A DNA stretch of 64,000 nt, from NCBI GenBank assembly GCA_050950825.1, contig JBMNIH010000001.1, forward strand, positions 32,001-96,000, read 5' to 3'. This DNA is from Clostridia bacterium (lineage in GTDB: Bacteria; Bacillota; Clostridia; JAAYHZ01). Both the position numbers and the translations under genes were made by a program. Positions 1 to 64,000 of the stretch are shown in pieces (within the stretch, counting starts at the first letter, position 1; each line of letters begins with the position of its first letter). A model generated the notes under the pieces. The model saw only the letters and a list, made by a program, of their open reading frames with translations. It was not told the origin of the DNA and did no database searches.

Positions 1-118
1 TATGACCAGCTACTATCAGCTACTAAGCACTATTAACAATTTTCAATATATCGAAAAATGAAGTAAATTACAAGAGCGTTTTTCCGTATTCCGCCTTTTG
101 ATATCATGTACCGGTGTT

Positions 119-676
119 TTATGCTTCATGCTTAATAAATTCCTTTACATAGGTAGCCCCGGATATGACGGTTATAATCAATGCGGCTACCCATGCGATT
201 CCGGATAAACTTTGTATAAAATCCCAAGGGAAATAGGACATGCATACCGCTATCATTTGGATGACGGTCTTGAGCTTCCCCCAGTTGTTGGCTGCAATTA
301 CATAGCCGGCGGATGCGGCAATGGTACGGATACCGGTAACGGCAAATTCTCGAGTCAATATGAGAAAGCAAATCCAGCCGGACAGCTCTCTCGTAGCCAC
401 TAATGCAATCATGGCTGCAGAAATCAGCAATTTATCCGCTAAAGGGTCTAAGAATTTTCCCGTATTGGTGATGGTATTCTGTCTTCGCGCAATATGTCCG
501 TCCAACAAATCGGTTACGGATGCAAGTATGAAAATGATTAATGCAACCGTTTTACCCCATTGAGCAAAAAACTCGGCCAATCCGCCTTTTAACAGCGCCA
601 CAGGAGGCAGCGCAAACAACAGAAAAAAAGGTATTAAAACGATCCTTGCCAATGTCAATTTGTTTGCTGTGTTCAT
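119..676 (-). CDS. pgsA: CDP-diacylglycerol--glycerol-3-phosphate 3-phosphatidyltransferase
   Basis: ANKLTLAR start and CDP-alcohol phosphotransferase motif TDLLDGHIAR...GKFLDPLADKLL; follows rimO with a 4-bp overlap. Confidence 0.95.
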   Translation of the reverse strand: MNTANKLTLARIVLIPFFLLFALPPVALLKGGLAEFFAQWGKTVALIIFILASVTDLLDGHIARRQNTITNTGKFLDPLADKLLISAAMIALVATRELSGWICFLILTREFAVTGIRTIAASAGYVIAANNWGKLKTVIQMIAVCMSYFPWDFIQSLSGIAWVAALIITVISGATYVKEFIKHEA

Positions 677-2007
677 GGTACCACTTCTCCAATATAGTCG
701 GCTTGCTGAGCATTGAGTATCTTTACTCGAACAATGTTGCCCTTATCCACCGGTTCTTCGCTTGCAAAGTATACGACGGTGTCGATTTCCGGCGCTTGGA
801 ATTTTGTTCTTCCTTGGTAGAAGATGCCGTCGTCGGATACGCCGTCACACATCACCTCGAAGGTTTTTCCAATGCTGTTTTCCGCTCTTTTCGCCAGTTT
901 CTCGGTAACGGCTTCGTATAATGCTGCGAATCGGCGTTCTATTGTGTCCTCGTCCACTTGGTCGGGCATCTCGGCCGCCTTCGTTCCTTCCTGCGGCGAG
1001 AATTTGAAGATTCCTGCAAAATCCACAAGATCGCTTTGCACGAATTCCAGCATTCTTTGAAAATGTTCTTCCGTTTCACCCGGAAATCCGGTAATCAAAG
1101 AAGTCCTTATATATATATCCGGATACAAGGATCTTGCCGTTTTGATCTTTTCCGTGATAAACCTCATGTCTTCCTTGCGGTTCATTTTTTCACGAATATC
1201 GTCGCAAACATGCTGTATCGGAATATCCATATACCGAACCACATTCGGAAGACGGTAAATATCAAACAATTCGTCGTATAAAAACTCGGGGTACGTATAA
1301 AGGATTCTTACCCAAACGGAAGAATCCAAACGCGCTACCGATGTTACCAATTCATGAAGCTTACGCGATTTGAAAATATCGATTCCGTAATTAGCCGTAT
1401 CTTGTGCTATCAAGATCAGCTCTTTTTTCCCTAGTCGGATTACCTCTTCGCATTCTTTTATGATATCTTCCGGTTTGCGGCTCTTGTATCCTCCCCTTAA
1501 CTTGGGAATTATACAAAACGTACAGTTATTACTGCATCCTTCCGCAATTTTAATGTATTCATAAGGCAGGCTCGGGTCAATGATTCTTTTTTTATTCAAA
1601 TAGTCAATGTCGAATCCGCCCCCGATGTATGAAACATATTCTTTTTTATAGGAATCTCGAATGGCTTTGGAAATATTGAGACAATTGGCGGTATCGACGA
1701 TGGCGTCTACCTCCGGCAGTTCTTTGAAAACTTCTCTTCCGTAGCGCTTGGACATACACCCTGCGACAATTATTTTTTCGACTCCCTGTTCTTTCAGTTG
1801 TCCTGCCTGAATGACGGTTTGTATGGATTCTTCCAACGCATCGTTGATAAATGCACAAGTGTTTATAACGATCACTTGGGCGTCTTCTACCCTGTTCGTA
1901 ACATCGAATCCGTTCTCAACCAAATCATTCAGCATAATTTCCGAATCAACGGTATTTTTCGGACATCCGAGGGTAATAAAAGCGACTTTCTTTTTTCTAT
2001 CGATCAT
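673..2007 (-). CDS. rimO: Ribosomal protein S12 methylthiotransferase
   Basis: LGCPKNTVDSE, NTCAFI, radical SAM KIAEGCSNNCTFC, C-terminal TRAM with APEID. Confidence 0.95.
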   Translation of the reverse strand: MIDRKKKVAFITLGCPKNTVDSEIMLNDLVENGFDVTNRVEDAQVIVINTCAFINDALEESIQTVIQAGQLKEQGVEKIIVAGCMSKRYGREVFKELPEVDAIVDTANCLNISKAIRDSYKKEYVSYIGGGFDIDYLNKKRIIDPSLPYEYIKIAEGCSNNCTFCIIPKLRGGYKSRKPEDIIKECEEVIRLGKKELILIAQDTANYGIDIFKSRKLHELVTSVARLDSSVWVRILYTYPEFLYDELFDIYRLPNVVRYMDIPIQHVCDDIREKMNRKEDMRFITEKIKTARSLYPDIYIRTSLITGFPGETEEHFQRMLEFVQSDLVDFAGIFKFSPQEGTKAAEMPDQVDEDTIERRFAALYEAVTEKLAKRAENSIGKTFEVMCDGVSDDGIFYQGRTKFQAPEIDTVVYFASEEPVDKGNIVRVKILNAQQADYIGEVVP

Positions 2008-2301
2008 ATACGGTTAATGTTTATTCCTTTCCCAAAAAACAATTTCGTAAATCTAAAATCATTACATTTAAAAATCCGATTCTCTACAGTTTGCAAATTT
2101 TCTTCTCCGTTTGATAACTCTTATGATACATGAAATATGCCAAAATGACAACAAAATTATACCGGTTCGGCGGTGTCGGTTTTTTCTTTACAATCCGCCT
2201 GAATTCATTTAATATATAGGAAACGAACATCTTTTAAAGGCGATTTATATATTTTATCCGTTGCCGCACGACGGCAACGATTTGAGGTGTGGTGTAACGT
2301 A

Positions 2302-3324
2302 ATGAATTTAAGCAGATTTATTGTGACCTTAACTATAATTATCGGAATATTTTTATTTGTTGTGGGTTCGGGGGTTCTCTATTACATAAACAATGTTGAT
2401 CTTCCCGTTTTCTATGAAGAGCCCGACAACGACCCTAATAACGGCAATAACGACGACAAGCCGAATCCGAATACCAACCCGGGACTTAGCGATCTTTTGG
2501 ACAAAAAGCAGTACCCGGTTAACTTCTTGCTTTTTGTCGGGGACTACGACCAAACCAATACGGACTTTATCGCCCTTGTAAATTACAACCCGGAAAAATC
2601 GGAGTTTTCCGTACTGAGCATCCCGAGAGACACGAGAGTTCCCGGAGTCGCCATCAGTTTTCCTAAAGTCAATTCACTTTACGCCCGCCCGAACGGGCAA
2701 GAATTGGCCGTAAAATCCATTGCCAATATGCTGAAGGTCAACGTCAAATACTTTGTTTACATCAACTTGTCCACATTCAGACAGGTTATTGATCTTTTAG
2801 GCGGTGTGGATATCGATGTTCCGGTGGATTTAAAATACGACGACCCTACACAAAATTTACATATTAATATCCCGAAAGGGCGTCATCATATGGACGGTAA
2901 AATGGCGGAAGAATACTTGCGTTTTCGAAAGCCCAACAACAACGAATACACTTCGGAATTACTTAAATATTACGACGGATCCGATTTAAGCCGAATCAAG
3001 GTACAGCAAAACTTTGTAAAGGAACTGATCAAGCAAAAGGCCAATATCGTAGGGTTTGCGAAAATAAGCCAAATTGTGGAAACGATTTTTGACAATGTAC
3101 AGACCAACGCAACGATGAGCGATGTTTTGAATTTGGCGAAAGGCTTGCCTACCGTCAGCTTGGATAAGGTAAACTTCTTCGTACTGCCCGGTACGGCGGA
3201 AGCCGACAGTATTTATTACGAAATGAACGAAGCAAAAACGGCGGAAATCATATCCGAATACTTCTATTCGAGAGGCAACGTATCCTTCGGAGAAGAAGAT
3301 CCTACGGAACAAGGGGCAGGCTAA
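2302..3324 (+). CDS. LCP (LytR-CpsA-Psr) family cell-wall glycopolymer transferase
   Basis: N-terminal TM, low-complexity linker, SIPRDTRV, LLGGVDIDVP, D..RIKVQQ; ATG at 2302 preferred to GTG at 2287. Confidence 0.9.
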   Translation: MNLSRFIVTLTIIIGIFLFVVGSGVLYYINNVDLPVFYEEPDNDPNNGNNDDKPNPNTNPGLSDLLDKKQYPVNFLLFVGDYDQTNTDFIALVNYNPEKSEFSVLSIPRDTRVPGVAISFPKVNSLYARPNGQELAVKSIANMLKVNVKYFVYINLSTFRQVIDLLGGVDIDVPVDLKYDDPTQNLHINIPKGRHHMDGKMAEEYLRFRKPNNNEYTSELLKYYDGSDLSRIKVQQNFVKELIKQKANIVGFAKISQIVETIFDNVQTNATMSDVLNLAKGLPTVSLDKVNFFVLPGTAEADSIYYEMNEAKTAEIISEYFYSRGNVSFGEEDPTEQGAG

Positions 3325-3356
3325 GGATTCATTTCTTTAAGGAAATAATAAAGACT

Positions 3357-3392
3357 AAAAAAACAGCGGTTTTTATTGAAACCGCTGTTTTC
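3357..3392. terminator. Bidirectional intrinsic terminator
   Basis: AAAACAGCGGTTT...AAACCGCTGTTTT stem between convergent genes. Confidence 0.85.
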
Positions 3393-3427
3393 ATATTCAC
3401 TTCATTTTTTTCTTGATCTTTATCCTA

Positions 3428-3976
3428 TCAGGTACCGAAATACCGTAGGTTGCAGCCGTCCATCGCCGCAGAAAGCATTTCGTTTCGAAACTTATGGGTA
3501 AGGATAACGATGTAATAGATGCAGCCTAACCCGCCGACAAATATAAATACGGATAACAAAACGACGCTTGCATTTAAACCTCTCGGATTATCCAAATTGC
3601 CGATTAATAATCCTCCTCCGAGAACCGTCAAAATCGCCCCTGCCGCCAGCAAAAAAAGGCTGAGGATAATTAGCCGCGTTAATCTTTGCGAGTACAATTG
3701 GCGAGACAAAACACCTTTTTGAAGAGCCTCCCGTATGAGCCGCCCGGCACCTTTTAAACGTCTTCTTCCGTATACTTGGTGGAGACGGTAGAAAAACCGG
3801 AAACGTTCGGCCATCTCCTCCGGTTCCGTTAAGTTGTTTTCAATACGGCTCATGCTATGACCTTGCTCCATCCTGCTATCCACATACATTTTAAAGTATT
3901 CGTCCACCATGCCGTGGATCGTATCGGGCAAGTCGCTTAACTTCTCTTTAATTGCCTCTATGTAGTCTCTTGGCAT
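3428..3976 (-). CDS. DUF1700/HAAS-like membrane protein
   Basis: N-terminal helical segment (YIEAIKEKLSDLP...LTEPEEMA) followed by two TM helices. Confidence 0.5.
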   Translation of the reverse strand: MPRDYIEAIKEKLSDLPDTIHGMVDEYFKMYVDSRMEQGHSMSRIENNLTEPEEMAERFRFFYRLHQVYGRRRLKGAGRLIREALQKGVLSRQLYSQRLTRLIILSLFLLAAGAILTVLGGGLLIGNLDNPRGLNASVVLLSVFIFVGGLGCIYYIVILTHKFRNEMLSAAMDGCNLRYFGT

Positions 3977-4030
3977 TTCGGTCCCTCCCTAGAGTTCTAA
4001 GAGGTCAAATGCTCAAAAGTCATTCGTCTT

Positions 4031-5332
4031 TTAAACCGCATTCGACACTCTTTGTCCTTCCAAAATTTTTTCGATACTCGCTAGCTTAACACAAGTACAG
4101 AGGACTTCAATGGCCATTTTCAAATCCTTTACGGGAGGCAAAGTAGGTGCAATTCGGATATTTCTGTCCTTTTCGTCCTTTCCGTATGGGAATGTTGCAC
4201 CGGCATTGGTAAATTCCACACCTACGCTCTTAGCCAATTCCACGGTTTTCTTTGCACATCCTTCCATAGTGTCAAAGCTAATGAAATATCCGCCCCTCGG
4301 ATTCGTCCATTCGGCGATTCCTAAGCTTCCCAATTCCTTTTCCAATATCTCAATAACGGCTTTGAATTTCGGTCTCAAAATCTCCGCTTGATGTTCCATA
4401 TGAACCAATATGTCATCGAAACTCTTAAAAGCTCTCAGATGAAGCAATTGGATCATTTTATTCGGGCCGATGGTTTGCTTGGACAGCATTTTTGCGTAAG
4501 AGCGAATATTGTTTTCACTGGACGCCATTAAAGCCACACCGGACCCCGGGTATGATATTTTTGATGTGGATGAGAAGACAAATACACGGTCTTCATTTCC
4601 CGCTTTTTTACACTCATCCAAAATATTCACGTTCATTTTATCATATTTTTCTAAAAAATGCACCGGATATGCGTTATCGCAAAAGATTCTGAAATCCGGA
4701 GCGGCGGTTTTCATCCAAGCAATTCTTCTTAAATTATCGTCGGAGCATATCGAACCTGTCGGATTGCTGTAAACCGGCATGAACCACATTCCTTTTACGG
4801 AAGGATCGTCTCTTACCAAGTCTTCCACTTGATCCATGTCCGGTCCGTTATCGGTCATATCCACTTTGATTAAATCAAAACCCAAAAGCTCCGTAATGGC
4901 AAAATGGCGGTCATACCCGGGAGACGGACACAAAAACTTCACCTGTTTGCCGGTGCCCCAAGGAGGGTTCTTGTCGTCGGCACCGAATACAACCAATTTC
5001 ATCATGACATCGAACATCATATTCAAACTGGAGCTGCCGCCTGCAATCACTCTTTCTTCCGTCGCACAAACCAAGGGTGCCAACAGCTTACGAAGTCCTC
5101 GGATCCCGTACAATTCTCCGTAATTCCTACAGTCAACGCCGTATTCGTCGGTACTGTCCGTATATATGTCAACGTTCTTAAACAGCTCGGTTGTCAAGTC
5201 CAGCTGTTCTTTGCACGGTTTCCCTCTTGTCATGTTCAAGCTTAAACTCATTTTCTTATACGCATCCAATTGTTGCAAGAGCTCATCTCTCATGTTGCAA
5301 AGCTGCGAATTACTCATCTTACATAATAGCAT
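4031..5332 (-). CDS. PLP-dependent aminotransferase class I/II (aspartate aminotransferase-like)
   Basis: LNMTRGKP, PGYDRHF, YSNPTG, DNAY, STSKIS (PLP Lys), IRIAPT. Confidence 0.9.
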   Translation of the reverse strand: MLLCKMSNSQLCNMRDELLQQLDAYKKMSLSLNMTRGKPCKEQLDLTTELFKNVDIYTDSTDEYGVDCRNYGELYGIRGLRKLLAPLVCATEERVIAGGSSSLNMMFDVMMKLVVFGADDKNPPWGTGKQVKFLCPSPGYDRHFAITELLGFDLIKVDMTDNGPDMDQVEDLVRDDPSVKGMWFMPVYSNPTGSICSDDNLRRIAWMKTAAPDFRIFCDNAYPVHFLEKYDKMNVNILDECKKAGNEDRVFVFSSTSKISYPGSGVALMASSENNIRSYAKMLSKQTIGPNKMIQLLHLRAFKSFDDILVHMEHQAEILRPKFKAVIEILEKELGSLGIAEWTNPRGGYFISFDTMEGCAKKTVELAKSVGVEFTNAGATFPYGKDEKDRNIRIAPTLPPVKDLKMAIEVLCTCVKLASIEKILEGQRVSNAV

Positions 5333-5481
5333 TGATCATTCCTCCGTATAATCGCTATATTCAATCATAATAATTATTATACGAGAAAAAATCAATACGT
5401 TGCGACAATTTTTTAATTTGTTTTAAAGAGATTTTTGCAATTCGTAAATTTCAAATTGCTAAAAATGAAAAACGTTCATGA

Positions 5482-6255
5482 TTAAATATAGTTTTTTACG
5501 AAGAGCTTTCTATGAATCGGACAAATTCCGTATTTTTGAATCGCCGCAATGTGTTCGGCAGTACCGTATCCCTTGTGATTTTCAAAACCGTAGCAGGGAT
5601 ACTCTTCCGCATAGCGGCACATGATGCGGTCTCTCGTCACTTTAGCGACGATAGAAGCGGCAGCGATGGATACGCTTAAAGCATCCCCCTTTACAATCGG
5701 TTTTTGAACCGGTGTACAATCCGGTATTTCCACCGCGTCTGTCAAAAGATAATCAGGCAGTATTTTTAAATTCTCGACCGCTTTTTTCATCGCCATTTTG
5801 GCGGCATTTAAAATGTTGATTTCATCGATCGTTTCATGGTCTACAATACCGATACCGATGTCCTCGGCACATTCCATAATCATATCGTAGACCTTTTCTC
5901 GCGATTTTTCGGTTAATTTTTTCGAGTCGTTAACGTTAGGAATGAATGTATCTCTTTTTAGAACAACACAAGCGGCGACCACGGGACCCGCTAAAGGCCC
6001 TCTTCCGGCTTCATCCACACCGCCGATTCTTCTATAGCCCAAAGCGTATCCCTCGTACTCAAATCGGGACATGATTTTTAGTCGTTCTTTTTCGGCCTTA
6101 TATTTTTCATAAAGGTTTTGATATTTCTTCTTTAAAGCATCCAAATTCAAGTCGTAAAGCTTGCTTTGGGCTTCTATGTAATCAAGGGCTTCTTCTAAGC
6201 CCATTGCGGAAGCGGTTTTTTCGATTATGCTTTTCGTCGGTTTTGCACCGTTCAC
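5482..6255 (-). CDS. rnhB: Ribonuclease HII
   Basis: GVDEAGRGPLAGPV, DSKKL, KGDA..SIAAASIVAKVTRD, HKGYGT. Confidence 0.97.
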   Translation of the reverse strand: MNGAKPTKSIIEKTASAMGLEEALDYIEAQSKLYDLNLDALKKKYQNLYEKYKAEKERLKIMSRFEYEGYALGYRRIGGVDEAGRGPLAGPVVAACVVLKRDTFIPNVNDSKKLTEKSREKVYDMIMECAEDIGIGIVDHETIDEINILNAAKMAMKKAVENLKILPDYLLTDAVEIPDCTPVQKPIVKGDALSVSIAAASIVAKVTRDRIMCRYAEEYPCYGFENHKGYGTAEHIAAIQKYGICPIHRKLFVKNYI

Positions 6256-7118
6256 AAGGCATCACCTCTGTCTTCGGGCATTTCCAATGTAATCTTTCCG
6301 AACCGTCCGGCTCGAAAATCATCCAATACCATTTTCGATACCCGATCGTAATCCGGCTCTCCGCCTTTTTTCAAGCATCCTTTTGCGGCGGCAATTAAAT
6401 CCGGCAAATGAACGTTTTGATTTCGATCGAATTCGAGGTTGTATCGTCGGGAAACGGCGTTCGGGTACATACGCCCCAAACGACGAAGCAATTCGCAGGA
6501 AATTTCATACAAGTCCAAAATATCATCGGATATGGCACCGGTAAAAGCCAGATTAACGGCCGTTTCCTCGTCTTCGAATTTTGGCCATAAAATACCGGGG
6601 GTATCGAGAATCATCATTTCACGATTCGCTCGTACCCATTGCTTCCCCTTCGTTATACCGGGTTTGTTTCCGGTTTTTGTTGCCGCATTTTTGGCTACAC
6701 GATTGATAAATGTTGATTTTCCGGTATTGGGTATTCCCGTTACCATGACTTTGATAAGACGAAAAACCCGGCCTTTTTGTAAATCTTTTTGAAGAACAGG
6801 TTCCACGGTTTTTTTTATGAGATTAAAAAGCTCTTGGATCCCTTTTCCGGTTTTACAGTCGATGAATTCGCTCGGAATCCCTTGTTCTTGGAAATATTTC
6901 TTCCACAAGGCGCTTTTCTCAGGGTCCGCCAAATCCGATTTGTTAAATGCGATTATGCGTGGTTTTTTCGATAGCAACACATCAAAATCCGGATTGATGC
7001 TGCTTTTGGGAATCCGGGCATCCGCCATCTCCACAACAACATCAACCAAGCTTAAATTCTCCTGAAGCAATCGCTTGGTTTTGGCCATATGCCCGGGATA
7101 CCATTGTATTTGTTTCAT
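6252..7118 (-). CDS. ylqF: Ribosome biogenesis GTPase YlqF/RbgA
   Basis: IQWYPGHMAK, NKSDL, GIPNTGKS, DTPGILWPK. Confidence 0.97.
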   Translation of the reverse strand: MKQIQWYPGHMAKTKRLLQENLSLVDVVVEMADARIPKSSINPDFDVLLSKKPRIIAFNKSDLADPEKSALWKKYFQEQGIPSEFIDCKTGKGIQELFNLIKKTVEPVLQKDLQKGRVFRLIKVMVTGIPNTGKSTFINRVAKNAATKTGNKPGITKGKQWVRANREMMILDTPGILWPKFEDEETAVNLAFTGAISDDILDLYEISCELLRRLGRMYPNAVSRRYNLEFDRNQNVHLPDLIAAAKGCLKKGGEPDYDRVSKMVLDDFRAGRFGKITLEMPEDRGDAL

Positions 7119-7162
7119 TTTAACTTTCTCCTTTGTAACATTATTTCGAAAAATAGAAACGA

Positions 7163-7798
7163 TTATTCCAATTTTCCTATAACGTCAAAGGGCCAGATCC
7201 GAAACACGGCCTTTCCTTTTACCGCACTAACGGGAAGCGGACCGAGTTCCCTGCTGTCTCTGCTGTTGACCCGGTTGTCTCCTAATACAATGATTTCCCC
7301 TACTTTTACTTTATACGGGAAGGTGATGGCATCGGTTCGAATGTACGTGGCTCCCTGTTGAAGCAAGTAATCTTCTTCGATTTTCTCTCCGTTTATATAT
7401 ACATAACCCTCTTTAATATCGATTACATCGCCTTCAACGGCAATTACACGTTTTATATAGTCCACTTCTTTGATGAATGTAGGCAGCACTTTTTTGGCAA
7501 AGTCCGACTTGTTTAAAAACTTAAAGAATGCAAACTTTCCTTGGTTAATTTCTACTACGACAATATCTCCTTTTTCGGGAGAGCGAAAAAAGGAACCAAG
7601 TTTGTACAGTATCAATTTTTCACCGGTAAAAAGAGTAGGCTCCATGGAAGGACCGTCCACTAAAACCGGTTCGAATATAAAACCCCGAATAAGCAAAGCA
7701 ATAACGATAGCCGCTAAAATGGCTTTGATCCATTGCCAAACTTCATTAAGGACACTTGTTTCTTTATTCTGGTTTAATTTGTCTTGAATTTCGTCCAT
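7163..7798 (-). CDS. lepB: Signal peptidase I
   Basis: GPSMEPTL, YIKRVIA, GDNRVNSRDSR; start moved to the ATG at 7798 (or 7804) after an AGAGG RBS. Confidence 0.95.
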   Translation of the reverse strand: MDEIQDKLNQNKETSVLNEVWQWIKAILAAIVIALLIRGFIFEPVLVDGPSMEPTLFTGEKLILYKLGSFFRSPEKGDIVVVEINQGKFAFFKFLNKSDFAKKVLPTFIKEVDYIKRVIAVEGDVIDIKEGYVYINGEKIEEDYLLQQGATYIRTDAITFPYKVKVGEIIVLGDNRVNSRDSRELGPLPVSAVKGKAVFRIWPFDVIGKLE

Positions 7799-7813
7799 TT
7801 TCATCCTCTTACT

Positions 7814-7843
7814 AAAAACAAAGGGACTCAATTGTCCCTTTGT
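7814..7843 (-). terminator. Intrinsic terminator after rplS
   Basis: ACAAAGGGAC...GTCCCTTTGT stem with a T tract on the minus strand. Confidence 0.7.
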
Positions 7844-7863
7844 CTGTCGGATCATACCGTATT

Positions 7864-8253
7864 TTACTCTTCAACCGTTTCCGTTGCGGTTGTAACGTTC
7901 GCCGTGTCATAAACCATTCTTTCGGCAACCTTTGAAGCTTTACCGACACGGTCTCTTAAATAATACAGCTTCGCTCTGCGAACCTTACCTTTACGAACGA
8001 CTTCGATTTTGCTGATTTTCGGCGAATTGATCGGGAATGTCTTTTCTACGCCTACACCGTAAGACATTCTACGAACTTTGAAGGTTTCGGTTAAACCTTG
8101 CCCTTTTCTGGCAATAACGGTTCCGTCGAAAACCTGAATTCTTTCTCTGTTACCTTCTTTGATTGTTAAGTAAACCTTAACGAAATCACCGATATCCATT
8201 TGCGGTAAGTCCGTTCTGATTTGATCCTGTTCAACTAATTTAATTAAGTCCAA
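7864..8253 (-). CDS. rplS: 50S ribosomal protein L19
   Basis: [30 protein letters not shown]; TTG start after GGAGG. Confidence 0.98.
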
Positions 8254-8272
8254 TGTTCCTTCCTCCTATATT

Positions 8273-8316
8273 GGCACGTTCATATATTCTGCGCACGCAA
8301 ATACAGCGGAACGCCC
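8273..8316 (-). ncRNA. L19 leader (ribosomal protein autoregulatory RNA)
   Basis: Minus strand GGGCGTTCCGCTGTATT...AATATATGAACGTGCC between promoter and RBS of rplS; matches the GUUCCGCUG...AUGAAC pattern as recalled. Confidence 0.7.
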
Positions 8317-8328
8317 ATAATGAATTGT

Positions 8329-8357
8329 ATTATAGCATATGTTTTTTCGTATGTAAA
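8329..8357 (-). promoter_or_regulatory. SigA promoter of the rplS operon
   Basis: TTTACA-17 nt-TATAAT with extended TG. Confidence 0.75.
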
Positions 8358-8908
8358 CCGGATTTTTTGCTCTTTTGCTTAAACAATCGATGTTTTCCAA
8401 AGAGTTCATCCGTTTTCTTTCATATTTTACTTCCTATTAACATTTATTCTGTAAACATTATGATACAATAAAAGTAACGAATGTTCCTTTGCCCTATCTA
8501 TTTTAGGATGCCGATTGCTCGCTGTCAAGGAAGCGAAGGAATTTTTCTAGAAAAACGTAACCAATCGGAGAAATCTTTCGAGAACGAAAAATCCAAAGCG
8601 TGTGGTAACAGATACGGAAATCCCGCTTAATTTCAGAAAGTTCCGACGTAATCATGACAGGAGTATAGAAAATTTGGATTTACGGCAGGGAAAATATGTA
8701 TATAAAAATATATGGAACGCGTTTAGGTGAGAATAAGTATGATATTCGGAGATCCGATGTATAGAAAAGTGTGTAAGGTTGAATTTACTTGATCAATCAT
8801 GTATCATTTTACTTCGTACGCAACAACCAAAAATGAATGTTCATATAAAGAGATAATTTTAGAAATACATAAAACGGTTGTTAATTCAATTTTTGTGTGG
8901 AGGAGTGT

Positions 8909-10579
8909 ATGTCATCTATGATGGAGACTTTGCTGGGATTTGCCGGTGGGTTGGCTTTGTTCATCTATGGAATGAATCAGATGGGCGACGGTTTAAAAAA
9001 GGTTGCCGGCGAAAAAATGAGAAAGATTCTGGAGGTTCTTACAACAAATCCTCTGATGGGTGTTTTTGTAGGGACGGTGGCAACCGCCATCATGCAAAGC
9101 AGTAGTGCTACAACGGTAATGGTGGTAGGCTTTGTCAGCGCACAGCTGATGACCTTGCCGCAAGCCATCAGCGTCATTATCGGTGCCAATATCGGTACGA
9201 CCGTAACGGCTCAAATTATCGCTTTTAATATCGGCGATTACGCCTATTTATTCGCCGCTGTCGGTTTTTTTCTTTCCTTTGCAAGTAAAAAACGAGTTGT
9301 AAAAAACATCGGGCAAACCGTGTTTTCTTTCGGTGTTCTTTTTATAGGGCTCAATATTATGTCGGCAGCCATGAAGCCTTTGGCTTCGAATCCGTTATTT
9401 ACAAATATACTGGTTAGAATAAAAAACCGGCCGATTTTAGGATTGCTGACCGGTACGGTCGTTACGTTGATTGCCCAAAGCAGTAGTGCCACCATCGGTG
9501 TTCTGCAAGGTTTGGCCTCTACTCCCATGGAAGGCGGTGCCGCTTTAATCTCGCTGCAGCAAGCCATTCCTATTTTATTAGGGTGCAACATCGGTACAAC
9601 CATTACGGCAATCTTTGCTTCCATAGGGGCAACGAAAAATGCAAAAAGAACAGCCGTAGCACACACGGTTTTTAATTTGTCCGGTTCCATCGTCTTTATG
9701 TTTATCATACCTATTTTTGCCGTCATCGTTAAAAAAATATCTCCTTCCGGTATTGAACATATGATTGTATCCAGACAAATCGCCAATGCGCATACATTGT
9801 TTAACATTCTTAACACTGTCATATGGATTCCCCTTCTGGGTTTATTAACAAAAATCGTTCGACTGATCATTCCCGGAGAAGACAAGATGCTTGTTGCAAA
9901 GAGAACCTTGTACTTGGATAAAAACGTTTTAAACAACCCCGCCATTGCCATGGAGCTTGCGGCGAAAGAGCTTGCCCGTATGGCCGAAATCGCTTTGGAT
10001 GCCGTGAAAATATCGAGAGAAGCCTACCTAAACAAAGATGAAAGCTTATCCGAAAAAACATTCGAATTGGAAGAAGCAACGGACTTAATACAAGTGGAGG
10101 TTGTCAACTATTTATCTACAATGCTGTCCATGGGAACTTTAAACCACAAGCAATCGGTACGGTTAGCGGGTCTGATGCACGTGGCCGGCGACATCGAACG
10201 CATCGGCGATTATTGCGAGAATATTGCGGAAGCGGCTATCGTAAGGAAAAATGAAAAAGTCGCCTTTTCGGAAGAGGCCGAAAAAGAAATTAACCAAACC
10301 TTTGATCTATTGACCGAAATGCTAAGCAACACCATCGCCGCCCTAAGAGATGATAATATGGATATGGCCAAGAAGGTAACCGACGAAGAAGAGCAAGTGA
10401 ACAACATTGAAGCCGTATTAAGAGAACGGCATATGGATAGACTGAATCGAGGGCTGTGCGATCCGAATGCCGGTATCTCCTATATTGAACTGGTGCACAA
10501 TCTTGAAAAAATCGGTGACCACTGTACCAATATTGCGGAAGCCATTATTCAATATAACTTGGAAGGCAACCTGGCTTAA
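8909..10579 (+). CDS. Na+/Pi cotransporter family protein with C-terminal PhoU domains
   Basis: Two QSSSAT / G(A/C)NIGTT repeats; PhoU motifs DIERIGD and LEKIGDH; ATG at 8909 after GGAGG. Confidence 0.93.
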   Translation: MSSMMETLLGFAGGLALFIYGMNQMGDGLKKVAGEKMRKILEVLTTNPLMGVFVGTVATAIMQSSSATTVMVVGFVSAQLMTLPQAISVIIGANIGTTVTAQIIAFNIGDYAYLFAAVGFFLSFASKKRVVKNIGQTVFSFGVLFIGLNIMSAAMKPLASNPLFTNILVRIKNRPILGLLTGTVVTLIAQSSSATIGVLQGLASTPMEGGAALISLQQAIPILLGCNIGTTITAIFASIGATKNAKRTAVAHTVFNLSGSIVFMFIIPIFAVIVKKISPSGIEHMIVSRQIANAHTLFNILNTVIWIPLLGLLTKIVRLIIPGEDKMLVAKRTLYLDKNVLNNPAIAMELAAKELARMAEIALDAVKISREAYLNKDESLSEKTFELEEATDLIQVEVVNYLSTMLSMGTLNHKQSVRLAGLMHVAGDIERIGDYCENIAEAAIVRKNEKVAFSEEAEKEINQTFDLLTEMLSNTIAALRDDNMDMAKKVTDEEEQVNNIEAVLRERHMDRLNRGLCDPNAGISYIELVHNLEKIGDHCTNIAEAIIQYNLEGNLA

Positions 10580-10605
10580 AAAGTGAGAAAATATTAAGAG
10601 CAAAC

Positions 10606-10643
10606 AATAAATAAAAGGAAGCGCAAGCTTCCCTTTATTATTT
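10606..10643. terminator. Bidirectional terminator
   Basis: GGAAGC-gcaa-GCTTCC stem with A/T flanks between convergent genes. Confidence 0.7.
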
Positions 10644-10687
10644 AAATGATAAATGATTACGTTTTTCTATTCGAATTCCAATTCCCT

Positions 10688-11617
10688 TTATGCTTTTCCT
10701 GCACAGCCTAAAACGTTAACCAACTTGTGTTTTACAAGATCTTTAATCATGGATCTTGCCGGTCCTAAGTATTTTCTAGGATCGAATTCCGAAGGATTCA
10801 AAGCGAATTGCTCACGGATACCGGCGGTCATGGCAAGTCTTAAGTCGGAGTCAATATTGATCTTGCAAACGGCCATGGATGCGGCTTTTCTTAACATATC
10901 TTCGGGAACGCCTTTCGCTCCGGGCATGTTGCCGCCGTATTTGTTAATCTTTTCAACTAAATCCGGCATAACGGAAGAAGCACCGTGTAAAACAATCGGG
11001 AATCCCGGCAGTCTCTTGCTGATTTCTTCGAGAATGTCAAAACGCAAACGAGCTTCACCCTTAAATTTGTATGCACCGTGGCTTGTTCCGATGGCGATTG
11101 CCAAAGAATCGACTCCGGTTTCTTTAACGAATTCTTCCACTTCGTCCGGATCGGTATACAAAGCGTCTTCTGCACTGACGCTGATGTTGTCTTCAACACC
11201 GGCTAATCTTCCCAATTCACCTTCCACCACAACACCCTTCGAATGCGCATAATCAACGACTTCTTTCGTTATTCGGATATTTTCTTTGAAGGGATATTTG
11301 GATCCGTCAATCATAACCGATGTAAATCCGCCGTCAATACAAGACTTGCAGATTTCGAAATCTTCGCCGTGGTCCAAATGGAGACATATGGGAAGACCGG
11401 TATCCAAGATGGCGGCCTCAACAAGCTTTGTTAAATAAACGGGTTTCGCATACTTTCTTGCACCTGCCGAAACTTGTAAAATAAGAGGTGCATTGACTTC
11501 TTTTGCAGCTTCGGTGATACCTTGTATGATTTCCATATTGTTTACATTGAACGCTCCGATGGCATAGCCGCCTTCATAAGCTTTTTTGAACATTTCTGTG
11601 GATGTAACTAATGGCAT
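10688..11617 (-). CDS. fba: Fructose-1,6-bisphosphate aldolase class II
   Basis: LHLDHG, SVMIDGS, GTSHGAYK, LHGAS, KINIDSDLR. Confidence 0.97.
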   Translation of the reverse strand: MPLVTSTEMFKKAYEGGYAIGAFNVNNMEIIQGITEAAKEVNAPLILQVSAGARKYAKPVYLTKLVEAAILDTGLPICLHLDHGEDFEICKSCIDGGFTSVMIDGSKYPFKENIRITKEVVDYAHSKGVVVEGELGRLAGVEDNISVSAEDALYTDPDEVEEFVKETGVDSLAIAIGTSHGAYKFKGEARLRFDILEEISKRLPGFPIVLHGASSVMPDLVEKINKYGGNMPGAKGVPEDMLRKAASMAVCKINIDSDLRLAMTAGIREQFALNPSEFDPRKYLGPARSMIKDLVKHKLVNVLGCAGKA

Positions 11618-11787
11618 AACACTATCTCCTTTAACATAATGTATTTAAACCTTATCGGTCTATTTCTTATCAAATTCTCGAGCAATTATACCGTGTTTCG
11701 GAACTTGCGGTATCCTTGTACAATTCTCATATTATATTATCAAATACAGACATAAAATCAAGTAAAAAATCGCATTCTACGAAGGGG

Positions 11788-11805
11788 ATGTGAAATATTT
11801 AACAT
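11788..11805. promoter_or_regulatory. Rex-like operator between fba and pfk
   Basis: ATGTGAAATATTTAACAT, near-palindrome matching TTGTGAA-N4-TTCACAA; just upstream of a TTGATT-17-TATATT promoter (11822-11850). Confidence 0.6.
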
Positions 11806-11894
11806 CATTTGATTGAAATCTTTGATTTTTACGGCACATTATGTTATATTTTTATTTGAAATTCTATTAGAAAATTTTTTATTAGGAGGCAACG

Positions 11895-13142
11895 ATGAGC
11901 AAATTAATTGGTAATGCGGTCTTCGGTCAATCCGGCGGACCTACATCAGTAATAAATGCAAGTGCCGCAGGCGTCTTTCAGGAAGCGTTAAAGCAAGAAA
12001 ACATTGTAAAGGTTTATGGCGCTGCTCACGGAATTCGAGGCATTTTGGACGAAGTATTATACGATATCGGCCAAGAAGATTCAAAAGAATTGGATTTGTT
12101 AAAAACAACCCCCTCTTCCGCATTGGGTTCGGTTCGTTACAAACTGGCGAATCCCGATAAAGACGATACCGATTACAAACGTATTCTGGAAGTCTTCAAG
12201 AAGTATAATATCCGCTATTTCTTCTATAACGGCGGAAACGATTCTATGGATACTTGCAACAAAATCAGCAAGTTCATGCAAAAAGCCGGATACGAATGCC
12301 GAGTTATGGGCGTTCCGAAAACCATCGACAACGATCTGTGGGCTACGGACCACTGCCCCGGTTTCGGATCGGCTGCAAAGTTTATAGCAACCACCACCAT
12401 GGAAATATTCCTCGACGCTCGCGTATATGATACTCCGATGATCACCGTTTTGGAAGTCATGGGAAGAAACGCCGGTTGGTTAACGGCTGCAACGGCTTTA
12501 GCTGCAAGCAAGGGTTACGGCCCGGATTTGATTTATCTTCCCGAGGTACCGTTCTCCATGGAAAAATTCTTGTCCGACGTAGAAAAAGTATATAAGAAGA
12601 ACGGTAAAGTTATCGTAGCCGTTTCCGAAGGATGTAAAGACGAACAAGGAAGATACATTCCCGAAATGGTGAAAGATAACTTGGCAAAAGACGCATTCGG
12701 ACATGCCCAATTAGGCGGAGCCGCATCGGTTTTAGCGGAAGCTGTAAAAGAAAAGTTCGGAACAAAGGTAAGAGGAATCGAATTCAGCTTAATGCAACGC
12801 TGTGCCGCTCATATCGCTTCGCTGACGGACATTAACGAAGCCTATATGGCAGGTCAAGAAGCCGTTCGTGCCGCTTGTGCCGGTATAACGGACAAAATGA
12901 TAGCATTCGAAAGAGTTTCTTCAAATCCGTACAAGTGCGTAACCAAACTTGTGAACTTATCCGATGTGGCCAATACGGAAAAGAAGCTGCCGGCGGAATG
13001 GATCATTAATGACGGTACTTTTGTATCCGATGATTTTGTTCAGTACGCTCTGCCCCTTATCCAAGGCAGTCCGGAATACACATTAGAAGACAGCCTGCCC
13101 CGATTCGCTCAATTGAAAAAAGTTTTGGCGAAACCGGAATAA
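11895..13142 (+). CDS. pfp: 6-phosphofructokinase, PPi-dependent type
   Basis: QSGGP, GGNDS (Asp at the donor-specificity site), PKTIDND (Lys), MGRNAGW. Confidence 0.88.
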   Translation: MSKLIGNAVFGQSGGPTSVINASAAGVFQEALKQENIVKVYGAAHGIRGILDEVLYDIGQEDSKELDLLKTTPSSALGSVRYKLANPDKDDTDYKRILEVFKKYNIRYFFYNGGNDSMDTCNKISKFMQKAGYECRVMGVPKTIDNDLWATDHCPGFGSAAKFIATTTMEIFLDARVYDTPMITVLEVMGRNAGWLTAATALAASKGYGPDLIYLPEVPFSMEKFLSDVEKVYKKNGKVIVAVSEGCKDEQGRYIPEMVKDNLAKDAFGHAQLGGAASVLAEAVKEKFGTKVRGIEFSLMQRCAAHIASLTDINEAYMAGQEAVRAACAGITDKMIAFERVSSNPYKCVTKLVNLSDVANTEKKLPAEWIINDGTFVSDDFVQYALPLIQGSPEYTLEDSLPRFAQLKKVLAKPE

Positions 13143-13169
13143 TAGGAAAGACATGGTTATATAGAGGCA

Positions 13170-14159
13170 CTAATAAAGAAGGTGCCTCTTTTGTTTTCCT
13201 CTTTGCTTTCCCTTCCCTACAATTTTATTTATAAAACGGTAATAGGGTTTTGTAAGCGGTATAAATACGATAGCGCTTAGCAAATTGACCACGATATGGC
13301 AAACAGCCGGAAAAAAGTCGCTAGGGATTCGAAACAAACGGATCGTACCTTCCAAAAAATCATGAAAAGGATTTAGAAAAACCAATCCCGCCAAACATCC
13401 TACCAAGTTATACATGGTATTGGCCCATGCCATCTTCACGGCTTCTTTTTCGGTGTTGAATGATGCAATTTGGGCCGTAATGCATGTGCCTAAATTACTG
13501 CCGAGAATGATGGCGATTACCGCTCCCTTCCCGACGATGCCTTCTTTGAACAGAAGAATGGTAACGGCTGTTACCGCTGCACTGCTGTGCGTTACGGCCG
13601 TTATAAATACGGATAAAATTAACGGAACATATATCCGATCCGCATAACGGGTCCACAAAGAAGAACGCATCATTTGTTCCCGAAATAAAGGCATACTGAG
13701 GTTTAAAACGCCGATTCCGACATAAATGAGCCCTACGGATAAAAGTATGTCTCCCGTGTATTTTAACTTTCCTTTTCGCAAAAAAGCTTTTAAAAGCAAT
13801 CCCAAAGCCAAGATGAAATATTGAGAATACCGCGGGCTATAGCTCATAAGAACGGCACTCAAAGTAGTGCCTAAATTCGCTCCGTAAATGATACCTAAGG
13901 AATTGTAAAAGCTCATCATTCTCGCATGAATCAGGCTGATCGTACAAAGCATCACCGGAGTGCTGCCTTGTAGCAAAACGGAAAGCGTAAAACCGGATAA
14001 AAACGAAGAAAAGGTGTTTTTTGTGTATGACAACAATACCGGCTTGATATGCTTTTCACCGATGTTTAAAAGGGTTTTACTTAAAAATTGAATACCGGCG
14101 TTTAGTATAAAAACACCGATTGCGAAATACAGGGCGATAAATAAAGCAATCTTGATCAT
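13170..14159 (-). CDS. Na+/Pi cotransporter-like membrane protein without PhoU domains
   Basis: QGST/GANLGTT and HSSAA/GSNLGT repeats. Confidence 0.8.
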   Translation of the reverse strand: MIKIALFIALYFAIGVFILNAGIQFLSKTLLNIGEKHIKPVLLSYTKNTFSSFLSGFTLSVLLQGSTPVMLCTISLIHARMMSFYNSLGIIYGANLGTTLSAVLMSYSPRYSQYFILALGLLLKAFLRKGKLKYTGDILLSVGLIYVGIGVLNLSMPLFREQMMRSSLWTRYADRIYVPLILSVFITAVTHSSAAVTAVTILLFKEGIVGKGAVIAIILGSNLGTCITAQIASFNTEKEAVKMAWANTMYNLVGCLAGLVFLNPFHDFLEGTIRLFRIPSDFFPAVCHIVVNLLSAIVFIPLTKPYYRFINKIVGKGKQRGKQKRHLLY

Positions 14160-14208
14160 GATTCATAACTATGACAAGATTGTCCTTCGTATTCTTTGAA
14201 TCCAAAAA

Positions 14209-14706
14209 TTATTCTTTGATGATGTTCAGCTTCTCCAATAATTTCAAGAGAGGATATCCTAATCCGTAGCAAGATACCGCTTGCCCTCCGGCAACCGTCA
14301 GCATGGTGATTCCTAAAGGCAGTGTGGATTCCGTATAAATGGTGCTGACAACCCATCCCACGACGATGCCGTTTACAATCACGGCAGGAAGAGGAACCAG
14401 TACTTTCTTCGATTTGCGAATAAGGTACGTGATGTATGCAGAGATCAAAGTGGCCAAGCTACCGAAAATAATATCCATCCATCCTAATCCTCCGGCGATA
14501 TTCGAAACGAGACAACCGATAAACAAACCGGGAATTGCTGCCGATGTAAAGTACGGTAAAACGGTCAGCGCTTCGGCTACGCGCACCTGAATCGGCCCGT
14601 AGCTGATCGGCATCAAAAGGATGGTCAATGCTGCATATATAGAAGCGATAATGGCGGCTTTTATAATAAATTTCAACTCTATTTTCATTACTTCACCTGT
14701 TTTCAT
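14209..14706 (-). CDS. queT: QueT family transporter (queuosine precursor ECF S-component)
   Basis: PISYGPIQVRVAEAL, PGLFIGC, DIIFGSLAT. Confidence 0.85.
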   Translation of the reverse strand: MKTGEVMKIELKFIIKAAIIASIYAALTILLMPISYGPIQVRVAEALTVLPYFTSAAIPGLFIGCLVSNIAGGLGWMDIIFGSLATLISAYITYLIRKSKKVLVPLPAVIVNGIVVGWVVSTIYTESTLPLGITMLTVAGGQAVSCYGLGYPLLKLLEKLNIIKE

Positions 14707-14737
14707 TTTTTGATTTTAGAACATATCCATTCTATCT

Positions 14738-15655
14738 TTATATATTTAATAACACAAGCGAGACAATAGAACAGCATATGCCGATAAAAGACAACTTATT
14801 CAATTTCTCTCCAAAAAACAGTCTTCCCACTAAAACAAAAGTCAATATATTGATGGAGTTTAAAGTCGGAAATAAAATTGTGGACGGCATTACGGTCAAA
14901 AAGTACATAAAAAACAAATTTACGGCATTCTGCGTAACGGCGGCAACTAAAACGAATACATAGTAGCGAACGGTATGCTTCTCGGTCAAATCCTTGGCTT
15001 CATTCTTCTTCCGGTCCTCTGTTTTCTCTTTGCTCTTCCTCGGCTTTATAAACATCAGCAAGACCAAGGATATAAGGGAGGAAGATACGGTATATACCAC
15101 CAAGTACTGCTTGTCCATTCCCGTGAAGGTATGAGAAAAGGCTTGGGTAAAGACTACTGCAATCCCCATAAATACCGTAGCGGAAACAATGAACAGAATC
15201 CAGCGAAGGGATTTTTTACGCTTATCGCCGTTTTTTACGCTTAAGTAAAACAAATATATCGTTATCGCGGCAAATACCACGCCAACGGCTTTTATAAAGT
15301 CCAAGGTATCCTTCCATAAGATAATGCCGGTAATCATGGGTAATATGCTATGGAAGGTATATATAACGTTTGTAAGCCCCGTAGGTCCTTCTGCCAAAGC
15401 AAAAAACAGCAGAGAATATGAGATAATATAGCAGATCCCGAAGCATACGGGATAGATTAAAAAATCCATTGTCATGGGTATATTTTTATACGGAGGAATG
15501 GCAAATAGAAATATCGCTTGAAGCAAAGCATACATAAAAATGAAATAAACGGCATTATAAAAACCGTTTTTTCTGCTGCTTTGGGCTTTCTTTACGTAAA
15601 CCGAATTAAGTCCCCTGCTCAATGCAAATACAAAAAACCATAGGGCGAGCATCAT
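14738..15655 (-). CDS. EamA/DMT family transporter
   Basis: About 10 TM helices in two repeats, ending FFGEKL. Confidence 0.75.
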   Translation of the reverse strand: MMLALWFFVFALSRGLNSVYVKKAQSSRKNGFYNAVYFIFMYALLQAIFLFAIPPYKNIPMTMDFLIYPVCFGICYIISYSLLFFALAEGPTGLTNVIYTFHSILPMITGIILWKDTLDFIKAVGVVFAAITIYLFYLSVKNGDKRKKSLRWILFIVSATVFMGIAVVFTQAFSHTFTGMDKQYLVVYTVSSSLISLVLLMFIKPRKSKEKTEDRKKNEAKDLTEKHTVRYYVFVLVAAVTQNAVNLFFMYFLTVMPSTILFPTLNSINILTFVLVGRLFFGEKLNKLSFIGICCSIVSLVLLNI

Positions 15656-15762
15656 AAAATCTCCTCTATACCATAAAGCATTCTAAATACGTATTGTATA
15701 CCGGCATCATACCGAAAGTCCATGCTTTTAAAAGATAAAGTTCGACCAAAAAACGTATTAAT

Positions 15763-15787
15763 AAAAAAGGATGCATAATGCATCCTG
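15763..15787 (-). terminator. Intrinsic terminator
   Basis: AGGATGCAT-a-ATGCATCCT stem with a T tract on the minus strand. Confidence 0.7.
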
Positions 15788-15820
15788 TTAAAATACCTTA
15801 TAACCTTTTACTTATCTTTT

Positions 15821-18800
15821 TTATTTTTTCGAACCGATAACGGTTATCATAAAGTGGACCGTGCGTGCAAATTCACCGTCGAAGGCTGAAATCGATACTT
15901 TATGCTGTCCCAATTGATACGGCTGGGGCGTCCATGAGAATTCTCCCGTACTCGGATCAAAGGAGGCTCCTTTCGGCAGCTCCACCGCTTTATATTCAAG
16001 CTCTTTATTCTTCGTGCTTTTTGCGGATACGGTCAATCGAATCTCCGATTTTGAGTTCACGATTTGATTCTTAATCGGTTCAAACACGGGATAGCTATCC
16101 GTAATATTCGGAAGAGGAATCCTAAAGCGCTGTCCGGCCTCAATGTTATATATATACCCTTTATCAAAATCCTTCGGATCTTTATATGAACGTACCGGTG
16201 ACACTTGGCCGATATGAAGGATAATATCGCCCTTCGGGCTTTCTTCCGCACGCTCAATTCTATATGCACCGTTTTGTACACCGTCGTTTTCTACGTAGAT
16301 ATATCGGTTTTCTAGGACGGCAGGATCGATTTTTTGCTCCGGTGTTACGGTAATGGTATTTTCAAGGGCAAGCTCTCGGGTAAAATCCTTGACCGTGCCC
16401 GTGCATGCACCGATCAATCCTTTATTATCGTCAATTACGTCGCCGTCGTTTACGTACATGTAAACCGGTTGGCCGTCCAGTACGGAATATACGCCCACAA
16501 ATCCGCGGAAATCAAACAAATCGTCTACGCGATACAATACCTTGTTGTTCGTTGCATAAACTACATAATCGACTCGTCCGTTCTTAAGAGGAATACGGAC
16601 CGCTTTTACCGCGTCATCCGCGGAAGGGGTTCCGCTTATAACCTTTACGGGAACGCTCGTCATTCCGGTATCGATATACCGTGTTTTTTTATAAGGTTCA
16701 AATACCGTCGTAAACAGCGTGTTTAGATTTTCTCCGGTCCTTCTTGCAAGCACGTATTCCAAATACGGAATATATTTCGTATTAACTTGAGGCGGCTTTC
16801 CTTGTGCAATGGCCACTTCGTCAAGGGTAAAATCGTTTAACATCGTCATTCGAAGATGCAAATCTTCTTGTACTCCCAAAACCCTACGGAAATCTTTCAC
16901 TTTAAAGTCCACGGAAAATTCGGCTTCCGGCACAGAGTCGCGACGAACATGATCAAGCCACGTGAACCCCGGAGGGTATTTTAACATATCCACCGACCAC
17001 AACGTGTCAATCGTATTTGGGTCCTTACCCCAAGGTACGTCAGGGCTTGCATAGGTTCCGATATAATTTCCTTTCTCATCCGTTTGAGGAACCAAGTTCA
17101 AACCTTCCGTTTCGAAGATTTCATCGGATTGGGAATGGAAGCTGTAAATATGATCGTTTCCGCCTACAATTCGGAAGAAATCCACTCCGTAAAACACCTC
17201 GTTTTCGTCATCCGCTTCCACCATGACGACGGTCCTTCGGTATTCTTTTGTCTGCGGATACGCCTTATTCGCATCCACATCGATAATCTTTACCCGTCCG
17301 GAATCGTCAAAATGATGAGGTGTCCCTGCGGTCTCCAGCCCGACTTGGGGCTTTCCGTCCACCATAACGGTATTATGAGACAAAGGCTTTGACACCCATT
17401 GTATTCGGTTAGGTTGTGTTCCCGTGTCCTCCGGATAACCTAAATCCGGAGCCATATTGAGTCCAAAGGCATCGATTCCTAAATTCAAAGCATCGTTATG
17501 CCCGTGTCCGGTTCCGATTCCGAAATAGACGGAAAAATCGCTGTGTGAATTGGTTCCTTGGTTGTTTCCGATAGAACGGTAGTTTGCGCCGTCCCGTACG
17601 GCGGCAAATCCGTAACCCGTCATCATATCGCTATCCAAATGGAAAGGACCGTATTGGTGAACAACCTCAAGAATTTGATCTCGTATTTTTTCAGGATCCT
17701 TTTCCGTAATTTCGCCGTTAAGACCGTTTACGGTATTGCCGTTTAGCATAAATACATATTGCGCAAGTCTCGGGTCTCCTAACCGTTTAAACCCGATTAA
17801 GGCCGTCTCTTTGGACAAGTTAAATCCGGTGGATGCGGTACCTCCGGAATCACCGATTTGCATGGTATAATAATCGGCCATAATGATAGGAAGCTGTGCC
17901 GTGAACATTTGGACAAACTTCGGGTTTTTATACAAATCCACTCCGGGATACGTTTGGTAGCCATATAACAGCTCCGCCACGCCTAAAAGCTCGTTCAACC
18001 ACAAGGAATTGTAACTCGGAGATGCTTCGTTCCCCATACCGTTACGGTCCACAACATCCACAAGCTTTTGAAGTATGTTTACATTTCCTGCGGGACGAGG
18101 AGAGGTTTCATTTTCGTCCGGTTTCATGATCCAATCCAACCATTCTCCGGTCTCCGGCATGGTGTCCAGCGCAACGGCAGCCGTAGCAACGGAAAGCTGG
18201 GTCATACCGAAGTTTCCTGCTATCCTACCGTCTTTTGAAGCTGCGAAAATCTCCCGTAATATTCCGTCTTCAATGTTTTTGCGAATGGCTGCTGTGCAAT
18301 CCTTCGGGTTTTCAAGATTATACTTCTTTGCTTTTTCACTTAAGAACGAAATGACTTCCGGATCTTCGAACATAGGGAAAAAGGCATCGTATGCACGAGC
18401 CAAATCCTGTGCCAGAGCGTTTTCCCATACGACGTCCAGTATCTTCCCCTTGTAGCCGTCACCACGGAAAGTGCGCCACCGATGCCAATCGAAACCCGGA
18501 TAAAAATCGGCAACCCGATCCAACAAAATGGCACCTGCACGACCGTACTTCGGATCTCCGGTGTAGATATAGGCGTACATAAAAGCTCGAAGAGCGCCGT
18601 CAATCACTCCCCCGTGCCATAGACCTTCATGCAAGTAATAGGCAATATAATTGTGGCGTTCGACTACGCCGTTATCATAGACGTTGCCGGGGAAATAACC
18701 GAAGCCGTCGTCTACCCCCCAACCTTCGCCTTTTTCCGGGTAAAGAACGTTGACCAAATACCCGGGCTCACCTTTTGCAATTAATTCGTCGTTTCTTTTA

Positions 18801-19954
18801 TGAGCAAGCTCGATATTAAAAATACCGTTTTCGTCTTTACCCAGCTCGTAGAAGCTTCCGAAATCATTAGAAGGAAAACGCCGCCTGCATTCCGGGCATT
18901 TGATTTTCCAAGGATCATTAATGGGATCGACAATCCAAGAATAAAGGCCGTATTTCGCGGCGATATTCGTTTTGCAATAACGACAGTAGAAACGCTCCGG
19001 ATCCAAGGCTTCGCCGACGAAATAATATCGAGGAAGTCCTTCCGCAACAACCATCTCGTACAACGTATCAATGATTTTAACGTATCGTTCGGCTTCATCG
19101 ATATAGCCTTTGCTTGCTTCCGCCGCCCATGAATATTTTTCAATGTTTTCACGGGCATTTGCTCGTTCTTCTTCGGTCCATATGGTGAGAGCTTTTTTAT
19201 CCGATGCTTCCACGGATACCGTCACCGGATCCGGCCGGTAAGTTTCTCCTCGAAACACAACCGTCGCTTCGATAACCGCCGTACCCGTCTTATTGCCTTG
19301 AATCACGCCTCTGCTTGATAACGTGATAACATCATCGGGTTCCGCCGATACGATTTTGTACCGTACATCATAGGAAGGTATATAGGCAATACCTCCTTCG
19401 GACAAATGAGCAATCGGCTGTAACGCACCCTTCCCGCCTAAATAGACTGTTTTAGGAGCTTGCAAGCGCAGTGACAGCATCTCCGAAGGATCCTTTACAA
19501 TAATGCTCTGTGTGGCGCTTTTTTGACTATTGCCGAAGGTCACCGTTACCGTAACGGATGTGCTTCCTTCGGAAAGAGCTTTGATGATTCCGGCGGAGTT
19601 CACCTCGATAATTCGCTCATCGTACATCCCGTAGGAAATTTCGCAGTCGTTAAGATTTACCGCTTTTCCGTCGGGAAAAAAGGCTTCTACGGAAGACGCA
19701 ATCTCTTCGCCGACTGTAAGTTCGTATTGTTCCGGCTTAAACAAAACCAGATCAAGTACCCTTAACTCATAAGGGTGTATCGTCGTACCGTTAGCATCGT
19801 AGTATTCCATAATTCGTTCCCTTGCCATTAATAGATTCGAGGGTGAAGCAGCAGCGGAAGTACCTCCGAAGCATGGGTATCGGATGATCAGAATTGTCAT
19901 CAATACCCAACCTATCCTAAGCACCTTCCTAAAAAAATCCCGAGATCTGTTCAT
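15821..19954 (-). CDS. Secreted multidomain heparinase II/III-like polysaccharide lyase with Ig-like domains
   Basis: Signal-like N-terminus, two Ig-like repeats, YxxTGDxxY..A..LL helix, GHGHNDAL / PDLGY / SHNTVMVDG motifs, C-terminal LPKGASFDPSTGEFSWTP Ig domain. Confidence 0.8.
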   Translation of the reverse strand: MNRSRDFFRKVLRIGWVLMTILIIRYPCFGGTSAAASPSNLLMARERIMEYYDANGTTIHPYELRVLDLVLFKPEQYELTVGEEIASSVEAFFPDGKAVNLNDCEISYGMYDERIIEVNSAGIIKALSEGSTSVTVTVTFGNSQKSATQSIIVKDPSEMLSLRLQAPKTVYLGGKGALQPIAHLSEGGIAYIPSYDVRYKIVSAEPDDVITLSSRGVIQGNKTGTAVIEATVVFRGETYRPDPVTVSVEASDKKALTIWTEEERANARENIEKYSWAAEASKGYIDEAERYVKIIDTLYEMVVAEGLPRYYFVGEALDPERFYCRYCKTNIAAKYGLYSWIVDPINDPWKIKCPECRRRFPSNDFGSFYELGKDENGIFNIELAHKRNDELIAKGEPGYLVNVLYPEKGEGWGVDDGFGYFPGNVYDNGVVERHNYIAYYLHEGLWHGGVIDGALRAFMYAYIYTGDPKYGRAGAILLDRVADFYPGFDWHRWRTFRGDGYKGKILDVVWENALAQDLARAYDAFFPMFEDPEVISFLSEKAKKYNLENPKDCTAAIRKNIEDGILREIFAASKDGRIAGNFGMTQLSVATAAVALDTMPETGEWLDWIMKPDENETSPRPAGNVNILQKLVDVVDRNGMGNEASPSYNSLWLNELLGVAELLYGYQTYPGVDLYKNPKFVQMFTAQLPIIMADYYTMQIGDSGGTASTGFNLSKETALIGFKRLGDPRLAQYVFMLNGNTVNGLNGEITEKDPEKIRDQILEVVHQYGPFHLDSDMMTGYGFAAVRDGANYRSIGNNQGTNSHSDFSVYFGIGTGHGHNDALNLGIDAFGLNMAPDLGYPEDTGTQPNRIQWVSKPLSHNTVMVDGKPQVGLETAGTPHHFDDSGRVKIIDVDANKAYPQTKEYRRTVVMVEADDENEVFYGVDFFRIVGGNDHIYSFHSQSDEIFETEGLNLVPQTDEKGNYIGTYASPDVPWGKDPNTIDTLWSVDMLKYPPGFTWLDHVRRDSVPEAEFSVDFKVKDFRRVLGVQEDLHLRMTMLNDFTLDEVAIAQGKPPQVNTKYIPYLEYVLARRTGENLNTLFTTVFEPYKKTRYIDTGMTSVPVKVISGTPSADDAVKAVRIPLKNGRVDYVVYATNNKVLYRVDDLFDFRGFVGVYSVLDGQPVYMYVNDGDVIDDNKGLIGACTGTVKDFTRELALENTITVTPEQKIDPAVLENRYIYVENDGVQNGAYRIERAEESPKGDIILHIGQVSPVRSYKDPKDFDKGYIYNIEAGQRFRIPLPNITDSYPVFEPIKNQIVNSKSEIRLTVSAKSTKNKELEYKAVELPKGASFDPSTGEFSWTPQPYQLGQHKVSISAFDGEFARTVHFMITVIGSKK

Positions 19955-20077
19955 GCCATCACCTCATCTGATTTTTATGGATCGTATCTATTATATCTCG
20001 AAGTTCGAGGTTTTGTAAGTATCTCGTTTGGATTATTTGGAAACCTTATTGAATAACATACTATTTACGTCCAAATG

Positions 20078-20109
20078 AAATACAGAAGGAGGGATTTCCT
20101 TCTGTATTT
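20078..20109 (-). terminator. Intrinsic terminator
   Basis: AAATACAGAAGGA...TCCTTCTGTATTT inverted repeat. Confidence 0.75.
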
Positions 20110-20154
20110 ATAAAAAGCGGTTATAACGTATTATTCTGCAGATAAACAAACGGA

Positions 20155-21954
20155 TTACGGTCTTCCTCGCAGTTTGAATTTGTCGCCCGGATCGTAATTT
20201 ATAAAGTCGGGATTGTTGAAGATTTCGTCAACCATCTTCTGTAATCCGGCGGCATACAACTGTTCGATGTAATGAGCCCATTCGGTGTTGAAGTCGGAAA
20301 TCTGTCCGTTTAACGCCCGATTTCGGAAATCGTTCACAATGGGATTTATCGTCTGCGTATACTCCGCATTCATCTCAACATATTTTTGATACAGATCAGG
20401 TCCCATATAGGGTGAAGAGAGGTATTTGTCGGGGTTTAAAGCGTATTTTTCGTACAAGTTGTATGCATACATATATGCCGGTGCAGACCACCATCCGTTT
20501 TCCACGGCATTGTAGGTTTCAAAGTCCGCCGTTGAAAAGTACGCCCACGTACTGAATACATGAAGCTCGCCTTGGTTTCTGTATTCTTCCGGCAATTCTT
20601 CGTCCGGGGTTTGGATTCTTACGCTCTTGTACGGTTCTCCTTCCCATCTCCAATGAATGCCTTCGATACCGTAATTGTAGCGTAAATGAGTATATTCGCT
20701 TTCGAAAGAGGTGTATTGGAGCAGCGTTAGAAGCCGAATTAATTTTTCATCCGAAACCTGCACTCCTACCATATGACAGCGATATAGCCCTTCTCCGAAA
20801 GGATCGATTCCATAAGTCGCGTCCGTAGCCACTCCTTCCGGCCCTCTGAACATAGGACCCATAACAAACCTTGCATCCGGGTCCGTATTTAACAAGATGT
20901 TCGTAGGAGGCAGCTCCCCGTATCCCCATGTGGTAGGTCGTAAATATCCGTCTCTGTGACATTGGAGAATACCCATCTTGTTTGTTCGGGAGATCTGTTG
21001 GTATTCCAAGTTCCAAGCTTGCTCGCCGGGCAGCTTTTTCATATAACCCTTCTGCAGGTTCTCGGATACCCACTGGAGGTAATCCTTGTAGGGCGTATAA
21101 GCATAGTAAGGAACCGTATCTCCGGTTACCTTATCTTTGTATAAATAATTGACATCATAAGCGAATCCGAACAAGCCTTCTTGAGTCATAGTAGTTGAGG
21201 AGTTAGGCAAAATGTACATCATACCGTATGTATCGTCGATTCCGTTTCCGTCCGGGTCATTTTCAGTAAACTTTCTCAACATATCATTCATTTCTTCAAA
21301 GGTGAAGTTGCCTTCACCGAAGAAGATATTGTCGTTCAGCTCTTCAAATCCCTCGGTTACGACTCGAACGGGATAAAGCTTGCTCATATCCATGCTGTAG
21401 CCGATGGCTTCCAACCAATCCAAATTGATGGCCGTAATGTCGTAAAAGTATTGGCATGCGTTGAATTGAATGGCGGTAATTCCAAGATATTGATCGGTCG
21501 TTCCTTTTACCAAGTTGTATCGGAAGCCGATCGGTACCCTTTCATATACCTCGTATTGACCGGGAAGATAGTTTTTAATCATATCAAGAGGTATGGATCT
21601 TATAACTTTTTCATCATACAATCCTTGGGGGTCTCGAGGAGCAGCGGGCATATAGAAGAAATCGGGAATATCTCCTGCGGCAATCAGGGCGGCCATTTGC
21701 TCTCCGCTATAGCAATCCAAAGGCCAGACCTGAAGATCAACGTTGAACATCTCCTCTAATTCCAGCTCATCCCATCGGCCGTCCTTGTAGTTCGGGCCGT
21801 TTTGGGTTAACCACGTAATTTCGAAAAATTCTTCGAAGGGATTCTCTTCCGGTGCCGTCGTAGTATCGCCCTTCGGCGGCTTTTCCGATTTGCCGCAAGA
21901 TATCATGGCGATGAAACAGAAAACAACCAACAACAGACAAATATGCTTTCTCAT
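20155..21954 (-). CDS. Carbohydrate ABC transporter solute-binding lipoprotein (LplA-like)
   Basis: Lipobox MISC after ATG 21954; AAGDIPD, INLDWLEAIG, DPDGNGIDDTYG, YGIEGIHW. Confidence 0.8.
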   Translation of the reverse strand: MRKHICLLLVVFCFIAMISCGKSEKPPKGDTTTAPEENPFEEFFEITWLTQNGPNYKDGRWDELELEEMFNVDLQVWPLDCYSGEQMAALIAAGDIPDFFYMPAAPRDPQGLYDEKVIRSIPLDMIKNYLPGQYEVYERVPIGFRYNLVKGTTDQYLGITAIQFNACQYFYDITAINLDWLEAIGYSMDMSKLYPVRVVTEGFEELNDNIFFGEGNFTFEEMNDMLRKFTENDPDGNGIDDTYGMMYILPNSSTTMTQEGLFGFAYDVNYLYKDKVTGDTVPYYAYTPYKDYLQWVSENLQKGYMKKLPGEQAWNLEYQQISRTNKMGILQCHRDGYLRPTTWGYGELPPTNILLNTDPDARFVMGPMFRGPEGVATDATYGIDPFGEGLYRCHMVGVQVSDEKLIRLLTLLQYTSFESEYTHLRYNYGIEGIHWRWEGEPYKSVRIQTPDEELPEEYRNQGELHVFSTWAYFSTADFETYNAVENGWWSAPAYMYAYNLYEKYALNPDKYLSSPYMGPDLYQKYVEMNAEYTQTINPIVNDFRNRALNGQISDFNTEWAHYIEQLYAAGLQKMVDEIFNNPDFINYDPGDKFKLRGRP

Positions 21955-22099
21955 AGGACCCTCCTGCAAATACAATTCATATCGAGCATTTGTACATTGT
22001 AAAATTTATCCGGTCCGTACCTTGATATTTTCCTCTGCAGTCGGCTTAATAAATGCCGTTATCCCCTCCTTCGATTTTATTGCCTTATATTTTACCTTT

Positions 22100-22128
22100 A
22101 TTGTAACTATATACCTTTTTAAAGTCAA
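22100..22128 (-). promoter_or_regulatory. SigA promoter of the SBP gene
   Basis: TTGACT-17 nt-TACAAT. Confidence 0.65.
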
Positions 22129-22273
22129 TTGTATTGCCATAAATAGTTAAGTGATTTAAATATTTGATTTTGCTAAAAACCGATCTTTCACCGTGTGTCA
22201 AAATATTCTACAATTGATATGATACCGGTATTATTGGTATAATCAATTTCAATAAGCTATACGGAGAGTCGTT

Positions 22274-23252
22274 ATGAAAATTATGTTTCCCGAATACGAG
22301 AATAGTCTTTTATCTCTTGTCTCATCGGTTTTGAGTCATTACTGTGTTGAAACGACCCACAAAACGTTATCGGCTTTCGACGCTCTATTGAAAAAGAAGC
22401 ATAAAAATGTTGTTGTCATGCTTTTCGACGGCATGGGTTCCTCTATTTTGGAAAAACATCTTTCGCCTGACTCTTTCTTAAGACGCAATATGCGAAGCAT
22501 CATTTCATCCGTATTCCCTCCCACAACGACAACGGCAACCGTTACCATGGAAACGGGGCTTTCCCCCGTCGAACACGGTTGTCTAGGATGGAGCCTTTAT
22601 TTTGAAGAAATAGGATCAAATGTAGACATCTTCCCGAATACTCTTTCAAGGTCGGAAGGGATACCGGCTGCTTGCTATCATGTCGCCGGTAAATATTTAC
22701 CCTTTGAAAGCATAGGTACAAAAATATAAAAGCTACCGAAGATCGTGTTAAAGCATACCGTCTCTCCATTCTCATCTTTCCGTATCCAAAGCATGGATGA
22801 AATTTTCCAAACAATCGAAGATCTATGCAACGAGGAAGGTGAAAAAAAATATATATATAGTTATCGGCCGCAGCCGGATAGCGGCATGCATGAATTCGGT
22901 ACAAATGACATCAGAATTACCGCTTCCTCATAGATACAAGCCGGCGATATATTCAAGATTATCCCGATATCACGGAATGTCTTATACGAATTCCGTCCGT
23001 CGAAACAAGAGCGTTATCCTTCTTTGTTAAGAAAGGTATAGAAAAAGCATTTGAGACGTCATTTGTAAAGCATTTCGGAAAGTACTTCATCCGTATACAT
23101 ATAAATTTATCGGAGATTATATGGGAATTGCAAAAGGGAATATCCGTCCGGATTATTCACCTCTTTCGTTTCGCAACTCTTTTATTGGCGTACATGCAGG
23201 GATGACCGAAGAGGAAATGCAGGTACCGTTTATTACCATAGAATGCATTTAA
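22274..23252 (+). pseudogene. Degraded alkaline phosphatase/nucleotide pyrophosphatase family gene
   Basis: LFDGMG, SVFPPTT and HG..GW in fragment 1; PDSGMHEFG in fragment 2; C-terminal HAGMTEEEMQVP ending TAA at 23252; several frameshifts. Confidence 0.85.
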
Positions 23253-23264
23253 AAATTTTACAAG

Positions 23265-23293
23265 AAAAAAAAGCCTGTAAAAACAGGCTTTTT
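23265..23293 (-). terminator. Terminator of the rRNA operon
   Basis: AAAAGCCTGT-aaaa-ACAGGCTTTT directly after tRNA-Asn. Confidence 0.8.
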
Positions 23294-23369
23294 TGGCTCC
23301 CCAAGTAGGACTCGAACCTACGACCCTGCGGTTAACAGCCGCATGCTCTACCGACTGAGCTATTGAGGA
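23294..23369 (-). tRNA. tRNA-Asn (GTT)
   Basis: TCCTCAATAGCTCAG...CTGTTAA...GTTCGAGTCC...GAGCCA cloverleaf with encoded CCA. Confidence 0.97.
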
Positions 23370-23414
23370 TCGTCCGAACCATGACCGGATTCTACCGATT
23401 CATGGTTCATAATT

Positions 23415-23531
23415 TTCCGGCAGCGACCTATCTTCCCGGGGCGCCACGCCCCGGTATTTTCAGCACCGAGAAGCTTAACTGCCGTGTTCGGGATGGGAAC
23501 GGGTGGGTCCTTCTCGTTATTGCCACCGAAA
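23415..23531 (-). rRNA. rrf: 5S rRNA
   Basis: CCCGTTCCCATCCCGAACACGGCAGTTAAG on the minus strand; ends approximate. Confidence 0.95.
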
Positions 23532-23608
23532 ATCTTTATTCTCTTCGCGCGCTTTTTATCGCACCCTCAAAACTGCATAATACGTCTTTTTTCTTCAGCG
23601 ACGACCTT

Positions 23609-26529
<2,921 letters not shown>

Positions 26530-26787
26530 TTTCCTTTGGTCCATCATTTCATATAGGTTGATTGTCCCAAGCTCGTCGCTTTTCCTGATTATTTTTTTAG
26601 CATTGTTTCAGCATTGTTTTTTTGTCGTTTTCGATAAAATTGCAGACTCAGTGAGTCACTCGTTACCGTTTTTTATTTCGGCTTCTCGTTTTAACTCTCT
26701 TTGTCTTCCTTTTTGTCGCGGTTCCATTCTTCATGGAACCTTTTGACGCATTATGCAGTTTTCAAGGTGCGATCGCTTGCGCGTTCT

Positions 26788-26864
<77 letters not shown>

Positions 26865-26946
26865 TCAAATCCTTGATCATGTACAGTGTATTGAACCGTC
26901 AATCGACCTTATACGATTACGGCGAAATTTCTTCCGTCGTCAATCT

Positions 26947-28490
<1,544 letters not shown>

Positions 28491-28685
28491 TTCAATCTTC
28501 AAACCCTCTTCGGGTCTCTTGTTTGTCCTGTCTTTTTTTTAGACTTTTTGTCCCGTGCGATTTTCTCGCACTTTGGATTTACTTTTAAATGTTAAACTCT
28601 CGCTTTTTCAAGCTTAAGTTTGACGGGTTCAATACACTGTTCATTTTTCAAGGTTCTGCGCCGTCTATTTCCGGACGGCTCGTTT

Positions 28686-28715
28686 ATAGTAACATGATAT
28701 CTCATATTATGTCAA
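28686..28715 (-). promoter_or_regulatory. rRNA operon promoter
   Basis: TTGACA-18 nt-TACTAT with TG, followed by boxA-like GAACCTTGAAAA and the 16S processing stem arm (28620-28642, pairing with 26881-26902). Confidence 0.75.
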
Positions 28716-28876
28716 GAGTTTTTTGAATAATTTTATCGTTTTGCGTGTCGTCTTTTGCATACCGATATACGGTCTTATTCATTTCAATATTTATACAAAA
28801 TCCCGTACCCGAGCATGTTCAACGATTTAATGTTTTGTATCAAAATATGGCAACGGTCAATATAATGTAGCAACCG

Positions 28877-29671
28877 ATGAGTTTGGAGATCCATGCTTTG
28901 CGAAAGCTTATAGAAATAGATAAATTAAATAAGAAAATAAAAAACGGAAACAAAGAGGTAATATTAATTGAAGACCTTTCTTTAGAAATCGATTACGGAG
29001 AAGCCGTAGCTGCGGTTTGCTCTCCGAATCCGGGGCTTACGTATCTTTTGACTTGTCTGTCCGGTATGAAGCATTCGTACGAAGGTATAATACGATACGA
29101 TGCCGAAATTGAAAAAGATTTGTATTATAAAGTCCTATACACATGCAACAAAGACGTAATGTTCGAATGGCGAACGGTATTCGACAATACGCTTTTATTT
29201 TTAAAAATAAACTCAAAACAAAACGATGGCGACGAAGAGCTCCAAAAATATGTTTTGGATACGTTCGAAAAATACAAATTGACAAAATACAAAGACAAGT
29301 ATCCATCTTCTTTGTCCGGAAGCATTAAAAATAAAATTTCTATAGTAAAGCATATGATGCTAAAACCTACCCTTTTGATTATGAATGATAATTTTTCTAA
29401 TATCGATTACAAAACCAAAACGGAATTGCTTCAAATTCTGCGAAACCGTTTCCTTTGCGACAAAAACGCCATCCTGTATGCAACGCAAAACATTGATGAT
29501 GTGTTTTTATTGGCCGATCGCATTTTACTGTTGAAGCCTTATCCTTTATCCTTGGTAGCATCCATCGACATTTCGGATATCGGTAACGAGAGAACTCCCG
29601 AGCTAATTAAAGAAAGCCCGGCATATACCGAGCTTTCGAATCTTCTTTCCAAAGAGCATTTATATGATTAA
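28877..29671 (+). CDS. ABC ATPase-like protein (SsuB/TauB-type) with degenerate catalytic motifs
   Basis: Collinear with sulfonate/nitrate ABC NBDs (FEWRTVFDN, YPSSLSG, LLADRI), but Walker A, Walker B and H-loop are altered; may start at a TTG slightly downstream. Confidence 0.7.
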   Translation: MSLEIHALRKLIEIDKLNKKIKNGNKEVILIEDLSLEIDYGEAVAAVCSPNPGLTYLLTCLSGMKHSYEGIIRYDAEIEKDLYYKVLYTCNKDVMFEWRTVFDNTLLFLKINSKQNDGDEELQKYVLDTFEKYKLTKYKDKYPSSLSGSIKNKISIVKHMMLKPTLLIMNDNFSNIDYKTKTELLQILRNRFLCDKNAILYATQNIDDVFLLADRILLLKPYPLSLVASIDISDIGNERTPELIKESPAYTELSNLLSKEHLYD

Positions 29672-31096
29672 TCAATCCATTTTTTCATAAAAAGCTTTGT
29701 ATCCTAAATAAGCGGAATACAAGTCGGCCTTGCTTGCGACCTCTAAGGTGGAGTGCATTCCGATAACGGGAATACCGCAGTCGATAACTTCACTGCCTAG
29801 GTTAGCAACAAATTGGGCAATGGTTCCGCCGCCACCCTTGTCCATTTTCCCTAGTTCGGCGGCTTGCCAAGGTACATTGTTATCGTTGAAAAGCTTTCTT
29901 ACCTTATGCACAAATTCGGCATTCGCATCGCTTGCACCGCCTTTTGCGTTACCGCCGGTGTATTTCATAAGAACAACGCCTTTTCCGATAAAGGCTGCAT
30001 TGTTCGCTGCATGAAGCCCCTTAAAATTGGGATTTACTGCGGATGAAACGTCTGCGGAGAGTACCTTCGTATTGACAAAGCATTTTCTCAATCCCAAATC
30101 CGTATACGGTCCCGTTTTTACCAGCAACTCCGCCAAAAAGTCCTGCAAGAACATTCCGCGAGCGCCGGTGTTGCCTACGCTGCCTATTTCCTCTTTATCG
30201 CTCATGTAGCATACGGCAGTCTTGTCCGGAGTTTCGGACATATCGAATAATCCCATTAGAGACGCATAAGCACAAATTCTGTCATCGTGGCCGTATGCGC
30301 CGATTAAACCCCTGTCAAGTCCGATATCTACGGCTTTTTGGGTAGGCACGATTTCAAGTTCTGCCGAGACGAAATCTTCTTCCTTGATACCGTACTTTTC
30401 GTTCAATATATTTAAAACGTTTAATTTAATTTTTTCGGACACTTTATCGTCTTGAAAAGGAATCGAACCTACAACCACATTCAAATCTTCTCCCGTTATA
30501 CCTTCCGACATCTTTTTCGCCATCTGCTCTCTTGCCAAATGAGGCAGCAAGTCGGTTATGGTAAAGACCGGGTCGCCTTCGTCTTCGCCGATGGAAATCT
30601 TGATTTTTTCGTTGTTCTTGTTGTAGATAACGCCGTGTAAAGCCAAGGGAGTTGCAACCCAATGGTACGTTTTAATCCCGCCGTAATAGCGAGTACGAAA
30701 TAACGCCATTTCGCTGTCTTCATATAAAGGATTCGGCCTTAAGTCCAAACGAGGTGCATCCACATGAGAACCGATTAAATTGACGCCTTCCGCTAAAGGC
30801 TTTTTACCAATTACGGCGGCAATTACGGTTTTATTGCGCGATACAAGGTAAACCTTATCTCCTTCTTTAAGCTCGGTGCATTCATTGATATCGGAAAATC
30901 CTCTGTCCAAGAGCATTTTTTCAACGAATTCCACGCATTCTCTTTCCGTTTTGCTTTGATCGGAGAATTTTTTATACCCTTCGGCAAAATCATGAATTTT
31001 TCGAGCATATTCTTCATCGGCTTTCAACCAAACATTTTTGGTTTTGCTAATCAATTCTTCTTCTTTTCTTTGTCCTACGGTTTTACTGTCTGCCAT
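29672..31096 (-). CDS. M18 family aminopeptidase
   Basis: GSHVDAPRLD, YYGGIK, GHDDR, EEIGS, GGGGTIA, GMHS. Confidence 0.93.
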   Translation of the reverse strand: MADSKTVGQRKEEELISKTKNVWLKADEEYARKIHDFAEGYKKFSDQSKTERECVEFVEKMLLDRGFSDINECTELKEGDKVYLVSRNKTVIAAVIGKKPLAEGVNLIGSHVDAPRLDLRPNPLYEDSEMALFRTRYYGGIKTYHWVATPLALHGVIYNKNNEKIKISIGEDEGDPVFTITDLLPHLAREQMAKKMSEGITGEDLNVVVGSIPFQDDKVSEKIKLNVLNILNEKYGIKEEDFVSAELEIVPTQKAVDIGLDRGLIGAYGHDDRICAYASLMGLFDMSETPDKTAVCYMSDKEEIGSVGNTGARGMFLQDFLAELLVKTGPYTDLGLRKCFVNTKVLSADVSSAVNPNFKGLHAANNAAFIGKGVVLMKYTGGNAKGGASDANAEFVHKVRKLFNDNNVPWQAAELGKMDKGGGGTIAQFVANLGSEVIDCGIPVIGMHSTLEVASKADLYSAYLGYKAFYEKMD

Positions 31097-31225
31097 ATTT
31101 CCAAACCTCTCCTAATTATTAAAATACTCTATTTCATACTTTATCACTATTTTTATTATAAATCAAAAAAAGGATCCTATTTTAAAGATCCTTTAAAAAT
31201 TTGCTTCGTTCTTTTTCCGATCAAA

Positions 31226-31813
31226 CTATATTTTAACAAAATCCGGATCGGAAGAGCTTTCGGAATAGACGTCCTTTTTCATTATATATAACGTTTCTCT
31301 AAAATTAAAAACTTCTTCTTTCGAATACCATTTGACATCAAGGCAAATGTTTCCTTCTGTGTGTTCAATCAAAAGAAGCGCTCTTTTAGAAAACGTATAA
31401 GCTAACGCCGAGATAACGGCCAACAAAATGGTCAGCGGGGTGTACGATCTTAAAAAGCGGTATACGATCAAGGACACAATGACAAAGATTAAACACACGA
31501 TCAACATGGTCAAAGGATATCGAGTTCCGTAGGTTGTGGATTTAATGTTTTCTACGGGGATTTTATTTCTTCGATTGTGTATACGAGGCAGCGTTCCGTG
31601 GATTCGTTCCATAAGAACACCTTCTTGGTAAAGATGTTTGTCCGTCAATACCAAAACGGTACGAGTCCTTTTTCCGGCTAACCCTCTTTTTAAATATCTC
31701 GATCCCAAGACATTAATCAAGGTTTCGCCTTTTTCCTTCACATAATCCTCCAGCAGTTTTCTTTTGCTTTCGGACAACATACTGACATTGTCGTAGCTAA
31801 TTCTCTCATCCAT
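31226..31813 (-). CDS. Hypothetical membrane protein (PH-like domain with a TM hairpin)
   Basis: 195-aa ORF with an LVLTDKHLY beta motif and two TM helices. Confidence 0.55.
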   Translation of the reverse strand: MDERISYDNVSMLSESKRKLLEDYVKEKGETLINVLGSRYLKRGLAGKRTRTVLVLTDKHLYQEGVLMERIHGTLPRIHNRRNKIPVENIKSTTYGTRYPLTMLIVCLIFVIVSLIVYRFLRSYTPLTILLAVISALAYTFSKRALLLIEHTEGNICLDVKWYSKEEVFNFRETLYIMKKDVYSESSSDPDFVKI

Positions 31814-31919
31814 TTTATCGCAACACCCTTTTTGATCGATTTATTATATTATATCATTCTTTCCTTTGACATGTCAAAAAATGCTACACTTTTCCATTGA
31901 ATTTGCAAAACCGACATAT

Positions 31920-32696
31920 TCACTCGGATATTTTACTTAAATCGTACTCGATATTAAAAGACGTTAAAAATTCGTTTTCGCTTAATGGAATCGAGGAAGC
32001 AATAAACCGGATATGATCGTTGTAACGCGATGTTACGGAAATCGCTCTCGTTTCGTCGTCGGAAGTTTTTTCGTGATTATCCTTATACACGGTTTCATAA
32101 TGTCCGATAAATTTATCCGTATACTCATTATCCAAAATCCAATATCTTTCAAAGGTTAGGGTATTTTGTTCCGAGTCATATTCCAACCCTCGAACTCCGG
32201 AAAATACGTTCAACCATTCCGGAAAAGGCTTTATAATTCGATCCGGATATTCATTGTCTATATACGGGAAAACAATGGAATTGTACACCGAATAAATTTT
32301 CACCGATAAAGAAACACGGTCGTCTTCATCGAAACGAATGGTGATATGAATTTGCTTATTTTTTACGGAGTATGAGTTTTCCGATACTTTGGGAATGGAC
32401 ATTTCGAATAATTCTTCCGTGTTTTTAATAAAGCTCTCCATACCGCCGCTTTTGTCATAGGTAACATCATAAGTCAATACTTCTTCCTTCGGGTCATAGT
32501 ATTTATGAAGATAGATGATTTTACCCGAAGTCAAATGTGTATCCAAGCCGTATATGTCCTCCAATAAGGCTTCCGTCGGGTGTTCCGTTAAATACGGGTC
32601 CAATGCCGAATAATCCTTCGGTTCTTCTTTTGCTTTACATGCGGATAAAAATATCAATATTAAAATCAAGCTATATGCAAGAAAAGCTTTTCTCAT
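31920..32696 (-). CDS. Hypothetical lipoprotein
   Basis: Signal peptide with lipobox LSAC; GAGG RBS. Confidence 0.7.
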   Translation of the reverse strand: MRKAFLAYSLILILIFLSACKAKEEPKDYSALDPYLTEHPTEALLEDIYGLDTHLTSGKIIYLHKYYDPKEEVLTYDVTYDKSGGMESFIKNTEELFEMSIPKVSENSYSVKNKQIHITIRFDEDDRVSLSVKIYSVYNSIVFPYIDNEYPDRIIKPFPEWLNVFSGVRGLEYDSEQNTLTFERYWILDNEYTDKFIGHYETVYKDNHEKTSDDETRAISVTSRYNDHIRFIASSIPLSENEFLTSFNIEYDLSKISE

Positions 32697-32782
32697 ACTT
32701 AATACTTAACCTCAATCTATGTTCTTTCAATATATTGCACCGTCGAAAAATTTATATGAGTCGTGAATCGATCAAAAACTTT

Positions 32783-33592
32783 TTACTTATCGATTCCGAA
32801 TTTTCTCCGGATGTTTTTCATTACAACATCCTTCGGCAGCAGTCGGGATGCCAAATGCAAAAACCGAGAATTTCTTCCGACGGCATAAAACATCTTCGGT
32901 TTTTTCAATTCCATAATCTTTACAATCTTTTTTGCTATAATATCCGGCGAATCGCCGTTGTTTATGCCGGCATCACGCATATCCGATACTTTTTTGTAGT
33001 AGGGATAATAATCGGATTCTTTGGAACAACTTTTTTCTTGGTATATGTTTGTTTTCACGAACACAGGAGCAACCGCCGTCACAAAAACTCCGAACTGTCG
33101 GGTTTCGCTGTTAAGAGCAAAAGACAGGGTTTCCATAGCCGCCTTGGCCGATGCATAAACGGCCGAAAACGGAACCGGTGTACGGGATGCAAAAGAAGTG
33201 ACATTAATAATCAGCCCCTTTTTTTGCTTTCGCATACCGGGTAACACTCCTTGCATCACAATGCTATGTCCGAAAAGATTAATCTGAAAAAGCTTTTTGA
33301 TTGTATCTTGGGACAATTCCTCCAAAGGTCCCATTAAACTGGAGCCGGCATTGTTGATTAATACATCAACCGTCGGTATTTCCGAAAGCAGCCTTTTGAT
33401 GCTCTCTTCATCGGACAAATCCAACCTTTTGTAAAGAACGCCTTGAACCTTATCTTCTTCCTTTAATCTTTCCGGTTCCCTGCAGGTACCGATAACACGA
33501 TAGCCTTTTTTGACCAATTTTTCGGCAGTCGCTCTTCCGATTCCTTTGGATGCTCCCGTGATCAGCACGGTTTTTTCTTTTTTATCATTCAC
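32783..33592 (-). CDS. SDR oxidoreductase (candidate 3-keto long-chain-base reductase)
   Basis: TGASKGIG, NNAG, YASAK; basic residue after beta-2 (GTCR) suggests NADPH; 2 bp from the VOC gene. Confidence 0.85.
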   Translation of the reverse strand: MNDKKEKTVLITGASKGIGRATAEKLVKKGYRVIGTCREPERLKEEDKVQGVLYKRLDLSDEESIKRLLSEIPTVDVLINNAGSSLMGPLEELSQDTIKKLFQINLFGHSIVMQGVLPGMRKQKKGLIINVTSFASRTPVPFSAVYASAKAAMETLSFALNSETRQFGVFVTAVAPVFVKTNIYQEKSCSKESDYYPYYKKVSDMRDAGINNGDSPDIIAKKIVKIMELKKPKMFYAVGRNSRFLHLASRLLPKDVVMKNIRRKFGIDK

Positions 33593-33594
33593 TT

Positions 33595-34659
33595 TTAGTC
33601 CCGCCCTATATCCAACAGTTTTAATACAAAGTCAGGCAGCGGTTTTTCTCGATCTCTCTTTCTTAAGTCGATAAACCACCCTAATTTCTTGATAACAGGG
33701 ATTTTATGGGTTTCCACAAACTCGATCAACGTCCCGTCGGGATCTTCTATGTAGGAAAAACGGCCGGCTCCTTGTCCCATATCGAAGGATTCTCCTTTTT
33801 GCCCGGCACCGCTGTCCACCGTAAAAGGAAAACCGGCTTTCTCGCATTTTTCTTTTAACGCATTCATATCCAATACATCAAAACACAAATGGATAAAGCC
33901 CAAATCGCCCCATAACCGGTCTTTGAATATTTTCTCTCCTTTTCGTTCTTCGGACCTTATCAACTCGATTTCGCTTTTCCCAAAAAGCCGGGAGAAAGGA
34001 CCGGGTCTTTTATTGCTATGAGTTAAAAGCACACGCCTTAGTATCCATGCTCCTCCGGGGATTTCTTTGTAGTCGTCGAAAGCTTCGGTACGGTCGTAAA
34101 GGATCCGGTCGTATCCGAGCACATCTCGATAAAAGGCAACGGATGCCTCCATGTCGGAAACACCGATTACCGCTCCGAATACGCCTCCGTTTTTGTATTT
34201 GGTTTTCTTAAAGACCTCTTCCGTTTCCACCGCTTGAAAAAGGTTTCCGTAAGGGTCGGAAAAATACAACACGCTCCGACCGTCCGGGGATTTTTTCAAA
34301 TCCCCTAAGACGGCGACATTTTCTTTCTTTAGCCGGTCATACAAGGCTTTCACATCTTTGGATTTGATTTTGGTCATATGGATGCCCAAATCTCCTAAAT
34401 GAAGGTCGAAAGCAGGCGGAGAAGGTGTGCGATCAACATACTGCCAAATTTCCAAGCCTCCCCCTCCCTGCAGATTGTACGCCATAACCGCGTGCCTTTT
34501 TTGAGGCTTTCCGGCGGTGTAAGGCAGCATCAATTCCGCCGTTCCGGCATCGTCGATAACCGGCGTGTTAAATCCTAAATGCTTGTGATACCAATCCAAG
34601 GCCTCGTAAACTTTCTTAACGCCCACTCCCACTTGTTGAATTCCGCTTATTAAATTCAT
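33595..34659 (-). CDS. Two-domain VOC (glyoxalase-fold) protein
   Basis: GIQQVGVGV, DPYGNLFQ, FIHLCFDV, EDPDGTLIEFVE; overlaps the upstream gene by 4 bp. Confidence 0.85.
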   Translation of the reverse strand: MNLISGIQQVGVGVKKVYEALDWYHKHLGFNTPVIDDAGTAELMLPYTAGKPQKRHAVMAYNLQGGGGLEIWQYVDRTPSPPAFDLHLGDLGIHMTKIKSKDVKALYDRLKKENVAVLGDLKKSPDGRSVLYFSDPYGNLFQAVETEEVFKKTKYKNGGVFGAVIGVSDMEASVAFYRDVLGYDRILYDRTEAFDDYKEIPGGAWILRRVLLTHSNKRPGPFSRLFGKSEIELIRSEERKGEKIFKDRLWGDLGFIHLCFDVLDMNALKEKCEKAGFPFTVDSGAGQKGESFDMGQGAGRFSYIEDPDGTLIEFVETHKIPVIKKLGWFIDLRKRDREKPLPDFVLKLLDIGRD

Positions 34660-35924
34660 TCTTCTTCACCGTAAAGTCTTCGAATATCTTTCGGATCAAG
34701 GTTCAGATCCATCTTCATTTCGTCACGTAAGCATTTGAAGGCTTCCAACGTTTTCTCTACGTCTTCGTCCGTATGGTCCGCCGTGGGAATGATGCGAAAT
34801 TCGACAAAATTCTTCGGAATAACGGGATACATTACGGCCGTTGTAAAGATTCCTTTGTTTCTTAAGAACAAAATCCATTCCATACCGATTTTCGGGTCCC
34901 CTCCCGGAACAAATACCGGAATAATCGGCGATTTTACATCACCCACGTAAAAGCCCAAGGCCTTCAATCCTTCGGATAACTTGTCGGAAATATGGAACAG
35001 CTTCTTTCTTCTGTCCGCTCCGTTTCTCACCAGCTCCAACGTCTTCTGTAGACTCTTGACGTAGATCATTGGCAAGCTTTTAGCGAACACCTGCGTTCTG
35101 GAGTTGTACCGAATCCACTCCGTTACGGGCTTATCGGCGGCGGAAAAGCCTCCGATGGATGCAAAAGCCTTGGCAAAGGTTCCGAAGTAGATATCGATTT
35201 TATCTTGAACGCCGAAATATTCGCCGGTACCGACGCCGTTTTTACCCATGACACCTACACCGTGGGCATCGTCCACGAATAATCGAGCTTCGTATTTATC
35301 CTTTAAAGCGCAAATCTCATCCAATTTGGCCAAGTCCCCGGTCATTCCGTAAACACCTTCGGTTAAAACCAGAACGCCGCCTTTTCGTTTTTCATTCACC
35401 TGCTTTAATATTTTTTCAAGGCTGTCCATATCGTTGTGCTTGAATACGCGAAGCTTTCTTCGGTCGGAAACCGCGGAAATAGCTGCGTCCACGATGGAAG
35501 CATGGGCCAGCTTGTCCATAACAATGACATCATCGGGACCTACTAAAGATGCAACGGTACCGATAACACCCAAATAGCCGTAGTTAAACAGGATGGACGA
35601 CTCTTTTTGTGCAAAGTCGGCCAACCCTTCTTCCAAAGCAATGTGCTCCGGTGTGTTGCCGCTCATCATTCTTGAGCCCATAGGGCCGCTTGTGCTCCAG
35701 ATTTCCAATGCTTCTTTTGCCGCTTGCTTCACTTCTTCGTGTCCGGCCAGACCTAAATAATTGTTGATTGACCACATAATATACTGTTTACCTGCAATGG
35801 TCATTTTCGAACCGGGCACCGAATCGATAACAGGCATCGTAAAGGTTCTGTCCCCTGCAGCCCTAAAAGCACCAAAATAACCTGCGTCGGTATTACATTT
35901 TGCAAATATGTCCTCGTATGTCAT
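34656..35924 (-). CDS. PLP alpha-oxoamine synthase, cysteate acyltransferase (SulA/CapB)-like
   Basis: NNYLGL, GSRMMSG, HASIVD, HND, DDAHG, GTFAK252; WSIN, NYGY and QVFAK282SLPM match the cysteate-acyltransferase subfamily as recalled. Confidence 0.8.
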   Translation of the reverse strand: MTYEDIFAKCNTDAGYFGAFRAAGDRTFTMPVIDSVPGSKMTIAGKQYIMWSINNYLGLAGHEEVKQAAKEALEIWSTSGPMGSRMMSGNTPEHIALEEGLADFAQKESSILFNYGYLGVIGTVASLVGPDDVIVMDKLAHASIVDAAISAVSDRRKLRVFKHNDMDSLEKILKQVNEKRKGGVLVLTEGVYGMTGDLAKLDEICALKDKYEARLFVDDAHGVGVMGKNGVGTGEYFGVQDKIDIYFGTFAKAFASIGGFSAADKPVTEWIRYNSRTQVFAKSLPMIYVKSLQKTLELVRNGADRRKKLFHISDKLSEGLKALGFYVGDVKSPIIPVFVPGGDPKIGMEWILFLRNKGIFTTAVMYPVIPKNFVEFRIIPTADHTDEDVEKTLEAFKCLRDEMKMDLNLDPKDIRRLYGEEE

Positions 35925-35961
35925 TTACAGTTCTCCTTATAACTTAAATTTATATTATGAA

Positions 35962-35990
35962 ATACTAGCACATCATCCCGGGCAGTTCAA
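35962..35990 (-). promoter_or_regulatory. SigA-like promoter of the AOS-VOC-SDR operon
   Basis: TTGAAC-17 nt-TAGTAT with extended TG, followed by an AAGGAG RBS. Confidence 0.5.
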
Positions 35991-36002
35991 CCCAAGTGAC
36001 GC

Positions 36003-36779
36003 TTAGTCCTTAAACACATCGCCGATACCGTTTAAAATGTATTTCGGTCGATATGCAAATCTCTTGATATTCTCCGGCGTGGAAACGCCGCTTAAAACCA
36101 ATACCGTATCAATTTCCGATTCGATTCCGGCAATAATATCGGTATCCATACGGTCTCCGATAATGACCGTCTCCGAACTGTCGCAGCCTAAGAGCTTTAA
36201 TCCGTGCCTCATCATTAAGGGATTCGGCTTTCCCACAAAATAGGGTTTTACACCGGTTGCCAATTCAATGGGAGCAATCAGCGCTCGGGTTGCAGGGACA
36301 ATTCCTTTTTCCGTAGGACCGGTAAGGTCCGAATTGGTCCCTATAAGCTTGGCTCCTTTTAGAACCAAATGAACCGCATGCTCGATTACGTGGTAATTGT
36401 AGTTTCGCGTCTCTCCTACCACCACATAATCCGGGTTTACATCGTTCATCGAAAGTCCCGCATCGTACAATGCATTAATCAGCCCCGCCTCCCCGATAAC
36501 AAACACCGATCCCCCGGGCTTTTGGGATTGCAAAAAAGCGGCCGTTGCCAAGGCGCTGGTATAAAAATATTGATCCTCTACTTCGATTCCCATTCGCGCA
36601 AGCTTTTGCGACAGCTCCCTTCGGGAGCGTTCCGAGCTGTTGGTTAAAAACAAAAACCTTTTATTATACTTTCTTAATGCGTCAACAAACTCTTTCGCCC
36701 CCTCCAGCAATCGATTCCCGTGGTAAAGGACGCCGTCCATATCGATGATAAAACCGGTTTTTTCTCTTAATTCCTTCAT
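36003..36779 (-). CDS. HAD-IIA (NagD-like) phosphatase
   Basis: DMDGV, LTNSS, GKPN, GDRMDTDI. Confidence 0.92.
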   Translation of the reverse strand: MKELREKTGFIIDMDGVLYHGNRLLEGAKEFVDALRKYNKRFLFLTNSSERSRRELSQKLARMGIEVEDQYFYTSALATAAFLQSQKPGGSVFVIGEAGLINALYDAGLSMNDVNPDYVVVGETRNYNYHVIEHAVHLVLKGAKLIGTNSDLTGPTEKGIVPATRALIAPIELATGVKPYFVGKPNPLMMRHGLKLLGCDSSETVIIGDRMDTDIIAGIESEIDTVLVLSGVSTPENIKRFAYRPKYILNGIGDVFKD

Positions 36780-36831
36780 ATTTATAACCTTTCCCGATCA
36801 AGATATAACATCACATTCCCGTTCATACGGT

Positions 36832-37665
36832 TCAGATTCGTTCAACGAACTCATGCATTTTCCCCAAGGCAAACAGCTGTTGGGGAGTTTTCGTATTGTA
36901 GCCAAAGCCGTGAGCGGCACCTTCTACAAGAACCAATTCCGCGGAAACTCCGTGTTTTTTAAAGGCATCCATCATATTATCTACGGCTTTTTTGGTTACC
37001 AGTTTATCTTCCGCAGCATGAATGACCAAGCAAGGAGCTTCTTTCCCTGTAATTCGGTAAACGGGTGATGCAATTTTATAAAGCTCCTCGTTTCCTTCAA
37101 TAGGTTTTCCCATAAAGTTTTGGTTACAGCTTATTTCATAGCCGTATATCGTCAAATCGTTGTAATGCAAATCCAAAACCGGGCAATAAAGAACCGCACC
37201 GTACGGGGTTGTGTCCAAGAAGGTCATCTCTGCGGTATAGCCGAGCATATCTTCTTTCGGTATGGTCAAAAGCATCCCGCACAAATAGGCTCCGGCGGAG
37301 GAACCGGCGACGATAATCTTATCCTTGTCGTATCCGTATTTTGACGCATTTTCCTTGAGATAAGACATGCAAAGGCGAACATCTTCGATTTGAGCGGGAA
37401 AATGCCTTTTGTATCCTTCTTGAAAGCTTCCGGATCCTGCCGTATCTCCGGGAGCCAGCCGGTATTCCATGCTGCAGCTAACAAATCCCCTCTCGCAAAA
37501 CCATCTTGCCAAAGGATGCCAAGCATCTTTTTTACCTGCGTGAAATCCTCCCCCGTGTATGAAAAAGATGCATTTGTCGCTTTTGACTTCATCCGGAATG
37601 AACAAGTCCACTACACGTTCGTCCGTGTAATATTTGCTATAGGGTATGTTTAGCAATTCCCTCAT
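36832..37665 (-). CDS. Alpha/beta-hydrolase (esterase, HSL/BD-FAE-like)
   Basis: HGGGF, GSSAG nucleophile, DKLV, HGF. Confidence 0.88.
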   Translation of the reverse strand: MRELLNIPYSKYYTDERVVDLFIPDEVKSDKCIFFIHGGGFHAGKKDAWHPLARWFCERGFVSCSMEYRLAPGDTAGSGSFQEGYKRHFPAQIEDVRLCMSYLKENASKYGYDKDKIIVAGSSAGAYLCGMLLTIPKEDMLGYTAEMTFLDTTPYGAVLYCPVLDLHYNDLTIYGYEISCNQNFMGKPIEGNEELYKIASPVYRITGKEAPCLVIHAAEDKLVTKKAVDNMMDAFKKHGVSAELVLVEGAAHGFGYNTKTPQQLFALGKMHEFVERI

Positions 37666-37676
37666 GTCGTCCTCCG

Positions 37677-38779
37677 TTATTTTTCCTTAGCCAATACGGG
37701 ATACAAGATCTTTGCCATATTATAAAATCCCAAATCCGTAGGATGGGAACCGTCCACCGTCGTTTCCTCGAAGTCTTCTCCTAAAACCCGGCTGCCGTCA
37801 ATAAAGTACATTTGGTCGTATCCTTCCTTTTTCAGCATCTCAATGGTTTCCACGATGAAATCTCCTATGACGTCTTTCGGGTCTTGGGGCATATTCAAGT
37901 CATCCATAAAATAGTAGAAAGATTTCCGTAAAGCCGATATCACGTATATAGGAACATGGGGCCTTTTATTCTTTAAAATTCTCATAAAACCCGGCAAGGT
38001 ATCTTTATACATTTCCACGGTGCAATTGGCGACATAGTCCAGTATATAACAAGAGGCGTCGATTTCCGCCATGCATTCGGCTACGATGGCATCTCCTTGG
38101 CCGTTTCCGGAAAAGCCCAGATTAATGCATTCCTCTTTCATCATGCGGCTTAAGATATTGGTATAGGCCATACCGGGTCTTGAAGCACATCCCCCTTGGG
38201 TAATGGAGGTGCCGTAAAAGACGTTCTTTTTGCCCGGTTTTAAAAATCGGATTTTCCAATGGCCGCACCCTCGTCGATTCCCACAAGAACATGTTGTACA
38301 CCCATGTACAAAGGGAAATTCAGTACAACGGTTCGCATTTTCTTTTTCGGAAAACTAAACATCTCCGATGCATACGAATCCTTGGAGTGGTCGAATCGAG
38401 TGGTCTTGTAATATCTTACCTCGTTTTGATCTCCGATATATACGTCAAAACCGCATTGCCCTGTTGCCGGCATGTGGTACATATTGGCCCTTGAAGGCAT
38501 CTTGACGGCAATATAAAGGCGATTCGAATCGGTGGTAAAGTGAAGCTGTCCCCCGGCCGTGTTGTTTGCCAACGCATCGACGGGAGGTCGTAACATGTCC
38601 TTCACCCTCAACGGCAATCTTCGATAAATCCTGTCTTCCTCAATCCACGGAAACCCTGCAATGAGTATGTCTTCCGAGTCCGGCGGGTTGATCCAACGAA
38701 TGCCTTCAACGGAAGAAAAATCAAAGGCGATTTCGGCTTTAATTTCATCCGCTTTTAATATGTTCATTTGATTGCTCAT
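37677..38779 (-). pseudogene. SGNH/GDSL esterase with N-terminal domain, split by a 1-nt frameshift
   Basis: N part 38240-38779 ends GKSDF*; the -1 frame continues FLKPGKKNVFYGTSITQGGCASRPG...NLGFSGNG...DGSHPTDLG. Confidence 0.8.
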
Positions 38780-38848
38780 ATTAGTACCCCCCTCATATGA
38801 TTAAGTCTTATTATACCATATTCCAAACAATTTCGTTTTCCTTTTCGA

Positions 38849-40987
38849 TTATTCGTTATACTTTAACGCCGATAAATATCCGGGTATTTCCCCTTCAATG
38901 GTTCTTTTCACTTGACGAATTTTCCAAGATAAATGGTCCGGATCCGTCATGTATTCCATACTCGGCTCCCATCCTAATCGAGAGTCCGCTTCCGACAAAG
39001 GAATGGTGTTTCTTGCATTCTCGATCTCATCGTATCCGATTTTTATCAAAGCTTGGCCGTACTCTTTGATTTTTTGGGGATCCGTCTCCACGAACAACTT
39101 CATTTTAAGCAAAGCCCATTCCTTTACATGGATTGTGGTGGTACAGCAGTTCGCGATAAACTTGCCGAGATTGATCATGTAAAAAGCGTCCTTTTTCTTG
39201 TTTTCCGGCAATGTCGGATAGATTTCTTCCAAAATGGCAACGCCCTCTTGGAAGTAGGACCTCATCTTTTTTATGCGATTCATTTCTACCGGCAATCGGA
39301 ATTGGAACAAAGAGCTTCTTGTATTGTCATGAGAGCCGTAATGCGGGTTGCATATTTTGTTTCCTCCGAACATGGCATAAGGTATGGACGGTATGGTAAC
39401 ACCGGATCGGAACACCAACGGATAGGACGGTCCGATACGGAAAGGACCGTATTGGTCTTCGTTGGTCGAGATGTAGCATCGAATGCCTTCGCTCCACAAC
39501 CGCCATGCTTTCGTTACCTTTTCCACGTTTTGTTTTCCGAAATCTCTTTCCGCAATCAGCTCCAAAACCTTATCTTCCGCGGGTGATTCCGTCCAATAGG
39601 ACCATTTGGCCGCTTCGGAAATAAAAGAAGGCCAAAAGCCGTAATGATGAGATTCCATCAAGCCCGAAAGTCCCCAATTGATACGCGCCTCATGCAATTT
39701 TTCATGACGACGCATCCACTGATAAGGACAAGGCTCGTATGGGATGACACCGATATCCCAAGTCAGTCCTCCGGTGTTGCACATGGTATAAAGGCGTATT
39801 CCCCGTTCCTTTGCAATCTTCGCTTCGCTTGCAAAATACTTGCCCGGTCCTTCGAAGGATAAGGTATAGTCCACACAGGTACTCATGACACCGTCCGTGG
39901 GAATCTTTTCGAACATCTCGAAGGTAACCAATAGGGAGACATCGTTCGGGATATTTTTTAAAAGCTCGATACGGTGCTCTTCGTCCACATAACCCCAGTT
40001 ATATGTCCAAAATACGATATCCGCATCTTCTTTGTGTTTTCGGATGGTTTTTTTGATCAAGTTCAACCATTGGGGATAATCGCTGCAAGGCCACCATCCG
40101 GGACTGGGTTTTCCCGTAGGCAAGCCGTCTTCGGTATTTTCGTAGTAAAACTTCCCGGAGGTGCGGGGGTCTTTACTGGGAAATTCCACCGACTCTCCCA
40201 CCATGACAATGCCTTTTAAGCCCGGGCACTTTTGAAACAGCTTCCCGTATGTATTCCCGTAATAGCTTTCCGCATCCGGATCATCCGGATGCTTTAAGCT
40301 TTTCATATAGCTGTAGGCATACACGTCAATTCCATACCCTTCGGCACGGTAGATCAATTCGTTGAAGTCCACGTATCCGTGAGGAGTAATATCCACATCC
40401 TTGGTAAATACCAAAATGGCATCGATGCCTTGATGGGCAATGGCATTCAAATGAGCATCCGGAAACATATCCAAGCCGTACCCGGAATGGACCATTCGAG
40501 GAGAGAACAGGGGTTTCCTTGCCATATCCTGTTTGGCAACCACGGGAGCGCATTTTAAATTCATCAAATCTTCCAAATAGTAAGCCCCCTGAGCCGCACC
40601 TTTGCAATCAAATCCGCAAATGAGGATGCCCTCATCCGTACATAAAAATCGGTAGCTGCGCTGTGTGTCCAAGTCTTTTCCGTATTCGGGGGATAATCTT
40701 TTATTGGTAAGAATAATCTTTCGAGATAAGGAAGCGATTTCCGTGGCAATGTTATCCGTGATTCTCAGCTTTAAAAATACTTTCATCGATACGGCAAAGT
40801 AGTCCTGAAGGTCATTTGCGGCGATTTTCAATACTCGGGCGGTATCCTCCGGAAGCACGATTTCCCAGGTTTCGTCCACTTGGATTTCGTTCTCGGACGG
40901 AAGTACGTGAAAATCTCTTCGGCCGGGCTTATGAACCTCCAGCATTCTTTTACGAAAATCGTAATTTCTTTCTTTTACAACGTCCAT
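38849..40987 (-). CDS. Uncharacterised glycoside hydrolase-like protein (GH20/GH67-type N-terminal domain)
   Basis: GILICGFD..GAAQGAYYLEDL...PLFSPRMVH N-domain pattern; no signal peptide. Confidence 0.55.
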   Translation of the reverse strand: MDVVKERNYDFRKRMLEVHKPGRRDFHVLPSENEIQVDETWEIVLPEDTARVLKIAANDLQDYFAVSMKVFLKLRITDNIATEIASLSRKIILTNKRLSPEYGKDLDTQRSYRFLCTDEGILICGFDCKGAAQGAYYLEDLMNLKCAPVVAKQDMARKPLFSPRMVHSGYGLDMFPDAHLNAIAHQGIDAILVFTKDVDITPHGYVDFNELIYRAEGYGIDVYAYSYMKSLKHPDDPDAESYYGNTYGKLFQKCPGLKGIVMVGESVEFPSKDPRTSGKFYYENTEDGLPTGKPSPGWWPCSDYPQWLNLIKKTIRKHKEDADIVFWTYNWGYVDEEHRIELLKNIPNDVSLLVTFEMFEKIPTDGVMSTCVDYTLSFEGPGKYFASEAKIAKERGIRLYTMCNTGGLTWDIGVIPYEPCPYQWMRRHEKLHEARINWGLSGLMESHHYGFWPSFISEAAKWSYWTESPAEDKVLELIAERDFGKQNVEKVTKAWRLWSEGIRCYISTNEDQYGPFRIGPSYPLVFRSGVTIPSIPYAMFGGNKICNPHYGSHDNTRSSLFQFRLPVEMNRIKKMRSYFQEGVAILEEIYPTLPENKKKDAFYMINLGKFIANCCTTTIHVKEWALLKMKLFVETDPQKIKEYGQALIKIGYDEIENARNTIPLSEADSRLGWEPSMEYMTDPDHLSWKIRQVKRTIEGEIPGYLSALKYNE

Positions 40988-41011
40988 GTTTCCTCCTTAT
41001 CCTCGACCCCT

Positions 41012-41746
41012 TTATTTAATCTTCTTTTTCAAGTCTTCCAAGCAAAGCTTCACCATTTTTTCTCCCATTTCAACGGAGGATTCCGTTGCATCTTGGATGA
41101 ACCACTCGTCGCTGTCTTTAATACGATCTTTGATCACCGTTTCCGGGTACAAGGCGGCCAAAATGCTGCATTCGTATTTTCCGGCATGGTCATAACCGGT
41201 TTGGTTTTGCACCTCTTTGCTCATACAAGGAAGTACCGTAATCCAATTCCAAGGATTGTCGCCTTGGTCCAGCTTCTCGTAAAACTCCTTGTTCTTGTTA
41301 TCTCCCCACCAGCCTTTGCCTCTTGTGTCCTCGAGAAATTCAAAGGTCAAGGTTTTTGCCGCTTTCATACAAGACAACGTCATGGGCAGAAGGTTTTCCT
41401 GTTCGTACTGGTGATGTATTAACATATAAATGTTTCGCCATCCGCCGTACAAAAGGGATTTTAATATCATTTTGATGTATTCTTCAAAAACGGAAGCTTC
41501 CACATGAACGGTACCTTTTTCGGGACCCGCCACCGCATAGCTTGAGGGGCTGTACCATACGGGCGGAGCAACGATTATATCCATTTCTTTTTCCAAACGT
41601 TCCAATAACCCCAACGCCACTAAAGTATCGCAGCCGAAGGAACAGTGGGGCCCGTGGTATTCGATGGTACCTACGGGTATGACTAAAGGCGTGCGATTTC
41701 TCTTCGCTTCTTCGATTTCTTTCGGAAATATGTATTCGAGTTTCAT
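41012..41746 (-). CDS. Creatininase/mycofactocin peptidase family amidohydrolase
   Basis: PVGTIEYHGPH...D and DHAGKYE motifs. Confidence 0.85.
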   Translation of the reverse strand: MKLEYIFPKEIEEAKRNRTPLVIPVGTIEYHGPHCSFGCDTLVALGLLERLEKEMDIIVAPPVWYSPSSYAVAGPEKGTVHVEASVFEEYIKMILKSLLYGGWRNIYMLIHHQYEQENLLPMTLSCMKAAKTLTFEFLEDTRGKGWWGDNKNKEFYEKLDQGDNPWNWITVLPCMSKEVQNQTGYDHAGKYECSILAALYPETVIKDRIKDSDEWFIQDATESSVEMGEKMVKLCLEDLKKKIK

Positions 41747-41830
41747 AAGCCGGTTCTCCTTTATTCTCCGTAAAATACGAAGAAAAGCCCGTACCGTTAC
41801 AAAGTCGAGCTTTTCTTCTGTCGTCGCTTT

Positions 41831-43000
41831 TTAAAAATCCAATTCAATAATATCTCCGATGGGACTGCAGAGGCTTTCGCATCCGTCTTTGGTGACAACG
41901 ACACCTTTTTCCCATCTTAAACCGAAGGTGCTGCCGGACACAAAGGAATCCACTTGGAATGTCATATTCGGCTGCAGTTCATACACAGACGTGGTTTCCA
42001 TCCAAGGAGCTTCCACTTCGATCATGCCGGTTCCATGGCAAGGTCCGTATACGTAATTGTCCTTTTTCCCATTTGAAACGAACAATTCGTAATACCCTTT
42101 GGCAATATCGCATGCTTTCACACCGGCTTTGATTTGCGCGGTAGTCCAATTATGGACTTCCAAACCGAACTCCACCAATTCCCGTTTTTCCGGCGTGAGT
42201 TTTCCAACGCAAACCGGTATGCCAATGCTGGGAGAATATCCGTCTACTTTCGCGGAAAGGTTCAGTTGAACCAAATCGCCTTTTTCGATGACTCGGTAAG
42301 AGGAACGAGAGATGGCGTGGCGGGTGGATTTTTCCGAGAATACATACATGGGCAGTCCTTCGTATTCCGCACCGTTTTCATATATCACTCTCTGGGCGAT
42401 ACCTACCATCTGCAGCTCGGTTACACCGGGTCTTAAGTTTTTAATCACCTCTTCGATGGCAAGCTCGGTTATACGAAATCCTTCCCGCATACATTTAAGC
42501 TCGTTCTCGGATTTGATTCCTCTTAAAGCCAGCATAATATCGTCGGCTTTTACGATTTCCGCATCGGGATAATTTTCTTTTAAGCTTTCCATCATTACCG
42601 CATTGGTATCCAAAAAGCTTCCGATTCCAATACGAATCTTTTCTCCTTTTACACCCAGATCCTTAAAAATGTCCTTGTAGTTCAAGGTTTTCATTTCCGG
42701 GTACGAAGGATCCGCCGATTCTCTGTAAGCAAGAGACGTATAAATTTTATCAATTCTGCTTACATCCGCCGCAAAAATCACGCTTTCCGGTCCTACAATC
42801 AGTCCTGCATTCCCTTCAGGCGTAATGGCTACGCCCGCTCTTTCGAATAAAGGCCAAAAACCGCTGAAATAGCGGGCATTGGCATAATCCGCTTCATTGG
42901 AATTCACCAAAAATACATCCAAACCTTTTTCTTGGGCAAGCTTTGCCGCTCTTTGAATCCTTTCTTTGTATTCCCAATCCGGAATCATCACCCTGCTCAT
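41831..43000 (-). CDS. M24 (Xaa-Pro peptidase/creatinase) fold protein
   Basis: Creatinase_N-like domain, LRGIKSENE, HGTG; metal ligands partly lost. Confidence 0.85.
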   Translation of the reverse strand: MSRVMIPDWEYKERIQRAAKLAQEKGLDVFLVNSNEADYANARYFSGFWPLFERAGVAITPEGNAGLIVGPESVIFAADVSRIDKIYTSLAYRESADPSYPEMKTLNYKDIFKDLGVKGEKIRIGIGSFLDTNAVMMESLKENYPDAEIVKADDIMLALRGIKSENELKCMREGFRITELAIEEVIKNLRPGVTELQMVGIAQRVIYENGAEYEGLPMYVFSEKSTRHAISRSSYRVIEKGDLVQLNLSAKVDGYSPSIGIPVCVGKLTPEKRELVEFGLEVHNWTTAQIKAGVKACDIAKGYYELFVSNGKKDNYVYGPCHGTGMIEVEAPWMETTSVYELQPNMTFQVDSFVSGSTFGLRWEKGVVVTKDGCESLCSPIGDIIELDF

Positions 43001-43110
43001 AGATCATACCTCACTTTCCATTTTGATCGATTAAGCATATTTTAACGCAGAACGTAATATGTTCCGTCCGTTTATCCTTAACCTTGGGCTTTTTGACATG
43101 TAAAAAACGA

Positions 43111-43536
43111 TTATTCGGTTTCTTGCTTTTCCTTAAACTCCTTTGCTTTAACCCTTGCTTGCAACGTACGAAGAGTCATTAACGTTTCTTCTCCGGTGTT
43201 GTCGTCTATAAATCGTAAAGGAAATTTGTTGTTAATATATTCTTGGTCTAAAAGCGTATACCCGTTTGCTTTCGCAAATTCTCGAACTTCTTTTAAAGTC
43301 CATTTCGGTTTTCTTTTCGCTCCGGTTTTATTCCTCAAATAGCAACTCGGGCATCCGGAACCCCTTTCCAAATTCTGAGGTAGGGCTTCAAAATCATTTC
43401 CGCATACCTTACAGTGAATCAATACTTTTTTATTCCAATTGGTAACATCCCCTTTTCTTTCCAAAGGGCGGCCTTCCAAGACTTTATCCAATCTCTCGTT
43501 TGTCCACGGTTCGTATCTTCTTGGCCTTTTCAACAT
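43111..43536 (-). CDS. Zn-ribbon DNA-binding protein (homing-endonuclease-associated repeat type)
   Basis: HCKVCGNDF...GSGCPSC plus a degenerate second repeat (EYINNKFPLRF); GGAGGTGA RBS. Confidence 0.7.
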   Translation of the reverse strand: MLKRPRRYEPWTNERLDKVLEGRPLERKGDVTNWNKKVLIHCKVCGNDFEALPQNLERGSGCPSCYLRNKTGAKRKPKWTLKEVREFAKANGYTLLDQEYINNKFPLRFIDDNTGEETLMTLRTLQARVKAKEFKEKQETE

Positions 43537-43601
43537 ACGAACTCACCTCCATGAAATAGTATCACCTTATTTCATGTTTTTAGTCAAAAAGCGAAAGAAG
43601 A

Positions 43602-46337
43602 TTACCGTAATTTCTCGTAGTATTCCATCCTCCACTCGGTCCCGCCTGAGAAAAGGAATCCGTCTCCCGCATCGTTCAATGTTCGAATAAAGGTTCCTTT
43701 TTCGTCCTCCGCAACATCAATAACAGGATACCCGGTCTTTTTAGTCCCGTCGGTAATGTATACGGTGTTTCCGATCCAAGAACGCGCATAATCCGAAGGG
43801 ATACGAGTATAAAAGCCGAATGTATTGTAATCCGTAATTACTCCCGTATCTCGGCCTAATTTCCCTTCTACGATATATTCTCCCGTAACAAGCCTTTTTC
43901 CTCCGTAAATAGATTCAAAACTCAGTTTCCCATCCTTTAAGGTCATATAGGCCATAACGCCGTCAAAGGAAACAGACCCGAGATCCGTTTCGAAAGGTTC
44001 GTCCGAAGGTTCAAATTGATAAAGAATCATGTCCTTCGAGCCGTCCTCCAATTCGACGGTTATAAAAAGCCGCTTATTCGACGGGTCCGTCTTGTACGTA
44101 AATCCTTTTACTACGGGTTGTTCTTTCCTTGCTCCCATTACCGTTACAAAGGTATGGGCCGAATTTTTATCGTATCTTCTTAATAAGTAAGGGATTTTCG
44201 CACCCAAATCCGTTTTCCCTCTTTGTCCGAAGCCCGTTGCGATGACGGCTTTTTCTTCGGCGAAAAGAAGGTCCGGCAAGAAAATATCGAAACGGTCCTT
44301 CTCGTCATTGAACCACGTAATGACGGCGCGGTCGGATTCCGGGATCATCTCCTCGGGATCCTCCAAATCGTACGGAAGACCTGCTTTCCTTTTTTCTTTT
44401 TTCAGTCCTTTTATTTCGTAATTAAAATGAATTCCGTGAATCAAATAGTCCTTTGTCGTTCCTCCGTCTACCCGGAAAAGATCGAGAATATAGTGTCGAT
44501 CATCGTCATGTTCCACAACCAAGCAAGCTCTTCGGTAGGATGTGACTTGCGGATACACATCGGAAGACAAATCCACAAGCTTTATGCCGTCTTTTACGAC
44601 AAAGTGGTGCAGAAAACCGTTTCGGCCTTTTGATTTTTGCTCTTCTTCATCCACAATCACCAGTTGGTGAGCAGCGGTGCGCACGGTCATAAACTTATGA
44701 GGCTGATCCCATAAATAGCCTAAATCCGATAACCATTCGGTGTTGTCGTAATAATAGAATAAATTCAAGCTGTCATAATGATGGTGGATCCCCCATTCGC
44801 TTGCGTTTAAAACGAGGGTTCCTTTTTCATTGTTTTTACCGATACGAAGATATCCTTGTCGAAGGTCCGGGAAAAATAGGTCCCGGAAAACCAACGAGGG
44901 ATTCAAAGGTTCTTTATTGTCAAAAGGCAGACATTGAATGCCGGTCTTCTTTACATGTTCCTTCTTTTTTTCATTTTCCTTCACTTTAAGATAAAGCGCC
45001 CAATACTCCGGACGTCGGAACCGGTAGGCCAATATTCGACTGTAGGTAAGATTCAAGGAAGTATCCGGATAAGAATCGGCGCTCGCCGGATACAAAAGGT
45101 TTTGCAATAATGTGTCATACATTCCCTTCCATATGGCATGATATTTGGGACGGTCATAGACGGATATCGGCTTTTTCAATATCGGAAGATCTTTGCAGCC
45201 CTCCAGCATTTCGGATAAAATCCATAAAGTATGCATCACCATCAGGCTGTATGCAGGCGATTCCGATGTGCTTCCGTCCTTCAAATACCAGTTATCTATA
45301 ATTCGATTGAAGCATTCAACCCCCATATCGACAAAATCGTCGACCCCTGTCACCAAGCCGGCAGAAAGAATTCCGATCTTATTCCCGGTATTTTTGTTGT
45401 TTAAGCTGTCATCGTTGTATGTCAAGGTTGCGGATTCGATTAACAGGTTAAGCTCGATATGCTCCTTTTCTTCCTCCGTCAATACCGGAATTCCGTTGTG
45501 CAGCACGATGTCGGCAACAAGGTCGTAAGCCAAGGCTGCCGGGAGCGTGATTGCGGACCCTTCCATTCCTGTTATCGACCCGCGGCCTAGACCCCAATAT
45601 CCCACATGGATTTCCTTTTTAGGCATGTTAGGAGCCATACAGGTTCTTTCCTTCGGCAGATTTTTCGGGTTTTCCGCCGCGATTTTCGGATCCATATCCG
45701 CAATATCGCCGTACATGCCGTGAACAAGCCAGTAAGGATACACATCGGCAAAGCGAAGCAAAATATCCGCCGCTTTCAATGCATACCGAATATCGTCGGT
45801 AAGGTAGTACAGCAACGCCAGGCCATATGCCCCTCTTATCATATATTCGGATTTTCTCGCCCGAATCATCCCGGTAAAGCTCGGATAAAGATGATATCCG
45901 TTGTATTCCATAGACTTTCCGGTATAGAAGGAAAAGTTTTGGGGTTTTCCCCAATAGGTCTGAAGCACACTGTCCTCTTTGTACCGATCGTTCGGAAAAA
46001 CGGTACCCGTAACCTCGTCGGTGATGACATCCGGATTCTTCGGATCCCATATCCACATGCCGTGAGGTACTCCGACATCATGCTCCGGAGGCAAATTAAA
46101 AAGACAAGGTCCGGGAGTCGTATCCGGGATCATATTGCAAAGAGCATCCCGATTCATGTCAAGCAAATGCCCGTATTCTTCTTCCAAGTCGGCTCGAAGA
46201 CTTAACAATTCCTCATCTTTTCGGAGGATTTGTTTGCGAACACGTTCCAAATCGTCCTTCTTATGCAAAGCACAAGGTCTTTTTATCGAACGTCTGTTCT
46301 TTTTCCACTTATCAACGATGGCGTTATAGTCAATCAT
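43602..46337 (-). CDS. Cytoplasmic heparinase II/III-like protein
   Basis: YYLTDDIRYA..A..ILL, DGSTSESPAY, HHHYDSL, DLGY, AHQLVIVD; no signal peptide. Confidence 0.78.
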   Translation of the reverse strand: MIDYNAIVDKWKKNRRSIKRPCALHKKDDLERVRKQILRKDEELLSLRADLEEEYGHLLDMNRDALCNMIPDTTPGPCLFNLPPEHDVGVPHGMWIWDPKNPDVITDEVTGTVFPNDRYKEDSVLQTYWGKPQNFSFYTGKSMEYNGYHLYPSFTGMIRARKSEYMIRGAYGLALLYYLTDDIRYALKAADILLRFADVYPYWLVHGMYGDIADMDPKIAAENPKNLPKERTCMAPNMPKKEIHVGYWGLGRGSITGMEGSAITLPAALAYDLVADIVLHNGIPVLTEEEKEHIELNLLIESATLTYNDDSLNNKNTGNKIGILSAGLVTGVDDFVDMGVECFNRIIDNWYLKDGSTSESPAYSLMVMHTLWILSEMLEGCKDLPILKKPISVYDRPKYHAIWKGMYDTLLQNLLYPASADSYPDTSLNLTYSRILAYRFRRPEYWALYLKVKENEKKKEHVKKTGIQCLPFDNKEPLNPSLVFRDLFFPDLRQGYLRIGKNNEKGTLVLNASEWGIHHHYDSLNLFYYYDNTEWLSDLGYLWDQPHKFMTVRTAAHQLVIVDEEEQKSKGRNGFLHHFVVKDGIKLVDLSSDVYPQVTSYRRACLVVEHDDDRHYILDLFRVDGGTTKDYLIHGIHFNYEIKGLKKEKRKAGLPYDLEDPEEMIPESDRAVITWFNDEKDRFDIFLPDLLFAEEKAVIATGFGQRGKTDLGAKIPYLLRRYDKNSAHTFVTVMGARKEQPVVKGFTYKTDPSNKRLFITVELEDGSKDMILYQFEPSDEPFETDLGSVSFDGVMAYMTLKDGKLSFESIYGGKRLVTGEYIVEGKLGRDTGVITDYNTFGFYTRIPSDYARSWIGNTVYITDGTKKTGYPVIDVAEDEKGTFIRTLNDAGDGFLFSGGTEWRMEYYEKLR

Positions 46338-46358
46338 TCTTCGTTCTCCTTCGAAGAG

Positions 46359-47018
46359 CTATTCCAAAATAAAATCACCGAAGCATTCCGGACGATGGAA
46401 ATCCGGTTTTTCGCTTGTTACCCTGTTCCAGCAACCGTAGTGGGGATACTCGGTGTCGTCACCGCATTTATATACGTTCCCCTTGATTATTTTCCCGGAT
46501 CGAATCTCCGTCTTCCCGTAGTATTTTTCCAAAAAGGAAAAGGGTATCTCGTATTGCAATGTCCAGTATTCTCCGTTGTATTGATTGATCCGGTCTTTTT
46601 TTACGGATGTTTTGATATTGAAAATATCGGGAGAAAGCCCTTCGATTTTAAATCGAGAATGTCGATCCTTACCGAATCCTAGCAAAAAGGTTCCGATCGG
46701 ATTCATCTCCATGTTCATATACCGATCATCCGATTCCGGATTCAAAATGAAGAAAAACTCCATACAGCTGTCTCTGCATACCGGATCGTTTATCGATTCG
46801 TAAACCGCCCTTATTTTCTTTTCATAGGATTTTAAAAAGACATGAATGGCTTTGTCGCTGTAGCAAATCTTTGCGATGGTTTCCGGCTTATAACCGTTCT
46901 CATCCCAAGGGAAATTTTGAACACGAAGCGTAGGGATTTGCTCCCACACATCATCCGTAAAAGGTTCCATTATTTTTTTAATAACGTACGTTTCAGACAT
47001 GACTCTTCTCCTTTTCAC
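46359..47018 (-). CDS. Stand-alone CBM9-like/DOMON-like protein
   Basis: DSCMEFF, EMNPIG, NVYKCGD, PDFHRPECFG. Confidence 0.85.
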   Translation of the reverse strand: MKRRRVMSETYVIKKIMEPFTDDVWEQIPTLRVQNFPWDENGYKPETIAKICYSDKAIHVFLKSYEKKIRAVYESINDPVCRDSCMEFFFILNPESDDRYMNMEMNPIGTFLLGFGKDRHSRFKIEGLSPDIFNIKTSVKKDRINQYNGEYWTLQYEIPFSFLEKYYGKTEIRSGKIIKGNVYKCGDDTEYPHYGCWNRVTSEKPDFHRPECFGDFILE

Positions 47019-47183
47019 ACCGGTGAAGCTTTTTACCTGCTGTTATTGTCGATTATAGCAAAAAGCCCGCCATTATCAAACAACTATTTTTCCATATCTT
47101 GTTCTTTCAAGTTTCTTTATTGGATTGATCCTTGCAATCTGTTAGAATGTTGAAAGAGAGTATATTGCAGCGGGAGGAATATC

Positions 47184-48077
47184 ATGGCGATCGTAGAAAT
47201 CGGCGGCTTAATCAAAAAGTTCGGAAATTTTACGGCTTTGAACGGGGTTGACCTTTGCGTTAACCAAGGCGAAATCTACGGATTCATCGGTCCTAACGGT
47301 GCCGGAAAAACCACCACCTTACGCATCATGCTGGGAATCTTGAAGGCGACTTCGGGAAGCGTTAAGATTTTCGGGAAAGATGCGTGGAAGGACGCCGTTG
47401 AAATCCACAAAAAGACAGCTTATGTCCCGGGAGAAGTTAATCTATGGCCGAATCTTACCGGCGGCGAAGTCATTGATTTTTTTACAAGGCTTCGGGGATC
47501 CCCGAACGAAAAGCGAAAGAACGAGTTAATCGAAAGATTTCAATTGGACCCTTCCAAAAAATGCAGAACCTATTCCAAAGGAAATCGACAAAAGGTAGCG
47601 TTAATAGCGGCTTTTGCATCCGATGCCGAGTTATATGTTCTGGATGAGCCTACATCGGGATTGGATCCGCTCATGGAGAATATGTTTCGTCGTTGCGTAA
47701 GCCGGGCGAAAGAAGAGGGAAAAAGCGTACTGCTGTCCAGCCATATTTTATCCGAAGTCGAAAAATTGTGCGACAAGGTCAGTATTATTCGAAAGGGCAA
47801 AATCATGGAATCCGGCCCTTTGGAAGAATTACGACATTTGACAAGTACCCGGATGACGATTGAAACCAAACGGCCGGTAGAAAATCCGGAATCCGTAAAA
47901 GGTATTCACGATATCGAGATTAAAGGTAATACCCTTTCCTTTCTTGTCGATACGGAAGATCTGGACGGCGTGTTGAAGCAAATCGTACCTTACGGAATTG
48001 CCAAGCTTGAAAGTGCACCGCCTACCTTAGAAGACCTTTTCATGCGGCACTACAAAGAGGACGGTGATCCGTCATGA
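47184..48077 (+). CDS. ABC-2 exporter ATP-binding protein
   Basis: GPNGAGKTT, YSKGNRQK, LDEPTSGLD, SSH. Confidence 0.95.
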   Translation: MAIVEIGGLIKKFGNFTALNGVDLCVNQGEIYGFIGPNGAGKTTTLRIMLGILKATSGSVKIFGKDAWKDAVEIHKKTAYVPGEVNLWPNLTGGEVIDFFTRLRGSPNEKRKNELIERFQLDPSKKCRTYSKGNRQKVALIAAFASDAELYVLDEPTSGLDPLMENMFRRCVSRAKEEGKSVLLSSHILSEVEKLCDKVSIIRKGKIMESGPLEELRHLTSTRMTIETKRPVENPESVKGIHDIEIKGNTLSFLVDTEDLDGVLKQIVPYGIAKLESAPPTLEDLFMRHYKEDGDPS

Positions 48078-49678
48078 TGTCGAATCGGTTCGCCGGCACG
48101 AGTTTTTTAATAGGGTCTTTGCTCCGAAAAAATCGTATCAAAATACCCATATGGATTCTCTCTATCGCTTTTTCCGTGATTTTTTTCGGAAAATTAATAC
48201 CGGATATGTATACCACCGGCGTTGATCGGCAAATCATGGCGGAAACCATGAAAAACCCGGCCGTCACGGTGATGCTGGGTCCCGGCTACGGTCTTGATAA
48301 CTACAACAACGGAGCCATGATGGCTCATTTTATGCTTCTATTTGCAGCCGTTGCCTCCGGTATGATGGGTATTCTATTGACTCTTCCCCATACCAGAGAA
48401 GACGAAGAAGACGGACGTACCGAAATGATTCGCTCCCTTCCCGTCGGATCCTCATCTTCTTTAACGGCGGCAATATCCGTTTCCGCTCTGTCCCAATTGG
48501 TTCTCATGCTTTTTGTCGGATGGGGTCTGTATTTTTTGAAGCTTGAGGGTATGGATTTTTCAGGTTCTATGCTGTACGGAGCCTGTTTGGGAGCCGTCGG
48601 TATATTCTTTTCCGCTCTTACCGGGCTTTTTGCTCAATTGATGTCCAACACAAGAGCAACATCGGGAGCCTCCTTCGTTTTTCTCATAACCGCATATATT
48701 GTCAGGGGAATCGGAGATGTAAGCAGTGAGGCGCTTTCTTTAATCTCTCCCTTAGGCTTGATTTTACGGTCGCAGGTTTATGTCAAAAACCGATGGTACC
48801 CCGTATGGATTACGCTTGCCTTATCCCTTGCTTTATTCGCTGTTTCCTTGTACCTTTGCTCCGTTCGCGATTTGGGTGCCGGCTTTATAGCCACAAAGCC
48901 GGGAAGATCAAAAGCTTCCAAGCTTTTAACGGGTCCTTTTGGACTTTCCTTCAGGCTGCTGCGAACGCCTTTTCTTGCGTGGGCTGTGGGGATGTTTGCT
49001 TTAGGTGCGGCCTACGGGTCGGTATTAGGCGACTTGGAAGGCTTTATCGAAAGCAGCGAGCTTGTTCGACAAATGATTCCCGAGCAGGAAGGCTTGAGTA
49101 TGACCGAAGGCTTTATCGCCTTGATAATCGCCGTTTTAAGCATCCTCGGAGCGGTTCCCGTCTTAATGTTCACTTTGAAACTAAGAAACGAAGAAAAGAA
49201 AAACCGAACCGAAGCTCTTTTGTCCAATGCCGTATCACGAAGAGGCGTTTTAGGTGGATACCTTCTTGTCGCTCTCCTTATGTCCGTTACGGTACAAATC
49301 ATGTCTGCATTAGGTTTATGGTCGGCAGCGGTTGCGGTCATGGAAGAGGCGGTATCTTTAAAAACCTTGATTACGGCGGCGCTCGTTCATGTACCGGCCA
49401 TATGGCTGATGTCGGGACTTTCCCTTTTACTCGTCGGGTTTTTCCCGAACCGAACCGGGTTTATATGGCTGTACTTGACTTATGCCTTTTTCGTCATTTA
49501 TATGGGAGATATGCTGAAGCTTCCGGAATGGACATACCGCTTATCTCCTTTCGGATATGTTCCCATGATACCCGCAGACGAGATCAATTTCGTGACCCTT
49601 CTTCTGTTAACGTTTATTGCCGCTTTATTCATGTTCCTCGGTTTCATCGGGTATGAAAGACGGGATTTGGAAGGTTGA
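48074..49678 (+). CDS. ABC-2 exporter permease (tetronasin-resistance TnrB-like)
   Basis: Duplicated multi-TM halves with TREDEEDGRTE / EEKKNRTE and RDLG / RRDL. Confidence 0.85.
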   Translation: MMSNRFAGTSFLIGSLLRKNRIKIPIWILSIAFSVIFFGKLIPDMYTTGVDRQIMAETMKNPAVTVMLGPGYGLDNYNNGAMMAHFMLLFAAVASGMMGILLTLPHTREDEEDGRTEMIRSLPVGSSSSLTAAISVSALSQLVLMLFVGWGLYFLKLEGMDFSGSMLYGACLGAVGIFFSALTGLFAQLMSNTRATSGASFVFLITAYIVRGIGDVSSEALSLISPLGLILRSQVYVKNRWYPVWITLALSLALFAVSLYLCSVRDLGAGFIATKPGRSKASKLLTGPFGLSFRLLRTPFLAWAVGMFALGAAYGSVLGDLEGFIESSELVRQMIPEQEGLSMTEGFIALIIAVLSILGAVPVLMFTLKLRNEEKKNRTEALLSNAVSRRGVLGGYLLVALLMSVTVQIMSALGLWSAAVAVMEEAVSLKTLITAALVHVPAIWLMSGLSLLLVGFFPNRTGFIWLYLTYAFFVIYMGDMLKLPEWTYRLSPFGYVPMIPADEINFVTLLLLTFIAALFMFLGFIGYERRDLEG

Positions 49679-49681
49679 GGA

Positions 49682-49715
49682 TAAAAAAACAGGAGATTTC
49701 ACTCCTGTTTTTTTA
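49682..49715. terminator. Bidirectional terminator
   Basis: AAAAAAACAGGAG...CTCCTGTTTTTTT. Confidence 0.88.
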
Positions 49716-49727
49716 TCCTGTGAACTT

Positions 49728-51683
49728 TTAGATCTTCAACGCGACTTTACGTCCGTCCGCCACGGCTTCGAATATCTTTCCCGCCTTCTTGGCATCGCCG
49801 ATTACTTCATGAGGTATACCCATTTTCTCCAGTTCTTTGGCCAATTCGTTGGAGGAAGCGGTACCGATAGCGGAAATAACGGTATCGACACCGTCTAAGG
49901 TCAATTCTCCGTTCGGGCAATTGCAAAGGATGCGGTCTTCCGTTACATCCTTGACTTCGATACCGGTCAGAATTTCTACACCTTTATCCTTCAAGCGAGA
50001 AACCAAATAATCTCTTACCGGCGTAAAATCGTCGGTCATGATATTGTCCTTCATTTCCACAACGGTGATCTTTCTTCCGCCTAATGTACGGAAATCGTGT
50101 GCATCCGCTAAGAAATCCGCCGTTTCGCAGCCTACGGAACCGCCGCCGATAATGACGATGTTGTTTCCGACGGGTTTTTCGCTTTTTAAAGCTTCCCATG
50201 CCGTCATTACGTTTTTATGGCTGCAGCACTTAAGCCAACCGGGCAAAATGGGCTTTCCGCCTGTAGCTACGACTACGAAATCGGGCTTCATTTCCTTGAT
50301 TTCATCGGCCGTAATCCGATGTCCGGTTACCACCTTCGCATCGGTCTTTTTCAATTCGTTAATGAAATATTTCAACCCTGCCGCAAGTTCTTGTTTCACA
50401 GGCGGATAGCTTGCCAAGATAAATTGACCTCCCAATTTCTTGTCCGCTTCTACCAATGTGACGTCGTGTCCACGTTGAGCCAGCACGCGGGCGGCTTCCA
50501 ATCCTGCCGGTCCTCCCCCCACAACCAATACTTTCTTCTTGGTTTCTGCAGGACGAATATCGTCCAAGGCCACTTGCCCTACTGCGGGATTCATAGCACA
50601 GCGAATGGAGTTACCTACTAAGGACTGTGCAAAGCAGGTTAAACAACCGATACACGGACGAATATCGTCGTCTCGGCCTTCTTTTGCTTTATTGGGCAAT
50701 TCCGGGTCGCACATCATGGCACGTCCCATGTATACGAAGTCCACCATTCCCGTTTCGATCAGCATGTCGGCAATCCAAGGCTCTTTAATGCGTCCCGGAC
50801 AGCCTACGGGTATGGAAACGGCCTTTTTAATGGCTTCCACGTAAGGAGCGTTAAGGGCCGTCGGTGTCCCTGTAGGAGGAAGCAGCGTGCCCGAATTAAA
50901 CAAGGATCCGTTGGAGAAATCAAGATAATCTACGCCTGCCTTTTCCAGTAAACGAGCGACATAGATCATATCGATCAAACGGTTGGAGCCGGGCTCCATT
51001 TCATCGGCGGACAGTCTTACGCTGACGGGAAAATCTTCTCCGACAACGTTTCTTACGGCTTCCACAACTTCAAGTAGCAAACGAACGCGGCCGTTAATAT
51101 CTCCGCCGTATTCGTCCGTTCGTTTATTCATGGTAGGCGACAAGAAGTTGCCGAGCAGACCGTGGGTATGAGCGCAGTGGATCTCTACGGAATCGCATCC
51201 TGCGTTCTTCGCTCTTCGAGCGGCATCCGCGTATTTTTGAATGTATTCTTCTATATCGGCTTTGGTCATTTCGATAGGAACATCTCCACGATTCCAAATG
51301 TGCGGTATCGGAGAAGCCGCTAAGGGCATAACACCGCTGAAAGCGGAGGAAGCAAATGCGCCGGCTTGTATCAGCTGGGCGGATACCTTCGCACCGTGGC
51401 GATGCACGGCTTCGGTGATGCGAGCAAGACCCTTCGCCGTTTCGTCATCATAGATTCCGAACATTTTCGGCATGTATCGACGGAGTCCGTCGATATCGCA
51501 GGCTTCAATGGTGATTAATCCCGCACCGCCTTTGGCCATATTTTCGTAATAGCGAACCATTTCATCGGTCACTTCGCTCTTATCCGAAGCTTGGTTGGAA
51601 TGCATAGGAGGAACAAAAATTCGATTGTGAATTTCCAAGTTTCGAAAACGAATCGGTTTAAACAAATTAGGATACTTCGTCAT
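49728..51683 (-). CDS. NADH:flavin oxidoreductase (OYE + 4Fe-4S + FAD; BaiCD/FadH-like)
   Basis: NKRTDEYGG, CIGCLTC...C, VGGGPAG, IGGGSVG; ATG at 51683 after AGGAG. Confidence 0.92.
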   Translation of the reverse strand: MTKYPNLFKPIRFRNLEIHNRIFVPPMHSNQASDKSEVTDEMVRYYENMAKGGAGLITIEACDIDGLRRYMPKMFGIYDDETAKGLARITEAVHRHGAKVSAQLIQAGAFASSAFSGVMPLAASPIPHIWNRGDVPIEMTKADIEEYIQKYADAARRAKNAGCDSVEIHCAHTHGLLGNFLSPTMNKRTDEYGGDINGRVRLLLEVVEAVRNVVGEDFPVSVRLSADEMEPGSNRLIDMIYVARLLEKAGVDYLDFSNGSLFNSGTLLPPTGTPTALNAPYVEAIKKAVSIPVGCPGRIKEPWIADMLIETGMVDFVYMGRAMMCDPELPNKAKEGRDDDIRPCIGCLTCFAQSLVGNSIRCAMNPAVGQVALDDIRPAETKKKVLVVGGGPAGLEAARVLAQRGHDVTLVEADKKLGGQFILASYPPVKQELAAGLKYFINELKKTDAKVVTGHRITADEIKEMKPDFVVVATGGKPILPGWLKCCSHKNVMTAWEALKSEKPVGNNIVIIGGGSVGCETADFLADAHDFRTLGGRKITVVEMKDNIMTDDFTPVRDYLVSRLKDKGVEILTGIEVKDVTEDRILCNCPNGELTLDGVDTVISAIGTASSNELAKELEKMGIPHEVIGDAKKAGKIFEAVADGRKVALKI

Positions 51684-51869
51684 CGTGTCACTCTCCTTCG
51701 TTAATTTATTCAAGATTTAACTTGTATCTCTATTATACCGGTATTCGTTTAAAAAAACTTATACTTTATAAAATAATTGTTATATTATTAACTAACTTTT
51801 TGTCGGAAAAACGGGTGAAAAATTGAAAATAAAAAAAATTCCGGCTTTTTAAATTAAAACCGGAAATAC

Positions 51870-51944
51870 TGGAGCCGCTGGTGGGAATCGAACCCACGGC
51901 CTGCTCATTACGAGTGAGCTGCTCTACCTCTGAGCCACAGCGGC
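51870..51944 (-). tRNA. tRNA-Thr (CGT)
   Basis: GCCGCTGTGGCTCAG...GCTCA-CTCGTAA-TGAGC...CGGCTCCA. Confidence 0.96.
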
Positions 51945-51957
51945 AATCGCATTCTCT

Positions 51958-51986
51958 ATTGTACTTGCATCTTTCCCGATTGTCAA
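51958..51986 (-). promoter_or_regulatory. SigA promoter of tRNA-Thr
   Basis: TTGACA-17 nt-TACAAT. Confidence 0.85.
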
Positions 51987-52030
51987 TACCGTGTTTTCAA
52001 TGTTTTTTAATTTCTCATTGAAAAATTCAA

Positions 52031-52783
52031 TTAAAGCACGGCTGCAGCCGATGTGATTATGGTATATATCCCCGATACGGCCAAGAAAATATACACCGCC
52101 TTATTAAATACATTCACGTTCATTTTATGAAAAACCTTAAGACCGATGATGCTTCCGATGAGAACGCCGATATATCCGACACCGGAAAAAGCGACAGTGG
52201 ACCATACCACGTTCCCGTATAATATATGGAGCATCACGCTGAAGAGGGTGGCAAGCATAAAGTAAAGCTGCAAATTGGCCATGTACCGCTCCTTCGACAG
52301 GTTTCCGGCCATAAAATACAACACGATGGGAGGTCCGGAAATGTTAAACATGCCTCCGAAGACACCGCTTATGAAACCGAATATAAGGCCGTTTTTTACC
52401 GTATATTGAATTTGCACGCGGTTCTTGTAGAAAGCAAAATAGATTGCGAGAACAACAAAAGAAAATCCTAAGAAAATCTTTATGTATTCCCCTTCCGATC
52501 CCATCAAAAATTGCATTCCCAATACTCTTCCCGCCATGCTTGCAACCAAGGGAATCATCACGATTTTCATATCAATATCTTTTCGCAATTTGTACGTGTT
52601 CCGGATATAGCATAAAGTGCCCAATATGGACAAAATGGCTACCGATTGCTTTAGAGGCAGGATCATGACGATAAACGGCAACGCAATGATGGCAAAGCCG
52701 AAGCCGATGGAAGATTGAACAAATCCGGCCCCTAAAGCAATAAAAAGAATGGCTAATAGATTCCAAAGCGTAATATGTTCCAA
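52031..52783 (-). CDS. Sulfite exporter TauE/SafE family protein
   Basis: AGFVQSSIGFG, GFISGVFGG..GPP; about 8 TM. Confidence 0.85.
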   Translation of the reverse strand: MEHITLWNLLAILFIALGAGFVQSSIGFGFAIIALPFIVMILPLKQSVAILSILGTLCYIRNTYKLRKDIDMKIVMIPLVASMAGRVLGMQFLMGSEGEYIKIFLGFSFVVLAIYFAFYKNRVQIQYTVKNGLIFGFISGVFGGMFNISGPPIVLYFMAGNLSKERYMANLQLYFMLATLFSVMLHILYGNVVWSTVAFSGVGYIGVLIGSIIGLKVFHKMNVNVFNKAVYIFLAVSGIYTIITSAAAVL

Positions 52784-52808
52784 GTAGAAAACCTCAATTG
52801 TCTATATT

Positions 52809-53954
52809 TCAAAACTCGATCTTTTCAAACATATTCTTTTCCGCCGATTCGTTGGCCTTAATGCACATTAAGCAGCTTAACAGCCCCGCTTCCAAAGGAG
52901 CTACCGATTCCCCTTCTCCGCGCATAATGTCGATAAAGCTGAAGGCCAGAACGCTGTCTCCTCCTCCGTGGGACATGGATTTGGTATTGACATCGTAGGT
53001 TTCAACCCGAGGCGTATCGTGCATAAATATCTTCAGCTGGTCTTTGTACCAATCGAATTCCAACGTCCCTTTGTAGCCTAAGAATCTTGCGCCTCTTGTT
53101 CCCGCCCCTTTTCTTGCAAAAAAGTTTTGGGTGTAGTTTACATGCATTCCGGTGGAATAGCGGATGATGGCACTGCCGGAATCCTCGTTGCCGGTATCAA
53201 CGGCAAAGCTGCACATATCCCCTTGGGGATTGTCGTACTTCACATACTTCATTTGGTAAGGTCCTTCCGGGCACGTGTTCTTTTCCGGGCAGTCTTTGCA
53301 ATACAAACCGGCAGGCTTGTCCCCTTTGAATATTTGTTTGGATTTCATGGCACAGACCATCACCGGGTCGATTTGCAGAATGTTGTTTATGTAATCGAAA
53401 TCATGGGTGGCCTTCTGCAAAAACAGACCTCCGGTTTCGTTTTCGTCACGATACCAATTATGGAAGTAGACTCCGCCGTAAGGCACGTTGTTATATGCTT
53501 GAACATGCTCCACGGTTCCGATTTTACCGGAATCGATAATTTCTTTCGCAAGCTTTGCCAAAGGTGTCACGCGAAGAGGAAAAGAAACGACCACCTTGCT
53601 TTTGGATTCTTCATAAGCTTTCTTCAGCATCAGCAAATCTTCCATGCATGTAGATACCGGTTTTTCAATAAACATGGGCAGGTTTCGCTTTAAGACCTTC
53701 GCCCCATACCGGCTGTGCAGTGAACAGCGGGTACCGATCATGACCCCGTCCAATTCCTCTTGGTCCAGCATTTGGTCGGCATCCAAATACATCCTTATCT
53801 CGTCGTTCCAAATGCCTCTTTTTTGAAGGTTGCCCTTCGCATTTTCGGGATTAATATCCGTAACCGCAACAAGCTTTATATCACCTGCCAGCTCCAATAC
53901 CAGCTTCGCCATACCGGTGATCCGGGTACCGCATCCGATAATTCCTAATTTCAT
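52809..53954 (-). CDS. Gfo/Idh/MocA family oxidoreductase
   Basis: GIIGCG, EKP, KATHDFD, HGGGD; ATG at 53954 after GGAGG. Confidence 0.92.
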   Translation of the reverse strand: MKLGIIGCGTRITGMAKLVLELAGDIKLVAVTDINPENAKGNLQKRGIWNDEIRMYLDADQMLDQEELDGVMIGTRCSLHSRYGAKVLKRNLPMFIEKPVSTCMEDLLMLKKAYEESKSKVVVSFPLRVTPLAKLAKEIIDSGKIGTVEHVQAYNNVPYGGVYFHNWYRDENETGGLFLQKATHDFDYINNILQIDPVMVCAMKSKQIFKGDKPAGLYCKDCPEKNTCPEGPYQMKYVKYDNPQGDMCSFAVDTGNEDSGSAIIRYSTGMHVNYTQNFFARKGAGTRGARFLGYKGTLEFDWYKDQLKIFMHDTPRVETYDVNTKSMSHGGGDSVLAFSFIDIMRGEGESVAPLEAGLLSCLMCIKANESAEKNMFEKIEF

Positions 53955-53995
53955 ACCATACCTCCGATCATTCGCATATTTAATCGATGAAATCT

Positions 53996-55291
53996 TTAAA
54001 TTTCCAATCTTTTTCGTATTCTTTTTACTTCGGCTTTTATTCTTTCCGTATCCATGCAAAGGATTTCTCGATCCCTCATAACCGTCTCTCCGTCTATGAT
54101 AACGGTTTTTACGTCGCTTCCCTGCATGGAATATACGATTTGAGCGATAGGATCTCCGGAGCCCGGAACGTTGTGGAATCCGGTTTCGTCCAGCAATACG
54201 ATATCCGCCAAATATCCTCTTTCAAGCTTGCCGATTGGAAATCCCAACGCCTTCCCGCCGTTTTCGGTTGCCATACGGAAGGTTTCCCGTGCACTCATTA
54301 ATTTGCTGTCTCGATGAACCCCTTTATGAATCAAAGAAGCGATATGCATTTCTTCGATCATATTCAAATTGTTGTTTGAAGCGGCTCCGTCGGTACCCAA
54401 GCATACACAAATCCCTTCTTTTAGCATCTTATCGACGGGAGATATTCCGGACCCTAACTTTAAATTGCTTGTAGGGTTGTGTACCGGATAAATCCTTTTA
54501 TCCTTCATAAAGGAAATATCGGCATCATCCACGTGTACCGTATGGGCCGCGATAACCGGAACACGAAACATCCCCAGCTCCTCCATGGTTTCCAATACTC
54601 TTTTTCCGAACTTCGACTCTAAGCTCCTTTTTTCATCGGCGGTTTCCAAAACGTGAATATGAATGGTGCTGTTCGTTTCAGCGGCCAAATCCACCGACTC
54701 TTTAATTCTGTCATAATCGTACAGATACAAAGAATGAATTTCCATGGATACTCGAATCCTGTTGTTTGCAGCCCCATGGTATTCTTTAAGAAAGCTTTCA
54801 TACCCTTGCTTGTCGAAAAGAGTTCCTCTTTCAATCCTGCTGTCCGAGGTTAAAGTATTTTTCGATATGTTCGCCCGCATTTTGCTGTCGATTACCGCTT
54901 TTGCGCACTGCTCCATATCCAAATACATATCCAAAAAACAAGTGGTGCCGGAAGAAATCATCTCACAAGCCGCCAGCATGGTCCCCCAATAATAGTCGTC
55001 GCCCGCAAGGCGGGCTTCGATGGGTATAATATGTCCGAAAAGCCAATCTTCCAGCTTCATATCGTTGGCAATGTTTCTTAAAATGACCATAGGTGCATGG
55101 CAGTGGCAATTGACCAATCCCGGTATGGCAATGCAGCCCTTCCCGTCTATAATTTGATCAAAGGGACCTTGTGCTTCCGTTCTTTTTCCTGCATAGGTAA
55201 TGAGATTTCCCTCATAGATGATCATGCCGTCATCCATAACTTCGCTATCCGCATCTCTTACCAGCTTGACATTCTTGATTAACCCTTTCAT
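53996..55291 (-). CDS. mtaD: 5'-methylthioadenosine/S-adenosylhomocysteine deaminase
   Basis: NCHCH, HIHVLE, AHTVH, HNPTSNLKLGSG, GTDGAASNN; adjacent to ahcY. Confidence 0.85.
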   Translation of the reverse strand: MKGLIKNVKLVRDADSEVMDDGMIIYEGNLITYAGKRTEAQGPFDQIIDGKGCIAIPGLVNCHCHAPMVILRNIANDMKLEDWLFGHIIPIEARLAGDDYYWGTMLAACEMISSGTTCFLDMYLDMEQCAKAVIDSKMRANISKNTLTSDSRIERGTLFDKQGYESFLKEYHGAANNRIRVSMEIHSLYLYDYDRIKESVDLAAETNSTIHIHVLETADEKRSLESKFGKRVLETMEELGMFRVPVIAAHTVHVDDADISFMKDKRIYPVHNPTSNLKLGSGISPVDKMLKEGICVCLGTDGAASNNNLNMIEEMHIASLIHKGVHRDSKLMSARETFRMATENGGKALGFPIGKLERGYLADIVLLDETGFHNVPGSGDPIAQIVYSMQGSDVKTVIIDGETVMRDREILCMDTERIKAEVKRIRKRLEI

Positions 55292-55311
55292 TTTCTTACC
55301 TCGATCGTATA

Positions 55312-56559
55312 TTAAAGATCCCAACTGCTCAGATATTTTCTTTGCTCTTCATCCAATACGTCGATGGTCTTACCCCGGCTTTCCAGATTGATGAAGGCAA
55401 CATTTTTATCGATGGACTCCGGTACGGCATAGACGTTTTTTTGAAGCTCTTTTCCCTTTTCCAATAGGTACAAATTGCACAAAGCTTGAAGGGCAAAGCT
55501 CATATCCATAATTTCAGCCGGATGCCCGTCTCCCGCCGCCAAATTGACCAAACGTCCCTCCGCCAACAGATAGATTTCATTCCCGTTTTCAAGAGTGTAT
55601 CCGGTTATGTTACGACGAGCTTGGCGTTTGGAAACGGCCGCCTGCTCCAGCTGCTCCACACTGATTTCCACGTTAAAATGACCGGCGTTGCATAAAATGG
55701 CTCCGTTTTTCAGCTTGGAAAAATGCCGCTTCGTAATCACGTCCTTGCATCCCGTGACGGTTATGAAAAGATCTCCAATTTCACAGGCTTGATCCATGGG
55801 CATTACGTCAAATCCGTCCATTATCGCTTCACAAGCCTTAATGGGGTCGATTTCGGTAATCACCACATGGGCACCGAAGCCTTTCGCTCGCATAGCTACG
55901 CCTTTTCCGCACCATCCGTACCCGGCGATGACGACGGTTTTACCGGCAACGATAAGATTGGTGGTTCTGTTAATCCCGTCCCAAACCGATTGTCCCGTGC
56001 CGTAGCGATTGTCAAACAGGTATTTCATCTTTGCGTCATTCACGGCAATCATGGGGAATTTCAGTTTCTTTTCTTTTGCCAAGGCGCGTAGGCGCATAAC
56101 ACCTGTTGTGGTTTCTTCGCAGCCGCCGATGAGGTTTTCCGCAAATTCCGGACATACGGTGTGCAAAAGATGCACCAAATCTCCGCCGTCGTCTATGATG
56201 AGGTGAGGCTTGCATTCCAAAACCTTAATCAAATTGTTTACGTATTCTTCCTCGGTACAGTCGTACCATGCAAAAACATTGATCCCCTCTTTCACCAGGG
56301 CGGCGGCCACGTCGTCTTGGGTAGACAAGGGGTTGCATCCCGTTAAATAGACGGTTGCTCCTAATTCCTTCAGCTTTAACGCCAAATAGGCGGTTTTTGC
56401 TTCCAAGTGAATCGACATGGCGATTCGGTATCCGGAAAAAGGTTTTTGATCTCGATAAATCTCCGCTATTTTGTTTAATATGGGCATCTTGTTTGCTACC
56501 CAACGAATCTTTTGTTGTCCGGATTCATAGACTTCCGTATTCTTCACGGCATAAGACAT
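55312..56559 (-). CDS. ahcY: Adenosylhomocysteinase
   Basis: HLEAKT, NPLSTQD, EETTTG, FDNRYGT, GYGWCG, GHPAEIMDMSF. Confidence 0.96.
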   Translation of the reverse strand: MSYAVKNTEVYESGQQKIRWVANKMPILNKIAEIYRDQKPFSGYRIAMSIHLEAKTAYLALKLKELGATVYLTGCNPLSTQDDVAAALVKEGINVFAWYDCTEEEYVNNLIKVLECKPHLIIDDGGDLVHLLHTVCPEFAENLIGGCEETTTGVMRLRALAKEKKLKFPMIAVNDAKMKYLFDNRYGTGQSVWDGINRTTNLIVAGKTVVIAGYGWCGKGVAMRAKGFGAHVVITEIDPIKACEAIMDGFDVMPMDQACEIGDLFITVTGCKDVITKRHFSKLKNGAILCNAGHFNVEISVEQLEQAAVSKRQARRNITGYTLENGNEIYLLAEGRLVNLAAGDGHPAEIMDMSFALQALCNLYLLEKGKELQKNVYAVPESIDKNVAFINLESRGKTIDVLDEEQRKYLSSWDL

Positions 56560-56581
56560 AACGTACCTTCCTTTCCAAGGA

Positions 56582-57391
56582 TCATATCCGATCCAATATT
56601 TCTTTTACGAAAGAAATAAAGAGGGGTTTTATACGATCTCCGGTTTCCATAACCTCTTCATGACTTAGGGGTTGATCCAAAACTCCGGCCGCCATGTTGG
56701 ATATGCAGGATATTCCCAAAACTTTAATACCGCAGTGATTTGCCGTTATGACCTCCGGAACCGTCGACATTCCCACCGCATCTCCCCCCAATATGCGTAT
56801 CGCTCGGATTTCAGCGGGAGTTTCGAACATGGGACCTTGCGTGAAAACATACACCCCTTTTCGTACGGGAATATTCAGCTTTTTTGCACAAGCTTCTGCA
56901 ATACGAATCAATTCGGGATTGTATGCATAAGACATGTCCGGAAAGCGGGGACCGAACTCCGAAAAATTCGGACCTCTTAAAGGAGACGGAGCAAAAAGGC
57001 CGATATGATCGGTGATAATCATCAAATCTCCCGGATTAAACTCGGTATTAACCCCTCCGGCCGCGTTGGTAATAATCAGCTTTTCGACTCCTAAAAGCTT
57101 CATCAGCCGTACACCGTATACAACCCGAGAAGGTTCGTACCCTTCGTAAAAATGGAAACGTCCTTTCATCAGTACGGCAAATTTTCCATTGTACTCACCG
57201 AACACCAGCCGTCCGTCATGACCGGGAACCGTGGATACCGGAAACTCCGGTATTTCGTTATACGAAATCTCGATTTTGTTTTCAAAAGAATCGGTTACTC
57301 CGCCTAATCCCGACCCTAAAATCAAACCGTAAGATACTTTTCTTTTTATGATATTGTACACATAATTATAGGCTTTTTTCAGTTCTTCCAT
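56582..57391 (-). CDS. punA: Purine nucleoside phosphorylase I
   Basis: LGSGLG, GRFHFYEG, TNAAGG, FETPAE, VGMSTVPE. Confidence 0.95.
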   Translation of the reverse strand: MEELKKAYNYVYNIIKRKVSYGLILGSGLGGVTDSFENKIEISYNEIPEFPVSTVPGHDGRLVFGEYNGKFAVLMKGRFHFYEGYEPSRVVYGVRLMKLLGVEKLIITNAAGGVNTEFNPGDLMIITDHIGLFAPSPLRGPNFSEFGPRFPDMSYAYNPELIRIAEACAKKLNIPVRKGVYVFTQGPMFETPAEIRAIRILGGDAVGMSTVPEVITANHCGIKVLGISCISNMAAGVLDQPLSHEEVMETGDRIKPLFISFVKEILDRI

Positions 57392-57407
57392 GGTTCCATC
57401 TCCTTTA

Positions 57408-58601
57408 TCATATATCCAGACTGTTCATATCCGGCCGTCTTCTTTTTCGAGTCATCTCCACTAAATTCAACTTCGTTATTCCTACGACTACGGTTCTTGT
57501 TTTGTCTTCCTTCAAGGACCTTTTAAGCTCCTCCAGCAAAACACGCTTGTCTTCCTCTTGCTTCATATCAATGAAATCGATAATAATGATACCGCCGATA
57601 TCTCGCAAACGCAATTGCTTCGCAATTTCTCTTGCCGCTTGGATATTGGTTTCCATGATGGTATCACGAAGCTCGCTTTTTCCCACATTCTTCCCCGTAT
57701 TCACATCGATGACCGTCAAAGCTTCCGTTTTGTCTATGACAATATATCCGCCGCATTTTAACCAAACCTTTCTTGCCGCCATTTTTACAAGGCAGGCATC
57801 GATTCGGTCGTGCCAAAATCGGCTTTCTTCCACGCCGGCGTACTTTAATACCGATCTTGACTCCGGAGATATCCATCCGAGCATTTCATCCATAACACGA
57901 TATACATCCGTATCGTCGGTAATCACCTTTTCCACGGATTGCTTAAGCAACTCTCGAATGGCGAATTCCACCGCATCGGCACCGTGGTACAGCAAACAAG
58001 GAACGGGCCCGTCCGATTCTTTTTTCATAATTCCTTCGATTCTATGCATGATGAAAGACAAATCGTTGCAAATTTGGTCTTCCTCCGCACCTTCCGCCTC
58101 CGTCCGAATAATCAAACCGAAGCCTTCCGGTTTAATCTTGCTTGCCAAGCGGAACAATCTTTCTCTTTCCGCCAAGTCCTTGATCTTTTTTGAAACGTAA
58201 GCGCCTTCGCTTCCCGGTATGCAGATTACGTACATACCGGCAAAGGTAACGTTTGTTGTCACCCGAGGACCTTTGCTTCCCGGAGCTTCTTTCAAAACCT
58301 GCACGGTTATCTTATCTCCCGGCTTCAGCTGCGCTAGGGTTTGCTCTCCTGACAACATCATTTTAACGGATGCACGGTTTTCACCCAAGTACAAATAGGC
58401 GTTTTTATGTACACCGATATCAATAAAAGCGGCTTGCATGCCGGGCAGGTAACTTTGGATCTTTCCTCGATATACGTTGCCTACGATTCCGCTGTCATTT
58501 TTTCTATCGATATACAACTCCGCAATTCGATCGTTTTCGTATAAAGCAATTCGCAATTCGTTTTCGTGCTTTCCTATAAACAATGTGTCCGACACCGACA
58601 T
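57408..58601 (-). CDS. Rne/Rng family ribonuclease
   Basis: S1 domain GNVYRG..AAFIDIG, IDVNTG, QLRLRDIGGIIIIDFIDM; start near 58601/58595. Confidence 0.93.
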   Translation of the reverse strand: MSVSDTLFIGKHENELRIALYENDRIAELYIDRKNDSGIVGNVYRGKIQSYLPGMQAAFIDIGVHKNAYLYLGENRASVKMMLSGEQTLAQLKPGDKITVQVLKEAPGSKGPRVTTNVTFAGMYVICIPGSEGAYVSKKIKDLAERERLFRLASKIKPEGFGLIIRTEAEGAEEDQICNDLSFIMHRIEGIMKKESDGPVPCLLYHGADAVEFAIRELLKQSVEKVITDDTDVYRVMDEMLGWISPESRSVLKYAGVEESRFWHDRIDACLVKMAARKVWLKCGGYIVIDKTEALTVIDVNTGKNVGKSELRDTIMETNIQAAREIAKQLRLRDIGGIIIIDFIDMKQEEDKRVLLEELKRSLKEDKTRTVVVGITKLNLVEMTRKRRRPDMNSLDI

Positions 58602-58639
58602 CCCTCCGCTAATTGTTCCGCAATGAACCGGTTTTCGCC

Positions 58640-59320
58640 TTATCGGATCGGTACCGTTTTGCCGTTTTCGTTTTTGTACAGCCCCGTTCTTTCTAAAGAC
58701 AACAAATCGAATCGATAGTCGGTATACATACAAACGGCTCTCCATAGCAGTATGGGATTTAAATTGTTAACGCTTCCCGCACTGCACATAACATCCAAAA
58801 CGGTCGTTTCTCCTTCTCGGCTGACGCGATACCATTGGAGCATGTCCTTAATATTTATCATTTTCAAGCTTTTCTTTGTTTCTTTTTCGATGTAGATGCC
58901 CTCTTGGTCCAAAATGCTTTTCATCTCGTTTGTAAAAACGTCCGCATCGCAATCCAAAGGTCTCATCACATACCGGTAGCTTGCGTTTGTAACTTGACTC
59001 ATAAGACTTTTTTTATCTTCCGTGACAACCGCCTCGTATACAATCAGCCCTTCCGGCAAGGCTTTGTTCAAACGTTGAACAAGCTCGTCGCAGGAGAACG
59101 GCTCTTCGATAACCGCATCCATAAAGCAGACATCGGATACGACCCCTACGGGAAGAGGCAGGTCGAATGACAATTTCGGATGAGGATTAAATCCTTCCGT
59201 GTGCTCCAACGGAATGCCGGCTCTCCGAAAGCTTCTTTCCATACAACGCATTAAATCCAGGTGGGAAACAAATTGGGTTTGTCCTTTTTTCCCGAACCGA
59301 AATCGGACGGTTTTACTCAT
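58640..59320 (-). CDS. TIGR03936 family radical SAM-associated protein
   Basis: SHLDLMR..RRAG..GFNPHPK; ATG at 59320. Confidence 0.9.
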   Translation of the reverse strand: MSKTVRFRFGKKGQTQFVSHLDLMRCMERSFRRAGIPLEHTEGFNPHPKLSFDLPLPVGVVSDVCFMDAVIEEPFSCDELVQRLNKALPEGLIVYEAVVTEDKKSLMSQVTNASYRYVMRPLDCDADVFTNEMKSILDQEGIYIEKETKKSLKMINIKDMLQWYRVSREGETTVLDVMCSAGSVNNLNPILLWRAVCMYTDYRFDLLSLERTGLYKNENGKTVPIR

Positions 59321-61154
59321 AGCAGACACCTCCCCCGAAGGAAACGGCGCCGCATCCGGTACAAAGAGTTCTGCAATCCGGTGTGGTTTCTCCCGCCTTG
59401 GCTTTTTCATATTCGCGCCATAAATACTTGCGAGAAACCCCTATGTCTATATGATCCCAAGGCAGGATCTCCTCTTTTCCTCTTTCGCGCATACTGAAAA
59501 ATGCAGGATCTATACCGCATTCTTTAAAGGCCTTGACCCATTTTTCGTAATTGAAATGCTCATTCCAAGAATCGAATTTGCATCCGCTTTCCCATGCTTT
59601 GTAAATGGCTTTGGCTATGGATCGGTCGCCCCTCGCCATAACGGCTTCCAATACACTCATATCCCCGTGATGCCAATTGTAGCGAACCTTTTTGTTTTTC
59701 TTAAGGAGCTTTTCCAAATGCTGCTGCCTTTTTACATACTCCTCTTTCTCGATTTGCGGTACCCATTGGAAAGGAGTAAAAGGCTTCGGTACAAAATACG
59801 ACGTACTTACCGTAATGCTTAACCTTCCGTACAGCTTTTTGTTTTCCGACTCTTTATATATATCGGTAATTTTCTCCGTCAATTGAGCGATACCTTCCAC
59901 GTCTTCGAGAGTCTCTCCGGGAAGACCCAGCATAAAATACAGCTTGATCGTCGTATAACCGCCGGATTGGGCGATCTTTACGGCATTTAAAATGTCCTCT
60001 TCCGAAATGTTTTTGTTGATGACATCCCTCAATCGTTGAGTTCCGGCCTCCGGTGCGAAGGTAAGTCCGCTTTTTCTCACCTTTTGCGTCTTCTCCATTA
60101 AATCCAGAGAAAAAGAATCCACCCTTAAAGAAGGTAGCGACAGATTGACTTTTCTTTTTTCCGTTTCCTCCGTCAGTTTTTCCGTAAATTCGGCAAGCTG
60201 CGTATAATCGCTGGTACTCAAGGAGGTTAAAGCCACTTCCGAGTGTCCCGTACAGTCTAGCAAATCGAGGGCTTGTTTTATCAAGGTATCGGCCTTTTTC
60301 TCTCGAACGGGACGATACACAAAACCGGCTTGGCAAAAACGGCAGCCTCGGATGCAGCCTCGAAACAGCTCTAATACCACGCGATCGTGAACGGGCTCTA
60401 TGAAGGGTACAATGTCATTGGTAAGGTATTCTGCAGCGTCAAAATCTTTTACGATTCTTTTTCGAATAACGTCGGGAGCAAAATCCTCCTTCACCCGTTT
60501 GCTTATGGTGCCGTCCGAATTGTATTCGAAATCATAAAAGCAAGGCACATAAACGCCTTGTATGGAAGAAATCGACTTTAGAAAATCTTTTCTTTTCCCT
60601 TTTTGATTCTTCCACCGGGTATAGGCATCCATGATCTCCAAAATGACTTCTTCTCCTTCTCCCAAAACGAAAAAGTCGAAAAAATCGGCGACAGGCTCGG
60701 GGTTATAGGTACAAGAGCCTCCGGCCAAAACAAAGGGGTGCTCTTCCGTTCTGTCTTTTGAGAAAAGAGGTACTTTTCCTAAATCCAGCATATTCAGAAC
60801 GTTGGTATAGCACATTTCGTATTGAAGGGTAAAACCTAAAAAGTCGAATTCGGTAAGAGGGTCCTTTGACTCGAGTCCATACAAGGGTATGCCTTCGGCT
60901 CGCATGACCTCTTCCATATCGACTTTAGGCGCAAAAACACGCTCACACCAGATATCTTCTTGACGATTTAATACATGGTACAATATTTTCATTCCCAAAT
61001 GGGACATTCCGATTTCATAAGTATCCGGGAAACAAAATGCAAATCGAATATTGACTTTATCTTTGTCTTTTACAACGCTGTTGTATTCGCCGCCGATATA
61101 GGCGGCAGGCTTTTCAACCTTCTGAAGCAGTTGGTTGCTTATATTTACAGGCAT
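59313..61154 (-). CDS. TIGR03960 family B12-binding radical SAM protein
   Basis: FPDTYEIGMSHLG, RGCIRGCRFCQAG, TFAPEAG. Confidence 0.93.
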   Translation of the reverse strand: MPVNISNQLLQKVEKPAAYIGGEYNSVVKDKDKVNIRFAFCFPDTYEIGMSHLGMKILYHVLNRQEDIWCERVFAPKVDMEEVMRAEGIPLYGLESKDPLTEFDFLGFTLQYEMCYTNVLNMLDLGKVPLFSKDRTEEHPFVLAGGSCTYNPEPVADFFDFFVLGEGEEVILEIMDAYTRWKNQKGKRKDFLKSISSIQGVYVPCFYDFEYNSDGTISKRVKEDFAPDVIRKRIVKDFDAAEYLTNDIVPFIEPVHDRVVLELFRGCIRGCRFCQAGFVYRPVREKKADTLIKQALDLLDCTGHSEVALTSLSTSDYTQLAEFTEKLTEETEKRKVNLSLPSLRVDSFSLDLMEKTQKVRKSGLTFAPEAGTQRLRDVINKNISEEDILNAVKIAQSGGYTTIKLYFMLGLPGETLEDVEGIAQLTEKITDIYKESENKKLYGRLSITVSTSYFVPKPFTPFQWVPQIEKEEYVKRQQHLEKLLKKNKKVRYNWHHGDMSVLEAVMARGDRSIAKAIYKAWESGCKFDSWNEHFNYEKWVKAFKECGIDPAFFSMRERGKEEILPWDHIDIGVSRKYLWREYEKAKAGETTPDCRTLCTGCGAVSFGGGVCYE

Positions 61155-61223
61155 TCAATAATCCTCCGGAGCAATTTGATAGTATCATTATTTTATTGTA
61201 CCACATATTACCGCAGATATTTA

Positions 61224-61985
61224 CTAGTTTTCAAACCGACTTAAGAATGCTTTTGTTCTGCCGTTTTGAGGATTATTGATTACTTGATCCGGACATCCTT
61301 GCTCTACGATGACACCGCCGTCCATAAATATGACATGGTTGGATACGTCGCGCGCAAAGCTCATTTCGTGGGTAACAATCACCATGGTCATATGTTCGGC
61401 GGCCAAATCCTTGATTACTCTTAAGATTTCCCCCGTCAACTCCGGGTCCAAAGCGGAAGTAGGTTCGTCAAAAAATAACACCTTTGGATTTAAAGCCAAT
61501 GCTCTTGCTATGGATACTCTCTGCTGCTGACCTCCCGACAATTGGTACGGATAGGCATTTTCTTTATCCAAAAGGCCCATTTTCCTTAAAAAATTTCGGC
61601 CTATTTCATAAGCTTCTTCCTTGCTTTTCTTTTGAACCGTAATTAAAGCATCCGTCACATTGCGAATAACGGAAAAGTGAGGAAAAAGGTTAAAGTTCTG
61701 AAATACCAGCCCGAAATACCGCTGTATTCTTTTTAAATCTTGGGGCGGTGCATAGACGGCACATCCGTTTTCATCGGTTTTTACCGCATGCTCCCCCACA
61801 TAAACTAATTCTCCCGAATCGATGGTTTCAAGCAAAGTAGCACAACGCAAAAGAGTGGACTTTCCCGATCCGGAAGGTCCGATAATGGACAACACTTCGC
61901 CTTGGTCCACCGACAAAGATATATCCTTTATGACATTTAAATCGCCGAAGCTTTTTTTCAAATTTTTTATTTCAAGTAGCTTCAT
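61224..61985 (-). CDS. Polar amino acid ABC transporter ATP-binding protein
   Basis: GPSGSGKS, LSGGQQQR, FDEPTSALDPE, VTHEM. Confidence 0.95.
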   Translation of the reverse strand: MKLLEIKNLKKSFGDLNVIKDISLSVDQGEVLSIIGPSGSGKSTLLRCATLLETIDSGELVYVGEHAVKTDENGCAVYAPPQDLKRIQRYFGLVFQNFNLFPHFSVIRNVTDALITVQKKSKEEAYEIGRNFLRKMGLLDKENAYPYQLSGGQQQRVSIARALALNPKVLFFDEPTSALDPELTGEILRVIKDLAAEHMTMVIVTHEMSFARDVSNHVIFMDGGVIVEQGCPDQVINNPQNGRTKAFLSRFEN

Positions 61986-62006
61986 ATTCTCTCTCCGTTC
62001 CATGAT

Positions 62007-62657
62007 TTATTGAAAATAGCTGAGTTTTTTCTCGAACCATTCCATCGTCGATGCAACAATGAAGTTGAACACGTAATAGAAGATACCGGCAACGATATAG
62101 GGTACCATGGACGTTTGGGCGGAAGCAAAGGCTTTGGCCATCGTAAACATTTCCATAACGGAAATGACAAATGCCAATGACGTGTCTTTAATAAGAGTGA
62201 TGACCTCGTTGGTGACGGAAGGCAGTATTCTTTTTATCACTTGAGGGAAAACGATTCTTACAAATGTCTGGGATTTGCTGTACCCTAACACTTTTGCCGC
62301 TTCATATTGCCCCACCGAAATGGATTCGATGCCACCTCGATAAATCTCTGCAAAATATGCAGCGTAATTCAGAACGAATCCGATAATAACCGCTTGAAAA
62401 CGATACGCATAGGATAGAGGAATCTTGAAAATGTAAAATGGTCCAAAGTATACGACCATTAACTGCAGTATCAAAGGCGTTCCTCTCATAATGGAGATAT
62501 AGATACGAAAGATATTTCGAATAATCAAATTTTTAGACATCCGTCCGAAGGCGACGAATAGTCCCAAAGGTAAAGAGAATACTAAGGTCAGTGTAAAAAT
62601 CTCCACTGACGTTAGCATTCCCTTTGACAACTCCGTTATTAAACCGGTTAAAGACAA
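62007..62657 (-). CDS. Polar amino acid ABC transporter permease
   Basis: RGTPL, AAYFAEIYRGG, GQYEAA, LIKDTSL. Confidence 0.95.
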   Translation of the reverse strand: MSLTGLITELSKGMLTSVEIFTLTLVFSLPLGLFVAFGRMSKNLIIRNIFRIYISIMRGTPLILQLMVVYFGPFYIFKIPLSYAYRFQAVIIGFVLNYAAYFAEIYRGGIESISVGQYEAAKVLGYSKSQTFVRIVFPQVIKRILPSVTNEVITLIKDTSLAFVISVMEMFTMAKAFASAQTSMVPYIVAGIFYYVFNFIVASTMEWFEKKLSYFQ

Positions 62658-62744
62658 TGATATAAACCCCCTTGTTTTTTCCCCTAGTTACGATGCGTCA
62701 ACGAATCGACGTACTCATCGTAAAAAAGAGCCGGTATAGCCGGC

Positions 62745-63524
62745 TCAGTTTTCCTTACCGATTATCGTTACGTCTTTTCCGAACCATTTCTTGGAAATCT
62801 TCTCCATTGTGCCGTCTTTCGCCATGGCCTCCAGCTGCTTTTGCACTTGATCTCTCAGCTCGGTGTTGCCTTTTAAGAAACCGACACCGTATACTTCTTC
62901 CGATAAAACTTCATCCAATATGACAAAGTCGGCCTTTCTCTGTTCAATTTGGTAGTTGGCAACGATTACGTCCATAACGATAGCGTCTACCGCGCCGGAT
63001 TCCAGATCCATAAACGCCGTGTTGTAATCCGCTGTTTTTATGTAAGATTTAAAGCTCTTCACCAGATCCGGTTCGTCTGCCAAAGCCGCCTCTGCACTGG
63101 ATTCAATTTGCACGGTAACGACTTTACCTGCCAAGTCGCTTAACGTTTTGATACCGGAGTTCTTTCGTACTACGAAAACCTGGGCGTTCTTCATATACGG
63201 TTCCGTCCATGTATACAGGTCTTCACGTTTATTCATGGTAAATCCGTTCCAAACGCAATCAATGTTTCCGGATGCCAATTCCATGTCTTTTGCATCCCAA
63301 GCGATAGGCTGCAATACCAACTTCTTATTCAAGCGTTTAGCCACTTCCGCAGCCAACTCCAAGTCAAAGCCTGTAAATTCGCCCTTTTCATCCACAAAGC
63401 CCATAGGCGGGAAGTTTTGGTCAAAGCCGACGATAAATGTATCTTCACTATCTTCTTTTTTACAAGCTGCCAATACGGTTATTAATAAAGTGATTACCAG
63501 TATGGACGTTAAAACTCTTTTCAT
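62745..63524 (-). CDS. Polar amino acid ABC transporter substrate-binding lipoprotein
   Basis: Lipobox LAAC, FPPMGF, GFDLELA. Confidence 0.95.
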   Translation of the reverse strand: MKRVLTSILVITLLITVLAACKKEDSEDTFIVGFDQNFPPMGFVDEKGEFTGFDLELAAEVAKRLNKKLVLQPIAWDAKDMELASGNIDCVWNGFTMNKREDLYTWTEPYMKNAQVFVVRKNSGIKTLSDLAGKVVTVQIESSAEAALADEPDLVKSFKSYIKTADYNTAFMDLESGAVDAIVMDVIVANYQIEQRKADFVILDEVLSEEVYGVGFLKGNTELRDQVQKQLEAMAKDGTMEKISKKWFGKDVTIIGKEN

Positions 63525-63558
63525 AAATTACACGCATCCTTTCCATTAATCGAACTAG

Positions 63559-63594
63559 CACTTTGATATGTTACCACATCAGCATGATAAAGTA
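63559..63594. promoter_or_regulatory. HisR (YerC/TrpR-like)-type operator
   Basis: CACATCAGCATGATAAAGTA (63575-63594) plus a CACTTT half-site at 63559, upstream of the SBP gene. Confidence 0.5.
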
Positions 63595-63645
63595 AAGTAG
63601 TAAAATGAAGCCCGGAGAAAAAATTAGAAAATGATAAAAAGGTAC

Positions 63646-63674
63646 TTGATAAATATGAACGGATAGATTATAAT
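63646..63674 (+). promoter_or_regulatory. SigA promoter of tRNA-Pro
   Basis: TTGATA-17 nt-TATAAT. Confidence 0.8.
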
Positions 63675-63712
63675 ACAGCATGTGCCTTGAGTACTAGGTA
63701 CAGCTCGGTTTA

Positions 63713-63789
63713 CGGGGTGTGGCTCAGCTTGGTAGAGCGCTTGGTTCGGGACCAAGAGGCCGGAGGTTCAAATCCTCTCACTCCGACCA
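63713..63789 (+). tRNA. tRNA-Pro (CGG)
   Basis: CGGGGTGTGGCTCAG...CTTGG-TTCGGGA-CCAAG...CTCCGACCA. Confidence 0.96.
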
Positions 63790-64000
63790 AATAAATAAGC
63801 GGGTTTCAGGGTTTTGAGAATTTCAAAATTACTCGAAAAAATGCCCGTTTACACACTTTTTACACACATTGAAATACCGGGAAGCTTTTTGCCTCCCGGT
63901 CAAGATTTTTACATTAGTTTTAATTCTCTACTAGGGAAGCCAGCAGGTTGCCAACCTTGTCAGCGGCTTCCCTTTTCATTTTGGCCGTAACACTTGAGTA
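63790..64000. mobile_element. Left edge of a putative element integrated at the tRNA-Pro 3' end
   Basis: TTTACACAC direct repeats (63848, 63859), hairpin 63876-63900, convergent integrase-like C-terminus. Confidence 0.6.
63920..64000 (-). CDS. Tyrosine integrase, C-terminal 26 aa (partial)
   Basis: Minus strand reads YSSVTAKMKREAADKVGNLLASLVEN*, matching the Y-x-(H)-V...M...AA tail that follows the catalytic Tyr. Confidence 0.6.
   Translation of the reverse strand, partial: YSSVTAKMKREAADKVGNLLASLVEN

Follow-up and report, generated by a model that had tools for sequence, protein, structure and literature searches.

Three coupled genes in the window, the stretch of 64,000 nucleotides that was analyzed, probably encode the central enzymes for capnine-type sulfonolipids in a monoderm anaerobic-digester Clostridium. 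Comparison of the encoded proteins with their relatives suggests that sulfonolipids are probably made far outside the Bacteroidota, their known group. This interpretation had been advanced in a preliminary description of the sequence and was supported by all of the computational tests proposed there that could be run. The analysis showed that the genes are intact and established the families of their products, residue conservation, synteny and co-occurrence. The features concerned are as follows.

36003..36779, minus strand: HAD-IIA phosphatase, the upstream neighbor, on the same strand as the operon
35925..36002, minus strand: gap 5' of AOS, 78 bp, with an AGGAG ribosome site at 35937-35933
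34656..35924, minus strand: AOS, putative cysteate acyltransferase (SulA/CapB/CFAT-like, "type 2" clade), 422 aa, ATG start
33595..34659, minus strand: VOC, two-domain glyoxalase-fold protein and conserved CFAT partner, 354 aa, ATG start, basic C-terminal tail
32783..33592, minus strand: SDR, classical, candidate 3-ketocapnine reductase, 269 aa, GTG start
31920..32696, minus strand: lipoprotein, 258 aa, with signal and lipobox LSAC, 86 bp 3' of SDR

The ORF list of the window contained AOS, VOC and SDR as three intact, translationally coupled minus-strand reading frames. The tight coupling reported earlier was confirmed, with a 4-bp ATGA overlap between AOS and VOC and a 2-bp gap (TAA-AA-GTG) between VOC and SDR. 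A promoter had also been described ahead of AOS. This was not confirmed; a consensus scan of positions 32500-36900 returned 8 sites, where 7.9 would occur by chance, and the 78-bp gap contained none of them. Reading of the gap by eye gave TTGAAC (35990-35985), a 17-nt spacer and a TG-preceded TAGTAT (35967-35962), a plausible AOS promoter that is no better than chance. As the HAD gene ahead of AOS is read in the same direction, read-through transcription into AOS is equally possible. Contigs from the RNA libraries of three biogas-fermenter runs cover SDR, VOC and AOS with at least 99% likeness, but these libraries may contain DNA and therefore do not prove a single transcript. No riboswitch or other RNA was found near the operon in the window, nor were RNA elements found in four other loci of the genome (cysteate synthase, cysDN, the SPT-like cluster and the GNAT).

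Synteny of the HAD-IIA gene did not extend beyond the family (G004), and the gene was present in none of the 80 related loci, indicating that it is probably outside the pathway. The lipoprotein gene is kept 3' of SDR in a genome of the same genus (G046) and is present in none of the 80 other loci. The ORF list and Pfam revealed no ACP, acyl-ACP synthetase or N-acyltransferase within the operon.

The AOS belongs to PF00155 (Pfam, 1e-46), as expected of a fold-type I alpha-oxoamine synthase. When the PDB was searched with phmmer, it scored 362 bits with SulA of Alistipes finegoldii (7U7H) and 356 bits with CapB/CFAT of Capnocytophaga ochracea (28EH, COCFAT), both cysteate acyl-ACP/CoA transferases, vs. 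233 for SPT, 223 for Kbl, 168 for ALAS and 162 for BioF. The HMMER alignment spans the solved CFATs end to end. The AOS reached none of the NCBIfam cut-offs set for BioF, Kbl, SPT or ALAS. The bacterial SPT models gave 295 bits vs. a cut-off of 640 (NF047600), 293 vs. 500 (NF047599) and 218 vs. 670 (NF047603), and the Kbl/BioF models gave 312 vs. 426 (TIGR00858), 309 vs. 460 (NF005394) and 262 vs. 493 (TIGR01822).

A quick IQ-TREE search (LG+G4, 123 rows, rooted on 10 SPT-like rows) placed all 113 CFAT-like rows in one clade with an SH-aLRT of 100. This clade divides into the classical Bacteroidota enzymes (29 rows, SH-aLRT 100) and the type 2 clade (84 rows, SH-aLRT 91), which includes the window AOS and consists mostly of Spirochaetota and Bacillota, together with Aminicenantes and others. 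Scores and tree agree that the AOS joins SulA/CapB, away from SPT, Kbl and BioF, as the preliminary description had anticipated. Representatives of the classical clade scored 605/601 and 476/455 bits against 28eh/7u7h, and the window AOS is 42-48% identical to the classical Bacteroidota homologues. By these sequence measures, the AOS is related to the cysteate acyltransferases and belongs to a clade that is sister to the classical enzymes of Bacteroidota.

The AOS motifs quoted earlier were all found in place, namely GTFAK at 248-252 (K252), RTQVFAKSLPM at 276-286 (K282), WSINNYLGL at 51-59, PMGSRMMSG at 81-89 and NYGYLG at 114-119. In the HMMER alignment, K252 falls on the PLP lysine (FAK column) of SulA and COCFAT, and K282 falls on their second lysine. 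The PLP lysines of the two solved enzymes are numbered Lys250 and Lys251 in their papers. Six positions distinguish both CFAT clades from the SPT-like outgroup, and the window AOS, like SulA and COCFAT, has the CFAT residue at all six (Y117, E189, F247, A251, A281 and K282). The second lysine, a trans-subunit residue (SulA K281, COCFAT K280), is present in 84/84 type 2 and 29/29 classical rows, while the outgroup has A in 7 rows and T in 3. Asn54, His141, Glu189, Asp218, His221, Thr249 and Arg377 are likewise shared with SulA and COCFAT.

Two claims had been made for the second lysine. The first, that SPT and related enzymes have a different sequence at this position, stood for SPT, where 3A2B has FSASM (F-S-A-S) and the CFATs have FAK. 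The second, that this lysine binds the cysteate sulfonate, did not stand. According to PMC9304779, the SulA K281A mutant retains cysteate binding with about 1000-fold lower activity, and its authors give K281 a structural role. In the COCFAT-cysteate structure (PMC13692747), Asn52, His139 and Lys250 hydrogen-bond the sulfonate and the Lys280' backbone holds the PLP phosphate.

Three pocket positions differ from the classical enzymes. The window AOS has S84, L118 and S143 in place of Ala82', Gln116 and Cys141 (COCFAT numbering), a pattern that marks a distinct subclade. The classical rows have A, Q and C in 29/29, and the type 2 rows have S in 69/84, L in 79/84 and S in 73/84, respectively. Two of the window residues, S84 and S143, are of the SPT-like type. 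Consequently, the specificity or chain length of the AOS could differ from those of the classical enzymes. PMC13692747 also reports that COCFAT C141A keeps 19-48% of its activity and that mutagenesis left the determinants of cysteate specificity undefined, so residues alone prove little.

Cysteate synthase had been reported as missing from the window, and a genome search was proposed. The gene was found on another contig (C8:128559-129878), where it scored 420.3 bits with the curated model TIGR03844, above the cut-off of 324.9; threonine synthase models gave at most 60 bits. Of 14 control genomes, only 1 passed the TIGR03844 cut-off. Among 80 related loci, 45 have a cysteate synthase homologue no more than 7 kb from the AOS, and in 40 it immediately precedes the AOS on the same strand. 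Cysteate synthase, AOS, VOC and SDR all occur together in four loci (L003, L004, L006 and L015), all Bacillota. Sporobacter termitidis DSM 10068 is a cultured carrier of the four-gene cluster. Within the class, 3 of 400 genomes (G000, G004 and G286) had a CFAT-type AOS (at least 70% identity), and TIGR03844 was above cut-off in the same three of 399. A fourth genome, G046, has the AOS cluster, which is broken by a contig end. TIGR03844 had no match at 1e-30 in two AOS-bearing genomes, Fictibacillus G404 and the Cytophagia MAG G401; a CapA-type synthase, mentioned in PMC10191378, may substitute there.

The supply of sulfite was less straightforward. An AprA-like gene lies 3' of SDR in L006 and L015, and its orthologue follows the cysteate synthase of the present genome. 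There, it is split into at least five frame pieces, which places the sulfite supply of this strain in doubt and counts against the main reading. Spirochaetota loci with CysD, CysN/C and CysH were also seen.

The SDR belongs to PF00106 (Pfam, 3e-47) with TGASKGIG at 12, NNAG at 80 and YASAK at 146 intact. Orthologues (at least 35% identity) were found in 21 of 80 related loci, in 17 of them directly 3' of AOS, and paralogues in the same genome are at most 32% identical. The proposed partnership of SDR and AOS was upheld, as an orthologue follows AOS in many phyla. The SDR is not a member of the curated KdsR family NF049977 (161 bits vs. a cut-off of 400). However, validated KCRs are themselves diverse, with 21-27% similarity to Tsc10p (PMC11211663), and the low score is thus no argument against this function. 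From its sequence, the SDR is a candidate 3-ketocapnine reductase.

The genome resembles the Bacteroidota capnine/sulfobacin pathway of Chryseobacterium gleum and A. finegoldii (PMC11211663) in having cysteate synthase, CFAT and 3-ketocapnine reductase types together. Its cysteate synthase is of the archaeal type, as is stated for Alistipes and Odoribacter in PMC10191378. The reductases of C. gleum and A. finegoldii are several, redundant and scattered away from cfat and Cys (PMC11211663), whereas the window has a single SDR coupled to AOS, and the closest relatives have one operon with all genes including VOC and the AprA-like sulfite-generating gene. Bacterial SPT and 3-ketodihydrosphingosine reductase (NF047600, NF049977) would share the chemistry, a PLP-dependent decarboxylative Claisen condensation with subsequent reduction by an SDR; the AOS differs from SPT in its model score and in having Lys, not Ala or Thr, at 282.

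The VOC protein has two glyoxalase-type domains (Pfam, PF00903 at 9e-25 and PF13669 at 8e-12). A homologue lies within 7 kb of AOS in 32 of 80 related loci. Among Bacteroidota, all 41 VOC-positive genomes were CFAT-positive and none of 126 CFAT-negative genomes had the VOC. This strict co-occurrence makes the uncharacterized VOC a concrete candidate for a missing pathway step. A gene for a thioredoxin-fold protein of about 200 aa is 5' of VOC in 10/10 Bacteroidota loci, which are probably close kin.

Curated models gave 33 bits vs. 120 for glyoxalase I (TIGR00068), 26 vs. 115 for methylmalonyl-CoA epimerase (TIGR03081) and at most 34 vs. at least 171 for the Fos models, indicating a general VOC fold only. 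A PDB sequence search returned only 24- and 19-bit matches, Foldseek with the structural model (pLDDT 92.5) returned generic two-domain VOC proteins at a TM of about 0.5-0.57, and the Atlas matches were unnamed VOC clusters, commonest in Bacteroidota; none of the three allowed a reaction to be assigned. The paired beta-alpha-beta-beta-beta architecture is shared with the two-domain proteins of B. cereus (1ZSW), PcpA (4HUZ), human GLOD4 (9CSJ) and maize glyoxalase I (6BNN). Identity to these is 13-15%, and the window VOC has its own invariant set (R55, R209, R248, D252, C259 and D261) and a basic C-terminal tail of putatively amphipathic character, as would suit a membrane surface. Its conserved residues Gln8/Glu70 and His257/Glu313 resemble the Gln/Glu/His/Glu zinc site of human glyoxalase I.

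The substrates, chain length, products and all catalytic roles in the pathway are those predicted from sequence. The C8 cysteate synthase, outside the window, would convert O-phosphoserine and sulfite to L-cysteate. [quoted passage not shown] VOC would be a conserved accessory enzyme of the same pathway. Reconstitution of CFAT and KCR alone gave two putative epimers (PMC11211663). One possibility is that VOC determines the configuration at C2 of 3-ketocapnine, as a metal-dependent epimerase or isomerase. As a low-confidence guess, it would catalyze metal-assisted proton transfer on the alpha-amino-ketone, which is configurationally labile, or on the N-acylated ketone.

An additional enzyme would be required for N-acylation; one candidate is a GNAT of 373 aa, encoded on contig C7 with a ceramidase-like gene on either side. 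Among five genomes tested, orthologues of this GNAT were present only in the two of the same family and not found in Anaerofustis G286, Sporobacter G403 and Fictibacillus G404, so that it is an N-acyltransferase candidate and not a conserved partner. In Cytophagia, Aminicenantes and other MAGs, the type 2 AOS is followed by SDR and a 373-aa GNAT, an arrangement that resembles a ceramide-synthesis set. In addition, the Clostridium genome encodes an SPT-like AOS and a reductase as a separate pair at C10.

The possibility was considered that the AOS joins cysteate to a short or medium acyl-CoA and that the product is a soluble amino-hydroxy-sulfonate, such as an osmolyte, signal or antibiotic precursor, with VOC acting in later tailoring. 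The altered pocket positions 84, 118 and 143, the lack of ACP, acyl-ACP synthetase and N-acyltransferase genes in the operon, and the rarity of VOC enzymes in lipid pathways are all consistent with such a product. It is nevertheless unlikely, given that the AOS aligns end to end with long-chain enzymes at 42-48% identity to the classical clade, that the type 2 loci with SDR and GNAT look ceramide-like, that the basic VOC tail would suit a membrane surface and that this VOC also goes together with CFAT in Bacteroidota, from which sulfonolipids are described. Alternatively, the AOS might use serine, phosphoserine, homocysteate or aspartate to make a sphingoid or other anionic long-chain base, the cysteate synthase link then reflecting a different use of cysteate or sulfite. 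S84 and S143 are as in SPT-like enzymes, two AOS genomes have no TIGR03844 match, and the C10 pair means that long-chain-base chemistry is present anyway. This is very unlikely in view of the cysteate synthase directly upstream in 40/80 loci, the perfect co-occurrence in the class sample, the six residues of CFAT type and the SPT score of 295 bits against cut-offs of 500-670; the genomes that are negative for TIGR03844 may use the CapA-type synthase (PMC10191378).

An ordinary Kbl or BioF with a threonine-dehydrogenase-like SDR and a glyoxalase would serve detoxification of methylglyoxal, formed from threonine via aminoacetone, or biotin synthesis. The gene set fits superficially, relatives are publicly annotated as glycine C-acetyltransferase, and the NCBIfam models with the highest scores are those for BioF and Kbl. 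However, these models are far under cut-off (bioF 312 vs. 426, Kbl 309 vs. 460), the PDB scores of Kbl (223 bits) and BioF (162) compare with 362 for SulA, VOC reaches 33 of the 120 bits for glyoxalase I, and the linkage to cysteate synthase is left unexplained. The Kbl/Tdh/glyoxalase assignment is hardly credible and was rejected, being contradicted by model scores, PDB scores, co-occurrence and the AOS tree.

The preliminary description had also inferred that a presumably monoderm Firmicute acquired the pathway. The host is a monoderm; neither BamA nor LpxC was found in the genome, and the nearest relatives of its MetRS are in Clostridia of the Acetivibrio/Ruminiclostridium type. The AOS gene is no recent acquisition from classical Bacteroidota; it lies in a widespread sister clade (Spirochaetota, Bacillota, Aminicenantes and others).

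Sulfonolipids are treated as Bacteroidota outer-membrane lipids in PMC9304779 and have roles in host immunity according to PMC11525784. In the literature searched, mostly outside subscription journals, there was no report of a sulfonolipid in Bacillota or Spirochaetota or of a VOC enzyme tied to sulfonolipids, and publications pairing sulfonolipid with glyoxalase were unrelated. No biochemical or lipid evidence on type 2 members was found, and the 120 best relatives of the window AOS, like those of the L017 AOS, included no member recognizable as characterized, most of them being nameless. It is tentatively proposed, with more doubt than confidence, that VOC is an unrecognized sulfonolipid enzyme of Bacteroidota, Bacillota, Spirochaetota, Rhodothermota and others, and that monoderm Clostridia and many Spirochaetota make capnine-type membrane lipids via a type 2 CFAT. 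If true for this Clostridium and many Spirochaetota, the taxonomic and cell-envelope range of sulfonolipids would be far wider, they would no longer be a clean Bacteroidota marker, and other organisms could be the source of sulfonate lipids detected in anaerobic digesters, sediments and guts. Cultured carriers of a type 2 AOS include Sporobacter termitidis DSM 10068, Haloplasma contractile and Fictibacillus spp.

The three genes under study lie on the minus strand of the window, in the following arrangement:

34656 to 35924, minus strand, alpha-oxoamine synthase (AOS), open reading frame of 422 aa
33595 to 34659, minus strand, VOC protein with two glyoxalase-type domains, open reading frame of 354 aa
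32783 to 33592, minus strand, short-chain dehydrogenase (SDR), open reading frame of 269 aa with a GTG start

All three family assignments were confirmed by Pfam. The tight coupling reported in the preliminary description was borne out, as the AOS and VOC genes overlap by ATGA and two bases separate VOC from SDR. The AOS motifs quoted there were all found at their stated residues, including K252 in GTFAK and K282 in RTQVFAKSLPM, and the SDR motifs TGASKGIG, NNAG and YASAK are intact. The promoter that had been placed ahead of the operon was not recovered; a scan gave 8 sites where 7.9 were expected, none of them upstream of AOS. By eye, a possible TTGAAC-17-TAGTAT pair and an AGGAG ribosome site can be made out there, and a HAD gene is located 78 bp upstream on the same strand.

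None of the NCBIfam curated models claims the AOS; those for BioF, Kbl, three serine palmitoyltransferases (SPT), ALAS and CqsA all score far under their cut-offs. When all PDB sequences were searched, the top matches were the two cysteate acyltransferases (CFATs) of solved structure, Alistipes SulA (7u7h, 362 bits) and Capnocytophaga CapB (28eh, 356 bits), and the next scores were those of SPT (233), Kbl (223) and BioF (162). These scores, and the placement of the protein in a CFAT-like clade, agree with the earlier proposal that the AOS is nearer to SulA and CapB than to SPT, Kbl or BioF.

The accessible text of Radka et al. (PMC9304779) reports that SulA K281A still bound cysteate with an activity about 1000-fold lower, and the residue was proposed as a marker. 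The cysteate aldimine of the Capnocytophaga enzyme has been solved and its pocket residues listed, as described in the available part of Pang et al. 2026 (PMC13692747). Residues were compared, using the PDB search alignment and our own alignment, across 29 classical Bacteroidota CFATs, 84 members of the sister clade that holds the window AOS (type 2) and 10 SPT-like outgroup rows. Both CFAT groups differ from the outgroup at six positions, and at every one of them the window AOS shows the CFAT state (Y117, E189, F247, A251, A281 and K282). The group of the window AOS differs from the classical CFATs at three positions (S84 vs Ala, L118 vs Gln and S143 vs Cys), two of which have the SPT-like state. 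The AOS very probably uses cysteate.

The AOS family is large. A word-based protein search returned 8000 candidates, of which the best 120 were 60-100% identical and included Sporobacter termitidis, Haloplasma contractile, Anaerofustis, Paenibacillus, Bacillus salacetis, Treponema and Aminicenantes. Carriers available in culture include S. termitidis DSM 10068 (AOS 71% identical), H. contractile, Fictibacillus phosphorivorans and B. salacetis, and in a Sporobacter MAG the genes form a cysteate synthase-AOS-SDR-VOC operon. Species-representative genomes were scanned with the patterns [IV]LFN[YF]GYLG and DAHG[FV]GVM, which are biased to the window's own AOS type, yielding at least 575 AOS relatives among at least 600 pattern matches; the best 80 were kept. 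For the tree, the 30 best Bacteroidota homologues (from 75 match-bearing genomes of 201 sampled), 11 loci of the window's class and the second AOS of the window's own genome were added and zero rows were dropped. The resulting 123 rows were analyzed by IQ-TREE quick search (LG+G4, SH-aLRT only) and rooted on 10 SPT-like or other AOS rows. A single CFAT-like clade held 113 of the 123 rows with a support of 100, and split into the classical Bacteroidota clade (n=29, support 100) and the type 2 clade (n=84, support 91). The latter comprises 44 Spirochaetota, 15 Bacillota and, for the rest, Aminicenantes, a few Chitinophagales/Cytophagia, Rhodothermota and others. Representatives of the two classical subclades scored 605/601 and 476/455 bits against 28eh/7u7h, indicating that the assayed and solved CFATs belong with the classical clade. 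The window AOS pairs with that of a genome of the same family (84% identical, support 99), and the next neighbours are Ruminiclostridium, Sporobacter, Anaerofustis and some Treponema MAGs. This placement makes it a sister-clade AOS rather than one imported recently from classical Bacteroidota.

In the window's class this type of AOS is rare: 94 of 400 scored genomes had some AOS at E<=1e-60 and three had the window type at 70% identity or more, the next best being 41%. In a fourth genome (G046, same genus), a contig starts within AOS, leaving its last 104 aa (86.5% identical), which are followed by VOC, SDR and a lipoprotein gene. In the aerobic Bacillaceae Fictibacillus and Bacillus salacetis (loci L011-L013), a type 2 AOS occurs alone, with no cysteate synthase, VOC or SDR within 7 kb, and the Fictibacillus genome G404 gave no match to the cysteate synthase model TIGR03844.

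The preliminary description had noted that no cysteate synthase could be seen in the window. This gap was closed by a search of the whole genome (97% complete), in which one TIGR03844 match, at 420 bits vs a cut-off of 324.9, was located on contig C8. Threonine synthase models gave at most 60 bits on this protein, and just one of 14 control genomes passed the TIGR03844 cut-off. Among the best 80 of at least 575 AOS relatives, a cysteate synthase homologue lies within 7 kb of AOS in 45 loci, and in 40 it sits on the same strand immediately upstream of AOS; these counts are floors because several loci end at contig ends. In the class sample, 3 of 399 genomes exceeded the cut-off and are the same three that have a full-length type 2 AOS, a match that is complete except for the fragmentary G046 and is drawn from kin that are not independent.

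Cysteate synthase, AOS, SDR and VOC genes all occur together in four Bacillota loci (L003, L004, L006 and L015), and in L006 and L015 an AprA-like flavoprotein gene follows SDR. In the window's own genome, an AprA-like orthologue, 61-84% identical in pieces, follows the cysteate synthase:

C8:126851-128550 (locus L002, about 7850-9560), AprA-like APS reductase gene, 4-bp overlap with cysteate synthase, in at least 5 frame pieces

Since this orthologue follows the C8 cysteate synthase as it does SDR in L006 and L015, the AOS-VOC-SDR genes on contig C1 and the cysteate synthase-AprA genes on C8 look like the separated parts of a single cluster whose genes lie side by side in relatives. The orthologues of L006 and L015 are intact (566-587 aa), and the split gene could be either a true pseudogene or the result of faulty assembly. 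Spirochaetota loci have CysD, CysN/C and CysH in place of the AprA-like gene, and contig C4 of the own genome encodes CysD, CysN and CysC. AprA-like proteins, CysD, CysN/C and CysH are all sulfite-supplying. In Sporobacter and other Bacillota loci (L003:3864-5433, L004:4285-5656), genes for a CobW-like GTPase and for a PF04060 'FeS' protein lie ahead of the cysteate synthase, and in the Anaerofustis locus (L007:4907-5614) the FeS protein alone was seen there. These two proteins might be part of an alternative sulfite-supply or maturation system.

The VOC protein was followed through the same samples, and its occurrence closely parallels that of the AOS. A homologue is present within 7 kb of AOS in 32 of the 80 loci (the best 80 of at least 575 relatives), and in the class sample it was found in 3 of 399 genomes, namely the own genome, G046 and the same-family genome G004. 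Of 201 Bacteroidota genomes, 41 encode it; these all fall within the 75 that are CFAT-positive, and none of the 126 without CFAT does. The VOC protein is better conserved than the AOS, most Bacteroidota matches being 46-56% identical (38-56% overall) vs 42-48% for AOS. By classical subclade, VOC was present in 6 of 8 sampled members of the one farther from the solved enzymes and in 3 of 21 of the nearer, which may account for its having gone unnoticed. It is likely to be a genuine pathway enzyme.

A PDB sequence search found no close solved relative of VOC, and its predicted model (pLDDT 92.5) had structural matches to generic two-domain VOC proteins only. Across 39 sequences, including ten from Bacteroidota, Q8, E70, C259, D261 and E313 are invariant or nearly so, as are the arginines R55, R209 and R248 and an EDPDG loop; H257 recurs in many of the sequences without being invariant, and the C-terminal end is basic. 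We infer a metal-dependent proton-transfer enzyme that would act on an anionic substrate at the surface of the membrane. Two putative epimers arose when just CFAT and a reductase were expressed, according to the accessible part of PMC11211663, and for this reason one testable idea is that VOC controls the stereochemistry at C2. In ten of ten Bacteroidota loci (L142-L151), the gene immediately ahead of the VOC homologue, in the same orientation, is one of about 200 aa with a thioredoxin fold (AhpC-TSA/Redoxin), annotated in four and assigned by size and position in the others; these loci may be close kin.

SDR orthologues (at least 35% identical) were present in 21 of the best 80 of at least 575 AOS relatives, 17 of them directly downstream of AOS. 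Paralogues in the own genome are at most 32% identical, and the SDR scored 161 against the 3-ketodihydrosphingosine reductase (KdsR) model, below its cut-off of 400. The validated ketocapnine reductases are described in the available text of PMC11211663 as diverse, redundant and showing no linkage to cfat.

Taken as a whole, the finding stands as real and the evidence supports its sulfonolipid-type interpretation. The operon probably yields a capnine-type long-chain base; the chances of an N-acylated sulfonolipid building up in the membrane are about even. The chemistry proposed for the operon is the same as that of the published capnine pathway. Two human-microbiome genome screens, as far as their accessible text goes, touch on Firmicutes: among 9633 prioritised gut genomes with cysteate synthase, CFAT and SDR, a single species belonged to Firmicutes_A (PMC11525784), and genes like 3-ketocapnine reductase were tallied in Firmicutes genomes under loose cut-offs (PMC11211663). 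The accessible sulfonolipid literature outside most subscription journals showed no report of a sulfonolipid from either Bacillota or Spirochaetota, no type 2 enzyme that had been assayed and nothing that connects a VOC protein with sulfonolipids. Set against the known pathway, the system differs in its distinct CFAT clade, a new type of host envelope, an operon organisation with sulfite supply and a conserved extra enzyme.

The nearest MetRS sequences to that of the own genome were from a 'Clostridiales bacterium' (84%), Acetivibrio species (74%), Pseudoclostridium thermosuccinogenes and Ruminiclostridium hungatei. No match to BamA or LpxC was found in the 97%-complete genome and two full-length Spo0A-like matches were just below cut-off, so that a monoderm Clostridium is a reasonable reading of the host. 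The 3.3-kb operon stretch was nearly whole (share of sampled words at least 0.97) in 14 metagenomic DNA runs (sludge, bioreactor, anaerobic digester or unspecified), and six metatranscriptome runs held 56-93% of it. In three of the RNA libraries, contigs with at least 99% likeness span SDR, VOC and AOS (33024-36175, 32966-35916 and 33731-36377), hinting that the operon is expressed, although such libraries can contain DNA and the contigs do not define the transcript.

A second cluster of the long-chain-base type was located outside the window, at C10:156380-158385 (L089:5112-8385) of the own genome:

minus strand, KdsR-like SDR, NF049977 at 280 bits (cut-off 400)
minus strand, SPT-like AOS, NF047600 at 565 bits (cut-off 640), 36% identical to the window AOS
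minus strand, GT4 glycosyltransferase

This cluster suggests a glycosyl-sphingolipid-like pathway in the same Clostridium. Similar AOS genes, at 32-41% identity, are carried by many genomes in this class. At C7:129366-134247 (L090:5366-10247), a 373-aa GNAT lies between two same-strand ORFs of 422 and 427 aa with weak Ceramidase_alk N-terminal matches, one directly after the GNAT and the other about 1.2 kb ahead of it. Over its full length the GNAT shares 39% identity with the one found after AOS-SDR in five loci (L017, L018, L021, L032 and L058), and the three genes are a candidate N-acyltransferase/deacylase set for long-chain bases.

Within the window, a GxDLY ORF (38240-38779) and a Lipase_GDSL_3 ORF (37677-38171), whose match begins at profile position 22 of 178, occupy 37677-38779 of the minus strand and look like one SGNH esterase with its halves parted by a frame break. 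The 712-aa ORF at 38849-40987 (minus strand), which had no Pfam match at E<=0.001, adjoins the esterase and alpha/beta-hydrolase genes. The high GC content between 24 and 28 kb of the window is explained by a complete rRNA operon (16S, tRNA, 23S, 5S, tRNA) at 23297-28493 on the minus strand, 4 kb from the AOS-VOC-SDR operon.
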